A DNA stretch of 64,000 nt, from assembly GCF_006345805.1 (NCBI RefSeq), contig NC_043001.1:40982001-41046000 (forward strand). Reading direction: 5' to 3'. A model generated the notes under the pieces. The model did not search any database, had not been told where the DNA came from, and saw only the letters and a program-made list of their open reading frames with translations. The DNA is from Octopus sinensis. Its lineage: Eukaryota. Positions 1 to 64,000 of the stretch are shown here, one piece after another. Each line of letters begins with the position of its first letter. Position 1 is the first letter of the stretch. Position numbers and translations under genes: made by a program.

Positions 1-351
1 ACTTTTGTAGGAGTGCTGTGACTTTTGATAAGCATTCCTTTGTCATATTGTAAGTTGAAAGGCTCTCCTAACTGAACAAATTGTGGTGGGTTGGTAGAGG
101 GGATGAGAGCCTCTGGGTAGAGATTAACAACTGGAAGTGGAATAGTTTGAATGTAGAAGTAGGAGCAGGGAATAAGTCATTTGCATAATGACAGTCTAAG
201 GTTTAGAGAGGGAGAAAGAGAGAGTAAATGGGAGAATAACAAAGACAGAGAGAATGAAACAGAGAGAAAGAGCTTAAGGGAGATATAAATGTAAGTGGGT
301 GAATTAAATGAAAATGAAGAGCAGAAAGTGTGAAAAGTTTTCAGAAAAGAA

Positions 352-397
352 ATTAGAGAAAGAGAGAGAGAGAGAGAGAGAATGTGTGTGTGTGTGT

Positions 398-436
<39 letters not shown>

Positions 437-646
437 AAAAAGTGAGAGAAAATTATTGAAAGATAGAAGAAAAAGGAGTGTAAAGTAGAAAGTAATAGGA
501 AGAGAAGGAATGAATGGAAATAAAAAGAATAGGAAGTGTGGGCAACTTATTGATTCATGTGTGTGTGTGTGTGTGGTGTGTGTGTGTGTATGTGTGTGTG
601 TGAGATATATCCACAAATATATAGATGTGTATGTATGCATGCATGC

Positions 647-742
<96 letters not shown>

Positions 743-760
743 GTATATATGAATATAAAT
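352..760. repeat. Microsatellite cluster (GA)n, (GT)n, (TA)n
   Basis: Directly visible dinucleotide runs. Confidence 0.95.
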
Positions 761-764
761 ATTT

Positions 765-1240
765 ATCAGACTATGACGCTATCACTGTATCAACCGGACC
801 ATCAGATGATGTCATACACTGCTGGTCACAATGCTCTTCCGATTCTGTCTTCATTCTGCCTTTCTTTACCATCTTGACCCAAATTTCTTGCCTAAATCGT
901 CTTCTCATAATCATGGAGGCCTTCCAAGTGGCGTTTTCTGATATCTTGGTTACCACTATGCAACTGAACAGCTTCATCTGTTGCCTGTGAACTTTGCAAT
1001 ATGTTTGGCCCAGCGGAACTTCTGCTTTCAATTCTCAAATTATCTCATTTAGACTATGCTCTATCAATGATATTCTTAGCATGGCTCTTTCCATGGTCCT
1101 TTGCATCATAGTCAATTGATGTTCTATCCTTTTTCATAGTAGCCCATGTCTTACTTGCATATAAGAGCAAAAGTAGGATGGTGCTATTGAACAGTCAGGC
1201 ACGTATCACATTGTCTAACTTTGCTTGGAGCACATCCTTG
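765..1240 (-). mobile_element. Decayed 3' fragment of an RTE/RTE-X-like LINE
   Basis: Minus-strand translation with frameshifts gives LFNSTIL..LLYASKTWA, QRTMERAMLRIS, KFRWAKHIAKF and PLGRPP..WED, the RTE-clade post-RT C-terminus. Confidence 0.6.
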
Positions 1241-1243
1241 ATG

Positions 1244-1277
<34 letters not shown>

Positions 1278-1687
1278 TGTATGTATGTATGAATGTATGT
1301 ATGCATGCATGCATGTATGTATTTGTGTATGTATGTATGTATGTATGTATGAATGCATGCATGTATGTATGTATGTATGTATGTATGTATGTATGTATGT
1401 ATGTATGTATGTATGTATGTATGTATGTATGTATGTATGTATGAATGTATGTAAGTATGTATGCATGTATGAATGTATGTAAGTATTATTTATGCATGTA
1501 TGTATGAATGTATGTAAATATTATTTATGCATGTATGTATGAATGTATGTATGTAAGTATGTATTTATGTATGTATGCATGCATGTATGAATGTAAGTAT
1601 GTATGTATGTATGAATGTATGTAAGTAGTTATGTATGTATGTATGTACATATGCATGTATGTATGTATGTTTGTATGTATGTATGTA
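1241..1687. repeat. (ATGT)n tetranucleotide microsatellite
   Basis: Directly visible. Confidence 0.95.
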
Positions 1688-2481
1688 CACAGTATAGTTA
1701 CAAAATTTGCAACCACATAGTTTCAGGTTCACCCCTATTGCTTGACACTGTAGGAGGTTGTCCTCTACTATAGCCTTGTGAACAAAACTGGTTGGTGGAG
1801 ACAACAAAGAAGTCCATTGTATCCATATGCATATGCACGCACACACACATACACACAATAATATATATATGTGTGTATATATGAGGGAATGAGGGAAGTG
1901 GTAGTGAGAGGAGCACTGTACTATGATTAGCACCATCAAAGCAAAAGATGGTAACATTGTTTACTTTATCTGTGGATTACATTCTTCATGCTTCAGCAGA
2001 TATGTGAGGACTGGTGAAATGAAAAATTACTTTAGTTGGGAAACAAAGAAGGGTTGGTAACAGGAAGAGCATCCAGCCATGGAGACTCTGCCTTAGTAAA
2101 GTTCACCTAACCCATGGAAACTATGATGATGATGATAAGTTGACGATGATGATGATATGTATGTATGTATGTCTGTATGTATCTATCCAGTAGTGGACTG
2201 AGTCTAAAAATATTGGCTTCCAGGAGACTAAGGGGGCCCACCTGCAAACACAATGCTATCAGTTTTTTTTTTGTTTTTTTTTTTGTTAAAATTATTCTTT
2301 TCATCTGTCCACAAACACAGCCAAGCTGAAATAATACATTCTTCCAGAAGTGAATAAAAAATTCTCAAACTTGAAGGGATGGGCCCCTTAGATACTGACA
2401 TGGGGCCCCCATATATGGCTTTTAATGGTGCAGGGGCCTACTTGCCATCAGGCAAAGCTGGCAACCTGGCCAGTCCACCAT

Positions 2482-2505
2482 TCTATCTATCTATCTATCT
2501 AACTG

Positions 2506-2584
<79 letters not shown>

Positions 2585-2603
2585 GTCTATCTATCTATCT
2601 ACC

Positions 2604-2635
<32 letters not shown>

Positions 2636-2648
2636 CACACACACACAA
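2482..2648. repeat. (CTAT)n/(TA)n/(CA)n microsatellite
   Basis: Directly visible. Confidence 0.95.
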
Positions 2649-2668
2649 TTATATGGTATATATGTGTA

Positions 2669-2852
2669 TAGAAAGAATAGCTATAACTCTTTGACTGCTA
2701 TTTCTAAATTCGGTGTGTGGTGAGGCAAATCGTTGCTAAACTCTTAATTACTTAGTATTACTTAAACCTTCCTTGAATGGGGCTTTTACATGCCGAAATA
2801 TACTTGGTGAAATTAAGGATTATTCCAAATTAATTAATTTCACCCTATATTT
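2669..2852 (+). mobile_element. 3'-terminal fragment of the element family forming the 49204-50126 palindrome
   Basis: 2669-2758 is nearly identical to 50040-50129 (TAGAAAGAATAGCTATAA...AATTACTTAGTAT). It continues about 95 nt further and ends in (TA)n. Confidence 0.8.
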
Positions 2853-3104
2853 TTATATATATATATATATAATTAATAATATCAAAGGGTAATCAGAAAT
2901 ATTAGTAATTTCCATTACCAGTGGCCTAGCATGCAATAATTTAGTCAATAGACTATATATTATTCATATATAGAAGGTAAATGTTTTTATTTTTCCATTC
3001 CCTTCGAAATTTTATCCCTAATAGTGGTTTGGAATTTAACTGTTCTCTCTAGCCTACAAGGAGTCCTATGATGGATGCCTCTTATGTGTTTAAATGTACA
3101 CTGT

Positions 3105-3135
<31 letters not shown>

Positions 3136-3395
3136 GGAAAATGGATATTAAGTGATGATAATGATGATGGTGGTGGTGGTGGTGGTGACGACGACGATGA
3201 TGACCATGATGAGGAGGAAATTAATATATATATATACATGCACATACACCTATGTGTATATGACTATATGTATATACACCATGTGTGTGTGTGCGTGTGT
3301 GTGTATGTGCATACATTGCATATTATCATCAAGATATATTCATATATATATATACCTAAATAAACACACACACACACTCACATTCATACACTCAT

Positions 3396-3433
<38 letters not shown>

Positions 3434-3499
3434 AAATATACACAACACACACATTCATACACTCATGGATATATATATATATAAATAAATATATATATA

Positions 3500-3537
<38 letters not shown>

Positions 3538-3539
<2 letters not shown>

Positions 3540-4290
3540 CATTATTGGTGAATTGAAGAAATGGAGCTGAACGCAGATTGAACAGAAATCGTTTTATTTC
3601 ATTCTACACGTGTTTCGAAAGGCACAAATTACCAAAATCCGATTGAATAATGGGACCATATTGTGTCTTTCTCTTCAGGAAGAAAAAAGGAAATCCGTTG
3701 GAAAAACAAAAACAGAACAGAGGCGGAGCAAAAAACAAATCGAACTGTGCTCCTAAGAGCCCATGGCGAAACTGTTTATCAGTGTATGTTGAGAACCGGT
3801 GGCTGCAGAATTCAACGGGTCAGGCATCGGTCAATCATGTGGGTGAGGGTGTATAGATGTTCTTTGTGACCGAGAATAAAGTTCTGACTATTTAAAGAAT
3901 ATTGGATGTTTTATAAGGGGCGAGAAAAAATCTACTTAGAGACGTGTGTGTGTGTATACTGTTCTATATATGTGTGTGTTGGCGTAGGGGTAGAAAACAT
4001 TTTTTGTGTACGTGTGTGCGTTTGATCGTTCGGCTGTCAGTGGCTACTGCCGTGATAACCGTTGGGTGGCAGAAAGAAAAAAAATATATAAAAAAATTTA
4101 TATATATATTATGTTTTATGTGTGTGTGTGTGTGTTCATCTAAGCCTGCCTAGACAAGGAAACCCCCCGCTGTGAAAAAACCAAGCCCCGTTTGTCTTAC
4201 AGGAGTAATTTCCCTTGCAGTGGTTAATCGTAGATATCTTAAAGGCTATTTCAGAATTTGTTACCAAGGGCTATGGGTGCCGGTATTATT
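3538..4290 (-). repeat. Left inverted arm (753 bp), reverse complement of 5527-6281
   Basis: End-to-end reverse-complement match. By eye only one substitution (ctgCagaa vs ctgAagaa) and one TA-unit indel. Confidence 0.97.
3597..3688 (-). ncRNA. Type I hammerhead ribozyme (mirror copy)
   Basis: Reverse complement of 6131-6222; TCTTCAG at 3672-3678. Confidence 0.8.
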
Positions 4291-5518
4291 CGGTCATCAG
4301 GATAGGGCCGTATATAATAACATTAACATTTTAAGTAAGGACGGGAGCGCGGCGGATGCCGGGGTAGTCGCTCCCGCATTTAATTTAGCGAACAAGGATA
4401 ATTATCGGTCCGGGAGGTCTTACACTAACCCAAGACCCGTTATTCATCCGAGAATCACCCACCCGAATGCGAGAGCTGGCGTCCCGACCCATCACACTGA
4501 TAGGAATAAGCATATATGGTTTGTAATCCCCTTTGGTAAGCAGATTAGAACTAACCTCCCCCTCATGTTTAGACAAGCCATCGCCAATAACTTCCCCAGA
4601 AATTCCAAATATTACTCCACGGTTAACTCACATAAAGTTAGGATAGCTTTCTCCAACACTAAAAACCTCGCCCAGATAATCGCCTCCCATAATAATAGGC
4701 TACTTACTAAGACCCTATCACCTTTTTCCGGAGGCACAGCCTCTTCCGCTCCCGGTTTAATGCTCAGTAGGAATAATTATAGTAGTAATAATGATATGAG
4801 AGCCAGTACAGTGACACATAATCTCAGCTCCAGCCAGGGAGTACCCACTAGGGGTATAGTTATAAATAGGGGTGTTGTGGTTGACGGTAACAATGGGAGT
4901 AGGGTAGAGAGCCCCATTAGCATCCCCAGCATCATTTCCCGCAATAGCAGTACCACGGGCAGTAGCAATGACAGCACTCTGATAGATAGTGGAGAATCAG
5001 GGGTTATTCCTATAGTTAATAGTGACGTAGTGGAAAATAGAGTAGTAAGCGGCTGCAGGTCTCGGAACGAATATAGTGACAGGAACGCAGTTCTAATTTC
5101 AGAAACCAATCCTAGCAGATTAAGATTCACGTCGGCGAACTCCAAGATCAAAAACGCCGTCTACCAATGCAAGGTTCACACGGACTCAGATGCCTTCACT
5201 TATGTAGGGGCATCATCCTCAAGATTGTCTTTGCGTGTCTCCAACCATTACGCAACTTTTCGGGACGTGAACAAGCGCCAGACCACGGGACTCAGTAAGC
5301 TAATATGGCGACTGAAGGATGCGAACTTAAGCTATAGGCTGGAATGGTCAATTTTGTCGGTGGCCCTCCCATTTGATAGGGGCAGAAGACAGTGCAACCT
5401 TTGTGTCTCCGAACTCTTCCATATTTTGTTTGCCAGAGGCCGGATGGTAAACGGGCTCTTACAGTCGGCTTTTCGATGCCCCCATTGGCGGCGTTACACT
5501 TATCTGGCCTTTAAATAG
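4172..5518 (+). CDS. C-terminal part of a Penelope-like polyprotein: linker plus GIY-YIG endonuclease, no RT
   Basis: KHIWFVIPFGKQIRTNL...NFP...VRIAFSNTKNLAQIIASHN is a PLE linker. AVY...YVG...R..NH...LSKLIWRLK...EWSIL...CNLCVSE...RCPH is a GIY-YIG domain. No stops. The first ~40 codons come from the inverted arm; native coding starts near 4291. Confidence 0.88.
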   Translation: MKKPSPVCLTGVISLAVVNRRYLKGYFRICYQGLWVPVLFGHQDRAVYNNINILSKDGSAADAGVVAPAFNLANKDNYRSGRSYTNPRPVIHPRITHPNARAGVPTHHTDRNKHIWFVIPFGKQIRTNLPLMFRQAIANNFPRNSKYYSTVNSHKVRIAFSNTKNLAQIIASHNNRLLTKTLSPFSGGTASSAPGLMLSRNNYSSNNDMRASTVTHNLSSSQGVPTRGIVINRGVVVDGNNGSRVESPISIPSIISRNSSTTGSSNDSTLIDSGESGVIPIVNSDVVENRVVSGCRSRNEYSDRNAVLISETNPSRLRFTSANSKIKNAVYQCKVHTDSDAFTYVGASSSRLSLRVSNHYATFRDVNKRQTTGLSKLIWRLKDANLSYRLEWSILSVALPFDRGRRQCNLCVSELFHILFARGRMVNGLLQSAFRCPHWRRYTYLAFK

Positions 5519-5526
5519 CGTTTATA

Positions 5527-6281
5527 AATAATACCGGCACCCATAGCCCTTGGTAACAAATTCTGAAATAGCCTTTAAGATATCTACGATTAACCACTGC
5601 AAGGGAAATTACTCCTGTAAGACAAACGGGGCTTGGTTTTTTCACAGCGGGGGGTTTCCTTGTCTAGGCAGGCTTAGATGAACACACACACACACACATA
5701 AAACATAATATATATATATAAATTTTTTTATATATTTTTTTTCTTTCTGCCACCCAACGGTTATCACGGCAGTAGCCACTGACAGCCGAACGATCAAACG
5801 CACACACGTACACAAAAAATGTTTTCTACCCCTACGCCAACACACACATATATAGAACAGTATACACACACACACGTCTCTAAGTAGATTTTTTCTCGCC
5901 CCTTATAAAACATCCAATATTCTTTAAATAGTCAGAACTTTATTCTCGGTCACAAAGAACATCTATACACCCTCACCCACATGATTGACCGATGCCTGAC
6001 CCGTTGAATTCTTCAGCCACCGGTTCTCAACATACACTGATAAACAGTTTCGCCATGGGCTCTTAGGAGCACAGTTCGATTTGTTTTTTGCTCCGCCTCT
6101 GTTCTGTTTTTGTTTTTCCAACGGATTTCCTTTTTTCTTCCTGAAGAGAAAGACACAATATGGTCCCATTATTCAATCGGATTTTGGTAATTTGTGCCTT
6201 TCGAAACACGTGTAGAATGAAATAAAACGATTTCTGTTCAATCTGCGTTCAGCTCCATTTCTTCAATTCACCAATAATGTT
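5527..6281 (+). repeat. Right arm (755 bp), pseudo-LTR/3' UTR of the Penelope-like element
   Basis: Starts 9 nt after the ORF stop; reverse complement of 3538-4290. Confidence 0.97.
6131..6222 (+). ncRNA. Type I hammerhead ribozyme
   Basis: CTGAAGA 6141-6147; stem II GAAAGaCACAA/TTGTGcCTTTC; GAAA 6203-6206; minimal palindromic stem III CACGTG; GTA triplet 6212-6214; short stem I TTC/GAA; AATAAA at 6221-6226. Confidence 0.82.
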
Positions 6282-6430
6282 TTAATTTCAATTATCCGCA
6301 CCAACGCACGGTTGCAACGCCAGATGGTTGTACCTCCAACCGTGCTGTTTACTGCTGTGATTTTTGCTACTAAGGTATCGGTTAAACTTTTGATTAATCT
6401 ACTACAAGATTATTCATCTTTCTATTTCAC

Positions 6431-6481
<51 letters not shown>

Positions 6482-7189
6482 TATAAACAAGTTTAAATCA
6501 AGAATGCTAGCCTACAATGTATTGTCCAGTGAAGAAGAGAATTTTGTGCACAATTTTTGAGACATGAATCACTCTGAACTTGAATAATATGTATGGCAGA
6601 CTCATTGCTTGGGAGTTTTAGAAACCTAAGCTGATTGGGAAGAAGAGAACTGAATAAAGAAAATAAGTTGCAGAAAGAGTGTTAACATGCAAAGAGAGAG
6701 TGAGGCAATGAGTAAGAGGATAATGAAAGGATGAGGAAAAAGTGGTAGAAGGATAGTGGGAATGAAGGTTTGGTGGATATGAATGGAGAAGTGCATGAGA
6801 AATCTCAATCAAAAGAGAAAGCATGCCAGAATGGTAAGAAATAATTGTATGAGAGATGTGGCAGTGGAGGTTGATGCAGAGCAGAGAAATTAGCAAAACA
6901 AGCATTTAAAACTGGTTATGATTGCCGAAAATCTTCCTAATTTTGTTATCAATGAAGTTTTAACATATCATTGAAAGATTTAACAGGCTACCCATATCAG
7001 CAAAGAATATTGTATGTGACTCAGTTTCAATTTGCAGTTATTGTTTGTGTTGTTGTTCTTGTTGCTTCCATAAATTTACTTCTTTGGCATGTTTGAATGA
7101 GCCAGCTAACACCTTTCATTCTGAACATGTTTATGACTGAAAAAAACAACAAATACAAAGAAGAATAAGAACAACAACAACAACAACAA

Positions 7190-7400
7190 TGGTTTCAAAT
7201 TTTGCCACAAGGGCAGCAATTTTGGGGGAGGGGATGAGTCAATTACATCAACCCAGTCTTCAACTGGCACTTATTTTATGGACCCTGAAGGGATCAAAGG
7301 CAAAGCCGATCTCAGCAGAATTTGAACTCAGAACAGAGCAATGGGTAAAATACTCCTAAGCATTTCCTCCAGCATGCTAATGATTCTGCCAGCATGCCAT
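7190..7400 (-). mobile_element. tRNA-derived SINE, family B
   Basis: Related copies at ~25537-25700 (+), 32466-32648 (-), 50487-50667 (-), 59610-59802 (-) and 60600-60750 (-); B-box-like GAGTTCAAATTC. Confidence 0.75.
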
Positions 7401-7403
7401 CTT

Positions 7404-7425
7404 GATAATAATAATAATAATAATG

Positions 7426-7514
<89 letters not shown>

Positions 7515-7536
7515 CATTATTATTATTATTATTATA

Positions 7537-7567
<31 letters not shown>

Positions 7568-7610
7568 GATGATGATGATGAAGATGATGATGAAGATGAT
7601 GATAATAATA
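7404..7610. repeat. (AAT)n/(ATT)n/(GAT)n microsatellite
   Basis: Directly visible; more at 8009-8104 and 8309-8405. Confidence 0.95.
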
Positions 7611-8007
7611 CTCTTTTACTCTTTTACTTGTTTCAGTCATTTTGACTGCGGCCATGCTGGAGCACCACCGTTAGTCGAGCAACTTGACCCCAGGACTTAT
7701 TCTTTGTAAGCCCAGTACTTATTCTATCAGTCTCTTTTGCCGAACCGCTAAGTGACGGGGACGTAAACACACCAGCATCAGTTGTCAAGCAATGCTAGGG
7801 GGACAAACACAGACACACAAACACACACACTTACATATATATATATATATATATATACGACAGGCTTCTTTCAGTTTCCGTCTACCAAATCCACTCACAA
7901 GGCATTGGTCGGCCTGAAGCTATAGCAGAAGACATTTGCCCAAGATGCCACGCAGTGGGACTCAACCCGGAACCATGTGGTTGGTTAGCAAGCTTCTTAC
8001 CACACAG
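7610..8007 (-). mobile_element. tRNA-derived SINE, family A
   Basis: Reverse complement of the ~430 bp repeat at 21528, 26076, 38158 and 51362. Confidence 0.85.
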
Positions 8008-8052
8008 CTTATTATTATTATTATTATTATAATGATGATGATGATGATGATG

Positions 8053-8107
<55 letters not shown>

Positions 8108-8319
8108 TGTGGACACTGGTTGCTCTCGTTCATACTTTACGTTTAAATTTCTATAATTTTGAATTTTTATCACTTCTTATTTTGAACTTGACAAAGACAG
8201 ACTTACATTGAAATATCGTTCAACTAATAAAATATCTTACAATCAAATCGCGCTCTTCGTTTTGACTGTTTACCTTTGTGAAGAGTTACGTCAATCCTTT
8301 TTAAAATATAATAATGATG

Positions 8320-8368
<49 letters not shown>

Positions 8369-8726
8369 CAACAACAACAACAACAATACTAATAATAACA
8401 ATGATAAAGATTCTTCTTACATTAATTATAATAACAGTAAGAGGTGAGGGAAATCATTTCTTTCTTTATGCAACTAAATTGCTGTGAAATTTGCTTGAAG
8501 AAAATTGATAGATATATCAAGAGAAATGTATCAAAAATGAATCCATAGGGCCAGAATTTCGTGACACATCAGTAAAAATGTAAAGAAAATTATTTTTTAG
8601 TTTAAATCTGTTGTTGGTATTTTGTTGTATTTCTGAGTAGAATACATTTTCTTTAATAAGTTTTAATATACAAAGCTTTTAAATGTTGGTAGCAGAATAT
8701 CTAGAGATATTACAGGCATAGATTGT

Positions 8727-9030
8727 TGTTTGTTTCTTCTCAAGCCATGCCTGGCTCATAGGGCTGGTTTCCCGGTTTCTTGGCGTTTAGGTTCCCCACC
8801 TGGACGGGACGCCGGCCCATTGCAGGTGAGCTGCAAGATGCAGGAGGAAGGGTGAAAGAAAATTGTGGCGGAAGAGTCAGCAGCAGTTTCACCATTACCT
8901 TCTGCCAGAGTCGCATGGAGCTTAGGTTTTTCGCTCATAAACACACACATCGTCTGGTCTGAGATTCTAACCCGCAATCCCTCGACCATGAGTCCGCTGC
9001 TCTAACCACTAGGCCATGTGCCTCCACAAC
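8727..9030 (-). mobile_element. tRNA-derived SINE
   Basis: Minus-strand head GGAGGCACATGGCCTAGTGGTTAGAGC...GGGTTAGAATCTC has A- and B-box-like motifs, followed by a non-tRNA body. Confidence 0.65.
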
Positions 9031-9159
9031 TAAGTTTATGTATGTACATGTATGTACATGTGCATGTATGCATTTATTGGCATAAATAAAGTTTGCTTTC
9101 CAAACTCATGATTTTGAGTTCAGTCCCACCTTAGGCAAATGTCATCTACTAAACCTCAG

Positions 9160-10632
9160 CCTCCTCCTATTTATCATAGTCCTTCAGGCAATAACAGAGG
9201 AATTCAAAACAGGATGCCCCTGGGAGCTCCTCTATGCTGATGACCTTGCTCTAATTGTTGAGTCACTATCAGAACTAGAAGATAAGTTTCAGGTATTGAA
9301 GCAAGGATTAGAATCAAAGGGCCTTAGAGTCAACCAAGCTAAAACCAAAGTCCTAATAAGTAGGAAAGCAGACAAACCAGAAATCCCTTCAGGTAGATGG
9401 CCCTGCTCGATCTGTAGAAAAAGGCATAGGTAGAAACTCTATAAGATGTACCCAGTGTAAGCTATGGACACATAAGAGGTGCAGCAATATCAAAGGAAGG
9501 CTAACTAGGAAGATAGCTTTTGCATGTGGCAGATGCTCAGGAGCAATAAACACTGAAAATGTGCAGAGAACAACTTCTGCCACATTCCAGGGAGAAAAAC
9601 TAGAAGTAGTTGATAGCTTCCGTTACCTGGGTAACCAAGTCAGTAGCGGGGGTGGGTGTTCTGAAAATGTAGCTGATAGAATAAGAATAGCCTGGGCAAA
9701 GTTCAGAGAGCTCTTACCTCTGCTGGTGACAAAGTGCCTCTCGCTCAGAGTAAAAGGTAGACTATAACACATGTGTATGCCATGCTACATGGCAGTGAAA
9801 CATGAGCCATGACTGCTGAGGACATGTGTAACTTTGCAAGGAATGAAGCCAGTATGCTCCACTGGCTGTGTAATGTTAGTGTGCATATTCAACAGAGTGT
9901 AAGTACCTTGAGAGAAAAGTTGGACCTAAGAAGCATCAGATGTGGTGTGCAAGAGAGACGACTGCACTGGTATAGTCATGTCGTGAGAATGGGTGAGAAA
10001 AGCTGTGTGAAAAAGTGCCACATCCTAGTGGTTGAGGGAACCTGTGGAAGAGGTAGACCCAAGAAGACCTGGGATGAGGTGGTGAAGCACGACCTTCGAA
10101 CATTAGGCCTCACCAAGGCAATGACTAGTGACTGAGACCTTTAGAAAAATGAGAAGACCCGGCAAGCCAAGTGAGACCATAACCCATGGCCTATGCCAGG
10201 GGTATAACCAGCCCACTTATGCATACCTTTCCTTCATTGGACATTAAACTCCGTTTGTGAAAACCTTTTGAGGCAAGTGAGATCGAAATTGAAATCAAAT
10301 TTGATAACAGCACCACATGACTGGTACCTGTGCTAGTGGAGCTCTATGAGCACCATTCAAGTATTGCTTCAGTGCCAGTGGAACGTAAAAGCACCATTTG
10401 AGTGTGGCCATTGCCAGTACCACCAGACTGGCCTTCGTGCTGGTGGCACGTAAAAGCACCCACTACACTCTCGGAGTGGTTAGCATTAGGAAGGGCATCA
10501 AGTTGTAGAAACTCTGCCAGATCAGACTGCAGCCTGGTGCAGCCATCTGGTTCGCTGTCCTCAATCAAATCATCCAACCCATGCTAGCATGGAAAATGGA
10601 CGCTAAACGATGATGATTAATGATGATGATGA
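9160..10632 (+). mobile_element. RTE-clade LINE, 5'-truncated and degenerate
   Basis: PWELLYADDLAL, GLRVN..KTK, FRYLG, AWAKFRELLPLL, MLHGSET, GRGRPKKTW; (GAT)n tail; homologous to three other copies in the window. Confidence 0.92.
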
Positions 10633-10638
10633 TATATA

Positions 10639-11926
10639 TTGGGTTGGCAACTAAGTTCCTGCTGTTTTTTTAAATTTTAGAATTTATTGCGTTTTTAAAT
10701 TTTAGAATCTATTTTTTCGAGAATTCTATTTTTGAATCATTTTTTAATCTATTTGGGTTTTTTTCTAGGTAATTTTAGTTAATTTTTGTCTGTTTTCAGA
10801 TCATTAAAATGGAATGTCAAGTTAAGAAAAACGAGTATTTTCGATACTTCCGTCTTTTTGCCTTTAATCAAGGTTCTAAGGCTGCAAAAGCTGCTCGCGA
10901 CATTTGTGCTGTGTATGGAGAGGGTGCCATAGCTGAAAGAACCGCTTGTAATTGGTATGCCAAGTTCAAAAATGGAAATTTTGATCTCGAAGATGCACCT
11001 CATTCTGGCCATCCAGTTGAGTTTGATGAAGAGCAATTAAACCAACTTTTGCACAAAAATTCTCATCAAATGACAAGGGAACTGGCAGAGAAAATGGAAT
11101 GCTCCTACACTGCTATAGAGAAGCATCTTCACTAGATGGGAAAGGTTCAGAAGTATGGAGCATGAGTTCCGCATGCTTTAAGTGACAACAACAAAAATCA
11201 ATGAGACACAATCTCTGCTGGTTTGCTTGCTTGTCACCTCTCAACTCATGGACATAAGCAACGATTTCTTTACTGAATTGTTACTGGTGATGAAAAATGG
11301 TGCCTGTACATCAATATGAAGCAGCATAAGGATTAGCTAAGCTCCAGTAAACTAATGATACCACATGTGAAAGAAGATCTTCATCCTCGTAAAACGATGT
11401 TGTGCATATGGTGGGACTAGGAAAGGATTATACATTACGAATTGCTTGAACAGAACCAAACGGTCAACGTGGAACTCTATTTTCAACAGATAGAACAACT
11501 TAACATGACTATTCAAGAGAAAAGACGTAATCAGCAGCATGGAGTTCTGCTGCATGTCAACACCCGCCCTCATATCACCAATATGACCAAGGAAGCCATT
11601 CAAACACATGGCTGGGAAGTGCTGCCACACCTGCCATACTCTCCTGTTTGGCACCAGCGGATTTCCACCTCTTTCAATCACTTTCAAATGCAGTGCGCGG
11701 AGTTTCATTCAATACTAATGCAGAATTGAAAGCTTGATTGGATCAATTTTTCGAGTCAAAATCAGGTGATTTCTACCAATGAGGTATTGAAAATCTTGTT
11801 GAATGTTGGGAAGAAGTTGTAAGCAACAAGGGTGAATACATTATTGATTAATTAGTTGTTATTTTTTACTAACCCTTTTAAAAATTTTAATTTAAAAAAA
11901 CGGCAGGAACTTAGTTGCCAACCCAA
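10639..11926 (+). mobile_element. Full-length (1288 bp) mariner DNA transposon, inactive
   Basis: TIRs TTGGGTTGGCAACTAAGTTCCTGC / GCAGGAACTTAGTTGCCAACCCAA with TA on both sides; canonical mariner length. Confidence 0.95.
10809..11851 (+). pseudogene. Mariner transposase pseudogene
   Basis: N-terminal HTH, *VPHAL (WVPHEL motif), VTGDEKW and LPHLPYSP; multiple stops and frameshifts. Confidence 0.93.
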
Positions 11927-11984
11927 TATATATATATTTATAGTATATATAAATCCCAGTATGTGTGTATAATGACTAACACAT

Positions 11985-12475
11985 ATGTTTCCACAATTCT
12001 CAACTGATTTTCACTAAACTTTACATACACATTATTTATGTCCCAAAGATGGTCATGCTCTATAACATTTTGCCCAGAGCCCCTATGTAAATGGATGTAA
12101 ATGGACATAGTTTTTTGTATGTAGGGTCTTCCATACTTTTTCAATCTTTTTATAAAAGTGAAAGGATTGTGTCTATTTATTTATTTCCACTGTCTACTAG
12201 CAACGGTAATTAAATTAACGAGGATCACAAAATGCATACATTTCCACAATTTGCAACTGATTTTTATCCAACTTTATGCACACATTATTTATGTCCCAAG
12301 GATGGTCATGCACTAAACATTTTGCCCAGAGCTCCTGTGTAAATGGACCTAAATGGACATAGTCTTTTTTTTTGTATGTAGGGTTTTCCACACTTTTATA
12401 ATATTTTTATAAAAATGAAAGGATTTTGTCTATTTATTTCGACTGTTCACCTGCCACAGTGGTTAAATTGACTAG
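11985..12475. repeat. Imperfect tandem duplication, unit about 250 bp
   Basis: TTTCCACAATT..CAACTGATTTT...TTATGTCCCAA.GATGGTCATGC occurs at ~11988 and ~12241. Confidence 0.8.
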
Positions 12476-13289
12476 GAACACTGTACACAATGAATATCCA
12501 ATACCAAACAATCTTCACCTCCATATTTAAACTGCATTAAACTTTGGCAAGCTTACTTTTACCTATTCTGAGTTACTTGAAAGGTGGTGTTCCCTCTCTT
12601 CTATTTGTTGATACCTTTGTTTACCTACCAATGCATTCTTTCACTTTAAGGATGCTTATTTACCCATCCATTATAATATTTTGACTGTTGTCCATTGTTT
12701 CAAATATGTTTTAGCATTGTCATTTTGGCCTTTTTTAAACAATCGCATATGATTTGTCCCAAAGAATCAACCTTTAAATAAGAGTTTTGCTTCCAGTCAT
12801 GAAAACTATACATATCTTTCTGAAAGCTCCATACCAATTTAACTTTATACACCATTTGCTGTTCATTTATGCATGGGCTATGTGGAAGACAGAATAAAGG
12901 AGCTTTTGTTAGCTTATCTCTCCGAAAATATAGCTCCTTTGCTGCTGAGAAAAATAAACACAAAGGGGGGAAGTTTCAACATCTTCCTTCAATATCATTA
13001 CACCATTTATGTGGCTGTTTCAGACAAGAAATTTCGCTTTCATGTAAAACAACTATATTTTGTAGTCATTATCCATAATCTACACCAAGACACTTCAGTA
13101 GCACTACTTCACAATGCTTGCAAACTTATATGTTCTATGATCATTAAAGTGCAACAACCTCCACAATAATCAGCCTTCGGTTTGATTTTCCTAAGTTAAT
13201 CGGAAACACAGATTGCTGTGCTACTCATAAACCTTCTCGGGAGTTCAATTATTTGGTGAAAAAATACCACCAACTCAACTTAAACTCTC

Positions 13290-13675
13290 CAAAAGTATGT
13301 ATATATGTGTGTGTGTGTGTGTCTTTGTGTCTGTGTTTGTCTCCCCATTACCACTTGACAACCAGTGTTGGTGTATTTACGCCCCCATAACCTAGCAGTT
13401 CAGCAAAAGAGACCAATAGAATAAGTACTGGGGGCAATTCATTCAACTAAGACTTCAAGGCAGTGCCCCAGCTTGGCCACAGTCTCATTACTGAAACAAG
13501 TAAAAGATAAAAGAAGTCACTTTCTTTTTAAGTGCAGGCATGGCTGTGTGGTAAGATGCTTGTTTAGAGTTCAGTGCCATTGCATGGCACCTTGGGCAAG
13601 TGTCTTCTACTATAGCCTCAGGCTGACCAAAACCTTGTGAGTGGATTTGGTAGACAGAAACAGAAAGAAGCCTGT

Positions 13676-13715
<40 letters not shown>

Positions 13716-14125
13716 TAAGGGTAATTTACCCAGTATTTCAGCTGTTCTAATGGCAACTCTGCATTCAAAAAGATGTCACCTTCTTATTTGTATCATGTGT
13801 GTGTGTGTGTGTGTGCACGTACATGTGTGTGTGCATACATTGCATACATGTGTGTGTGTGTGCATACATGTGTGTGTGTGTGCATACATGTGTGTGTGTG
13901 TGCATCCTTTTGTGTCTGTGTTTGTCCCCACCATCACTGCTTGACAACCGGTGTTGGTGTGTTTACATCCCCATAACTTAGCAGTTCAGCAAAAGAGACC
14001 AATAGAATAAGTACTTGGCTTCAGAAAATAAGTCCTGGAGTTGACTTGTTCAACTAAAACTTGACAAGGTGGTACTCCAGCATGGCTACAATCAAATAAC
14101 TGAAACAAGTAAAAGAATAAAAGAA
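13290..14125 (+). mobile_element. Cluster of diverged family A SINE pieces with microsatellites
   Basis: Similar to the 21528-21945 copy in blocks 13290-13515, 13532-13680 and 13908-14125. Confidence 0.75.
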
Positions 14126-14229
14126 TTTTAAAAATCAGTTATTCATTTACCTTAACTTTTTCTGTAATCTCACTTCTAAAATGTATTTATGCTTCTACAC
14201 GTCTTGTGATTAAAGTTGAGAAACATCAG

Positions 14230-14800
14230 ATGAGTTTACATCTGTGTCATCATCTTTTATGAGCTGAGGAAGTACTAGGAAGAAGATTTTGAATACTATT
14301 ATGGGGTTGCTAAATATTCTTGTTGGCAACCCTCTGAAATATATCCTTAAGTGTTTGTGACTTTACATAATTAGATTATGCTGATAAATTTCCACTGATC
14401 ACTTAATTTGCAAACATAACCACATAATCTAAAGCAGTAGCTTCATCAGCATTTTCTTTTCACAATACACATCATATCAACTGATAAAGTGCCTTAAACA
14501 GGTGAAGTCAGGCATTTGAATATTTAAAATGTTCTTGAATATTAAATTACTTATGAATATTTTAGCCTGTTCAAAGATAATTTCTCCAGAAATTCTATCA
14601 TCATCATAAAACTGTTGCCACCATTGCTTAAGAGTCCTTTCTACCTGTGTCTGCTTACTTTCTTTTAATGCTTCTACTATTTTGGTAAGCATTCTTGATT
14701 TTGGTGCCAGCATAATACTTTATTATTTTCTCTTGTTTCTTAGCATCATATACTGTTGATGAACCTCTATCATATTCTGCACTCAAGGCTTTCATCAGTG
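14230..14800 (-). mobile_element. Decayed pogo/Tigger-like transposase fragment (CENP-B-type HTH)
   Basis: VERTLKQWWQQ...ISGEIIFEQAK followed by ENADEATA resembles Tigger/jerky HTH_Tnp_Tc5 and the adjacent linker. Confidence 0.45.
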
Positions 14801-14850
14801 TATCAGTCTCAACTCTGTTTCAGTACTGACACCTTCTGTAACAGATTTAA

Positions 14851-15103
14851 CTCTGTTGATACCAACCTGCCTGAGTACCGCCCCATAATAGCAAATGGTG
14901 TATAAAGTTAAATTGGTATGGAGCTTTCAGAAAGATATGTGTGTCTTTGACATAAACTTATAATCTCCCATGAAAATTTTATGTTAATTTGTTCCAGACC
15001 CCAGCTCAATAATGAGAAAGTTGTTTTACAAAATACTTCATTATCTTAAAAATTAATTGAAACAAAAGCAGTGCATGTTGACAGAAATGTGGTAACAAAT
15101 GGG
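14851..15103. mobile_element. TTAA-flanked (piggyBac-like) MITE
   Basis: TTAA at 14847-14850 and 15104-15107; imperfect TIR CTCTGTTGATACCA vs CCCATTTGTTACCA. Confidence 0.5.
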
Positions 15104-17520
15104 TTAATGTCACTGTTTACATTTTGCTGCGTACTACCTCTTTCACTACAAGCTTAGGAGACATATATAAGGGGAAAATATCAGTAAAAATAGTTAATAA
15201 CTATCCCTCTGTTGCAGCATCAACCACTGTAAGTCAGATTTGGCAGACATAATGCAGGACACCACAGCTGGTCAAGCAGCCATCATATTCTAATGCCTGC
15301 CCGATTCAAATTACCATTCCAAACCATCAAAACTGTTAGACTAGTATATCCTGCATTAGTGAGGTTAAATCTGTAGTATATACAAATTGTGTGAGGCATA
15401 CAATACTAACATATGAATGTTATAGCCATGAATTGATTGTAGCCTGTGCAATCGAATAGAAACTGTTTTTCCAAAAAAACATTAGACCCTATCATATCTA
15501 ACATATATCTACAAATTCTTTTTGGGTTTTACTGACTTGGTCATCTGTATACTAACAGGGTTGACTGAAGTTATACAGCAACAGAGAAAGCAAGCCAACA
15601 AGGAAGCCTCTAAATAGTCATCAACTTACCAGAAATAGCAACCAAATTCTTTCAAATGACACTGAACCACCTTAAAAAAAGAGATTATATTGAACAGTGA
15701 AGTTCTATTTATACAAAAAGACAGGATGCTTGCAGCTGAAATAATTTTAATCTTAGTTTTTTTTCAATCAGGGTTAACCTGGGACTAAATAATGCTAATT
15801 ATAAGTTAACAAGTGAGTGCTTACATGACCATTTTACTTGCTAAAAATAGCAGTCACATTTTCTTCAAATCACACTAGCATTAGAAAAGAAAGAGAAATG
15901 ACAAGTTGGATAATATAGTTGCCGACATTCATAGAAAGATAGAAGGGTCATAGCTGGAACACATTTGATCATGGATCTGTTCAATAAGGACTGACTTGAA
16001 GCTGAATAACAACAACATTATATTATGTTCTTCAATTTACCTAATTAATGCCTGTTTAAACATATTACAGAAAAGAAAAAAAAAATTTATAGACAAGGAC
16101 TAGAATCTGTACTAAATACTTGAAATCATGGCTTTGTAAATGTCAAAGTGTTTCCTAAAAGTTTTATATTAATATCAGATTTGCATCATATAAACCATAT
16201 CATTGACAAATGTAATTGGCATGATAGTTGACAATGGAAAAAAAATTCCTTTTCACTAAATATTGTATTACTGGAAGTTTCCCTTTCATACTCACAACTT
16301 ATTTATTTATTTATTTTTGTGCATGATTTAGGAAGGGCAGAACCTATGACATTTGGGGAGGGGGGGCTCTGAGACTGGGAGTGGGGAGGAGGAAGTTATT
16401 CACAGATTAGAGACATGGCCCAAATGTTTGCTAAAAACACTTAATGGCCAGGTGGTGGTATTAAACCAAACAACAGGTAAAGTTTATCATTCAAGAATAA
16501 GAACAGTTCCTCTAATAGATTTCCTGTTTCCACCTTACAAATTTCATTCAGAAAATTTTGGTTGATCTAAGACTATGATAAAAGGCATTTTTCAAAGGCA
16601 TTTTTCACTGTGTGATCAAATACAAAACCACTTAGTTGTGAAGTAAACTGTTTAACCCCTTAACCATGCCTGTGTCTGAGCATCTTCTAGTGTCATCGGT
16701 TTCACAGCTTTAGGTCTTTCACAAGGTTTATTATAGCACTTGTTCAACAAGAAAACTTACAAAATACCCTCAAATTTCACACAAATTTCACAGCTCTTAA
16801 CTATACCACTCTATAAAACTAGTTTGAGCTGGATGAATTTGACAGCTGAGTATCTAGAGTTTTGGTGATTTTTACTATATTGAATGCTTTCTGATAATAG
16901 TGCTGTAGAAGTTGACCTTTTGTTTTGACTTTTACTCAAGATGAGCTTGGACATCGCTATTACTCATCCTAACTTGAACTATTTATCATGGTTTATTTTT
17001 TACTGATCAGAAAAGCACACTAAAACTGATGTGATTTGAAATTAGATCCAGTGTGTTCATTTTCCTGTTAAATTATGATAATTATAATGAAGACAATCTT
17101 ATGAATATTTGTTCTGGATCATAAGAAAGTCCATAATAAGAGTAAATATTAAAGAAAAATCTTATAATGATATTGACTGTAAATTAAGAATATTTTATTG
17201 GTTATGACAAGGAGAGATTGTAAAGAAAAGTTACTCTAAAGACATATCAGCATTGGAAACAACCAAATATTCAATAGAAGTCAAGAGTTTGTGTCATAAA
17301 GCGAATGAAACAAGAATTTTAGTTGATAAGTGTAAGTTGATGTACTAAGACATAACATTAATTCTGTTTATTTCCGTTTTTATCCAGTGCTTATAAATAT
17401 AACAATGATTCATAGGAGCACCAAATGAAAACATCATCTTCATTGAGAAAACTTCAGCTAAAAGTAGCACATCCTCTCTAAGTTGCTGTACCAGCTGGAT
17501 AGAGTTGAATTTATCAGTCA

Positions 17521-20500
17521 TTGTCATCATCATCATCATCGTCATTTAACATCTATTGTCTATACTGGCATGAGTTGGACAGTTTGACCAGGGCTGGCAA
17601 GCTGGAAGGCTGCACCAGGCTCCAGTCGGTTTTGGCATGGTTTCTACTGCTGGATGCCCTTCTTAAAGTCAACCATTCCGAAAGTGTAATGGGTGCTTTT
17701 ATGTGCCACCGGCATGGGTGCCATTTGTGTGACACCAGTATCTGTCACAACTGCTGTTTTACTTGGCTTGATAGGTCTTCTTCTCAAGCATGGCATAATG
17801 CCAAATGGACTTGATCATTGCCTCCATGAGGCCCAATGCTCGAAGCCCAGCATAATGCAAAATGGTCTCAGTCCTTGCCTCTGTGAGGCCCAACACTTGA
17901 AAGGTGCTTTTACATGACACCGGCATGAGTATAATTTGTATGATACCAGTATCTGCCATGACTGCAATTTTGCTTGGCTTGATGAGTCTTCTTCTCAAGC
18001 ACAACGCAATGCAAAAGGTTTCAGTTATTGCCTCTGTGAATCCCAACATTCGAAAGGAGCTCAACCACTTTGCATCCGTGAGGCTCAATGCTTGAAAGGT
18101 GCTTTTTACGTGCCACCTGCATGGGTGCTAGTTACATGACACAAGCATCAGCCAAAAGTGTGATTTCACTTGGCTTGACAGGTCTTCTATAGGTCAGCAT
18201 ATTGCCAAAGGTCTTGGTCACTAGTCATTGCCTCTGTGAGGCCCAAAGTTTGAGATCATGCATCACCACCTCATCCCATGTCTTCCTGGGTCTACCCCTA
18301 CTACAGATTCCCTCCACAGTTAGGGATCGGCACTTCTTTTCACAGCTGTCCTCATCCATATGCATCAAATGACCATGCCAGTGCATTTGTCTCATGCACA
18401 CCACATCTGATGCCTCTTGTGCCTAACTTTTTTCTCAAGATGCTTACACTCTTTCAAACATGCACACTGACATTGCACATCCAGCGAAGCATACTGGCTT
18501 CATTTCTTTCAAGCCTATGCATATCCTTGGCTGTCACAGCCCATGCTTCACTACCATGTAGCATAGCTGTTCACAGACAGGCATCATACAATCTGCCTTT
18601 CACTCAGAGAGATAGGCCCTTTGTTGCCAGCAGAGGCAGGGGCTCTCTAAACTTTGCCCAGCCTAATCTTATTCTGACAGCTATGCTCTCAGAGCATCCA
18701 CCTCAACTACTGACTTAATCACCTAGGTAACAGAAGCTATATACTACCACTAGCTTACCCCCATGGCAGTTGATGGAATCTATTTTCTGCACATTTTCAG
18801 TGTTTATTGTACTTGTGCATCTACCACACACAAAGGTTTCCCTGTTAACCTTCCTTTGATATTGTTACACCTTTTATATGTCCAAAGCTTACACCAGGTG
18901 CATCTTACAGAGTTACTACCTACATCTTTTCTACAGATCAAGAAGGGCCATCTACCTGAAGGGATTTGTGATTTGTCTGCCTTCCTACTTATTAAGACTT
19001 TGATTTTTGTTAGGTTAACTCTAAGGCCCTTCAATTCTAGACCTTGCTTCCATACCTGGAACTTCTTCTCTAGTTATGGTAGTGATTCAGCTATTAGAAC
19101 AAGGTCATTGGGTATGGCTCCTTCATGAATCACCTGATTTACAAATGGATGACTGAACTATAACCTACACTGCCAGATATTTTAAGCATATCAGCAGTGA
19201 TTCTTGAAGGGCCAGGAGCTTTCCATGTCTTTATATCCTTAATTGCTTATATCTACCAAGTTACTGTCCATTTGGGTAGCTGGTCCTTCAATTGGGTCTA
19301 CATTTGGCAGACTCTCCTCCTCCCAGTCTTTTTCTACATTCAGCAGTCTTTCATAACGGCATTTCCAAGCCCCTTTCTTTACAGAATCCCTAAATGCAAG
19401 TGTACCATCATCAATGTGGATTCCTTTCTCTCCTATGACATCACAATTTTCTCTCACACACTGTCTTGCAATCCGGAACACTTCAATTCTTTGGTCTTCA
19501 CGTCACTGAATATAAGCAAACTTCTTTTCTGCTTCTCCCTTGGCTAGATATACCTGTCTCCTAGCTTCCCTTTTGGCTATATGATACAGCTCCCTACTGC
19601 CCCCACTCTTCCAGATCATCCAGGCCTGTTTCTTTGCTCTAATGGCCCTGTCTACAGCAATGTTCCACACATTACCCTAGGTCTGGTTAGGACTTTGCAC
19701 CACCTACAGATTTGGTCTGTGGCACTCAGTAAGCTGTCCTGCAGGAATTTCCAGTTTCCCTCTACATCACAAGTTTGTAGCTCCTCCTCCCTCTCATCAA
19801 ATTTCTCAATTAGGATGTCCCTAAATCTCTGGCCACATGAAGGGTCTTTAAGCTTCTAAATCCTTCTTTTCCAGATTGGTCTGCTTCTTGGCATCCTTCT
19901 GACCTGGAGTCTAAAGTCACTAATGACTAGTCTATGCTGGGGGATACATTCTTCAACAGGAATGGTCTTTGTGTTAAAGAACAACCCTGCATCTCGCTGC
20001 CTGGTGAGAACGTAATTGATCTGGCTAGCATAGCCACTTAGTTGGTAGGTTATCATCTGGCTGGTCAGTTTTCTGAAGTTGGTGTTGCAGATCAATAGAT
20101 TATTTGCATCACAGAACTCCAGTAGCCTGTTCCCTCTTTGTTTTGGGAACTAGTCCCATGGCCCCATGAACACCATGGAAAATACCAGGCCGCTGTCCAA
20201 CATGCCCATTGAAATCACAAGCCACGAAGATGAGATCATTGTCATTCATCTTAGCAGTAACCTGCGGAAGAATATCATAAAAATGGTCCTTCTGTTCATT
20301 TGGTAGGACCACTTGTGGGGCACAAGCAGAGATAATTAATGCTATGCTACTCTACAAGACTAGCCTGAGCTTAAGCACTCTATCACTCACTTTGACTATC
20401 TCTATGGCCTTATCCACCCATTTCTCTGCAAGAAATATGCCCACACCATCTACTCCATCACTTTTACCTTCCCAGACTTTACACCTATGTGTCTTGCCTG

Positions 20501-20700
20501 TGGGCTGAAGCTCCTCTCCACCTTGCTTCTTGGATACAACATACATTAACATGTCCTGATTAAAGCATCTCAACAATCTCACTAGACCTACCTTTCAATG
20601 TGCCTACATTAATAGTACCAACCCTGAGAACTGAGAAAGAGCTGCGGTGGGAACATGGGCAAGAGAGATGGTATTGGGCACTTAAAAGAAGATTTCCATG
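17521..20700 (-). mobile_element. RTE-clade LINE with APE endonuclease and internally deleted RT
   Basis: RVGTINVGTLKGR, GVDGVGIFLAEKWVD, DFNGHVG, SQINYVL and QHRLVISD (APE); post-RT region and repetitive 3' UTR; many stops. Confidence 0.9.
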
Positions 20701-21527
20701 ATCGTTTCATAACAGACGTGTCACATCATTTGGTCTCGCTTTAATCAACCATCAGTCAAACATGTTAAAATTGTTGTCCCTATTGGTGGTGAAAAGTGTT
20801 GTAAATATAAGCATTGCTATTGCAAATATAAATAGGTCAATGTATAAATTAATTATATAAATGATCTGCTATTGATTAGTCCGTTATATATAGAGAGAAA
20901 GAGGTGTGTGGTTTGTTAATTTGCTAATAATTTACTAAGTAACATATCACCTTTTGGTGCATGCAGTAGTAGTGTGGGCAATTGTTAGTGGCAGGGAAGG
21001 AGAGAGGAGGGAGGGATGGAGGTGTGAAAGTCTTCTAGTAGAGAAGCAAGGCAGAGCTCTGTAGGGGTTTCCAGTATTGAGAATAGATTTCTGGTGGGGG
21101 CAGGGATTGGGGGGGGGGGGCACATCACAGACAAGCAATGGCGAATTTAAAACAAAAGTGCCTACGAGAGAAACAGGATAACAGTGAGAGACATAAATAA
21201 AACAAGAGTGCTTACGAATTTTAGAGAACAATGGCAAAAACATTATGAAATGGGGAGAAAAAAACTAAGGTTTTAGGGAATTACAATTTGAAAGTTATTT
21301 GAAGAATTAATTTAAATAATTACACATTATGAAAGTACATGTTAGTAATACAGGTTAGATGAATGAATGAATGACTGAAGCGATTAAAAGCAAGAGAACT
21401 TCTTGGCTTAGCTGTGTATATCACAAGTTTCAATCAACAACAGTGAAGTAAGGGAAACTAATAAAACACATCATCTGTACAGTTCAACTGCAGTTTACAA
21501 TGGTGAGATATTCCTTCTTTGTACACA

Positions 21528-21945
21528 GGCATAGGAGTGGCTGTGTGATAAGTAGCTTGCTTACCAGCCACATGGTTCTGAGTTCAGTCCCACTGCGTGG
21601 TACCTTGGGCAAGTGTCTTCTACTATAGCCTCGGGCTGACCAAAGCCTTGTGAGTGGATTTGGTAGATGAGAACTAAAAAAAGCCTGTTGTATATATGTT
21701 TATATATATGTATGTGTGTGTATATGTTTGTGTGTCTGTGTTTGTCTCCCCAACATCGCTTGACAACCGATGCTGGTGTGTTTACATCCCCGTATCTTAG
21801 CAGTTTGGCTAAAGAGACCGATAGAATAAGTACTAGGCTTACAAAGAATAAGTCCTGGGGTCGATTTGCTTGACTAAAGGCGGTGCTCCAGCATGGCCAC
21901 AGTTAAATGACTGAAACAAGTAAAAGAATAAAAGAATAAAAAGAA
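21528..21945 (+). mobile_element. tRNA-derived SINE, family A
   Basis: A-box-like TGGCTGTGTG, B-box-like GAGTTCAGTCCC, central (TA)/(TG) tract and (TAAAAGAA) tail. Confidence 0.85.
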
Positions 21946-24859
21946 TTTACACCTTGATGAACTGAATCATTTCTGAGTTAAGTGACTTAATCACAGATTT
22001 AGTGCAATGCCAATAACAGGGCATCAACAACTAACTTTTTCAGTTGACTGTTTGGTACCAAATTAACTTAGCTATCTACACTTTCATAAAAATTGTATAT
22101 TATTATATAAATTCAGATTATTTCATCATCACCTTCATCTATATTTTATATCCACTTTCTCTACTGGATGAATTGGATGGGTCATCAAGGTCCAAGCCAA
22201 TTCTTATTTGGAGTTACTGCCCCACTAGATTAGTCAGAGGTCACATATTATTCATACATTCCATTTTGACATAATTTCTTTGATTGAATGCTCCTTCCTA
22301 ATGCAAATGTTTTACAGAGTGTACTGGGTATATCTTACTGTGACATCAGTGCTAGAGAGGTTGTCATGTCCTCACTAAGACCAAAGAATCCTCATGACCC
22401 TAAGAATGTAGTGAGTGCATTTTATCATGGCACTTGCTCTTGTCACTTAGAAAACTGAAGAATCTGTTCTACTGTACACTGTCCCTGTTTGTTCAAGACA
22501 TGATTGAGAATGTGAAATAGAAGAGAATGATTACAAAATTGGAACCAAAGCAAATGAGTGAAAGACTAGAGTATATTGTGAGAAAAGAAATGAATGAGCT
22601 GAAGAGAGTGGTAAAGGAGGGAGTAATGGAAGGGAGACAATGATCACAGCTACACATTTGCCAGTAAGAGGATTGATTAGAAACATAGCATAAGCAGCAT
22701 GATGAGGGAAGAAAAACGGAGGGAGGAGACAAGATGATGGAAGAAGGAATAATAAAAGTGAAAGAAGGATTGATGGGAGTGAGACTACTATAAATTAACA
22801 CTGAATAAAAGGGGAAAAGTAATATAAAGCATAGAGTGATAGACAGCATAAAGGTAGTGATGGTAAGAAAAGAGAGCAAGTAATGAATTGCTCTAGAGAG
22901 TGGTAATGGTAAGAGAGAGGGAGAGAATGAGAGAGAGAGAGAATGAGAGAGGGGGAGAGAATGAGAGAGGGAGAGAGAGATCCTTGTTAATAATGAGTAA
23001 CCTGTAGAGTGAAGGAGTGATGTTTAGCAGTATAGATAGGTGGTGGTAAGGAGTATTGAATAGAGACAGATTTGAAATGCTATCCCTCATTACACAGACA
23101 GCATGGTACATTTTCATAAAGCAATATTCAAGTTTACATTATCATTATGTTTCAGTACCTTTGATATACCACTGTTCTGTATATTATACAAGTTTCCAAG
23201 CACTTTAGTATTTCATTCTTAACATAAGGTATGGAGTGTCAAGGAGGGACAGTATTGTTGAATGGGGTGCTGCTAATTCCTTTCCAGAACAATTCCTCTG
23301 TCACTGGCTCCCCACTAGTACCTAGCTCTCACAAGTGGAACCCAAAACTGTCTGCACCAGTTTTATGGCAACAGCATTGGCAGAGTAGCTAAATCAGGTA
23401 AAGACTAAGCAATGAGTCTTAAATCTACAGTAAATTCTTTTAACAGCTTATCACCCAACATATGTGACAACTGGATTTCTGGTAGACAGTGAGGAGGTTA
23501 ACCCAGCCATCAGTGGTTGTTTCAAAAGGCAGAAAAACAATATCCAGCAATGTTGCTGTTAGATATATATCTTAGAGCACAGCAAAACACATAGATTGTT
23601 CCATTCCATCTCTACAATGCCTCTAATTATTTCAATCTGCCTTGCCTCAGGCTCAAGCAGTTAGAGACAAAAGAACAAGACTAGTTATCTGGCACACCCC
23701 TCTTGTACAATAATCTATGTCCAGTGTAAGAAACAATGGATCTTTTATTGTGAAAGACAAGGTATCACATGGTAGCAACAACGAAATATCACTGCTTCTA
23801 TAGCTTTTTTTTTTTTCTGCCTAAAGACACATAGGTGTAGCTTAGGTGAGAACATTCAAGATTCTCCGGTTGCTTATATAGCTGCATTCTCTTTAAGAAG
23901 TGCTATCAGGTCTTGGTCATTTTTGAAAATGAAGAATTAAACAAGGAATAATTAAACACAGAGGGTTTATTTCTATGGATACTGACACACAACTCTAGCA
24001 AAATTCTAGCTATGAATGAAAAATCTAATACCTTACACATTCAGCTGAAGTGCCATTTTTCAACTGTATTTTATTAATCAAATAGTTTGTCAGTGAGTCA
24101 ATATCAATCTTTGCTTTATTTAAACCTTACTTTCTGTAGCTGGTAAAGTTAAAATGGCCAACTACAAGATTCAAAGAGATTGCATTGTTTGCAGATCACG
24201 TACTCAATAAACAAAACGATTTCATGGTGTCAAAACTAACAATTATATTAATAAATTTGTTTTTTATGAGTATGAGAATCGAATATAATGGTTATTGATT
24301 AGACACAATATTGCAAAACAACTTTGCGCATTCCAATTAATGCTTGAATAATAGTATATATCAAATAGATAGATAGAATTGTTGTTTATTTAAAAGAAAA
24401 TTATTTGCCATTAACTTCAGTTACTTGTGCATCTAATTTCAAACTATTCATTTCTTTGTTTTCTTTGTTCTAAAATATATTTTATTTCTTACTTTCTTCT
24501 TGTTTTTCTCCTACAAAGAATATAAATATGATGTTGTCTCTTGCTCACTTATGTTCAGAGTGATAACTTTGTATGCTCTTCCTTTTTCTCATATTTTCCT
24601 TATCAAAATATCTTTTCTCTCTTTCCCACTTTTGTTTTATATCTTTTTAATATTGCTGACAACAATTTTTCTGTTCAACATTATTCTATTCTACTTCCCC
24701 ACTTTCATTTTTAATTTTTCATACTTGTTCTTTCAACTCCTTTTTTTTTTTTTTACTTTTTCTTTCTGTGACTCAATCTACTGTAATTTTATGCACACAG
24801 ATGTACATGCAAATCATAATAGAGAGGAGGGAAAGGTTTGATACATAATAAAGATTGCA

Positions 24860-24975
24860 ACAATGATGATGGCAATGATGATGGTGACGATGTTGTTATT
24901 GTTGTTGGGTAGTGGTGGTGGTGGTGGTGGTGGTGGTGGTGGTGGTGGTGGCGGCGGCGGTGGTGATGGTGGTGC
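24860..24975. repeat. (GAT)n/(GGT)n trinucleotide repeat
   Basis: Directly visible. Confidence 0.9.
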
Positions 24976-25789
24976 TAACAGTAATTGTCACAGTGGTTAT
25001 AATATGTCTCACAAATATGGAGTGTTCTGCAATTCAATATTTAATTTGTATTTACTGAATAGTTTACTCTAATTGATTGTCTAATGTTTATTTTTTTAAG
25101 AGCATAATCTTTTCTTGCTATTCATGAGTCAGGTAGATCATATAAATTTACCATTTTACAATATCTGCCTTAAATTATACTATTTGATGGATAGGAGAAA
25201 ATTTATGGATACAAAAACAGAATCATCATCATTGTCACCAACATTTAATATCTGTTTTCCATGCTGGCATGGATTGGATGGCTTGACAGAAACTAGTAAG
25301 GCCAAGGGTCACACCAGGTTCCATAATCTGATTTGGCTTGGTGTCTACAGCTGGATGCCCTTCCTAATGCCAACCACTTTAAAGAGTGTATTGGATGTTT
25401 TTTACATGGCACCATCACAAATGCTTTTTACAAGGCTCTATCACCAATGCTTCTTTTTATGTGGCACCAGCACCCACACCAATGCTTGAAAAACAAAGTG
25501 AATTGAATTCATTATTAAATTCACCTTTTTCTAAATGGTGAGCTGGCAGAATCATTAGCATAACAGGCAAAATTCTTAGCAGCATTTCATCTGCTTTTAC
25601 ATTCTGAGTTTAAATTCTATCATCTTGATAAAATAGCTACCAGTTGAACACTGGGATTTATGTCATCAACTTATCCCCTTCCCCAAAATTGATGGCCTTG
25701 TGCCAAAAACTGAAACCATTATATTATCAAATTCACTTTATATTTATTTTTTTTGAAGTGTCAACATTTTTGTTGCACCCGTGCAAGCT

Positions 25790-25890
25790 ACTCACAACTC
25801 CTCTGGTCACAGCTCCTCTGTTCATAGCTCCTCTAGTCATAGTTCCGCTGGTCACAGCTCCTCTGTGCCAGTGACTCAGTTACAGCTTGA
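25790..25890. repeat. 15-bp minisatellite (GTCACAGCTCCTCTG), about 5-6 units
   Basis: Directly visible imperfect tandem units. Confidence 0.8.
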
Positions 25891-26075
25891 TAAAAATTTC
25901 AATGCCTCATGAAATATATAAAATGTGTTTTTACAGATTTTGTGCATTTTAAGATGGCTACAATGATTCTTCCAGTAATATAAAATTCTTCACTTTCAAC
26001 AGTCTCAAATCAAGTCACTTGCCAGACAAATACACACAACTGTGAGAAACATCATTTTCTTAGATAAATACTATA

Positions 26076-26238
26076 AGCGCAGGAGTGGCTGTGTGGTAAG
26101 TAGCTTACTTACCAACCACATGGTTCCAGGTTCAGTCCCACTGTGTGGCACCTTGGGCAAGTGTCTTCTACTATAGCCTCGGGTCAACCAAAGCCTTGTG
26201 AGTGGATTTGGTAGACGGAAACTGAAAGAAACCCGTCG

Positions 26239-26273
<35 letters not shown>

Positions 26274-26505
26274 CTGTGTATGTATATGTTTGTGTGTCTG
26301 TGTTTGTCCCCCCCCCCAACATTGCTTGACAACCTATGCTAGTGTGTTTATGTCCCCGTCACTTAGCAGTTCGGCAAGAGAGACCGATAGAATAAGTACT
26401 AGGCTTACAAAGAATAAGTCTTGGGGTCGATTTGCTCAACTAAAGGCGGTGCTCCAGCATGGCTGCAGTCAAATGACTGAAACAAATAAAAGAATAAAAG
26501 AAAGA
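26076..26505 (+). mobile_element. tRNA-derived SINE, family A
   Basis: Full-length match to the other family A copies. Confidence 0.85.
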
Positions 26506-27502
26506 AAGAAGGTTAGAATGACATTAAATTATATTTATATAAAAGCTTGGATCACTAATTTAGCTAAATTGATATGGTTTCTGATTTAGGCATGAAGCCA
26601 GTAGTTTTGAGGGATAGAGGGGTTAATCAGTTTCCTCTATCCCAGTATTTGACTGACTGGCACTTTTATCTTCCTTAGCTAAATTGATATGGTACCAGAC
26701 AAGCAGCTGAATGGTAAGCAGGTCATATCCTAGCATTATTGCTGCAGTGTCTTCGTATCTAAAAAAGACATTTAGCTCCCAATGGCCCAGTTCACTACAT
26801 ATCACATCATGGTCTGTGACTTTTATTTAGGCTGCAATAATACTTTAAAATGTACTGAATTCAGTTCTGCTTATACAAAAGGCTACCTGTGACAACCTGG
26901 TAAAGATTTTTGATTCATCAGCCTTGCAATCACTGTCACTGTCATCATCATCACCACCATCATCATCATCACCATCACCGTTGTCATTGTCATCATTATC
27001 ATCATCATTATTGTCTTAATACCTACTTTTCCATCCCTGCATGGGTCGGACAGAATTTGTTGAGGCAGATATTTTACAACAAGATGCCCTTCCTGTTACC
27101 AGCTCTCACTAGTTTCCAAGCAAAGTAATGATCCCCTATTTTATCAAACAACAAACAGCCCAGACATAGTTATGTGGTGAACTGGAAATAAGCAATATCT
27201 TTTGAATGAGCCTTTTAGTTTGCATAGATCGTGCAATATGTCAAAGCACGTCAATAACACTGAATATGCTTTCACAGTTGACTGCAAGCAAATGATAGCA
27301 AAGCTGTTTTATTGATAGCAAGGCTGTTACTTGTTTACAGTCAGCAAAACACACATAAAAATTAAGGGAATGTATTTAATATATATGTCTACACTCAAAA
27401 TAAATGTAATTATAGACAACAATTAAGACCTACTTTTTCTTTACAATTCATATCTAATTTTATATACTTAATAATCAATCACACAAACACATACATGCAC
27501 GT

Positions 27503-27552
<50 letters not shown>

Positions 27553-28130
27553 GCAACAGGTTTCTATCAACTAATTTCACTCACAAGGTACTGGTTGACT
27601 CATGGTTATAGAATAGAACAATAGCTGACAATGTTAATGTTCATACAGTAGGGCTGAACCTTTAACCACATAGTTCCAATACAAACTTCTTAATCACCCA
27701 GCCATACCTGTGCATGTATACACATTAAATTGATCACTTTATAAGCACAAATTTAAGAGAGTAAAACTTCAGTTCCATGCACATTTTTTTTTTTTGTGTC
27801 ATCATTTCATACTTTTAGAATGTTCTATTTAATGTTTTATAAATTGAATAGAAAATGTGAAACACATGGAAATTACATTGATTTGTATATGTACCATACC
27901 CTGAACATATTACTCTGATTGGTCAACATGTATCTCTTAGCCACAATGAATGTAACATTGGGAATGAATTTATTCACTGACTGCAAAGAAACAAGTGTTA
28001 CAGTGTTTGTCTTTGTGTCCCATAGCAAAACACACTATTCTACTGGGTATTTTATATTGTGAGCAAAATAGTTGTTTTTATCTACTTCATTGTTGATCAG
28101 TTTGTATGAGAAAAATATTTAACATTAACT

Positions 28131-29975
28131 TCATCATCTTCATCAACATTTAACGTCTGTTGTCTATGCTGGCATGGGTTGGATGGTTTGACAAAGGGCT
28201 GGTAAGCTGAGGGGCTGCACCAGGCTCCAGTCTGATTTGGCACAATTTCAACAGTTGGATGCCCTTTCCAACACCAATCACTCTGAGAGTATAATGGGTG
28301 CTTTTATGTGCCACCAGCATGGGTGCAAGTTGCATGACACCAGTATCTGCCACAACTCTGATTTCACTTGGCTTGATGGATTTTCCTTCTCAAGCACAGC
28401 ATATTGCCGAAGGTCTCAGTCATTTGTCATTGCCTCCATGAGGCCCAGCACTCAAAAGATGCTTTTTACTTGCCACCAGCACAGGTGCTAGTTCTACAAC
28501 ACTGGCATTAGCCACATTGCCTCCATGAGGCCTAACACTTGAAAGGTGCATTTTATGTGCCACTGTCAAGGGTGCTAGTTGCATGACACTGACAATGGCC
28601 ACAACTATGATTTCGCTTGGCTTGAAGAGTTTTCTCAAGGACACCATATTACTAAAGGTCTCGGTCACTAATCATTGCCTCTGTGAGGCCCAAGGTTCGA
28701 AGATCATGCTTCACCAACTCATCCCATGTCTTCCTAGGTCTCCCTCTTCCACAGCTTCCTTCTGCTGGTAGTGATTGGCACTTTTTCATACAGCTGTCCA
28801 CATCCATATACATCAAATGATCCTGCCAATACAGTTGTCTTTCATGCATACCACATCTGATGCCTCTTATGCCTAACTTTTCTCTCAAGATGCTTACACT
28901 CTGTTGAATATGCACACTGACATTACACATCCAGTGGAGCATACTAGCTTCTTTTCTTTCAAGCCTATGCATGTCCTTGGCAGTCACAGCCCATGTTTCA
29001 CTACCATGTAGCATGGCTGTTTACATACAGGCATCATACAATCTGCTTTTCACTCTGAGGGAGAGGCTCTTTGTTACCAACAGATGTGGGAGCTCTTTGA
29101 ACTTTGGCCAACCTATTCTTATTCTAGCAGCTATGCTCTCTGAGCATCTACCCCCACTACTAACTTATTCACCTAAGTAATAGAAGCTATCAATTACTTA
29201 TAGTTTTCCTCCTGGCATTCGATGGAATCTATTTTCTGTACAATTTTGTTTTAATTATACCTGTGCACCTCCCACACACAAAAACTAGTTTCCCTGTTAA
29301 CCTTCCTCTGATATTGTTGCATCTCATATGTGTCCATAGCTTACACCAAGTACATCTTATGGAATTTCTACTTATGCCTTTCCTACAGATTGAGCAGGGC
29401 CATCTACCTGAGGGAATTTGTGATTTGTCTGCTTTCCTACTTACTAAGACTTTGATTTTTGCTAGGTTAACTCTAACGCCCTTTGATTCTAGACCTTGTT
29501 TCCACACCTGGTAGTGATTCAGCTATTACAACAAGATCATCAGCATAGAGAAGCTCCCAGGGACAGCTCATCTTAAATTCCTCTGTTACTGCCTGGAGGA
29601 CTATGATGAACAAGAGGTGGCTGAGGACCGATCCTTGGTGAACCCCTACTTGTATCCTGAATTCTGCACTATACTTGTTGCCAGCCCTCAACTTACTGAC
29701 AGCATCCCTGTACATGGCTTGTACAGCTCTCACCAGCCACTGGTCTATCCCTAGTTTCTGTGTTGACCACCAGATAAGGGATAGGGGAATCTCGTCAAAG
29801 ACTTTCTCCATATCAACGAAAGCCAAGTTCAGTGGTTTATCTTTGGTTATGTATTTCTCTTGCTGCTGCCTTACAAGAAATATAGCATCAGTGGTTCTTC
29901 TCCTTGACCCAAAACCAAACTGCATCCCATCTAGACTAACTCTCTTCCTAATTAGTTGAGCTATGACCCTCTCTG
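28131..29975 (-). mobile_element. RTE-clade LINE, 5'-truncated
   Basis: MQFGF...TTDAIF, AFVDMEKVFD, GVHQGSVLS, ELLYADDL, MLHGSETW and GRGRPRKTW. Confidence 0.93.
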
Positions 29976-31355
29976 TAGAAATTTATCCAAGTTTAATTAT
30001 CAGGTAAAGTAAGCATTTCTTTTGTCTAGTTCTCATCAATATATGTCCGATGTGAGGAACATAGAGTATTGATGAGATGCAGATTTTGTATATTGAACAC
30101 TAAGTAGATTCTTCCACCAGAGATTCTTATGCAGATCATCCACTTCTGTGAGAAACATCCTGTGATGCAGATACTTTTCTTAGACTTGCTACAACTTTCA
30201 TGGAATTATTGCTGAAAGACATCTTTTCTTTACATATAAATGTTAGTCTTTAACTGAATTTTTGAACTCATCACAGCAAATTAATACAGCACTTGTTTAT
30301 TTACTCTATGTCCTCCACTACCAACAGCATTTACTTACACTTCCTTATAACACTTATTTCATGATTGACCAGACTATCAGATGCCATTATACATCACTGG
30401 TTACAATGTGCTTTGCATCATTTTAGCTTTTGAATGATGCCACCTGGTTGGCTAGGTGAGCAGGCCAACATTCTCCTTGATCGTAAGGTTATTCCATTGC
30501 AGGGTTATCCATTTACAGCTGAGTTGACTGGAACAACATGAAACGAAGTGTTTTGCTCAAAAACACAATGTATCACTCAGTATGGAAATTGAACCCACAA
30601 TCTAACAATCATGAGTACAACACCCAAGCCATTAGGCCACATGCCTTTATCATACAACCTATTGACTGCTGAGTATATTGAACATTGAAAATTAAGTACC
30701 TTTGCTGGGAGCTGTTGTGCAGCACTAGTGAGAGGATATAGACTTTTACACCAGCCAGCTTATATCCACTAACAACTCAGCAGCTTTGACTCTCTACAGC
30801 AGTACGAAAGTTTGTTAAATGATAAATTCACCTGGTGATATTTCATTTAATGAACTTTCATATTTGTAGAACGACTCAATATATACCAGCATGATAAAAG
30901 ATAAAAGAATATAAAAGGCATTGGATTATATTTCTGTGTAATGAAAAGACTTAATCTACTAATGTATCTTCATATCAAAAACTTGATTCAGCATCTGTTT
31001 TTCCCTACTGATGAAAGTTTGTTAGATCTGTAGTGTTGTTTTTCCAAGACTGCTTTTATCTAATTCTTGCAGATTACATCTAAATCACTTCAAATCATCA
31101 ATCCATCCTTAATAATATACTCTCAGTTATTAGTTAAAAATAATTAAAGTATTGTATACAGTGCTCAGGCATACAACAATTTGTTGGAGAAGAGTTAAAA
31201 AAGAAAACAGAAAGTAGCAATAAGTCAAGTAAAAAAAGACAGCAATGATAGCCAAAATTCATAGTGTGCAGGACAAAACACATGGGGGCAAAAAAGTGAA
31301 AAGTAAAAGAGCCATAAAGAGGAAAAGATGCATAACACACTGGATTTGCTGAGCT

Positions 31356-31694
31356 GAGACTCCCTTCGGTCATGACTGACCGTGGTATTGCACCTAGAAA
31401 GTTACCCTCCGAGGCACAAGTCTGGGCAAGGTTGTTTATGGAAGACCAGCAGTCACCCATGCATACCAGCCTCCCTTCTCCATGCCACCAGTGTTATCCA
31501 AGAGAAAGGCAAAGGCCAATACAGTTTGGCACCTGTGACGTCACGGCTCATTTCTACAGCTGAGTGAACTGGAGCAACATGAAATAAAGTGTCTTGCTCA
31601 AGAATACAACACGCAGCCTGGTCCTGGATTTGAACTCACAACCTCGCTATCATAAGCTCAACACTCTAACCACTGAGCCATGCACCTTCACACT
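31356..31694 (-). mobile_element. tRNA-derived SINE, family C
   Basis: Head TGGCTCAGTGGTTAGAG...GAGTTCAAATCC; second copy at 63425-63730 and a related one at ~30360-30646. Confidence 0.78.
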
Positions 31695-31899
31695 GGAGTA
31701 ATGTTAGTGAATTTCAGGCAACATGGAATCTTTGAAGGATACAGTATCTTGATATTTAACGACACTTTTCACCATCAGAATTGCTTCAACAGTTCTGATG
31801 TTGTAAAAGGGTTTTGAAAAGTTATAGGTGCTGAGTTTGTTTTTGCTTTTTTGTTTTATTTTATAAGCATCCTACCAATGAAAGAAATATTGAATAAAA

Positions 31900-32330
31900 A
31901 AGGTGGCTAAAGTTTTTGTTTGAAAGATGGTGAATAATCTTGTGGATTTCTATCTGTTGATGCTTTAGTGTGTCAACATCGAGGGAAGCAAGACATTCAA
32001 GATATGGTAAGTCACATATAGAGGGTACTTGTTTGTAGAGCTTCAAGTAGATCAATATTCTAGACAAAATGGGTATTCCAGACTGGTGATACAAACTGTA
32101 AGTGTGGAGGTACTATAGCCATAGAGAACTTCAAATAATAGATTGCTAGCAAACAACTGACAAAGTCTTACTGTGTAATGCTAAGATGCCTTCAACCTTT
32201 TCAATGAATTTACAAATATGGTTAATCTAATGCAGATTATTGTTGACAATAATACCTAAGTTATATTTATTAACCAGCTTCTTAAGATTGGTGTTGTGAA
32301 GGGAGTACATAAATCTCAGGTCTTTTTCCT
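31900..32330 (-). mobile_element. Old CR1/L2-type LINE RT-tail fragment
   Basis: NLGIIVNNNL..NHI and LPYLECLASLDVDTL resemble the CR1-group C-terminus; heavily decayed. Confidence 0.5.
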
Positions 32331-32699
32331 CCCAAAATGTATAGTGGTGCACTTGCCACAGCCAACTTGAGTTGCCTGTCAACAATCCATCACTACGTTG
32401 TGCCCAGGTCAAATTGGAAGAAAGATCTATAGCATATAGGATCAGTTCTTTCTGATTTAGGCACAATGCCTGCAGTTATGAAGGGAGGATTAAGTCATTA
32501 CCATTGTTCCAAGTAGTAGACTAGTTCTTTATTTTATTGACACTGGAGAGATGGAAAGCAAATTGACCTTGGTGGAATTTGAACTCAGAAAGTAAATCCA
32601 GAAGAAATGCTGGAAAACATTTTGCCCGGCATGCTAATGATTCTGCCAATAATAATAATAATAATAAACTACTATAAAATAACCACCATAGGATTTCAG

Positions 32700-33490
32700 A
32701 AATATTTAATTCAGAAACAAGGAAAACTGGTACAAATAGCAACAAAACATGAGCAAAACACAAAAATCAGAAAGAAGTCATAGTACCTAACAACTATGAA
32801 GGAAACAAAGAAACAACAAAAGTTATAAAACATACTAACAGCACTATAAAACAAACTAAAGAAGAAATGGAGAGAAAAATCACTCCATGACCAATACTCT
32901 GCAAGGCTTGACTGAGAAGAGGTGTGTCTTAGTAAAAGCTGACAATGGCTCAAAAGTTCTGGACTAAAAGCTGAAATGGAAGGACTGGTTCTCACTGCAC
33001 ATGATCAATGCCTGACCACAAACAACTATAAAAATAATGAATTAAAAATAGGCCCTAATACCAAATGCAGAATGTGCAACCAGCACAATGAGACAGTTGA
33101 CCACATCATTTCTGGCTGTCCAGTCTTTGCCAAATCTGAATATAAATACAGACATGACCATGTAAGTAATTATATTCACTGAACAATATGCCAACACTAC
33201 AACATAAAAACAGACAAGAAATGGTATAAACATGTGCTAAACAAGGTACATGACAATGACCAGGCCACAATCATCTGGAATGTACCCATTCAAACTGACA
33301 AAGGAATTAAAAGCTAATCACCCAGGCATAATAATTAAGGATTGAAAAAAAACACCTGCTTACTGATAGACATTACAGTCCCTTCTGACCTAAATATTGT
33401 CCAAAAAGAAGTGAATAAACTGTCCAAGCACAAAGACTTCAAAATTGAAGTATTCAGGTTGTGGGATATGAAGGTGAAAACATCAATACC
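32700..33490 (+). mobile_element. R4/Dong-type non-LTR element 3' fragment (CCHC plus restriction-like endonuclease)
   Basis: WLKSSGLKAEMEG, CRMC...ETVDHIISGC...YKYRHDHV and CLLIDITVPSD.NI..KE..KLSK. Confidence 0.85.
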
Positions 33491-34030
33491 AGTATTTCAG
33501 GAATGTACTTATATATCTACATAAATACATGCATATATATATGTATACACACACACACATGTATGTATGATTTTTCTTTGAGCTTTATCTCAGTTCTTCT
33601 TGAAAGAGTTCAAACTTGTCACTAACAAAGCGACAAGGCTTTTTGAGTCAAGAAAGTTCCCAGTGTTTTTGAATATGTGGTTCATTTGGAATGTTGGTTG
33701 AACTGTCAATGCATACACCAAAGTGTGTGTGCATCTATTCACATAGGAATCTCACATGGAGAAATTTCTGAATGTCTTACAAATCTTCACAGTGCCACTA
33801 ATAGGATGGATGGATGGATGGGTGGGTGGATGGATGGATAGATGGGTGGATGGGTGGGTTTGGATGGGTGGGTGGGTGTATGTCATTATACAGTTTATTT
33901 CAAGATTTCTTGTCAATAGAGAAAAAACCGGTTTCTAACCTAGATCCAAGGCTCTTTCAACATCAACAACAGGAGAATTTCTGTTCGTATGTATGTATAT
34001 ATGTACGTATGAATGTATGTATGAATGTAT

Positions 34031-34070
<40 letters not shown>

Positions 34071-34159
34071 ATGTATTATGTATGTGCAGATTTGTATGCT
34101 TGTATATTTTATGTGTGTATTCTCATGCATATAGTTACATATCTAGACATGCTCATATA

Positions 34160-34785
34160 TATTTAAATGATAAACTTCTGGAAAGTTTTACAGTTCCAGT
34201 GATGGATTAAATCTGTAGTCTTTGAATTAGCTTTCTCTTTCTGGTTTGCAAAGCCTAATTTCTCAAGATTGGTATTTAGGCAGTGTTTTACATATCCTAG
34301 GGCCCCGATAATTACAGGTATAAACCTGAACATGTAATCTGGATAGAGTAACTGCAGATTTCTCAATAATCCAGCATAGGTGTTCCCTTTTTCACTGATC
34401 TTCAGCTTTATGTTAACATCCAGTGGGCAGCTAATTTCCACAACTGTTAACAGTTTGTCTTCTCTATCCCATATCAGGTCTGTTGTGCTTACCTTTTATT
34501 GAGGTCTTCACTGGTACATTCCACCAGTATTCCTTTTTATTATGAGTGGCTATTGCTTCTACCATATTGTAGGTTCTTATTTCTTTGTCCTCAGGATTAT
34601 CCTTCCAACGGATTTCATTATAGAGTGTCCTAGCTAAAACATCATGTCTCATCAGTAGATAATACTGTGATGACATTTTCAGACAACTGCTTATGATGTG
34701 TGTGATATCTTCAGTGTGAACTCCACAAATTCTACATCAGTTTACGGCTTTTACTGCATCTTTTTCCCTTGTGTGCATCAGGTAT
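34160..34785 (-). mobile_element. Second RLE-type non-LTR 3' fragment
   Basis: C.ICGVHTEDITHIISSC...RHDVLAR, NRPD, EISCP...K...Y and IPVIIGALG. Confidence 0.82.
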
Positions 34786-36363
34786 GTGTGTGTGTGTGTG
34801 TGAATGTATGAGGTCTTTTGTTGACATCAACTCTGATCTGTTCCATTTACTTTATTAATGTTCAAAGCTAACTCTAAGAATTTACTTGCGAGGTGTTTCT
34901 GCTAGAGTAGGATCTTGAAATGGGAAATTTTGAGTTGTGCGCAAAGGTTATGAATCAATTATAGTTGTATTATTCAAGGTGCATTACTCTTGTAGTAGCC
35001 AATAACTAGTTGTAAAATTATCCGCATTTTAAAAACAGGAGATGATGTAGTCAAAATAACTTTTTTTCGCATACCAACACGATTTTATCCAATTAATGGC
35101 CATTTTCTTTTTCAAAAAATTCATTTTAAACAATATTGTCTCAGACATGTAATCCCTGCAATTAATTAATCTGATAGTCGTTATGAATTTATTAGAATGA
35201 TTGAAGAGTTACCTCCCTTACTTTGTGGTGTTTGATATAGTTTCCAGTAGAGATATTTCATTATTGTCAGCAAAGCAATTATTCGTTTATTAAAGAAATG
35301 GGTGTATGACGACGTGGCAAAGAGACTGACCTTCAATTTATTTCTTTTTATGGAATTTAATAATCGTTTTTGATCTGTATGGATTTCTGTAAAAGGTATT
35401 CAGTCACTATAATATCATAATCTCTTCATATGATCGGGTGTAGATTTTGTTTACCAAGATCTCTAAATTCAAGTCAGCTTGTACATAAAAGACTGTCGGT
35501 GGTTGCATCTGATATATTTGAGAACATGAGTTCAAACTATGCGCTGAGACTGCAAACAAATATTGTTTTAAACGAGCCAATGAGGGAGACTTGACCGGCA
35601 TCGTTCAAGCAAACTCTACGATCTAAACTAAGAACCCATTGAATAATGTAATGCAGGGTGCACTATATCTGAGGTGGAGAGAGACTGCTCTAGCTAACTG
35701 GAATGCCTTTAATCGTATATCTACCCAATCAGGGCTGACTTGGGGCAAACAACTACAACTTTCCTTATATACAAAAGGTTGTCTTTTGATGTTTCAAAAT
35801 GACGACTATTATCTTATTCTCTTCGTCTATATTCTTAATTCTTATTCTTATCGTCTATATTCTCAATTCTAGAGAAATGTTGATTGACTTCAAACAATAC
35901 CTATGTTGTTAGAGCGTCTTGTACAACCCCAGATCGCAAGAAGATATTGTATATGGCATTATGAGCAAGTGAAACATCACTTTTACAATAGAGCTTTTTA
36001 TCTAGCACAGAGGACCGTTCTATTCTTACATAGTTAAATTTCTTCGTCATGTGCATAATACAGTAGTGATGGCAGAATATGAACTTCCGGTTTCTATCTA
36101 CACCACTATTTAAAACTCAATTGTAACAGTTATCTATAACTATTGCTCAAGTTAATACGACGAATGCTCAAATTTATTTTATTACTGGTGAAGGAAGTTC
36201 CTATTATAATTATTTCTATGGGTTGTTTCCCCTTGTAAGATTTTAATTTGTATTTCCTTCTCCCTATGGCAAATACAAAATAGACTGAAACTAATAAATT
36301 ATGCTGTGACGATGATGACTATTACAATGCCGAAAACGACCTTTTATATTTCAGTTAGTGTCG

Positions 36364-37155
36364 AATCTTTTCTGTTTGGCTGCCTACATTTCAAAAATTA
36401 AAGTTTATTTTAAAATTTGGCACATTAATGTACTTTTCAAAGTTGAATTGCAGGGGTTATTTCACTTTTTCTAGAAAAATGGTTTTTAAAAAGTTATAGA
36501 AGTTTAAAATTTGATCATTTTCACCCAATCAGAAAACAGGATTTGGGAGCTGTCATTTTGTGTGACTGCACATTTTTGTTGTCGACATCCTGAAAATAAC
36601 ACGATGTCAATATTTGTATTCCACATGCAAGAAACTGGTAAACAACACGTCTTTTGTAGTTTTAAGCATTCAATATACATTTAATGCGATAGCACAAACT
36701 TAAAAGATTTATCGAAAAACAAAATAGCACATTACAAATTAAATATTTTTTTTAAAAAACAAGCATTTTGTTGACCAGTTCATTGAAAACGATCTATTTC
36801 GATCTATTTCTTGAACAAATTACAATTTTCATATCTCATGACCCACAAGCTCAATTGTCAACAGATAGGTAAAACAAGTGGTTTTAATATATTTATTAAC
36901 TCATGCTTTCTTGCAGACAAAAAAGTTCTCATGTTCCGCTTGTTACAATGGAAACAGGCATGAATGTGTCTGTGGTTTACGATTGGCTGAGATTACCCAA
37001 AATTTTCAAATTTTAATTTCTGATAATACTTTATTTATTGATTTATAGTGAAAATGATTTTCATGTCATTCATTAGCCTATAAAAGTGTATCATTACACT
37101 GAATATGAAATCAATTTGAACAGAAATTAATGCTGACAGCTGAACAGAAAAGATC
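36364..37155. mobile_element. Non-autonomous DNA element with (G)ATCTTTTC-type TIRs
   Basis: ATCTTTTCTGTTTGGCTGCC at the left and GACAGCTGAACAGAAAAGAT at the right; termini resemble those of 42948-43353. Confidence 0.5.
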
Positions 37156-37189
37156 TTTTTCCTCTACCAAAGCGTAGTCAAGTTTAATG

Positions 37190-37500
37190 AATACCCTGAT
37201 AACGCATGCCCATGCATGCATCTGCTGATTAAGGTTACCTCACTCTATAAAATGCACAAGGATTCCTCCAAACACAGATGGCAATTTCTAGATAAAGTAT
37301 CATACGAGTGTGCATTCTATATTTTATTCCATCCTCTTTTAGTCTCCATATTAGGTCCACTAGTGAGATAGAATGTCTGATGAATTCTATTAAAACGGGC
37401 ACCGTACGTTTTATAGATATTTGTTTCATTTTGATATATATAGATATAATTTAATATAGTATTTGATAAAGGAGACCAGATGGAGAGTTTTTTAACAGAT
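37190..37500 (-). pseudogene. Decayed Penelope-type GIY-YIG relic
   Basis: SLVDLIWRLKEDGIKYR then, frameshifted, SYDTLSRNCHLCLEESLCIL*...SRCMH parallel GLSKLIWRLKDANLSYR...PFDRGRRQCNLCVSELFHIL...RCPH in the 4172-5518 ORF. Confidence 0.65.
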
Positions 37501-38157
37501 AACTATCAATTCATTAGCATATTGTCAATTTACACTTGCCACAACTGTTTCCGGCAATCTTTTGTTTCGACTCAAAGGCATGTGTGCACAGCTCAGCTGT
37601 TACAATGTGGTGTCTGGTAAATTTATTTATTTATTTATTTCTGTGGCTGGAAATGCACATTTTGTTTGAAGTCAGCATAAAGTGAAAGAGAGAGAAAATT
37701 GACAGGGACATGTGCATGTGTTGATGGTGGGGTGCAAGAAAGTGTGTGTTGTGTATGTGAGAGAGAAAGAGAAAGAGAGAAAGAAAGAGAGAGAGACAAT
37801 AGATGTATTTTGGTGTGTGTGTGTGAAGGAGAGAACAGCATACATTTTTTATTTATTTTTCCTCACATCTTTTTTGAGTGTGTGATTGACTGAGAGAGAG
37901 AGAGGTGTGTTGTTGGAAAGAGAGAGAGAAAGAGAAAGTGTCTATCGCTGTATGTGTGAGACAGAGAGAGAAGGAGAGAGCATAAATTTTATTTATTTAC
38001 TTTTTCTTGCATCTTTTTTAGTTTGACTAAGAGAGAGAGAGAGAGAGAGGTGCATCATGCTTTGTGTGTGAGTGAGAGAGGGAGAGAGTGTGTTGCTGTG
38101 TGTGTGAGACACCATTTTTAAATTTAAAAATGCTCATTTGCCTGAGAAACACATATA

Positions 38158-38510
38158 GGCGTAGGAGTGGCTGTGTGGTAAGTAGCTTGTTTACCAACCA
38201 CATGGTTCTGGGTTCAGTCCCACTGCGTGGCACCTTGGGCAAGTGTCTTCTACTATAGCCTCGGGCCGACCAAAGCCTTGTGAGACGGAAACTGAAAGAA
38301 GCCCGTCGTATATATGTATATATATATATGTGTTGCTTGACAACTGATGTTGGTGTGTTTATGTCCCCGTTACTTAGCGGTTCGGCAAAAAGAGACCGAT
38401 AGAATAAGTACTAGGCTTACAAAAGAATAAGTCCCGGGGTCAAGTTGCTCGATTAAAGGCGGTGCTCCAGCATGGCCGCAGTCAAATGACTGAAACAAGT
38501 AAAAGAGAGT
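38158..38510 (+). mobile_element. tRNA-derived SINE, family A, with internal deletions
   Basis: Match to the other family A copies. Confidence 0.85.
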
Positions 38511-39769
38511 ATATGCATATGTATTTATGTATGTACATGTATATGGCAGATAATGGGTATACGTGTGTTTGAGTGTGTGTGACTGATCCTACCCATTTTA
38601 AACATACATGACAACACCTCCCTCTCTCTCAGTCAATCACTCACTCTAAAAAAGATGCAAGAAAAATTAAATGAATAAAAAAATTTACGCTATCACTCTC
38701 CCTCTCTCACACACACACAGAGCAAGACAAACATTCTCTCTCTCTCTGACAACACACAGACATCTCTCTCACTCTCTCTCTCTGTCAAACACGCACTCAC
38801 TAAAGATGTGAAAAAGTAAATAAAATTTATGCTCTCTCTCACACACACACACACATTTTCTCTCCCTTTCTTTCCAACAACACACCTCAATCTGTCAATC
38901 ACTCACACACTCACTCACAAAAGATGCAAGTAAAAATAAATAAAAGAAAGGGGATCTAGTTGTTTTCATTTGCAAAATCTGCATTTTTTAAAAGGGAGTA
39001 AAAGAATTTGAAAATTGGCTATAATAATGTAGCCTTCCAATCTCATTGCTTTGATGGTATGATGTGGAGAGAAAAAAAAAAATGAAAAAAAAGTTACAGA
39101 GGTTTAAAAATCAAAATAAAAACTGGGTATTTTTAGCCAATAGTGAGACAGAAATTTTCTGCGCTCGGCAAAGCTGTGTCAACTTTTGGGATGTACCCTG
39201 TGAAATTTATTGTTTAGTGTCTGACCTATTCATTGCAGGTTTCTGAATAAACAGAAATACCTAATAAAATCAACATATATCATCTTACCATTTCTATTGT
39301 CTCTTCATTGATTATATGTTTTTATTATTTTAAAAAATTTGTTATATTAATATATTTGTCAGCATGTATTTACTTTTTGTGTACTTCAGTATTATGTATA
39401 CCTGCCATGTATTTATATACATCATTAATATAAGTACATGTGTATATGTGTGAAAAGGGGACATCTGTCTCCAAAACTCCAAAGTTGAGTAATGTTTTCA
39501 TGCTTTGATTTGTAAACTACAATAAGAATAACAATGGTCAACAATGAATTTGTCCCAAGGAAAAGAATACCTGTATCTTAGATGTTTTTGCATGCAGAAT
39601 TAAAAAATAATGTCAAATTATCTGTATCACCCACAGTTTCTCTGTTCCATGATATCCCGCTCAATTCCTGTTACGTGAGCTAAATTTCAGTTAAACTGTT
39701 GAAATGTGAAGCTAACGGTTTAAGAAATACTCCTAATTAAAATATTTATGAATAGAGTTAACCTAGTGA

Positions 39770-40058
39770 ATGTTATTTACATTATTTACAATTGACGGAT
39801 ATTTGTCCTCATCTTATTTGTTGTTAACACAACGTTTTGGCTGATATACCCTCCAGCCTTCATCAGGTGTCTTGGGGAAATTTCGAACCTGGATTCTCAT
39901 TCCTAAGGTATTTTTCAATGTTGTTGTTATTATTATTGTTCAGGTCACTGTCTGGAATAGAACTCGGAATCTTGGGGTTAGTAGCCCACACTACGCCATA
40001 TGCACAGGCATATTGCATAGTGGTTAAGAGTGCGGGATACTAACCCCAAGATTCCGAG
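39770..40058 (-). mobile_element. tRNA-headed short element with hammerhead-like motif plus head-to-head partial copy
   Basis: Minus strand: A-box-like TGGCGTAGTG, loop CTACTAA, B-box-like GAGTTCTATTCC, then the hammerhead motif. Inverted repeat 39963-40058 is centred near 40005. Confidence 0.65.
39826..39871 (-). ncRNA. Minimal type I hammerhead ribozyme, degenerate
   Basis: GACAC-CTGATGA-a-GGCTG(loop)CAGCC-aAAA-CGTT-GTGTT. Stems I and II pair; the G of GAAA is A, consistent with CpG decay. Confidence 0.6.
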
Positions 40059-40059
40059 C

Positions 40060-42330
40060 TGAAAGTAGGTGACACCTTGAAAATTGATCAGATTGATTGA
40101 GGAGAGAGTTGAAAGTGGAACCTGAACACAGATTGTCCTATACTCTGTTTACGACTATCCTCCACTGTAACCGGAACTGACAAACCCAACTCTCTCTCCA
40201 TTGTGATAGAGCTTCAGCCATCTCCCTGTTGGAATTAGTTTATGTTGGAGAGGAGAGGATGTTGCCTACCAAAGGGGAGCAAGCATAAATAGAAAAAAGA
40301 AAACAAAGAAGAGATAAAGACAAGCACTTGTGCAGACCTAGACCCCCAAACCATTTGGGCAAAGCAGCTTGGTCGCGGGAGCCTGGGGAGAATTTGGTAT
40401 TGAAAGGCATTTTAGTTCCCTGAAGATTAGGTCATCAAAGTAATGGAGAGACGACAGGAATCTGTAAGAGGGACTAACTCTCAGAAAATACAAGAGCTTA
40501 GGAATTGACAAGTAATTCCTAAGTATAAAAAAACTTGGTGGGACTCAATTATTTGAAGTTTTTTAAAATGTTATTCAAGGTTAACCATTTTGGATCAAAA
40601 GATGGACTTGAAAGCTAGGTCAGTAATTGGGACTCCGAAGAAGCACCATGCTGATGAAGAAGGAATTGCAATTGAGGAGATGGATTCAACAAGTAGCCTA
40701 GTAGTTTGCTCATGTGAAGCTGGATGGTTGAGGAGCCAGAGCTCCTATTTGGAGGTGTTAACACTAAGATCTGTATGACCAGGTTTCTCGATCAGCGTCC
40801 TCGCAGTTGCAAGCACCTTGTCAGGAGGGCCTCCCAAACAATCATCGAGGTGTCAGACATTTAGGTCTAGGTCGGCTCCTATCTTGGTAACACCACCAAT
40901 ACCCAATACGAATAAGGTGGACCAAGTGGATCACCCTCTTAGATTCCAGAGGTAGATGGGATAAGGTGGTCACCAATCGAGAAGTAGGAGGGTTCCTGAT
41001 AGGCCTGCCAAGCAAAGTAATAAAGTGGTGGGGAATTCTCTCTTACTGAGTGGAGGATGACATCTCGACTGATGGAGTTAAAAGCATTCTTAAGGTCAAG
41101 TTTGAGGATGACCTTTTGGGACTCAGAGGGCAAGTTGGTGAAAGCCCTATTGGCCTGAGCAGCAGCCTCACACCCTAGCTTAGTACCCACTCCTTGCTGA
41201 ATAGGGGAAATTTCCTCAGCCAGGCAGTTAGAAACTGGGGACAGGCACACTTTTACTGTGAACCGTCGCAGAGTACAACCAACTGCTATGGGGTGGAAGT
41301 CACCGTTGGGCTTGATGAGACCAAATAGTTTGATCCCAAAGAACAGGGGACGAATGTAGGCAAGAACATTCTCAGATGAGAACAAGTTTATGAACTGTGT
41401 TAGGTTCTCCAAGAGTTCGAGCCCAGCATCACCAGCTGACAGGGAGATGCCACCCTTGAGATACTGAGGTCGCAAGCCATCAATCCCAGCACCAGAACCT
41501 GCTGGAAAAGAAGCAATTGCCCTCCTGACATTGTCAGGGGTGAAGATGGGATGTAGAAAACTTGGTGGGTTGGGTCAGTGTAGGTGATCATCTGGTAGGG
41601 CCAGAGAATGTTTCTCCTTTGGTAGGTTGAGGGGGTCTGTGGTACACAGGGTGAGGGAGGACAGAGAGGAAAGAAGCCAAACAACCCATTTAATGTCAAA
41701 TTTGCTGAATTTGGTATCAATGGCATTCTTGAAGTTGTGGTCAACCATTGTTCGAGGTTGAGCTTTTGACCGACCTGAGATGAACAGTGGCTGGGATAGA
41801 TTTGAACAGCTTAAACTGCCGTTTCAGGGAAGAAGTGAGGGATCCGATATTCCCATTTGTCACGTGGAGGGAGACCAAAGGGAACAGTTTTTGCCAATCC
41901 GAGGTGTTGTTGGGTAGGCAGACGTTCTTCAGCAGTTTCAAGAGAACGCAGACGAAACACGTCCAAGCAACCTTAAGATTTTGATTGATGAGCTTCAGCT
42001 TGGACAAACCCTGGAGGGATCTGGACTTCAGAGTAAGGTTCCGTCCCACTAAGAATGCCAGAGCTGAAGTAACATCGGTTGCATGTCCAGTTTGCATTTT
42101 GAAAATTGCAAAGTAAAAATTTCTTCAAGGTACAAAATTGACACAAAAAGAAATTACGTCTTAATTGATTTTTAAAAAATTTCTTGAATTTTATTGCCTT
42201 CACAATGTTTACCATTTTACAAAATTAAATTAGAAAATTGGACAACACGGAGAACACAATTGAAAAAAAATTAAACAGAAAAAAGAAACAAAAAACAAAA
42301 CAATTCACCCCCTTGGGTTGAAGTTGAAGG
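40060..42330 (-). mobile_element. CRE-clade non-LTR retrotransposon, degenerate and 3'-truncated
   Basis: KPNGDFHPIAVGCTLRR, QQGVGTKLGCEA, LKLDLKNAFNSISR, SGI*EGDPLGP and LRNYLSIPKLLYFLR are characteristic of CRE-type RTs. Confidence 0.78.
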
Positions 42331-42947
42331 CACTGGGAAACCTCTCTAATGGATATTGAGTGTTCCTCAGCAGACTAAACATATCAACATTCGTATATTC
42401 ATGTGTGCATATGCCTGTTAATATTTTTAAAAACAAAAATGTTTCCACTCAAAAAGGAATTCATGAAGGATCTAATTGAAAAAACAACAGAGTTTATTCA
42501 CGTTAACATACACACGCATACAAAAATAAAAACAAAAAAGCATATACACATATAAGGTCTCCTTTGTTTCTAAAAATATTAACACGCACATATAAATATA
42601 CGCATGTTGATGTGTTTGGTCTGTTAAAGAACACTCAATCAAGACGTAATTTCTTTTTGTGTCAATTTTGCGCCTTGAAGAAACATTTACCTCGCAATTT
42701 TCAAAATACATTTTTTATTTATAAATTTGTAAGTTGAATGAGAGTGGATATGGAAACAATTGCGACAAGTGTAAATATGTTAATAAATTGATGGTTATCT
42801 GTTTAAAATAAAAAAAAACCCTCTCCATCTTCTTTATCAAATACCATATTAAATTAAACCTGTATGTATCGAAGTGAAACAAACATCTATAATGGAATTG
42901 AAGGCTTGTGATACCTGTGGAGTATCTCCTTCTAACATTACAATTCT

Positions 42948-43353
42948 TGGATCTTTTCGGTTCGAACGGCAGTTTTTTAAAATAATTTCCACGTAACTAA
43001 ACACTTTTAAACTTCGTATACTGGTAGAATGTGTTTATAAAACGGCGATCGCCTATAAAACATCTTTTTCTCTTGGCTTTATTGTGAAAAATTCTATAGT
43101 TTGTAAGATATTTGTTGTTGTTTTTCTTCAATTTCTGCACTTTCAACCAATCAATGACGTCTACTGAGGTAAAAAAAAACATTGTGCCGTATGAATATGT
43201 CCCTCGTTTAAGAAACAGATTGGGTTTATTTACATTTCTGAAGAAAAAAAGATACCCTTCCCCCCACCCCTAATCCTAACCATAAAACAGATTGAAATGA
43301 CAATTTCATATGACACCGCTAGAAAAAACTGCCGTTCAAACCGAAAAGATCCC
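42948..43353. mobile_element. MITE with ~30 bp TIRs
   Basis: GGATCTTTTCGGTTCGAACGGCAGTTTTTT / AAAAAACTGCCGTTCAAACCGAAAAGATCC; possible 6-bp TSD AATTCT/AATTAT; a related left end starts at 48302. Confidence 0.85.
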
Positions 43354-45457
43354 AATTATTTCTGTAGTCTTAAGGATCTGGAACTCGAAGAAGAAGCTTA
43401 CAAGCGGAGTGCAATTCAACCGGTGTTGGTGCCTTTATGTCCCCATAATATAGCAGTTCAGTAAAAGAGAATAATAGAATAAGTACTAGGTTTAATAAAT
43501 GTCGATTTGTTCGACTAAAACCCCTATTAACTCACCCGGCTGGGTGGCTATTTTGATATCACGAAGCTGTGTAGTTCTGTTACAATTATAAAAGATGTTT
43601 GATATAATAAATTTATGCAGAATTACGATGCTTGTCATTCAAAAAATTAGCCACCATATACGCGGTGTTAGTTTTGGGTCAATGTCGGATATTCTAGTTA
43701 TATACATATTTGCATGAAGAGGTGTGTGCGCGCGCGCGTTTATATTTTCATATTCTTCTTCTAAACTTATTGTGTAGTTACATAAAATGAACAGTAGAAG
43801 GGATACAAGTAGTAAGAGAAATATTATACACAAAGACCATCAGAAAGTAATCTTTATTAAAAACAATCAAAAGAAGAAAAAAAAAGAGAAAAAAGCGAGA
43901 CGGTAAAACCATATTTAGTCTTGGTGAAGAATTCTTCACGACCAAAATAGTATAGGGACATAAAGTTATTACTCATTGTTTCGTACGTACGTATGTATTC
44001 ATATATTTGTATATACACTTGACTTGAAATTACCTTTGCATGCTTGCCTAGCAGTAACTATATTTATCTAAGTAAGGAGCTATATATACTATATATGTAT
44101 TACATATCTACTTACTTTCACTTAACAAGAGTAGTGTAAGTTTATACTCTTGTGAACATCTTTAACTGTTTTTACTGCTGCCGTTTTTCACCACCCCTCC
44201 ATTATTGTTTTAATGGTATTATATGTTATAATCGGTTGTACCTATACCCAACAAAAAGAAATTTTATGGATCGTCAAACAAAATACCTTGTGATATTTGT
44301 TTCGAGCCTGCCGAAGTCAATTTTGCCTTCGTCTTTCCGGAGTCGGTGAAATAAAACAATATAAGAATCTTTTCAACTAACATATTTTACTCAAATTTGC
44401 TGGTCTTGTGCCCTATCTTAAAAATTATGGCGATCCTTAGGTATTGGTCTCCAAAATATCGGTATGAGGAGACGACGTCATTCACCCTCTTTTTACGCCT
44501 AGCCTCTCTATGTTATGAGGGAAGGTTAAGTGGGTGAATGATCTCATGTACGAATACCAAAAGATTGGCAAAATTATTATTAAAAACAGATGGTTTGGTA
44601 AAATCATTAGAGTTGGACAAGACACCTCGCGCTTTTTGTTCGGCTCTTTATGTGTTGTTGATTTCATAAATCGCCGAGGTCAATTTTACTTTTCATTCCT
44701 CCAAAACGGGTAAATAAAATAACTTATCAGTCAAAAATGGAGTAGATGATTTTGACTAAACCCCTTCCCTTCAAAACTGCTGGCCGAAAAAGGAAACAGA
44801 CAGAATGGCCGAACCAGAAAAGGACCGAATGGAAGTTCTCTGAAAGGTCGAGTAACAATAGCGAAAGCCTATGTCGCCTTGTTATCGTTTACCGTCATGC
44901 CTTACCCAGTTACCGTTTGATCAGGTTAGAATGACTGCTCTTCAACGTCTTGTGGAAGGGATGTATTCCATTGCTCAGGCGGTTCATCTACTGCCTGTAT
45001 CTTCTGCATGGAAGTTTAAGCATACTCTACAAAGACCAAAACTGGGCGCCTAGCATCTAAAATGTCGATCCGCTCACTACTAATCGGCGAACTGGATCGA
45101 TGAATGTTCTACTCTAGCAATCTATAGTTAGGTCGTAGAGAAGGGTAAGGACGTTCTCCAGGGCTCCGGGCATCGACGAAAACGAACTAGCTAGTCTGTT
45201 CCGGAGAATTTTGGATCGCAGACAACTGTGGACAACCTACAAAAGCATTGTCTTGGCAGTGCTCCTGAGGGGCGCAACCAGTTCGAAATAAACTCAACTG
45301 GCACGGTTTCGTCGGACAAGCCCGTCTGATGGTACATCTGTGCCTGTAGAGTTTATCTCGAACTGGCAGCGCCTCTCAGTAGCACTGCCAGGCCAACGAC
45401 ATTTGGAAATTATCCATGGTCGTCCTTGGCCAAAAAGTTCTCCGGAATAGGCTAGAC

Positions 45458-45654
45458 CAGTGCTTTTCAAACTTTTTGCTGAAGCGGAACCTCAAGGAAA
45501 CGTTCTACTGGCTCGAGGAACCCCTGTGCAATAATTTGATTGTCTTATGCACACATATCTGCACAGGAGAATTAAAAATTACTGTCGATTTTAGCATTTT
45601 TGTAACTTCTTGCGGAACCCTAAGGTTCCACGGAACCCTGGTTGAAAACCACTG
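45458..45654. mobile_element. hAT (Charlie-like) MITE, 197 bp
   Basis: TIR CAGTGCTTTTCAA / TTGAAAACCACTG; perfect 8-bp TSD GGCTAGAC at 45450-45457 and 45655-45662. Confidence 0.92.
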
Positions 45655-45669
45655 GGCTAGACGTTCGTT

Positions 45670-46920
45670 TTCGTCGACGCCCAGAGTCTCTCAAAGAATG
45701 TCGTCGCTCTTCCCGGCACTCTTGCTAAAATGGAACATCCACTGATCCCATTGCCCGCTGTGGGCGTCTAACGACATTCTAGGCGCCAGACCCAGTCTCG
45801 GTCTTTTCTTCATCCACACAGCAGCTCGCTCAAGGAGACCAGCTGCAGAAATACGTGCCTCACAAACGGAGCCCCCTCACGCTCACTGTGTGTGATGCAA
45901 CCGTGTTGCTGCAGATGACGCAATCTGAACGCCTGTCTGCGCATCAGAAGCTATAGCATTGAAAGGGTGTTGGCAGGAGACTGACCACCTGACCATTAGA
46001 ATGCGTCCCTTCTACAAGAAATTAAATTAGAGACGCTCCAACCTAGTCAAGCAGTAAATGGAGCAGGATACGACGGTCAGGCGATAACTGATGACGGCAG
46101 TGATGTTGGCATTTCCCGATGTTTCAGGGACAGCTTCCTGTCAGCTCATTTCTGGATATGACTGGCCACCCTGGTCGTTACCTCCCAGTTCTTATCTACC
46201 TGGTGGTCACTGAACCAGATCCCGAGCAGTTTAACTAGCCCGTCAGTCCAGCGTCCAGCGACACAATCTGACGGCAATCGACCTGTCTTTTCAAGTATCC
46301 AACCGCAAGCCCACCGAATTGTTGTCGTTGACTTTGGCCCTTGCAACCAACTCATTTAGAATGGTACTGACTATCTCCACTTCGGAAGCATCCTCCCATG
46401 TTACAGTTACAAAGGGATGCCCCTCAACTGTTCCAATTTCTGTAACGGTGGCTCGAGAACTATCTCATACATCACGTCCAAAATAGGCCGCTTTCAGGAC
46501 GGTTTCCAAGCCACGATGGTTGACCGTATCAAATGCTTTGGATTGATCCAAACGGACCAGAGCCCCATCGAAGCCAGCTTCAGTCCCAGCCCTTTCTAAT
46601 ATATGACATAAGGTGGAGATTGTTATAGATATACCTGTTCGGGATTGCGCCCGTTTGCGCTTCCTCGACCAGATTACTGACGACAAGTGCCAACTTTTTT
46701 TGCTAAAATCTTAGCCAAAATCTGAAACTCTGTGTTTAGCAGAGTTATGGGCCGAAAATTCCCTAGCACGTACCCATTGTCGGCGTTCTTCCTCAGCAGC
46801 GTCACCACTCCCCGCCTAACAGTACTAGGAGTTCTCCTGTTCTGCTGCCAGTTATAGTAGACGTCTGCCAATCAAATCTGACATGAACTCATAGAATTCC
46901 TAGAGAAGACCAACCAACCA
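45670..46920 (-). mobile_element. Tx1/L1-clade LINE RT relic
   Basis: GVVTLLRK...NFRPITLLNTEFQILAKILA, LDQSKAFDTVNH and VKLLGIWF; multiple frameshifts. Confidence 0.8.
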
Positions 46921-47009
46921 AGCAATTTGCACGTAACCTATGGTGGTGTTGCTGTTTCCAAAGTTTATTTTCGTTTCTCTATTAGTAATTTTACTCGCGT
47001 ATCTATCTT

Positions 47010-47510
47010 AAAATGAGCTGCTTGGCGGAGGTCTGCGGAATTGACATGACAAGACTTGACTATTGGGATCGACTCAAAAAGTTCAGGCTTTGCTCCCTCC
47101 ACCCTCGCTGTGAGCTCTATATCATCTGTATGATGTGGAAAATATTCCATCAACATTGCCCATCTTTAAAATTCGACCGAGGCTTGGCCCCCGTGCCATC
47201 CGTCCACTACAAAAATGTTCGTGTTGTATCACAACACTATGACAGAACTATTTCACCTCAATTGGCCCTGATCTCTTCAACATCGTGCCAGACACACATA
47301 AAGGAGGAAAGTGACTTTACGGCATTCAAACGCTCCCTAGATGATTATCCACAACAAATACCAGATAAACCACCCACACGCAGATATGTCTCTGAAAACA
47401 ATAACTGTCTGCTTGAATGGGCTACGGATCCCCAGAGCTGACTTCTCTTCCAGGTGATGCTATTAAATTAGACATGACCTGAGTCAACTTCGGCCGAAAC
47501 TTATCCAAAT
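47010..47510 (+). mobile_element. CR1/Daphne-group LINE 3' end
   Basis: DYWDRLKKFRLCSL...YIICMMWKI and FKRSLDDY.QQIPDKP...NN.LLEW. Confidence 0.65.
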
Positions 47511-47819
47511 AATCTAATCTATGCTGTAACCTTTTAATCAAAGCATGACAACGTGGGTAGAGGCTGATATCTTAACATTTCTGATGGTCTTAAGTATAAA
47601 AAAATTATTAGATTTATGTAGAACTACATTCAGAGTATGTCTATAAGCTATTGTGTTTAGACCTGGTTTATATCCTCAAACTGCTCCGTTTTGTAGATGC
47701 AATTATTTATTTATCATTTTTTTTTTTTAGTAAAGCACTCCGAAATTAGAAAAATCAAAATTCTGCAACAATGTCGGTCCCATGAGTATCGGATAATGGA
47801 TTTTCAACAGTGTAAAGAA

Positions 47820-48275
47820 ACTGATTGTGATGATTGTAGTTTTGACGGTGATTGTGGTAATCGTAGTTTTGATGGTGATTGTGGTGAAAGCAGAGACAGT
47901 CAGTGTTGATGATGACGATGGTCGAGATAAGTATGGGAGGATGATAAAATAGTATCGGTGGTTATAATAGCGGCAGGAGCGGTGTGATGTGTGATGCTTA
48001 GGTGATGGTGGTAATAGTGGTGTTGATGATAGTGTTAGTTGTGTGATGGTGGTATTGTAGTGGTTATAATGGTTGTAGTGGTGAAAGTGACTGTCAAGGT
48101 AACCGTCATAATAACGTTGATGGCTGTGTATGTGGTTGAAGTGGAAGCAATGATAATGCTGCTGATGATGTTGGTGGTTGTGGTGATAGTGGTAGGATAG
48201 TTGTGGTGGTGATTGTAATATGATGGTGGTGGTGGTAGTCGTCGTCGTAGTGCTGCTCCTGCTGGTTTGGTGGAG
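47820..48275. repeat. Degenerate (GGT/GAT/GTA)n low-complexity tract
   Basis: Directly visible. Confidence 0.8.
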
Positions 48276-49122
48276 GTCTGCGCTCTCCGAGTGCTTTTCT
48301 AGGGATCTTTACCTTTTGACCTACAGATTAAAAAAATAATTTTTTGTAACTAAACACTTTCAAACTTCGGACACAGGTAGAATGTGTCATATAAAACATC
48401 TTTTACTCTTGGCATTTTTTGAGAAAAACTTATATTTACGAAGTTATTTCACGTTAAAGTTGTCCTATTTCTGTAATTTCAACCAATCAATGACGTGTAT
48501 TCAGCTAAATAAAATTATTGCTGTTGTTTGTCAACAAGAACTTCTGGCGGTGTATATTTCGTTTGGGTCTGACCGTGGTCTGTGCAACATCGATATTCTT
48601 CCTTGTGTTTGTGAAACTTTTTGTACCTCTGCCGTAAGGCTTCATTTCCACACACGCCAGCTAAATACAATTCGTCCCCAGTCGAAAGACACCTGTTGTT
48701 ATGTCCTGTTATTATTATTATTTTTATTGTATTTATATTTGTACAACATTGTCCGTTTTTCCGTCCTTGTTTTAGTATACATTCAATGCTTTCTTTCAAG
48801 GAATCTATCGGTCACGTGGGAAGAGAAGAGAGAGAGAAATAGAAGCAGAGGAACAAAAGAATTAAGGAAGGAAAAGAGAAGAGAGTTGTAGAAACAGATG
48901 GACAGAAGAATTAAGGAGGGGCAAGAAAAAATGACAGGGACATAGTGAAGTGAAAAGTGGAGGGAAAGTAAGAAAAGAAGGCAAAGAAATGTGAGAGAGG
49001 GGAAACGAAAGAACAAAGAGTGGAATGAACGAATAAGCGTGAAAGGGTTGATAGAAATAGAATCGTACAAAATTTAGTAAAATGTATACTTACATATAAG
49101 AGAATAAAATGTACGCACGCCG

Positions 49123-49204
<82 letters not shown>

Positions 49205-49390
49205 TAAGTAATTAAGGGTTTAGCAACGATTTGCCTCACCACACACCGAATTTAGAAATAGCAGTCAAAGAGTTATAGCTATTCTTTCTACTAAAAGGGA
49301 GATCTCAGTAAAACCACAGCACTTGAAAGGCAAACACAGACAGGCAAGAGAGAAAGAAATGACGACAATCGATCATACAATATTAAGTCA

Positions 49391-49481
49391 CCTACGGACG
49401 TACGTTTCGAAATTAAGTTTTAGGAAAGCATAAGAATTAGATAATTATGTCTTACCCAACTTCTTTTCTCATCAGCGTAGG
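49391..49481 (-). ncRNA. Type I hammerhead ribozyme (mirror copy)
   Basis: Reverse complement of 49849-49939. Confidence 0.85.
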
Positions 49482-49848
49482 ACACTACAATTATGAATAA
49501 TTGTATATTAAATTTCGAGGTACTAGAAGGTACTCAGTATCAGAGCGAGCTAAAGCCGTTACCAGTATCACCAAAGTCAAAGTGTGAATGAAAGTTTGTG
49601 TCACCAACCCCCTCCCACCAGCGTGCAGCCAAGACAAGATGTTGTGGTCATTTACTGGGATGAAATATGGTTCAGTAAATGACCACAACATCTTGTCTTG
49701 GCTGCACGCTGGTGGGAGGGGGTTGGTGACACAAACTTTCATTCACACTTTGAATTTGGTGATACTGGTAACGGCTTTAGCTCGCTCTGATACTGAGTAC
49801 CTTCTAGTACCTCGAAATTTAATATACAATTATTCATAATTGTAGTGT

Positions 49849-49939
49849 CCTACGCTGATGAGAAAAGAAGTTGGGTAAGACATAATTATCTAATTCTTAT
49901 GCTTTCCTAAAACTTAATTTCGAAACGTACGTCCGTAGG
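49849..49939 (+). ncRNA. Type I hammerhead ribozyme
   Basis: Stem I CCTACG/CGTAGG; CTGATGA 49855-49861; long stem II (GAAA/TTTC, AAGTT/AACTT, CATAA/TTATG); GAAA 49922-49925; palindromic stem III CGTACG; GTC triplet 49931-49933. Confidence 0.9.
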
Positions 49940-50232
49940 TGACTTAATATTGTATGATCGATTGTCGTCATTTCTTTCTCTCTTGCCTGTCTGTGTTTGC
50001 CTTTCAAGTGCTGTGGTTTTACTGAGATCTCCCTTTTAGTAGAAAGAATAGCTATAATTCTTTAACTGCTATTTCTAAATTCGGTGTGTGGTGAGGCAAA
50101 TCGTTGCTAAACCCTTAATTACTTAGTATATATATAGTTAATCCAAACAAGAAAGCACAAAAAAACAACAACGCGAGGACGTGGAACAAATATAGTATTA
50201 TTGGACGCTCAGGAAAGAAGGAAAGAAGGAGG

Positions 50233-50267
50233 GTTTAATGTTTCGAGCGGAGCTCTTCGTCGGAAAC
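50233..50267 (-). ncRNA. Minimal hammerhead-like motif, degenerate, in a (TA)n-flanked 216 bp insert (50137-50352)
   Basis: GTTT-CCGACGA-a-GAGC(tcc)GCTC-GAAA-CATT-AAAC. Stems I and II pair; two positions deviate from consensus. Confidence 0.5.
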
Positions 50268-50371
50268 AGGAGAAGGAAAGATCCAGGGAAGGGAAGACAG
50301 GGGGGAAAAATCGACAACGGTACACACGCGGTCACATTTTGAATGACCGGAAATATATATATATATAAGTA

Positions 50372-51088
50372 CCGTAAATCTTCGAGTATAGTCCGCCCTT
50401 GAGTATAATACGAGGGGGTTTTTTTTTGGGGGGGGGGCTGTACCTCTGAAAAACCTAAACTTTGTGTATAATCCTTTCTATTAGAAGCAGAAGGCCTCAA
50501 ATTTGGAAGAAGGGGTTAAGTCGATTACATCGACACCAGTGCGTAACTGGTACTTATTTAATCGACCCCGAAAGGATGAAAGGTAAAGCCGACCTCAGTG
50601 GAATTTGAACTCAGAACGTTACAGCAGACTAAATACTGCTAAGCATTTCGTCCAGCGTGCTAACGCACTCCTTCTCTAACTTGAGTCGTGCGTAATTAAG
50701 CCAGCAGCACCTAGTCGAACAAACACTTCCGCGCATGCGTAATACAATAATGGTGATGTTCTTAACTGTTATAGGGGAATGTAAATATGTTTGCAAATTG
50801 TTTTTGTTATATGTTATTCTGTGTTCTGAATACTTATTTTAATAAATGTTGCTTACTGCAAGTTATGGAGGATTCTTTTATGACTTCATTGCTTTCACGC
50901 TTAGCCTAAGGTATTTTTGCGCCCGACATCACAAAATGTTTCTCAATAAACATTGCCGGACAGCAAATAGAAACTTGGACATTGATTAGAAAATATTTTT
51001 CATTTTTAACTTCGTATATAGTACGCACTAAGGATTTTGACCGTTAAATTTTGGGGAAAAAATGCGGATTATACTCGAGGATTTACGG
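50372..51088. mobile_element. pogo/Tigger-type MITE with a nested family B SINE
   Basis: TIR CCGTAAATCTTCGAGTATA / TATACTCGAGGATTTACGG with TA on both flanks. Confidence 0.85.
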
Positions 51089-51190
51089 TATATGTGTATT
51101 TATATATATACATGTGTGTGTATATATGTGTGCATATATATATGTATATATATGTATGTATATATGTGTATATGTATATATGTGTATATG

Positions 51191-51260
<70 letters not shown>

Positions 51261-51324
51261 TGTGTATATATATATGTATATATACATATATATGTATATA
51301 TACATATATATCTATATATGTATG

Positions 51325-51361
<37 letters not shown>

Positions 51362-51698
51362 GCGTGGCACCTTGGGCAAGTGTCTTCTGCTATAGCCCCG
51401 GGCCGACCAATGCCTTGTGAGTGGATTTGGTAGACGGAAACTGAAAGAAGCCTGTCGTATATATGTATATATATATATATGTGTGTATGTGTGTGTGTTT
51501 GTGTGTGTCCCTCTAGCATTGCTTGACAACCGATGCTGGTGTGTTTACGTCTCCGTCACTTAGCGGTTCGGCAAAAGAGACCGATAGAATAAGTACTGGG
51601 CTTACAAAAGTGTAAGTCCCGGGGTCAATTTGCTCGATTAAAGGCGGTGCTCCAGCATGGCCGCAGTCAAATGACTGAAACGAGTAAATGAGTAAGAG
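51362..51698 (+). mobile_element. Family A SINE, 5'-truncated, between long (TA)n-rich tracts (51089-51361, 51699-52055)
   Basis: Match to the other family A copies. Confidence 0.85.
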
Positions 51699-51710
51699 TA
51701 TATATATAGA

Positions 51711-51744
<34 letters not shown>

Positions 51745-51776
51745 TGCATATATATTATATATAATATATATATAGA

Positions 51777-51826
<50 letters not shown>

Positions 51827-52010
51827 TGCATATATATATATATAATATATATATATATATAATATATATATAGATGCATATATATATATATATATAATAT
51901 TATATATATATATATATGCATATATATATATTATAATATATATATAGATGCATATATATATAATATTATATAGATGCATATAATTATATATATATATAAT
52001 ATATATATAT

Positions 52011-52057
<47 letters not shown>

Positions 52058-52406
52058 ATTTTCTGTTTTGGGTTTCTCCAATTCACTTACTATTTGGTAT
52101 ATTGATGTAAACCAGATAAGATCCATGTATATTTACATATATATATTGTATGTGTGTACACACACTCACCTAATTAAAAAACGTAACGTTTCTCTACGAA
52201 CCTGAGATATTACTGCCAAGTTTTGTATTTGACGAACAAGCAGTGTATGCTACATGTGCGAATACCGTGTTTCTACAACAGATGGTATGCTAGCGTTAGC
52301 AAGGAACACCCCTGAATATTTTCAAAGCATTAGAGAAACTACTTGTAAGGGAAAAGGAGTGTAAACAAAAATGCTACGCAAAACGCTCGCGAAAGTTTGC
52401 GATTAC

Positions 52407-52438
<32 letters not shown>

Positions 52439-53363
52439 CGGTGATACTTCTCCGAATTAGGGATTCTGTCGCTCTTGTTCTCTATTGCTGCAAACTTAGA
52501 GAGAAAAGAGAATAATCTTCCTGTTTAGTCACCCACTTTTTTTGGGGGGGTGGGGGGCAGGTTCTATATACCAAAATACAGATGCAACACAAACACGGTA
52601 ACTTTCAGGTATTCGACAAATAAGAGCATCACATTTTTTTTACTTTTTAAGTACGCAACGTAACTAACGGAATTACCTTTCATCTTTAAGCTAAATGATG
52701 TAAGAGAATATATATCACCTGTATCGCTTAGGCTGTCGAATGTTTAGTATATATACCGCTGGTCATAATTATTTACCTAATAGAATTCCATAATTAGTTT
52801 CATCGGTTTAATTACCATCCGCAAAATTTGCAGAATTCCAAACATTTTACATCAAGTTACGCATGGGAACTAAATTTTCACTCTTGTGTTCTATTACGAG
52901 GATTTAAGTTAACTTTAAGTGTAAGAAATTACTCTTCGGATTTCGATCTCAAAGGTAATACGATAAGTTTTATCTCATTATATATTATATATCCAGTAAC
53001 ATTCTGGTATTATTGCTTTCTTGGACATTACCTATACAGTTAAATGTTATGTACTTTATCCGTGACAACTGCATTTCAACGATACATGATAACTTGTAAA
53101 AACTGTATGTATTGATATTATCGTAAGATTAAATGTTATAGGTGACAGATGGTATGTTATTTCACCAGTTAAACATTTTTTTTTAATATATATATTTTCA
53201 ATGGAACTTTGTAAAACATGAAACAGCTTGCAATAATGTTTACAACGCTAACAGCGGATATACACAAATAAATATAAAACATTTAAAGACTGAAAGAAAA
53301 CTGTCGGGTAAAGTAATTATAAAGTAATTATAACAGAAAGATTATTTATTGTGAAGTTAATAA

Positions 53364-54523
53364 ATGGGGTACGACATCCACCAATTTGTAGAAACAATTG
53401 ATATAAATTTAGTGTGCAGTATATGTGGATCAGTTTTTGAGAATCCTGTACTCACGCCATGTGGACATAGTTTTTGTTTGATATGCCTGGAAACTTGGTT
53501 GAAAACATCTTTAACGCAAGAACAACCACCACCACAGTTATTACAGCTACAATATAGGCGACCAAGGTCCTTTCCCTCAACTTGTCTGTCACCTGTAACA
53601 GCTTCATGTCCAGAATGCCGCAAGCCAGTGCATCCAAATGAGGCCAAGCCTGAAATTGCTTTACGAAACCTTATCAATGGTTACTACATGTTCTGTCCAT
53701 TTAGAAAAAATGGATGTTATGTAATGACTAAATTAGAACAACTTGAAAACCACGAGTCAAAATGCCCACATTCTCCTGTGAAATGTGCAAGCTGTGGAAC
53801 AACAGTACGCATGGTAAATCTTGCTGAGCACCAAATCAAGTGCCAAAGTTTAGCAGCTTTGATTGAAGATAGTGATGATTCTTATGAGAGGCAAGAATAC
53901 ACACCATCAAAAGTACCAGTAACAGATAAAAACACATCAGTGGAGTTTGCTCAACTTCTTAAAATTATGCAAGAACAAATGGACATCTTCGAAACAGACT
54001 TGCCAGATGCTAATGACACTGTGCAAGGCTCAAAACACTGCAGCAAAGTAAAAAGAGTCAACAAGAAAAGACCAAAGTCATTCATAGATAATACACTAAC
54101 TTCTCGTCAGGAATCATCAAGAAACACAGTGGCAACCCAAAGTGATAACAATAGCAAATCTAATTGCTCAGGATTACACTGGTTTGAACATTCTATCAAT
54201 AAAATGGTAACAGAACTCATTCATACTCAACACCACCAAGTTTTCCGGCTACCAAGATGGCAGCATACATTTTCCGTTATTTGCTTAACAAACCAACATA
54301 CATTGACAGTCGCAGAGTGTTTCGAGCAATCCAGAAATTTTATGATGATTTTACAATTAGTTCACACCTTTATGATAATGCAGTACATGTTCTAGTTGCC
54401 ACTGCATTAGCCAGTAATTGGTTCACAGAAATACAACAAAACTGCCTCAGCCAATGGCAGCAAAGTCTAGTGAAATGCCATGAACTACTGGAAAGCACAG
54501 TGCATATCAATTTAGACAATTGA
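53364..54523 (+). CDS. RING (C3HC4) plus TRAF/SINA-type zinc-finger E3 ligase (RNF151/RNF41-like N-terminus), encoded across two frames
   Basis: MGYDIHQF...LVCSIC..VFENPVLTPCGHSFCLICLETWL...CPECR, then CPF...GC...H...C...VKC..C...H...C. The protein-like C-terminal block (AYIFRYLLNKP...LVATALASNWF) is in the -1 frame, open from 54203 to the stop at 54523. Confidence 0.85.
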
Positions 54524-55870
54524 AAAAAAAGGTAAATAAAATTTGATTTTAAACTAGGAATGGCTTATGCAGATTCATTTGAGGGATATCAGTAAAGAAT
54601 TGGGTAAACTGAATCAGTAATATTTTAATCTTTTTCCTCAAATTTGATTAAACCAACTCTGGATTCATTTCTCAATGTGTCTGTGCTTATATACCAATGG
54701 AATATCAATTCCATAGTGTTAACTATTTGTTTGTTGAAGATCATACTGTTTCTTAATTTAGTTGTTGAAAGTTAAATGTTTGTGTAATAATTTTATATAC
54801 ACCAACATGTTTAGTGCAGCATACTGAGTCATTGGTGATGGAAGAATGAGGCAAATACATAGTTTCCCCACTATCATGAAGTTGGCTGGATCAACATCAT
54901 ATAGTCAATAGTCTGCTACTTGATTGTTGTTAACCAATTAGTGTAGTTTGAATGAAACATTGGAATATAGACGTCAAAAGAACAATTTACACATCCCCAT
55001 ATTTGTGGGTTTAAAATCCCTGTATCAATAATGGGGGTGTAATTTTAACCACAAAAAAAAATCAAAGTATAAGGTGTAAGCTGTTGTTTTGCTTCTTTCT
55101 TTTCACTCTTTTATATCTAATTTGCATTGTATTGAATTTTAGAAGTTTTAACAAATATAATTAAAGTATTATGTTATTTCAATATGATAATCAGAGGAGA
55201 GAGGATGGTGACCAAGTCTTCTGCAAGTGCTCCCTGACTGAACATCAATTTTACTAATGTAAACATTTGTTGGGTGTGTATTTAGAAAAAAAATGTAGGA
55301 GGGGAAAGAATTTCCAGAAGGCCACTAGTACAGGAAGGAAAGTTGGGTAGAGATTTTAGCAGAGGGTCTGGAACATAATAAATAAAAGAAGGAAAGATAA
55401 GTGGGTCTAAATGGAGAGAGTATGCAGGAAGCTAGTTTATAGGAACAAAAGCTGTTATAGTGAGTGTGACGGAAGAAAAAAAAAAACAGCACATCCGTAA
55501 GTTAGTGGTTGAAGCCTGTTAGTAATTGAATCTTTGGTCATCAGTGACATAAAAGGTAGTTGACATGGCGTTGTAGCTAAAGTTGACAGTGAAAGAATTA
55601 CTTGATTGAAGATAGTGATGATTCTTCTCTTTTTTTTGACATACATCCTCAGCCTTGTGAGAGAAACTCTGTAAAAAGAAACTGTACCAAAGCCTGTTGT
55701 GTGATCAAGTCACTTCACAACCATATAGTTTTGGATTCAGTCTTATTGGGCAAGTGTCTTCTGTAGCTCTGGCCCAACTGATGCCTTGTGAATGAATTTG
55801 GTAGAGGGACACCAAAAATGGCCCATTACATATGTCTATGTGTCCCTCCTTGTCTTGACAACATGCAGTA

Positions 55871-56070
55871 CAAGGGGGTGCTGAAAAGTTCCAGGTTTTG
55901 AGTAAAAGAACATACAGGAGGATCAGTTAATTATGATTTTATTCAACATATTCCCCTCTCAGATACACACTTGTTGCTGCAGTCTGTCAGTTTTTCTAAG
56001 CCCTATAAAAGAACTCCAACCAGTTCTTTCATGATACCCTTACAGCTAGGAACTTTTCAGCACCCCCTCA
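55871..56070. mobile_element. mariner-type MITE, 200 bp
   Basis: TIR AGGGGGTGCTGAAAAGTTCC / GGAACTTTTCAGCACCCCCT with TA flanks. Confidence 0.88.
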
Positions 56071-57578
56071 TAATTGTAAACAAACATCACTGTCCTATGG
56101 GTAGCATCATTTGTTTCCACTATTACAACTATGAGGAGATATTACTTTGCTTGAAAACAGGTGAGGGCTGGCAACCACAGAAAATCTGCTTTAATGATTT
56201 CTCTGGCCAATACAAATAAAGTTAAGTGATTGTTAAAATGATGGTGATGATGATGAAACTATAATAAACCCTTTGTATGTAACTGTTTGTGTATGTATAT
56301 ATATATATATGTATATGAATACTGACATTCTACAGCTTCACTTACCATCAGTGGTGTTATGATGTTTGTTTACATTTCTTGTGATAATTGCACTACCCTT
56401 TTTTGAAGACCTGTAGAATGAAAAATACCTTACTTGCAAAAGAAGGGTTGGCAACAGAAAGAGATATGAAAATCCTATACCTAAGATCACATCCAACCCA
56501 TACTAGCAAGGAAAAACAAATGTGAAATGTACTGGTGTGTGTAAAAGTGTATACTTTCACAGATTTAGGTTTTTGCCTTGACACTGTTTGGGTGACAATA
56601 GGATACGAATACCATACTTGAGATATAAGAAAAAGCAGATGAGTAAAGGCCTCTGCCTGTAAAGCATTGTCTCAATAAGCTTGATGAATGAATGCCAGTG
56701 TGTTTAAAGCAGACATAAAACTAATGATGACAATGATGTATGTTTGCATGCATGTGTTAAAATGGTAACTTAACCGATCAATAAAATATATCCAGATTGG
56801 CATACAGGTAATTGGACCACTATTACTAAGATCCTTGAAGGTGTTGCCCCAGTATGACAACAGTCCCTTGACTGAAACTAGTAACAGAGTAAAAGAAAAG
56901 AATGTACTGTTACTAGTGTAGCTAGTGTGTGTGCCACCCAGAGCAGCCCTTCCGTTTGCCGCTCCTGGACCCCTACAAAAAACATATTGTCTACAGCAAT
57001 AGCCTACAACAGGATGAAAAGTGCTGCCCCTCCCACCTACACTAGTGTGTACTGCTGATATTTTACACACACATAAAAAACCAAAATAACATCATTAGAC
57101 ATTAAAAGAACTCTAACAGAAATATATCTCTGGTGAAAAGTCAGAGCTATCTATTAATATTAGACATTTTGTGAAGATATATACAGGTTTTAGACTGCAT
57201 TTTTATTTCCTTTTGTATGAACTCAATATCATCAAAATTCATCTCTTCACACTGTACAGACAACTTTGAAATCGAAGATGAAATACCAATTTTGGTTTTT
57301 ATTTTCATTTAACTTTATGAATGGAAAAGAACAAGAAACAAAAAAATTAAAATTAAATAACCTCTTTTAAAAACTTGCAATGAAGAAGGTAATTATTTTT
57401 GTAACAATTTCGTATGATAGTTGAAATGGGAAAATAAAAATAAACAGATGTAATAAAAGGAAAAAAGTACAAGATAAGAAAAACAATTAAGTTTTGGAAG
57501 AAATGACTGATTATTTCAAAAATTTATGTGATATTACAAGATGTTGGTATCCTGGACCTGAGAATGGGTGCTAGAAAT

Positions 57579-57674
57579 TTATTTGCAGAAATGGGAAGGG
57601 ATAGTATTGGTCCTCTGGCGTTTTCTAGCTTCTAAACCTGTGAAGAATTCTCTGATATCTTCTTCTCTTACAAC
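57579..57674 (-). CDS. UBR7: UBR7 terminal coding exon
   Basis: ttttag acceptor; VVREEDIREFFTGLEARKRQRTNTIPSHFCK* resembles the UBR7 C-terminus as recalled (VV..EDI..FF....KKRRR...YCS); phase 0 matches the previous exon. Confidence 0.9.
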   Translation of the reverse strand, partial: VVREEDIREFFTGLEARKRQRTNTIPSHFCK

Positions 57675-58048
57675 CTAAAAAATAAAAATATTTAAAAAGT
57701 CTATGTTTACAAGTGAAAACAAGTGAAGTTAGGGAGAGTAGTGACACATGATGATAGTTTACTTCCTGACTGCAACTATTTCTCATTAGCTTTTTATGTT
57801 CCCTACATTCAATAAGTTAACACTAACTCAGCTATTAAACCTTATCTCTTGACAAAATCACATCTCCCTTTAATTTTTAGTGGCAATTCAGTTAATTTTG
57901 TAGGTCATAAGATATTTATTGTAAATAATGTTAAAAAAAAGTTTAAAATCATGTACATCCAAATAATAGATTTGATCAGGTCCTAAAATATTCATGTATA
58001 AATAATGAGCAATGAAATTTATAAGTTCTAACAAGTATCTAATCTTAC

Positions 58049-58110
58049 CTTCTTGGAATCGGCAAATTTCTTTAGGTAGTCTGTCAGCTCAGATTTTAAG
58101 TCATTATATC
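58049..58110 (-). CDS. UBR7: UBR7 penultimate coding exon (62 nt)
   Basis: Poly-T..aag acceptor and GTAAG donor; (G)YNDLKSELTDYLKKFADSKK matches the UBR7 motif YNDLK.EL.DYLK.FAD. Confidence 0.92.
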
Positions 58111-60776
58111 CTTGAATAAAAAAAAAATACCTTCTTTTTACAAATAAAGCATTATTTTAAGGTTCCATTATAAACAAAGACATGTAATAGGTAGTTAATA
58201 TAAACAAAGTAATACAGTTGTAGGTTGGTACTTTATTTCCCCCCCACACGCGTACACACACATATCTTGTCCAACAAGACAACAAAAGACAAAGTTAACC
58301 TAAGCAAGATTTGAACTAAAAGTGTAAAGATTCCTAACTAAATACCTTAAAACACTTTGCCCAACATCTGTTTACAATGGCAAAGATGAATAACATTGTA
58401 ATTTAGTAAATGCATTTTTAAAATATTCTTAAGGCTCTTCATTCCTTTTTATGAAGCACTAAGCAAACTAGGCCTTTGCTTAGGGCACCACACAACCTCA
58501 AAACAACTTAGACATTTCTTAATCCAACTTAAAACATGAAAAACTTAGTTAGGAAGATAGAGGATAAGGGTGGGTTGGTGGGGTAATTAGGAGGGACATG
58601 ATTTAATGTGAAATAGTTCAAATATTGCCAAATAACACAGTTATTTGGTGATACACAAGCTCATAAAACTAGATTTCTGGTTTGCAATTTAATTATCAAT
58701 TTTTTAAAAATGAATTTTACAACTGTTGTAAAAGAGAATAATGGCTGGAGTTAGCTGTAAAAAAATTAGATAAGTACACATTGTAGGACTGGGGAAAGGT
58801 GATGGAGACTGAGAGGATAAGGCACATGCTATAAGATTGGCTTAGAGTGCTGACTACCTGGGTGCTAGTGCTGGATGCATGATAATACAATCAGATATCT
58901 TTGTTAATATACAAGTATATTAGCTAAGAGAGAAATGAAACATTAAGTTAGTTAGTTAGTTAGTTCAAACTAATTAACTGTGAACTTTTATAAATAACTG
59001 TTTCTAACATAGGTACAAGGCCTGAAATTAAGGATAGGGCTTAGTCAATAATACAACCCCAATACATGATTGACTCTTTATTTTATCAAACCTAAGAAGA
59101 ATGGAAGAATGAAAGGTAACGTTGAGCCTGGTAGGATTTGAACTCAGAATGCAAATAGCACTGTAATGCAGTTTTTTCCAACCCTCTAATGATTCTTCCA
59201 ATCCATCACCAATGACTATTGTATAAAGTGGTTACACCTGCAATCATTCACTGCAATAGATTGTTGCAGTGAATGTTGTAAACCAAGCTGTGAACTTAAC
59301 TCACAGCAAATTAAAATTGGTTTTACTTGTGAAACCATTACATTCCTGTACAAAGTCTTAGCTCAGCAGAATTAGATTCTAGATTTCTTGCTTTTAAGCA
59401 GAACAGCACTTCTCTTAGTTAAAAGAGAAAATAAGTAATAAATCAAGTGGGCAAGTAATTGATGATGTTTCACATAAAACAAATATTCATAGATGATTAT
59501 TATAACCGATAAAATGTACAATGTAGGTTTGCTTGAATTTAGAAACATCCAAGCAATAAGATCACAAGTTTACTGAACATAACAATTTTCAAAACAAGAT
59601 AACTTTTAATATTCTTTTCTACTCTAGGCACAGGGCTCAAAATTTTTGGGGAGGGGTATGCAACTGGTACTTAATTTATTGATCCCAAAAGGATGAAAGG
59701 CAAAGCCGACCTTGGCAGAATTTGAACTCAAAACGTAAAGACAGGCAAAATACTACTAAGCATTTCTCCAGTGTGCTAACGTTTCTGCCAGCTCACCACC
59801 TTAAGATAACTTTTAATATTGTAACATAAAAAGCAGTGTTATCTTAAAGTTTCAGTCCATTCAGTTACTATATAAGTGCATTTTCACTAGTTTTGATTTG
59901 ATTTTATTCTATTTACATGCATATATCAGACTGGTGACTGGTGCAGCTCTCCAGCTTCCCAGCTCTGGTCAAACCATCCAACCCATGCCAGCATGGATGG
60001 ACAATGGCTGTTAAATGACAATGATGATACTGTCTTAAATGATTTCAATTTTAAGTAAGCAACCTTATATACAACAAGAGTATTTAATAGACCAAGAGCA
60101 ACAACAACAATAAGACATTACTTCATTATGACATCTTCACAGATCACTTCCAAACGAATTCATTATTTGCAACCAATTTGATATTAAGAAATTTGATATT
60201 TGACAATGAATGTTAGAGAATTATAATGTTGAATGAATGTTCACATCATTTAAAAACCAATAATTTGTGTGCAAATATACAGCAATGACACTAATCAGTT
60301 AACAAAGGAATTATCACCATCATCATCATTTAACGTCTATTTTTCATGCTGGCATGGGTTGGATGGTTTGACTGAAACTGGTAAGCTGGGAAGCTGCACC
60401 AGGTTCCAATCTGATTTGGCATGGTTTCTACAACTGGATACCCTTCCTAACACCAACCACTCCAAGAGTGTAGCAGGTGCTTAAGTCCTCAATTTTATTA
60501 GCTATGATATGGGCTTTGTGTATCAGCACAAAGGTACTTCACTTAAAAAATCTAAATATACAATTACTCTTCAGTTGTTGTTATATATATATTGGTCTAA
60601 CATTTTGGCATAAAGCCAGCTAATGTGGGGGAGGGGATAAGTCGCTTACATTGACCCCCGCTAATTTTATTAATCTTGAAAGGATGAAAGGTGAAGTTGA
60701 CCTCATTGAAATTTGAACTCAGAATGTAAAGATGGAGGAAATGCTGCTAACTAGCTATATATATATATATATATCA

Positions 60777-62803
60777 ATCATCATCATTATCCTCATCATC
60801 GTCATTTAACATCTGCTTTCCATGCTGGCATGAGTTGGATGGTTTGACAGAGGACTGGCAAGCCAGAAGGCTGCACCACGTTCCAATCTGATCTGGCATA
60901 ATTTCTACAGCTGGATGCCCTTCCTAATGCCAACCACTCCAAAAGTGTAGTGGGTGCTTTTTACATGCCACCAGCACGAAGGCCAGTCAGGCAGTAATGG
61001 CATCAACCACACATGAATGGTGCTTTTTACATGCTACCAGCACGGGAGCAAGTCAGGCGGCATTGGCATTGACCACACTTGAATGGTGCTTTTTACGTGC
61101 CACTGGCATGGGTGTCAATCAGCCACAACAATGACTTCACTTGACTCAACAGGTCTTTGCAAGTGCAGTTTATTGTCCAATGATTGAAGGATACTCTTAA
61201 ATAGGCCGGTTATGCTGCACTAGCATAGGCCATGGTTACGGTCTTACTTAGCTTGCTGGGTCTTCTCAAGCACAGCATATCTCTAAAGGTCTTGATCACT
61301 TGTCATCGCCTTGGTGAAGCCCAACATTTGATAGTCGTGCTTCACCACCTCATCCGAGGTCTTCCTGGGCCTACCTCTTCCACACACAGCTGTCCTCATC
61401 CATATGCAACACATGACCATACCAGCACAGTTGTCTCTCATGCACAACACATCTGATGCTTCTTATGTCCAACTTTTCTCTCAGGGCACTTACACTCTGT
61501 GTATGCACACTGACATTACATATCCAGTGGAGCATACTAGCTTCATTCCTTGCAAGCTTACACATGTCCTCAGCAGTCACAGCCCATGTTCACACACATG
61601 CGTCATACAGTCTACCTTTCATTCTGTGCAAGAAGCCCTTTGTTACCAGCAGAGGTAGGAGCTCTCTGAACTTTGCCCAGGCTTTTCTTATTCTAGCAGC
61701 TACACTTTCAGCGCACCCTCCCCTGCTACTGACATGGTCACCTAGGTAATGGAAGCTATCAACTACTAGTTTTTCCCCCTGGCGTGTGATGGAAGCTGTT
61801 TTCTATGTATTTTCAGTGTTTATTGCCCCTGAGCATTTGCCACACACAAAAACTATCTTCCCAGTTAACCTTCCTTTGATATTGCTGCACCTCTTATGTG
61901 TCCATAGCTTACACTGGGTGCATCTTATTGAGTTTCTACCTATGCCTTTTCTACAGATCAAGCAGGGCCATCTACCTGAAGAGATTTGTGATTTGTCTGC
62001 CTTCCTAATTATTAAGACTTTGGTTTTTGCTAAATTGACTCTGAGGCCCTTCGAGTTTAGACTTTGCTTCCACGCCTGAAACTTCTCCTCTAGTTCTGAT
62101 AGTGACTCAGCTATTAGAGCAAGCTCATCAGGATAGAGAAGCTTCCAGGGGCAGCTTGTCTTGAATTCCTCTGTTATTGCCTGGAAGACTATGATGAAAA
62201 AGAGGAGGCTGAGGACTGATCCTTGTTGGACCCCTACCCGGAATTCTTCACTATACTCATTGTCAACCCTCACCTTACTTACAGCATCCCTGAACAAGGC
62301 TTGTACAGCTCTCACTAACGACACATCTATCTCTAGCTTCCGCATTGACCACCAGATAAGGGTTGGGGGACCCTGTCAAAGGCTTTCTCCATGTCAACAA
62401 AATCCAGGCACAGAGGTTTATCTCAGGTTAGGTACTTTTCCTGCAGCTGTCTTACCAGAAACATAGCATCAGTAGTGCCTTTCCTGGCACAAACCCAAAC
62501 TGCATCTCTTCTAAATTGACTCTCTCCCTAATTAATTGGGCTATGACCCACTCCGTGACTTTCATTACCTGATCCAAAAGCCTGATACCTCTGTAATTAT
62601 TCGTATCTAATGCATCACCTTTACCTTTGTAGCAGTTGACTATGGTGCTGCTACACCAGTCATTGGGTATGACTCCATCATGTATCACCTGATTGACTAT
62701 ATAGGTAACTAGACTATAGCCGACATCGCCAGGTATTTTAAGCATCTCCGCAGTAATTCCTGATGGGCCAGGGGCATTCCCTGTTTTCATACCCTTAATT
62801 GCT
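60777..62803 (-). mobile_element. RTE-clade LINE in a UBR7 intron, 5'-truncated
   Basis: APGPSGITAEMLK, NYRGIRLL, MQFGFVPG, GVQQGSVLS and LLYPDEL; frameshifts. Confidence 0.93.
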
Positions 62804-63128
62804 AGAAATTGAATCAAAATTCAAAAAACTGTATTGTCTAAAAAAAAACTTCTACTTCTGACAATTTAAATTTTTTATTGTATATCAAATTCCTATACTG
62901 CTACATATTTCTTGGCAAATAGCGTTCACAAATGCATACTTCTCTTATCACAAACCACTCAAATGTTGAGCTATAAGTTGAATCTAGTGATAGATTATTA
63001 AGGTCAACAATCCATACTGATGAAATAAAAATAACACATCCTACATTTAGTTATCACACAAATAAATACAGATTCTAAATTGAAACTGAATCATAAACAT
63101 TCTTCATTAATCATCATTAAATTCTTAC

Positions 63129-63285
63129 CATGGATCACTTCCATCTGTTGGACTCTGTTCATTTTGGAGAGGGCATCCATTCCAGTTGGAGCATTAGAGT
63201 TAACCTGTTGCCCTTGTTCTTCATAAACACTAATAGGATCCTTCTCATCTAACAGGAAAGCGACCTTGTGGCTCTTATACATCTC
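63129..63285 (-). CDS. UBR7: UBR7 internal coding exon (157 nt); the gene continues beyond the window
   Basis: cag acceptor and GTAAG donor; EMYKSHKVAFLLDEKDPISVYEEQG...MDALSKMNRVQQMEVI matches UBR7 FL.DE.D....YE..G...MD.LS.MNRVQQ.E.I; phase 1 joins the next exon in frame. Confidence 0.92.
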
Positions 63286-63424
63286 CTGATAGTTAAAATA
63301 AAAGGAAGAAACAATGACATAACTTGATAAATATTAACAGTAAAAAAAAAAAAACATCTGTCAGCTGGTACTATGAAAACTTTAGTTATTCATATACATG
63401 CTTCTATTAGATAATCAGAGCAAA

Positions 63425-63730
63425 GACCCTCTTCAGTCATGAATGACAATGGGATTGCACCTAGAAAATTACCTGGTGAGACACAAGTCTAGGCAATGTT
63501 GTTTATGGAAGACCGGCAGTTGCCCATCCATACTAGCCTCCCCTCTCCACATCACCAATGTTATCCAAGGGAAAGACAAAGGCCAACACAACTCGGCACT
63601 AATGACATCACAACTCATTTCTACTGCTGAGTCAACTGGAGCAATGTGAAATAAAGTGTCCTGCTCAAGAACACAACACACAGCCCAGTCTGGGAATTGA
63701 ACTCACTAACCCTGAGCCATGCACCTTCAT
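63425..63730 (-). mobile_element. Family C SINE with deleted head
   Basis: Homologous to 31356-31694. Confidence 0.75.
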
Positions 63731-64000
63731 TAGATAATCACCTATCAATGTATATATGGTTACATTTGTGTATTTCTGTATGTCCCATCACTAACATACT
63801 AACTGTTATGTCATGAAGAGAAAGGTAACCATTCTTTCATTTCTTTTTGCAAGAAAATCTGTTTAAATAAAGTAAATATATTTCTTCAGTAAAAATTTAA
63901 CAATTAATCTTTTCACAGTGATAGAAAATTTAGATTAAATGGTTAATGATTTTTAGCTTATTTTAGCAGAACCCAGCCTTGTTTGTAGAGGTTAAGTATT

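What the first reader, a model, noticed from the sequence alone, without database searches (positions are those of the whole stretch)
3538..6432. RT-less GIY-YIG cassette in 750-bp inverted arms, each with an outward-facing hammerhead, inserted in (TA)n
Seen: near-identical inverted arms, an uninterrupted endonuclease ORF between them, no RT motifs, a one-sided 150 nt tail and (TA)n on both sides. Established: Penelope-like elements encode RT plus GIY-YIG, often integrate 5'-truncated with an inverted pLTR, and carry minimal hammerheads. Inference: a very recent insertion, possibly Naiad-type (tentative). If this same junction recurs, it would be an endonuclease-only, TIR-like mobile unit. The frame is also open back into the inverted arm.
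Basis: partly seen in the sequence, partly recalled or inferred. Interest (0 to 1): 0.8.

Follow-up and report, generated by a model that had tools for sequence, protein, structure and literature searches.

The report
Truncated, inverted copy of Penelope-like retrotransposon
This is one cut-short, back-to-back copy of a young, abundant Penelope-like jumping gene, not an independent endonuclease-only element; across the genome such copies almost always pair one short end with one long end, which likely means that two reverse transcriptases start on the same RNA at two fixed sites.

Summary
The structure is real, but the novel reading fails. The inversion junction occurs once in the 2.7-Gb genome. 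Other copies continue upstream into a reverse transcriptase: a 3,659-nt unit with an 899-aa RT plus C-terminal GIY-YIG frame. The hammerhead core has 2,986 exact hits. In 70 insertions sampled on contig C1, 54 are inverted, with dispersed junctions, and 11 are RT-less but keep the endonuclease. It is not Naiad (N-terminal EN, no hammerhead). It is Hydra-like, but lacks the Hydra linker CxCX5C motif and has a 148-nt tail.

The by-product is more interesting than the locus. Of 51 scorable inversions, 50 pair one short end (6284) with one long end (6432). Junctions are symmetric more often than chance. 5' ends pile up at 6046 with an extra G, likely a capped transcription start. This best fits paired priming on one RNA and is hard to square with simple self-priming. 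Interest 0.4.

The parts
3398..3538 (.). Left (TA)n-rich target microsatellite
   Evidence: TRF
3535..4290 (-). Inverted arm: 3' UTR/pLTR copy ending at the short (S) 3' end, parent positions 2745-3511
3597..3687 (-). Type I hammerhead in the left arm (core at 3678), facing outward
   Evidence: mirror of the right-arm motif
4288..4290 (.). Inversion junction, 3-nt exact microhomology ATT; unique in the genome
4289..5518 (+). 5'-truncated ORF = aa 491-899 of the parent protein (end of the thumb region, linker, endonuclease); no RT core
4706..5155 (+). Ser/Asn-rich linker (approximate bounds) in place of the CxCX5C linker; 166 aa versus a median of 46 in homologs
5156..5518 (+). GIY-YIG endonuclease, Hydra type (AVY..YVG, R, H, CxxC, E, N, CxH; no CCHH)
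   Evidence: motif definitions
5527..6284 (+). Right arm: 3' UTR/pLTR up to the S end
6046..6046 (+). Inferred transcription start (C|AGTT, initiator-like by recall); 135 genomic hits begin here with a non-parental base at -1, mostly G
   Evidence: controls 56, 57
6132..6222 (+). Type I hammerhead; core CUGAAGA at 6141, palindromic stem III, predicted cut after GUA at 6214
6285..6432 (+). 148-nt tail between the two fixed 3' ends S and L
6306..6345 (+). 9-bp stem hairpin in the tail; several short L arms stop at its 3' base
6433..6476 (.). Right (TA)n target microsatellite

Best explanation
The locus is a single 5'-truncated, head-to-head inverted insertion of a young Hydra-like Penelope-like retrotransposon in a (TA)n tract, likely made when two reverse transcriptase subunits primed from opposite target strands at two fixed sites on one RNA. 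Shown: the RT-bearing parent, the unique junction, the two fixed 3' ends S (6284) and L (6432), and the S+L pairing. Inferred: (1) transcription starts at 6046 in the pLTR and gives a capped RNA; (2) the RT-EN protein nicks both strands of (TA)n; (3) one subunit starts at L and the other at S, 148 nt apart, so the tail appears on one side only; (4) each cDNA stops on its own (here at 4288 and 5527) or both run off the same RNA 5' end; (5) the two cDNA ends are joined, here through ATT, and filled in. The RT-less endonuclease frame is a by-product of where the L-primed cDNA stopped. It likely has no sense promoter, because the left arm's inferred start points outward. Odds: about 0.95 for a one-off truncated copy, about 0.6 for paired priming on one RNA.
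For: Junction 27-mer: 1 exact hit in G000. Copies share upstream sequence encoding RT. Unit 3,659 nt, ORF 899 aa; three listed places have an 899-aa open frame. Census of 70 insertions: 54 inverted; 50 of 51 scorable are S+L, 1 is S+S, none L+L; singles split 8 S / 8 L; binomial p 5e-14 against 0.5. Further samples, counted by eye: 19 of 19, 25 of 25, 13 of 13 in the length-biased set, and 4 of 4 in older subfamilies. Junctions within 10 nt of symmetric: 12 of 49 versus 3.0 by permutation (p 5e-5), and 8 of 45 versus 2.1 without the start-site pile. Arms of one insertion differ by 0.5%, arms of different insertions by 2.3% (35 pairs). 114 of 117 3' ends abut (TA)4+. Start site: 135 hits, with 72 G / 25 A / 3 T at -1 among the 100 listed; 0 of 30 loci continue as parent. 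Control sites: 26 hits (2 G) and 27 hits (3 G). In vitro, the anole Poseidon element cuts and extends both strands, starts at two internal sites that define the tail, and is predicted to be a dimer (PMC11167929).
Against: No raw reads or RNA data: no listed contig piece bridged this junction, and the start site is inferred from DNA ends only. Low within-insertion divergence also fits two RNAs from one donor, gene conversion or assembly polishing. Unlike L1 twin priming (recalled), the arms overlap, so the L-primed cDNA must displace the S-primed one or use a second RNA. PMC11167929 saw no difference in start site between strands and did not test pairing. The family-wide microhomology test was confounded by subfamily differences (43 of 64 junctions scored as inserts). 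Copies longer than a start-to-L transcript (L037, L039, L036) need read-through, circular or jumped templates that this model does not itself supply. Sampling by hammerhead match slightly favours two-armed insertions.
Confidence: 0.8

Rival explanations
1. Endonuclease-only, TIR-like unit that moves on its own as a cassette.
For: Near-perfect 756-nt inverted arms and an uninterrupted endonuclease frame with catalytic motifs.
Against: The junction is unique. Eleven of 70 sampled insertions are also RT-less with EN, with dispersed 5' ends; 7 of them are inverted. The ends are unequal (S versus L), as in nearly every other inverted copy. No shared junction was seen among the sampled loci, apart from recurrent breakpoints at the inferred start site.
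Confidence: 0.02
2. Same element, but the inversion arose by self-priming (snap-back) of one antisense strand or cDNA, as proposed for rotifer Penelopes (PMC3846280).
For: Palindromic junctions exist (12 of 49 near-symmetric). In 15 of 49, including this locus, the L arm is the longer one, as snap-back needs. The arms are near-identical.
Against: In 22 of 49 the S arm reaches further 5' than the L arm. A strand started at L cannot template that, and a strand started at S cannot template the tail. Zero-loop palindromes (L121, L196) fit two ends meeting better than a hairpin (inference). Snap-back gives no reason to stop at S.
Confidence: 0.1
3. Two independent priming events on two separate RNA molecules (one per subunit or per complex), with a strand-specific choice of S or L.
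For: It explains overlapping arms without strand displacement, and the 37 of 49 asymmetric junctions.
Against: It does not predict symmetric junctions away from the start site (8 of 45 versus 2.1), nor the L arms that stop inside the tail before S (about 9 in the census). It needs an extra rule to forbid S+S and L+L.
Confidence: 0.25
4. Assembly artefact (chimeric long-read palindrome).
For: This junction was not bridged in the listed contig pieces of four runs (290 pieces not shown).
Against: The flanks differ on the two sides. The arms differ at internal sites. The S+L rule holds across more than 100 loci and older subfamilies. A contig of run X15 shows a loose end of the same arm-to-tail inversion type (place 4200).
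Confidence: 0.03

Closest known systems
Hydra clade of Penelope-like elements (Craig et al. 2021, PMC8557442), e.g. Hydra-1_Obim, Penelope-13_HM
   Same: Single ORF with C-terminal GIY-YIG, DKT motif, no CCHH, CxxC and CxH around E and N, no IFD, canonical hammerhead, (TA)n target. Penelope-13_HM is listed with a 5'-truncated inverted copy and hammerheads on both strands.
   Different: No CxCX5C linker motif, RWL for RWK, two long insertions (899 aa versus about 700), unit 3,659 nt versus generally under 3 kb, tail 148 nt versus the 30-40 bp given for PLEs. The hammerhead sequence differs from the one listed for Hydra-1_oBim.
Poseidon of Anolis carolinensis (PAc; Frangieh et al. 2024, PMC11167929)
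   Same: Two internal RT start sites define the tail; both strands are cut and extended; AT-rich target; uncleaved RNA is the main template.
   Different: A different clade. Its start sites are adjacent and lie inside the ORF; here they are 148 nt apart and upstream of the ORF. Pairing of the two sites within one insertion was not reported in the parts I read.
Adineta vaga Penelopes (PMC3846280)
   Same: Inverted pLTRs, a tail on one inverted pLTR, junction palindromes, Asn-rich in-frame inserts between RT and EN.
   Different: Low copy number; explained there by antisense self-priming, which 22 of 49 junctions here do not fit.
L1 twin priming (mechanism recalled; only the search listing of PMC2837659 seen)
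   Same: Two target nicks prime on one RNA and give a 5' inversion.
   Different: In L1 the second site is variable and the pieces barely overlap; here both sites are fixed and the arms duplicate each other.
Naiad clade (PMC8557442)
   Same: (TA)n target, inverted truncated copies, one-sided tail.
   Different: Naiads have an N-terminal EN, DKA, an IFD and CCHH, and no canonical hammerhead; none of these fits.

Membership tests
EN+ Penelope-like element | Single ORF with RT and GIY-YIG EN in the parent | tested here: met
   899-aa frame with RT motifs and a C-terminal EN; 416 homologs at E<=0.001. Pfam and PDB sequence searches gave no relevant hit.
EN+ Penelope-like element | pLTRs from partial tandem or inverted copies, tail at one end | tested here: met
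   78 exact tandem-junction hits
Hydra clade | C-terminal EN without CCHH; CxxC and CxH around E and N | tested here: met
   CNLCVSE and CPH
Hydra clade | DKG modified to DKT | tested here: met
   QSDKT at aa 124
Hydra clade | N-terminal RWK motif | tested here: inconclusive
   RWL here; of 121 proteins (query included), 115 have RW and 86 have RWK
Hydra clade | CxCX5C linker motif | tested here: not met
   Absent in the parent and in the 10 older-subfamily loci whose linker was printed (two of them only in part); present in 109 of 120 homologs
Hydra clade | No IFD | tested here: met
   RT3-RT4 spacing 63 aa, equal to the median of the 71 proteins scored
Hydra clade | Canonical hammerhead in the pLTR | tested here: met
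   Invariant core and compensatory changes in stem II over 12 copies; cleavage not assayed; no Rfam hit
Hydra clade | (TA)n insertion preference | tested here: met
   114 of 117 3' ends
Hydra clade | Generally shorter than 3 kb | tested here: not met
   3,659-nt unit
Hydra clade | RT phylogeny groups with named Hydra families | not tested
   Named reference proteins were not available to the tools; only unnamed homologs with Hydra motifs
Naiad clade | N-terminal GIY-YIG EN | tested here: not met
   EN is C-terminal
Naiad clade | No canonical hammerhead; DKA motif; IFD | tested here: not met
Non-autonomous TIR-like unit | Same internal junction at several loci | tested here: not met
   1 exact hit

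The most novel reading that the evidence does not exclude
Inverted Penelope-like insertions are made by obligate paired priming: an RT-EN dimer on one RNA starts at two fixed sites, one per target strand. Every inverted copy therefore carries exactly one tail, and both cDNAs can run off the same capped or ribozyme-cut 5' end. This lineage also keeps strict (TA)n targeting without the linker zinc-finger motif proposed to mediate it.
Probability: 0.5. Interest if true: 0.65.

Novelty: new variant of a known kind. Interest (0 to 1): 0.4.

Why it matters
The locus alone is ordinary. The family is useful because PMC8557442 names the formation of tandem/inverted structures, the one-sided tail and microsatellite targeting as unexplained PLE features. 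Here about 3,000 near-identical hammerhead-bearing arms, a 148-nt tail that is easy to score and copies with an open 899-aa frame give hard constraints: S+L pairing, symmetric run-off, cap-like G ends, and (TA)n targeting without the CxCX5C linker. Each can be tested in the in vitro system published for Poseidon. It also warns annotators that such copies look like TIR elements with an endonuclease.

Tried and rejected
Rfam: no hammerhead family hit, only microsatellite-driven miRNA matches.

Pfam on the window frame and on the parent, and a PDB sequence search: nothing relevant.

Sequencing runs: no RNA holder listed. Laying four contig sets on 4140-4440 did not show a piece bridging the junction; uninformative.

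Microhomology test: confounded by differences between copies and the reference copy. Among the 21 of 64 junctions without apparent inserts, 10 had 2 nt or more, against about 16% in the null; I do not lean on it.

Tail folding as a whole is not exceptional (z -1.57).

No pile-up of 5' ends at the predicted ribozyme cut by count (27 hits versus 26 at a control). The script's automatic split of these loci into true ends and variants was thrown off by indels, so I read them by eye.

Selenoprotein recoding as in some Naiads: not needed, the 899-aa frame has no internal stop.

Earlier scan notes: none found. Outputs were cut; redo them compactly. No tree was built, for lack of named references.

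Literature: searches turned up no paper whose listing describes obligate S+L pairing or cap-G ends for PLEs. Subscription papers are outside that library, so this is weak.

Full report
Observation. The arms 3535-4290 and 5527-6284 differ by two substitutions and one 2-nt indel over 758 columns. A frame is open from 4154 to 5518, and its first ATG is at 4565. Hammerhead cores sit at 6141 (+) and 3678 (-), facing outward. A 148-nt tail (6285-6432) is on the right only, and (TA)n lies on both sides. Rfam missed the hammerhead and Pfam missed the endonuclease, so both rest on motifs and homologs, as below.

Parent. A DNA search of the own genome (G000, 2.72 Gb; host not identified) scored 40 of 1,939 candidates, all 97-100% identical over the main match. 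Most matches start at the window's junction only because the copies continue upstream into shared sequence, which encodes a reverse transcriptase. The unit is 3,659 nt (L034) with an 899-aa open frame; three listed places have an open frame of that length. The 23-nt hammerhead core has 2,986 exact hits and the head-to-tail junction has 78. The window copy holds aa 491-899, which is downstream of all RT core motifs.

A 27-mer across 4290/4291 has one exact hit, the window itself. I grouped the first 100 listed hammerhead hits on contig C1 into 70 insertions and fetched them. One row, L125, did not recover its intended match. With arms of 28 nt or more, 54 are inverted and 16 single; three singles show a tiny inverted arm by eye. 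Eleven of 70 keep the endonuclease without the RT active site, 7 of them inverted, with dispersed 5' ends. The cassette is therefore a routine truncation product, not a mobile unit.

Clade. PMC8557442 (parts 1-6 of 10 of the text read; supplement searched and part 2 of 59 read; figures and protein files not seen) defines Naiads by an N-terminal EN and no canonical hammerhead, which rules them out. Its Hydra definition fits on DKT, absence of CCHH, CxxC/CxH around E and N, no IFD, hammerhead and (TA)n. It fails on the CxCX5C linker, which 109 of 120 homologs have. Here it is replaced by a 166-aa Ser/Asn-rich stretch (median 46 aa in homologs), and there is a second insertion of about 65 aa. Older subfamilies at 62-91% identity also lack the motif in the 10 of 14 loci whose linker was printed, two of them only in part. 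I therefore call it Hydra-like and Hydra-derived (inference), not a strict member; no tree with named references was made. The paper links the linker to (TA)n targeting, yet 114 of 117 3' ends here abut (TA)4+ (four loci dropped). Asn-rich inserts between RT and EN have precedent in rotifer Penelopes (PMC3846280, passages seen).

Hammerhead. Twelve copies from the window and older subfamilies keep CUGANGA, GAAAC and GUH, with changes on both sides in 6 of 17 predicted pairs. Stem III is a short palindrome, of the type described as working as a dimer (PMC4209133, passages seen). Cleavage was not assayed.

Two fixed ends, always paired. 3' ends fall at S (window 6284) or L (6432). Singles use them 8:8. 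Of 54 inversions, three were unscorable (L106, L136, L137); 50 of the other 51 are S+L and one is S+S (p 5e-14 against independent use). Other samples, counted by eye, agree: 19 of 19, 25 of 25, 13 of 13 long copies including the window (L049 unscorable), and 4 of 4 in older subfamilies. A one-sided tail is known qualitatively; I found no count of it or pairing model in searches.

One template. Among 49 simple inversions (five complex ones dropped), 12 have both arms ending within 10 nt of each other, against 3.0 by permutation (p 5e-5). Without the start-site pile it is 8 of 45 against 2.1 (p 5e-4). Arms of one insertion differ by 0.5%, arms of different insertions by 2.3% (35 pairs), though a shared donor, conversion or polishing would do the same. 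The S arm reaches further 5' in 22 cases and the L arm in 15. The 22 cannot come from snap-back of one strand, the self-priming model of PMC3846280. About nine L arms stop inside the tail, five of them at the base of a 9-bp hairpin at 6306-6345.

Start site. 5' ends pile up at 6046. There are 135 genomic hits with a non-parental base at -1; of the 100 listed, 72 are G, 25 A and 3 T, and none of 30 fetched loci continues as the parent. Two control sites gave 26 and 27 hits with 2 and 3 G. An added G is the recalled signature of RT copying a cap, so 6046 is likely a capped start. In 10 of 23 G cases the partner arm could also supply the G. At the predicted ribozyme cut the count is no higher than the control, but by eye about 5 of 8 true ends there are symmetric, versus 0 of 7 at the control. 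That is a weak hint that some templates were ribozyme-cut.

Mechanism. PMC11167929 (parts 1-2 of 4 read) shows an anole PLE cutting and extending both strands, starting at two internal sites that bound the tail, with a predicted dimer and uncleaved RNA as the main template. The simplest extension is that the two subunits take one site each on one RNA. At this locus the L-primed strand stopped at 4288, the S-primed strand at 5527, and they joined through ATT. This is inferred from DNA ends only. It needs strand displacement, and it does not explain longer-than-transcript tandems (L037, L039). A two-RNA version remains at about 0.25.

Artefact. Contigs of four runs did not show a piece bridging this junction (290 pieces not shown), so it is unverified by reads. 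Distinct flanks, internal arm differences and the S+L rule across more than 100 loci make an assembly chimera unlikely. The bioRxiv preprint 10.64898/2026.07.22.740005 (part 1 of 5 read) did not bear on the verdict.

Verdict. The family is a new variant of Hydra-like PLE whose ends make an open mechanistic question testable. Interest 0.4.

Noticed in passing
L037 and L039 (G000:C11:51279100-51289000; C17:28153600-28163500): Two complete units in tandem plus an inverted S arm; longer than a start-to-L transcript, so they need a read-through, circular or jumped template.
   Followed up: partly
L187, L194, L195, L196, L199: Both arms begin at or within 4 nt of the predicted hammerhead cut (window 6215), giving near-perfect palindromic junctions; a hint of in vivo cleavage.
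   Followed up: partly
L069 and L137, next to the family arms: Both carry the same unrelated inserted sequence, probably another repeat nested in older copies.
   Followed up: no
L193 and L199: Two separate inverted S+L insertions within about 1 kb (L193) or 100 nt (L199) of each other; (TA)n tracts are hit repeatedly.
   Followed up: no
Runs X1-X19: The family's words are held at shares of 0.52-0.91 by runs under four organism labels, so near-identical copies may be shared by close relatives.
   Followed up: no
P0019: A homolog named 'GATA zinc finger domain-containing protein 14-like, partial' by its source is a Penelope-like RT; likely a misannotation.
   Followed up: no
L224-L237: A ladder of older subfamilies (62-91% aa identity), several with open frames of 856-908 aa, the same two ends and a fast-evolving Asn/Ser linker.
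   Followed up: partly
window:11988-12446: A 253-bp two-copy tandem repeat, unrelated to this element.
   Followed up: no
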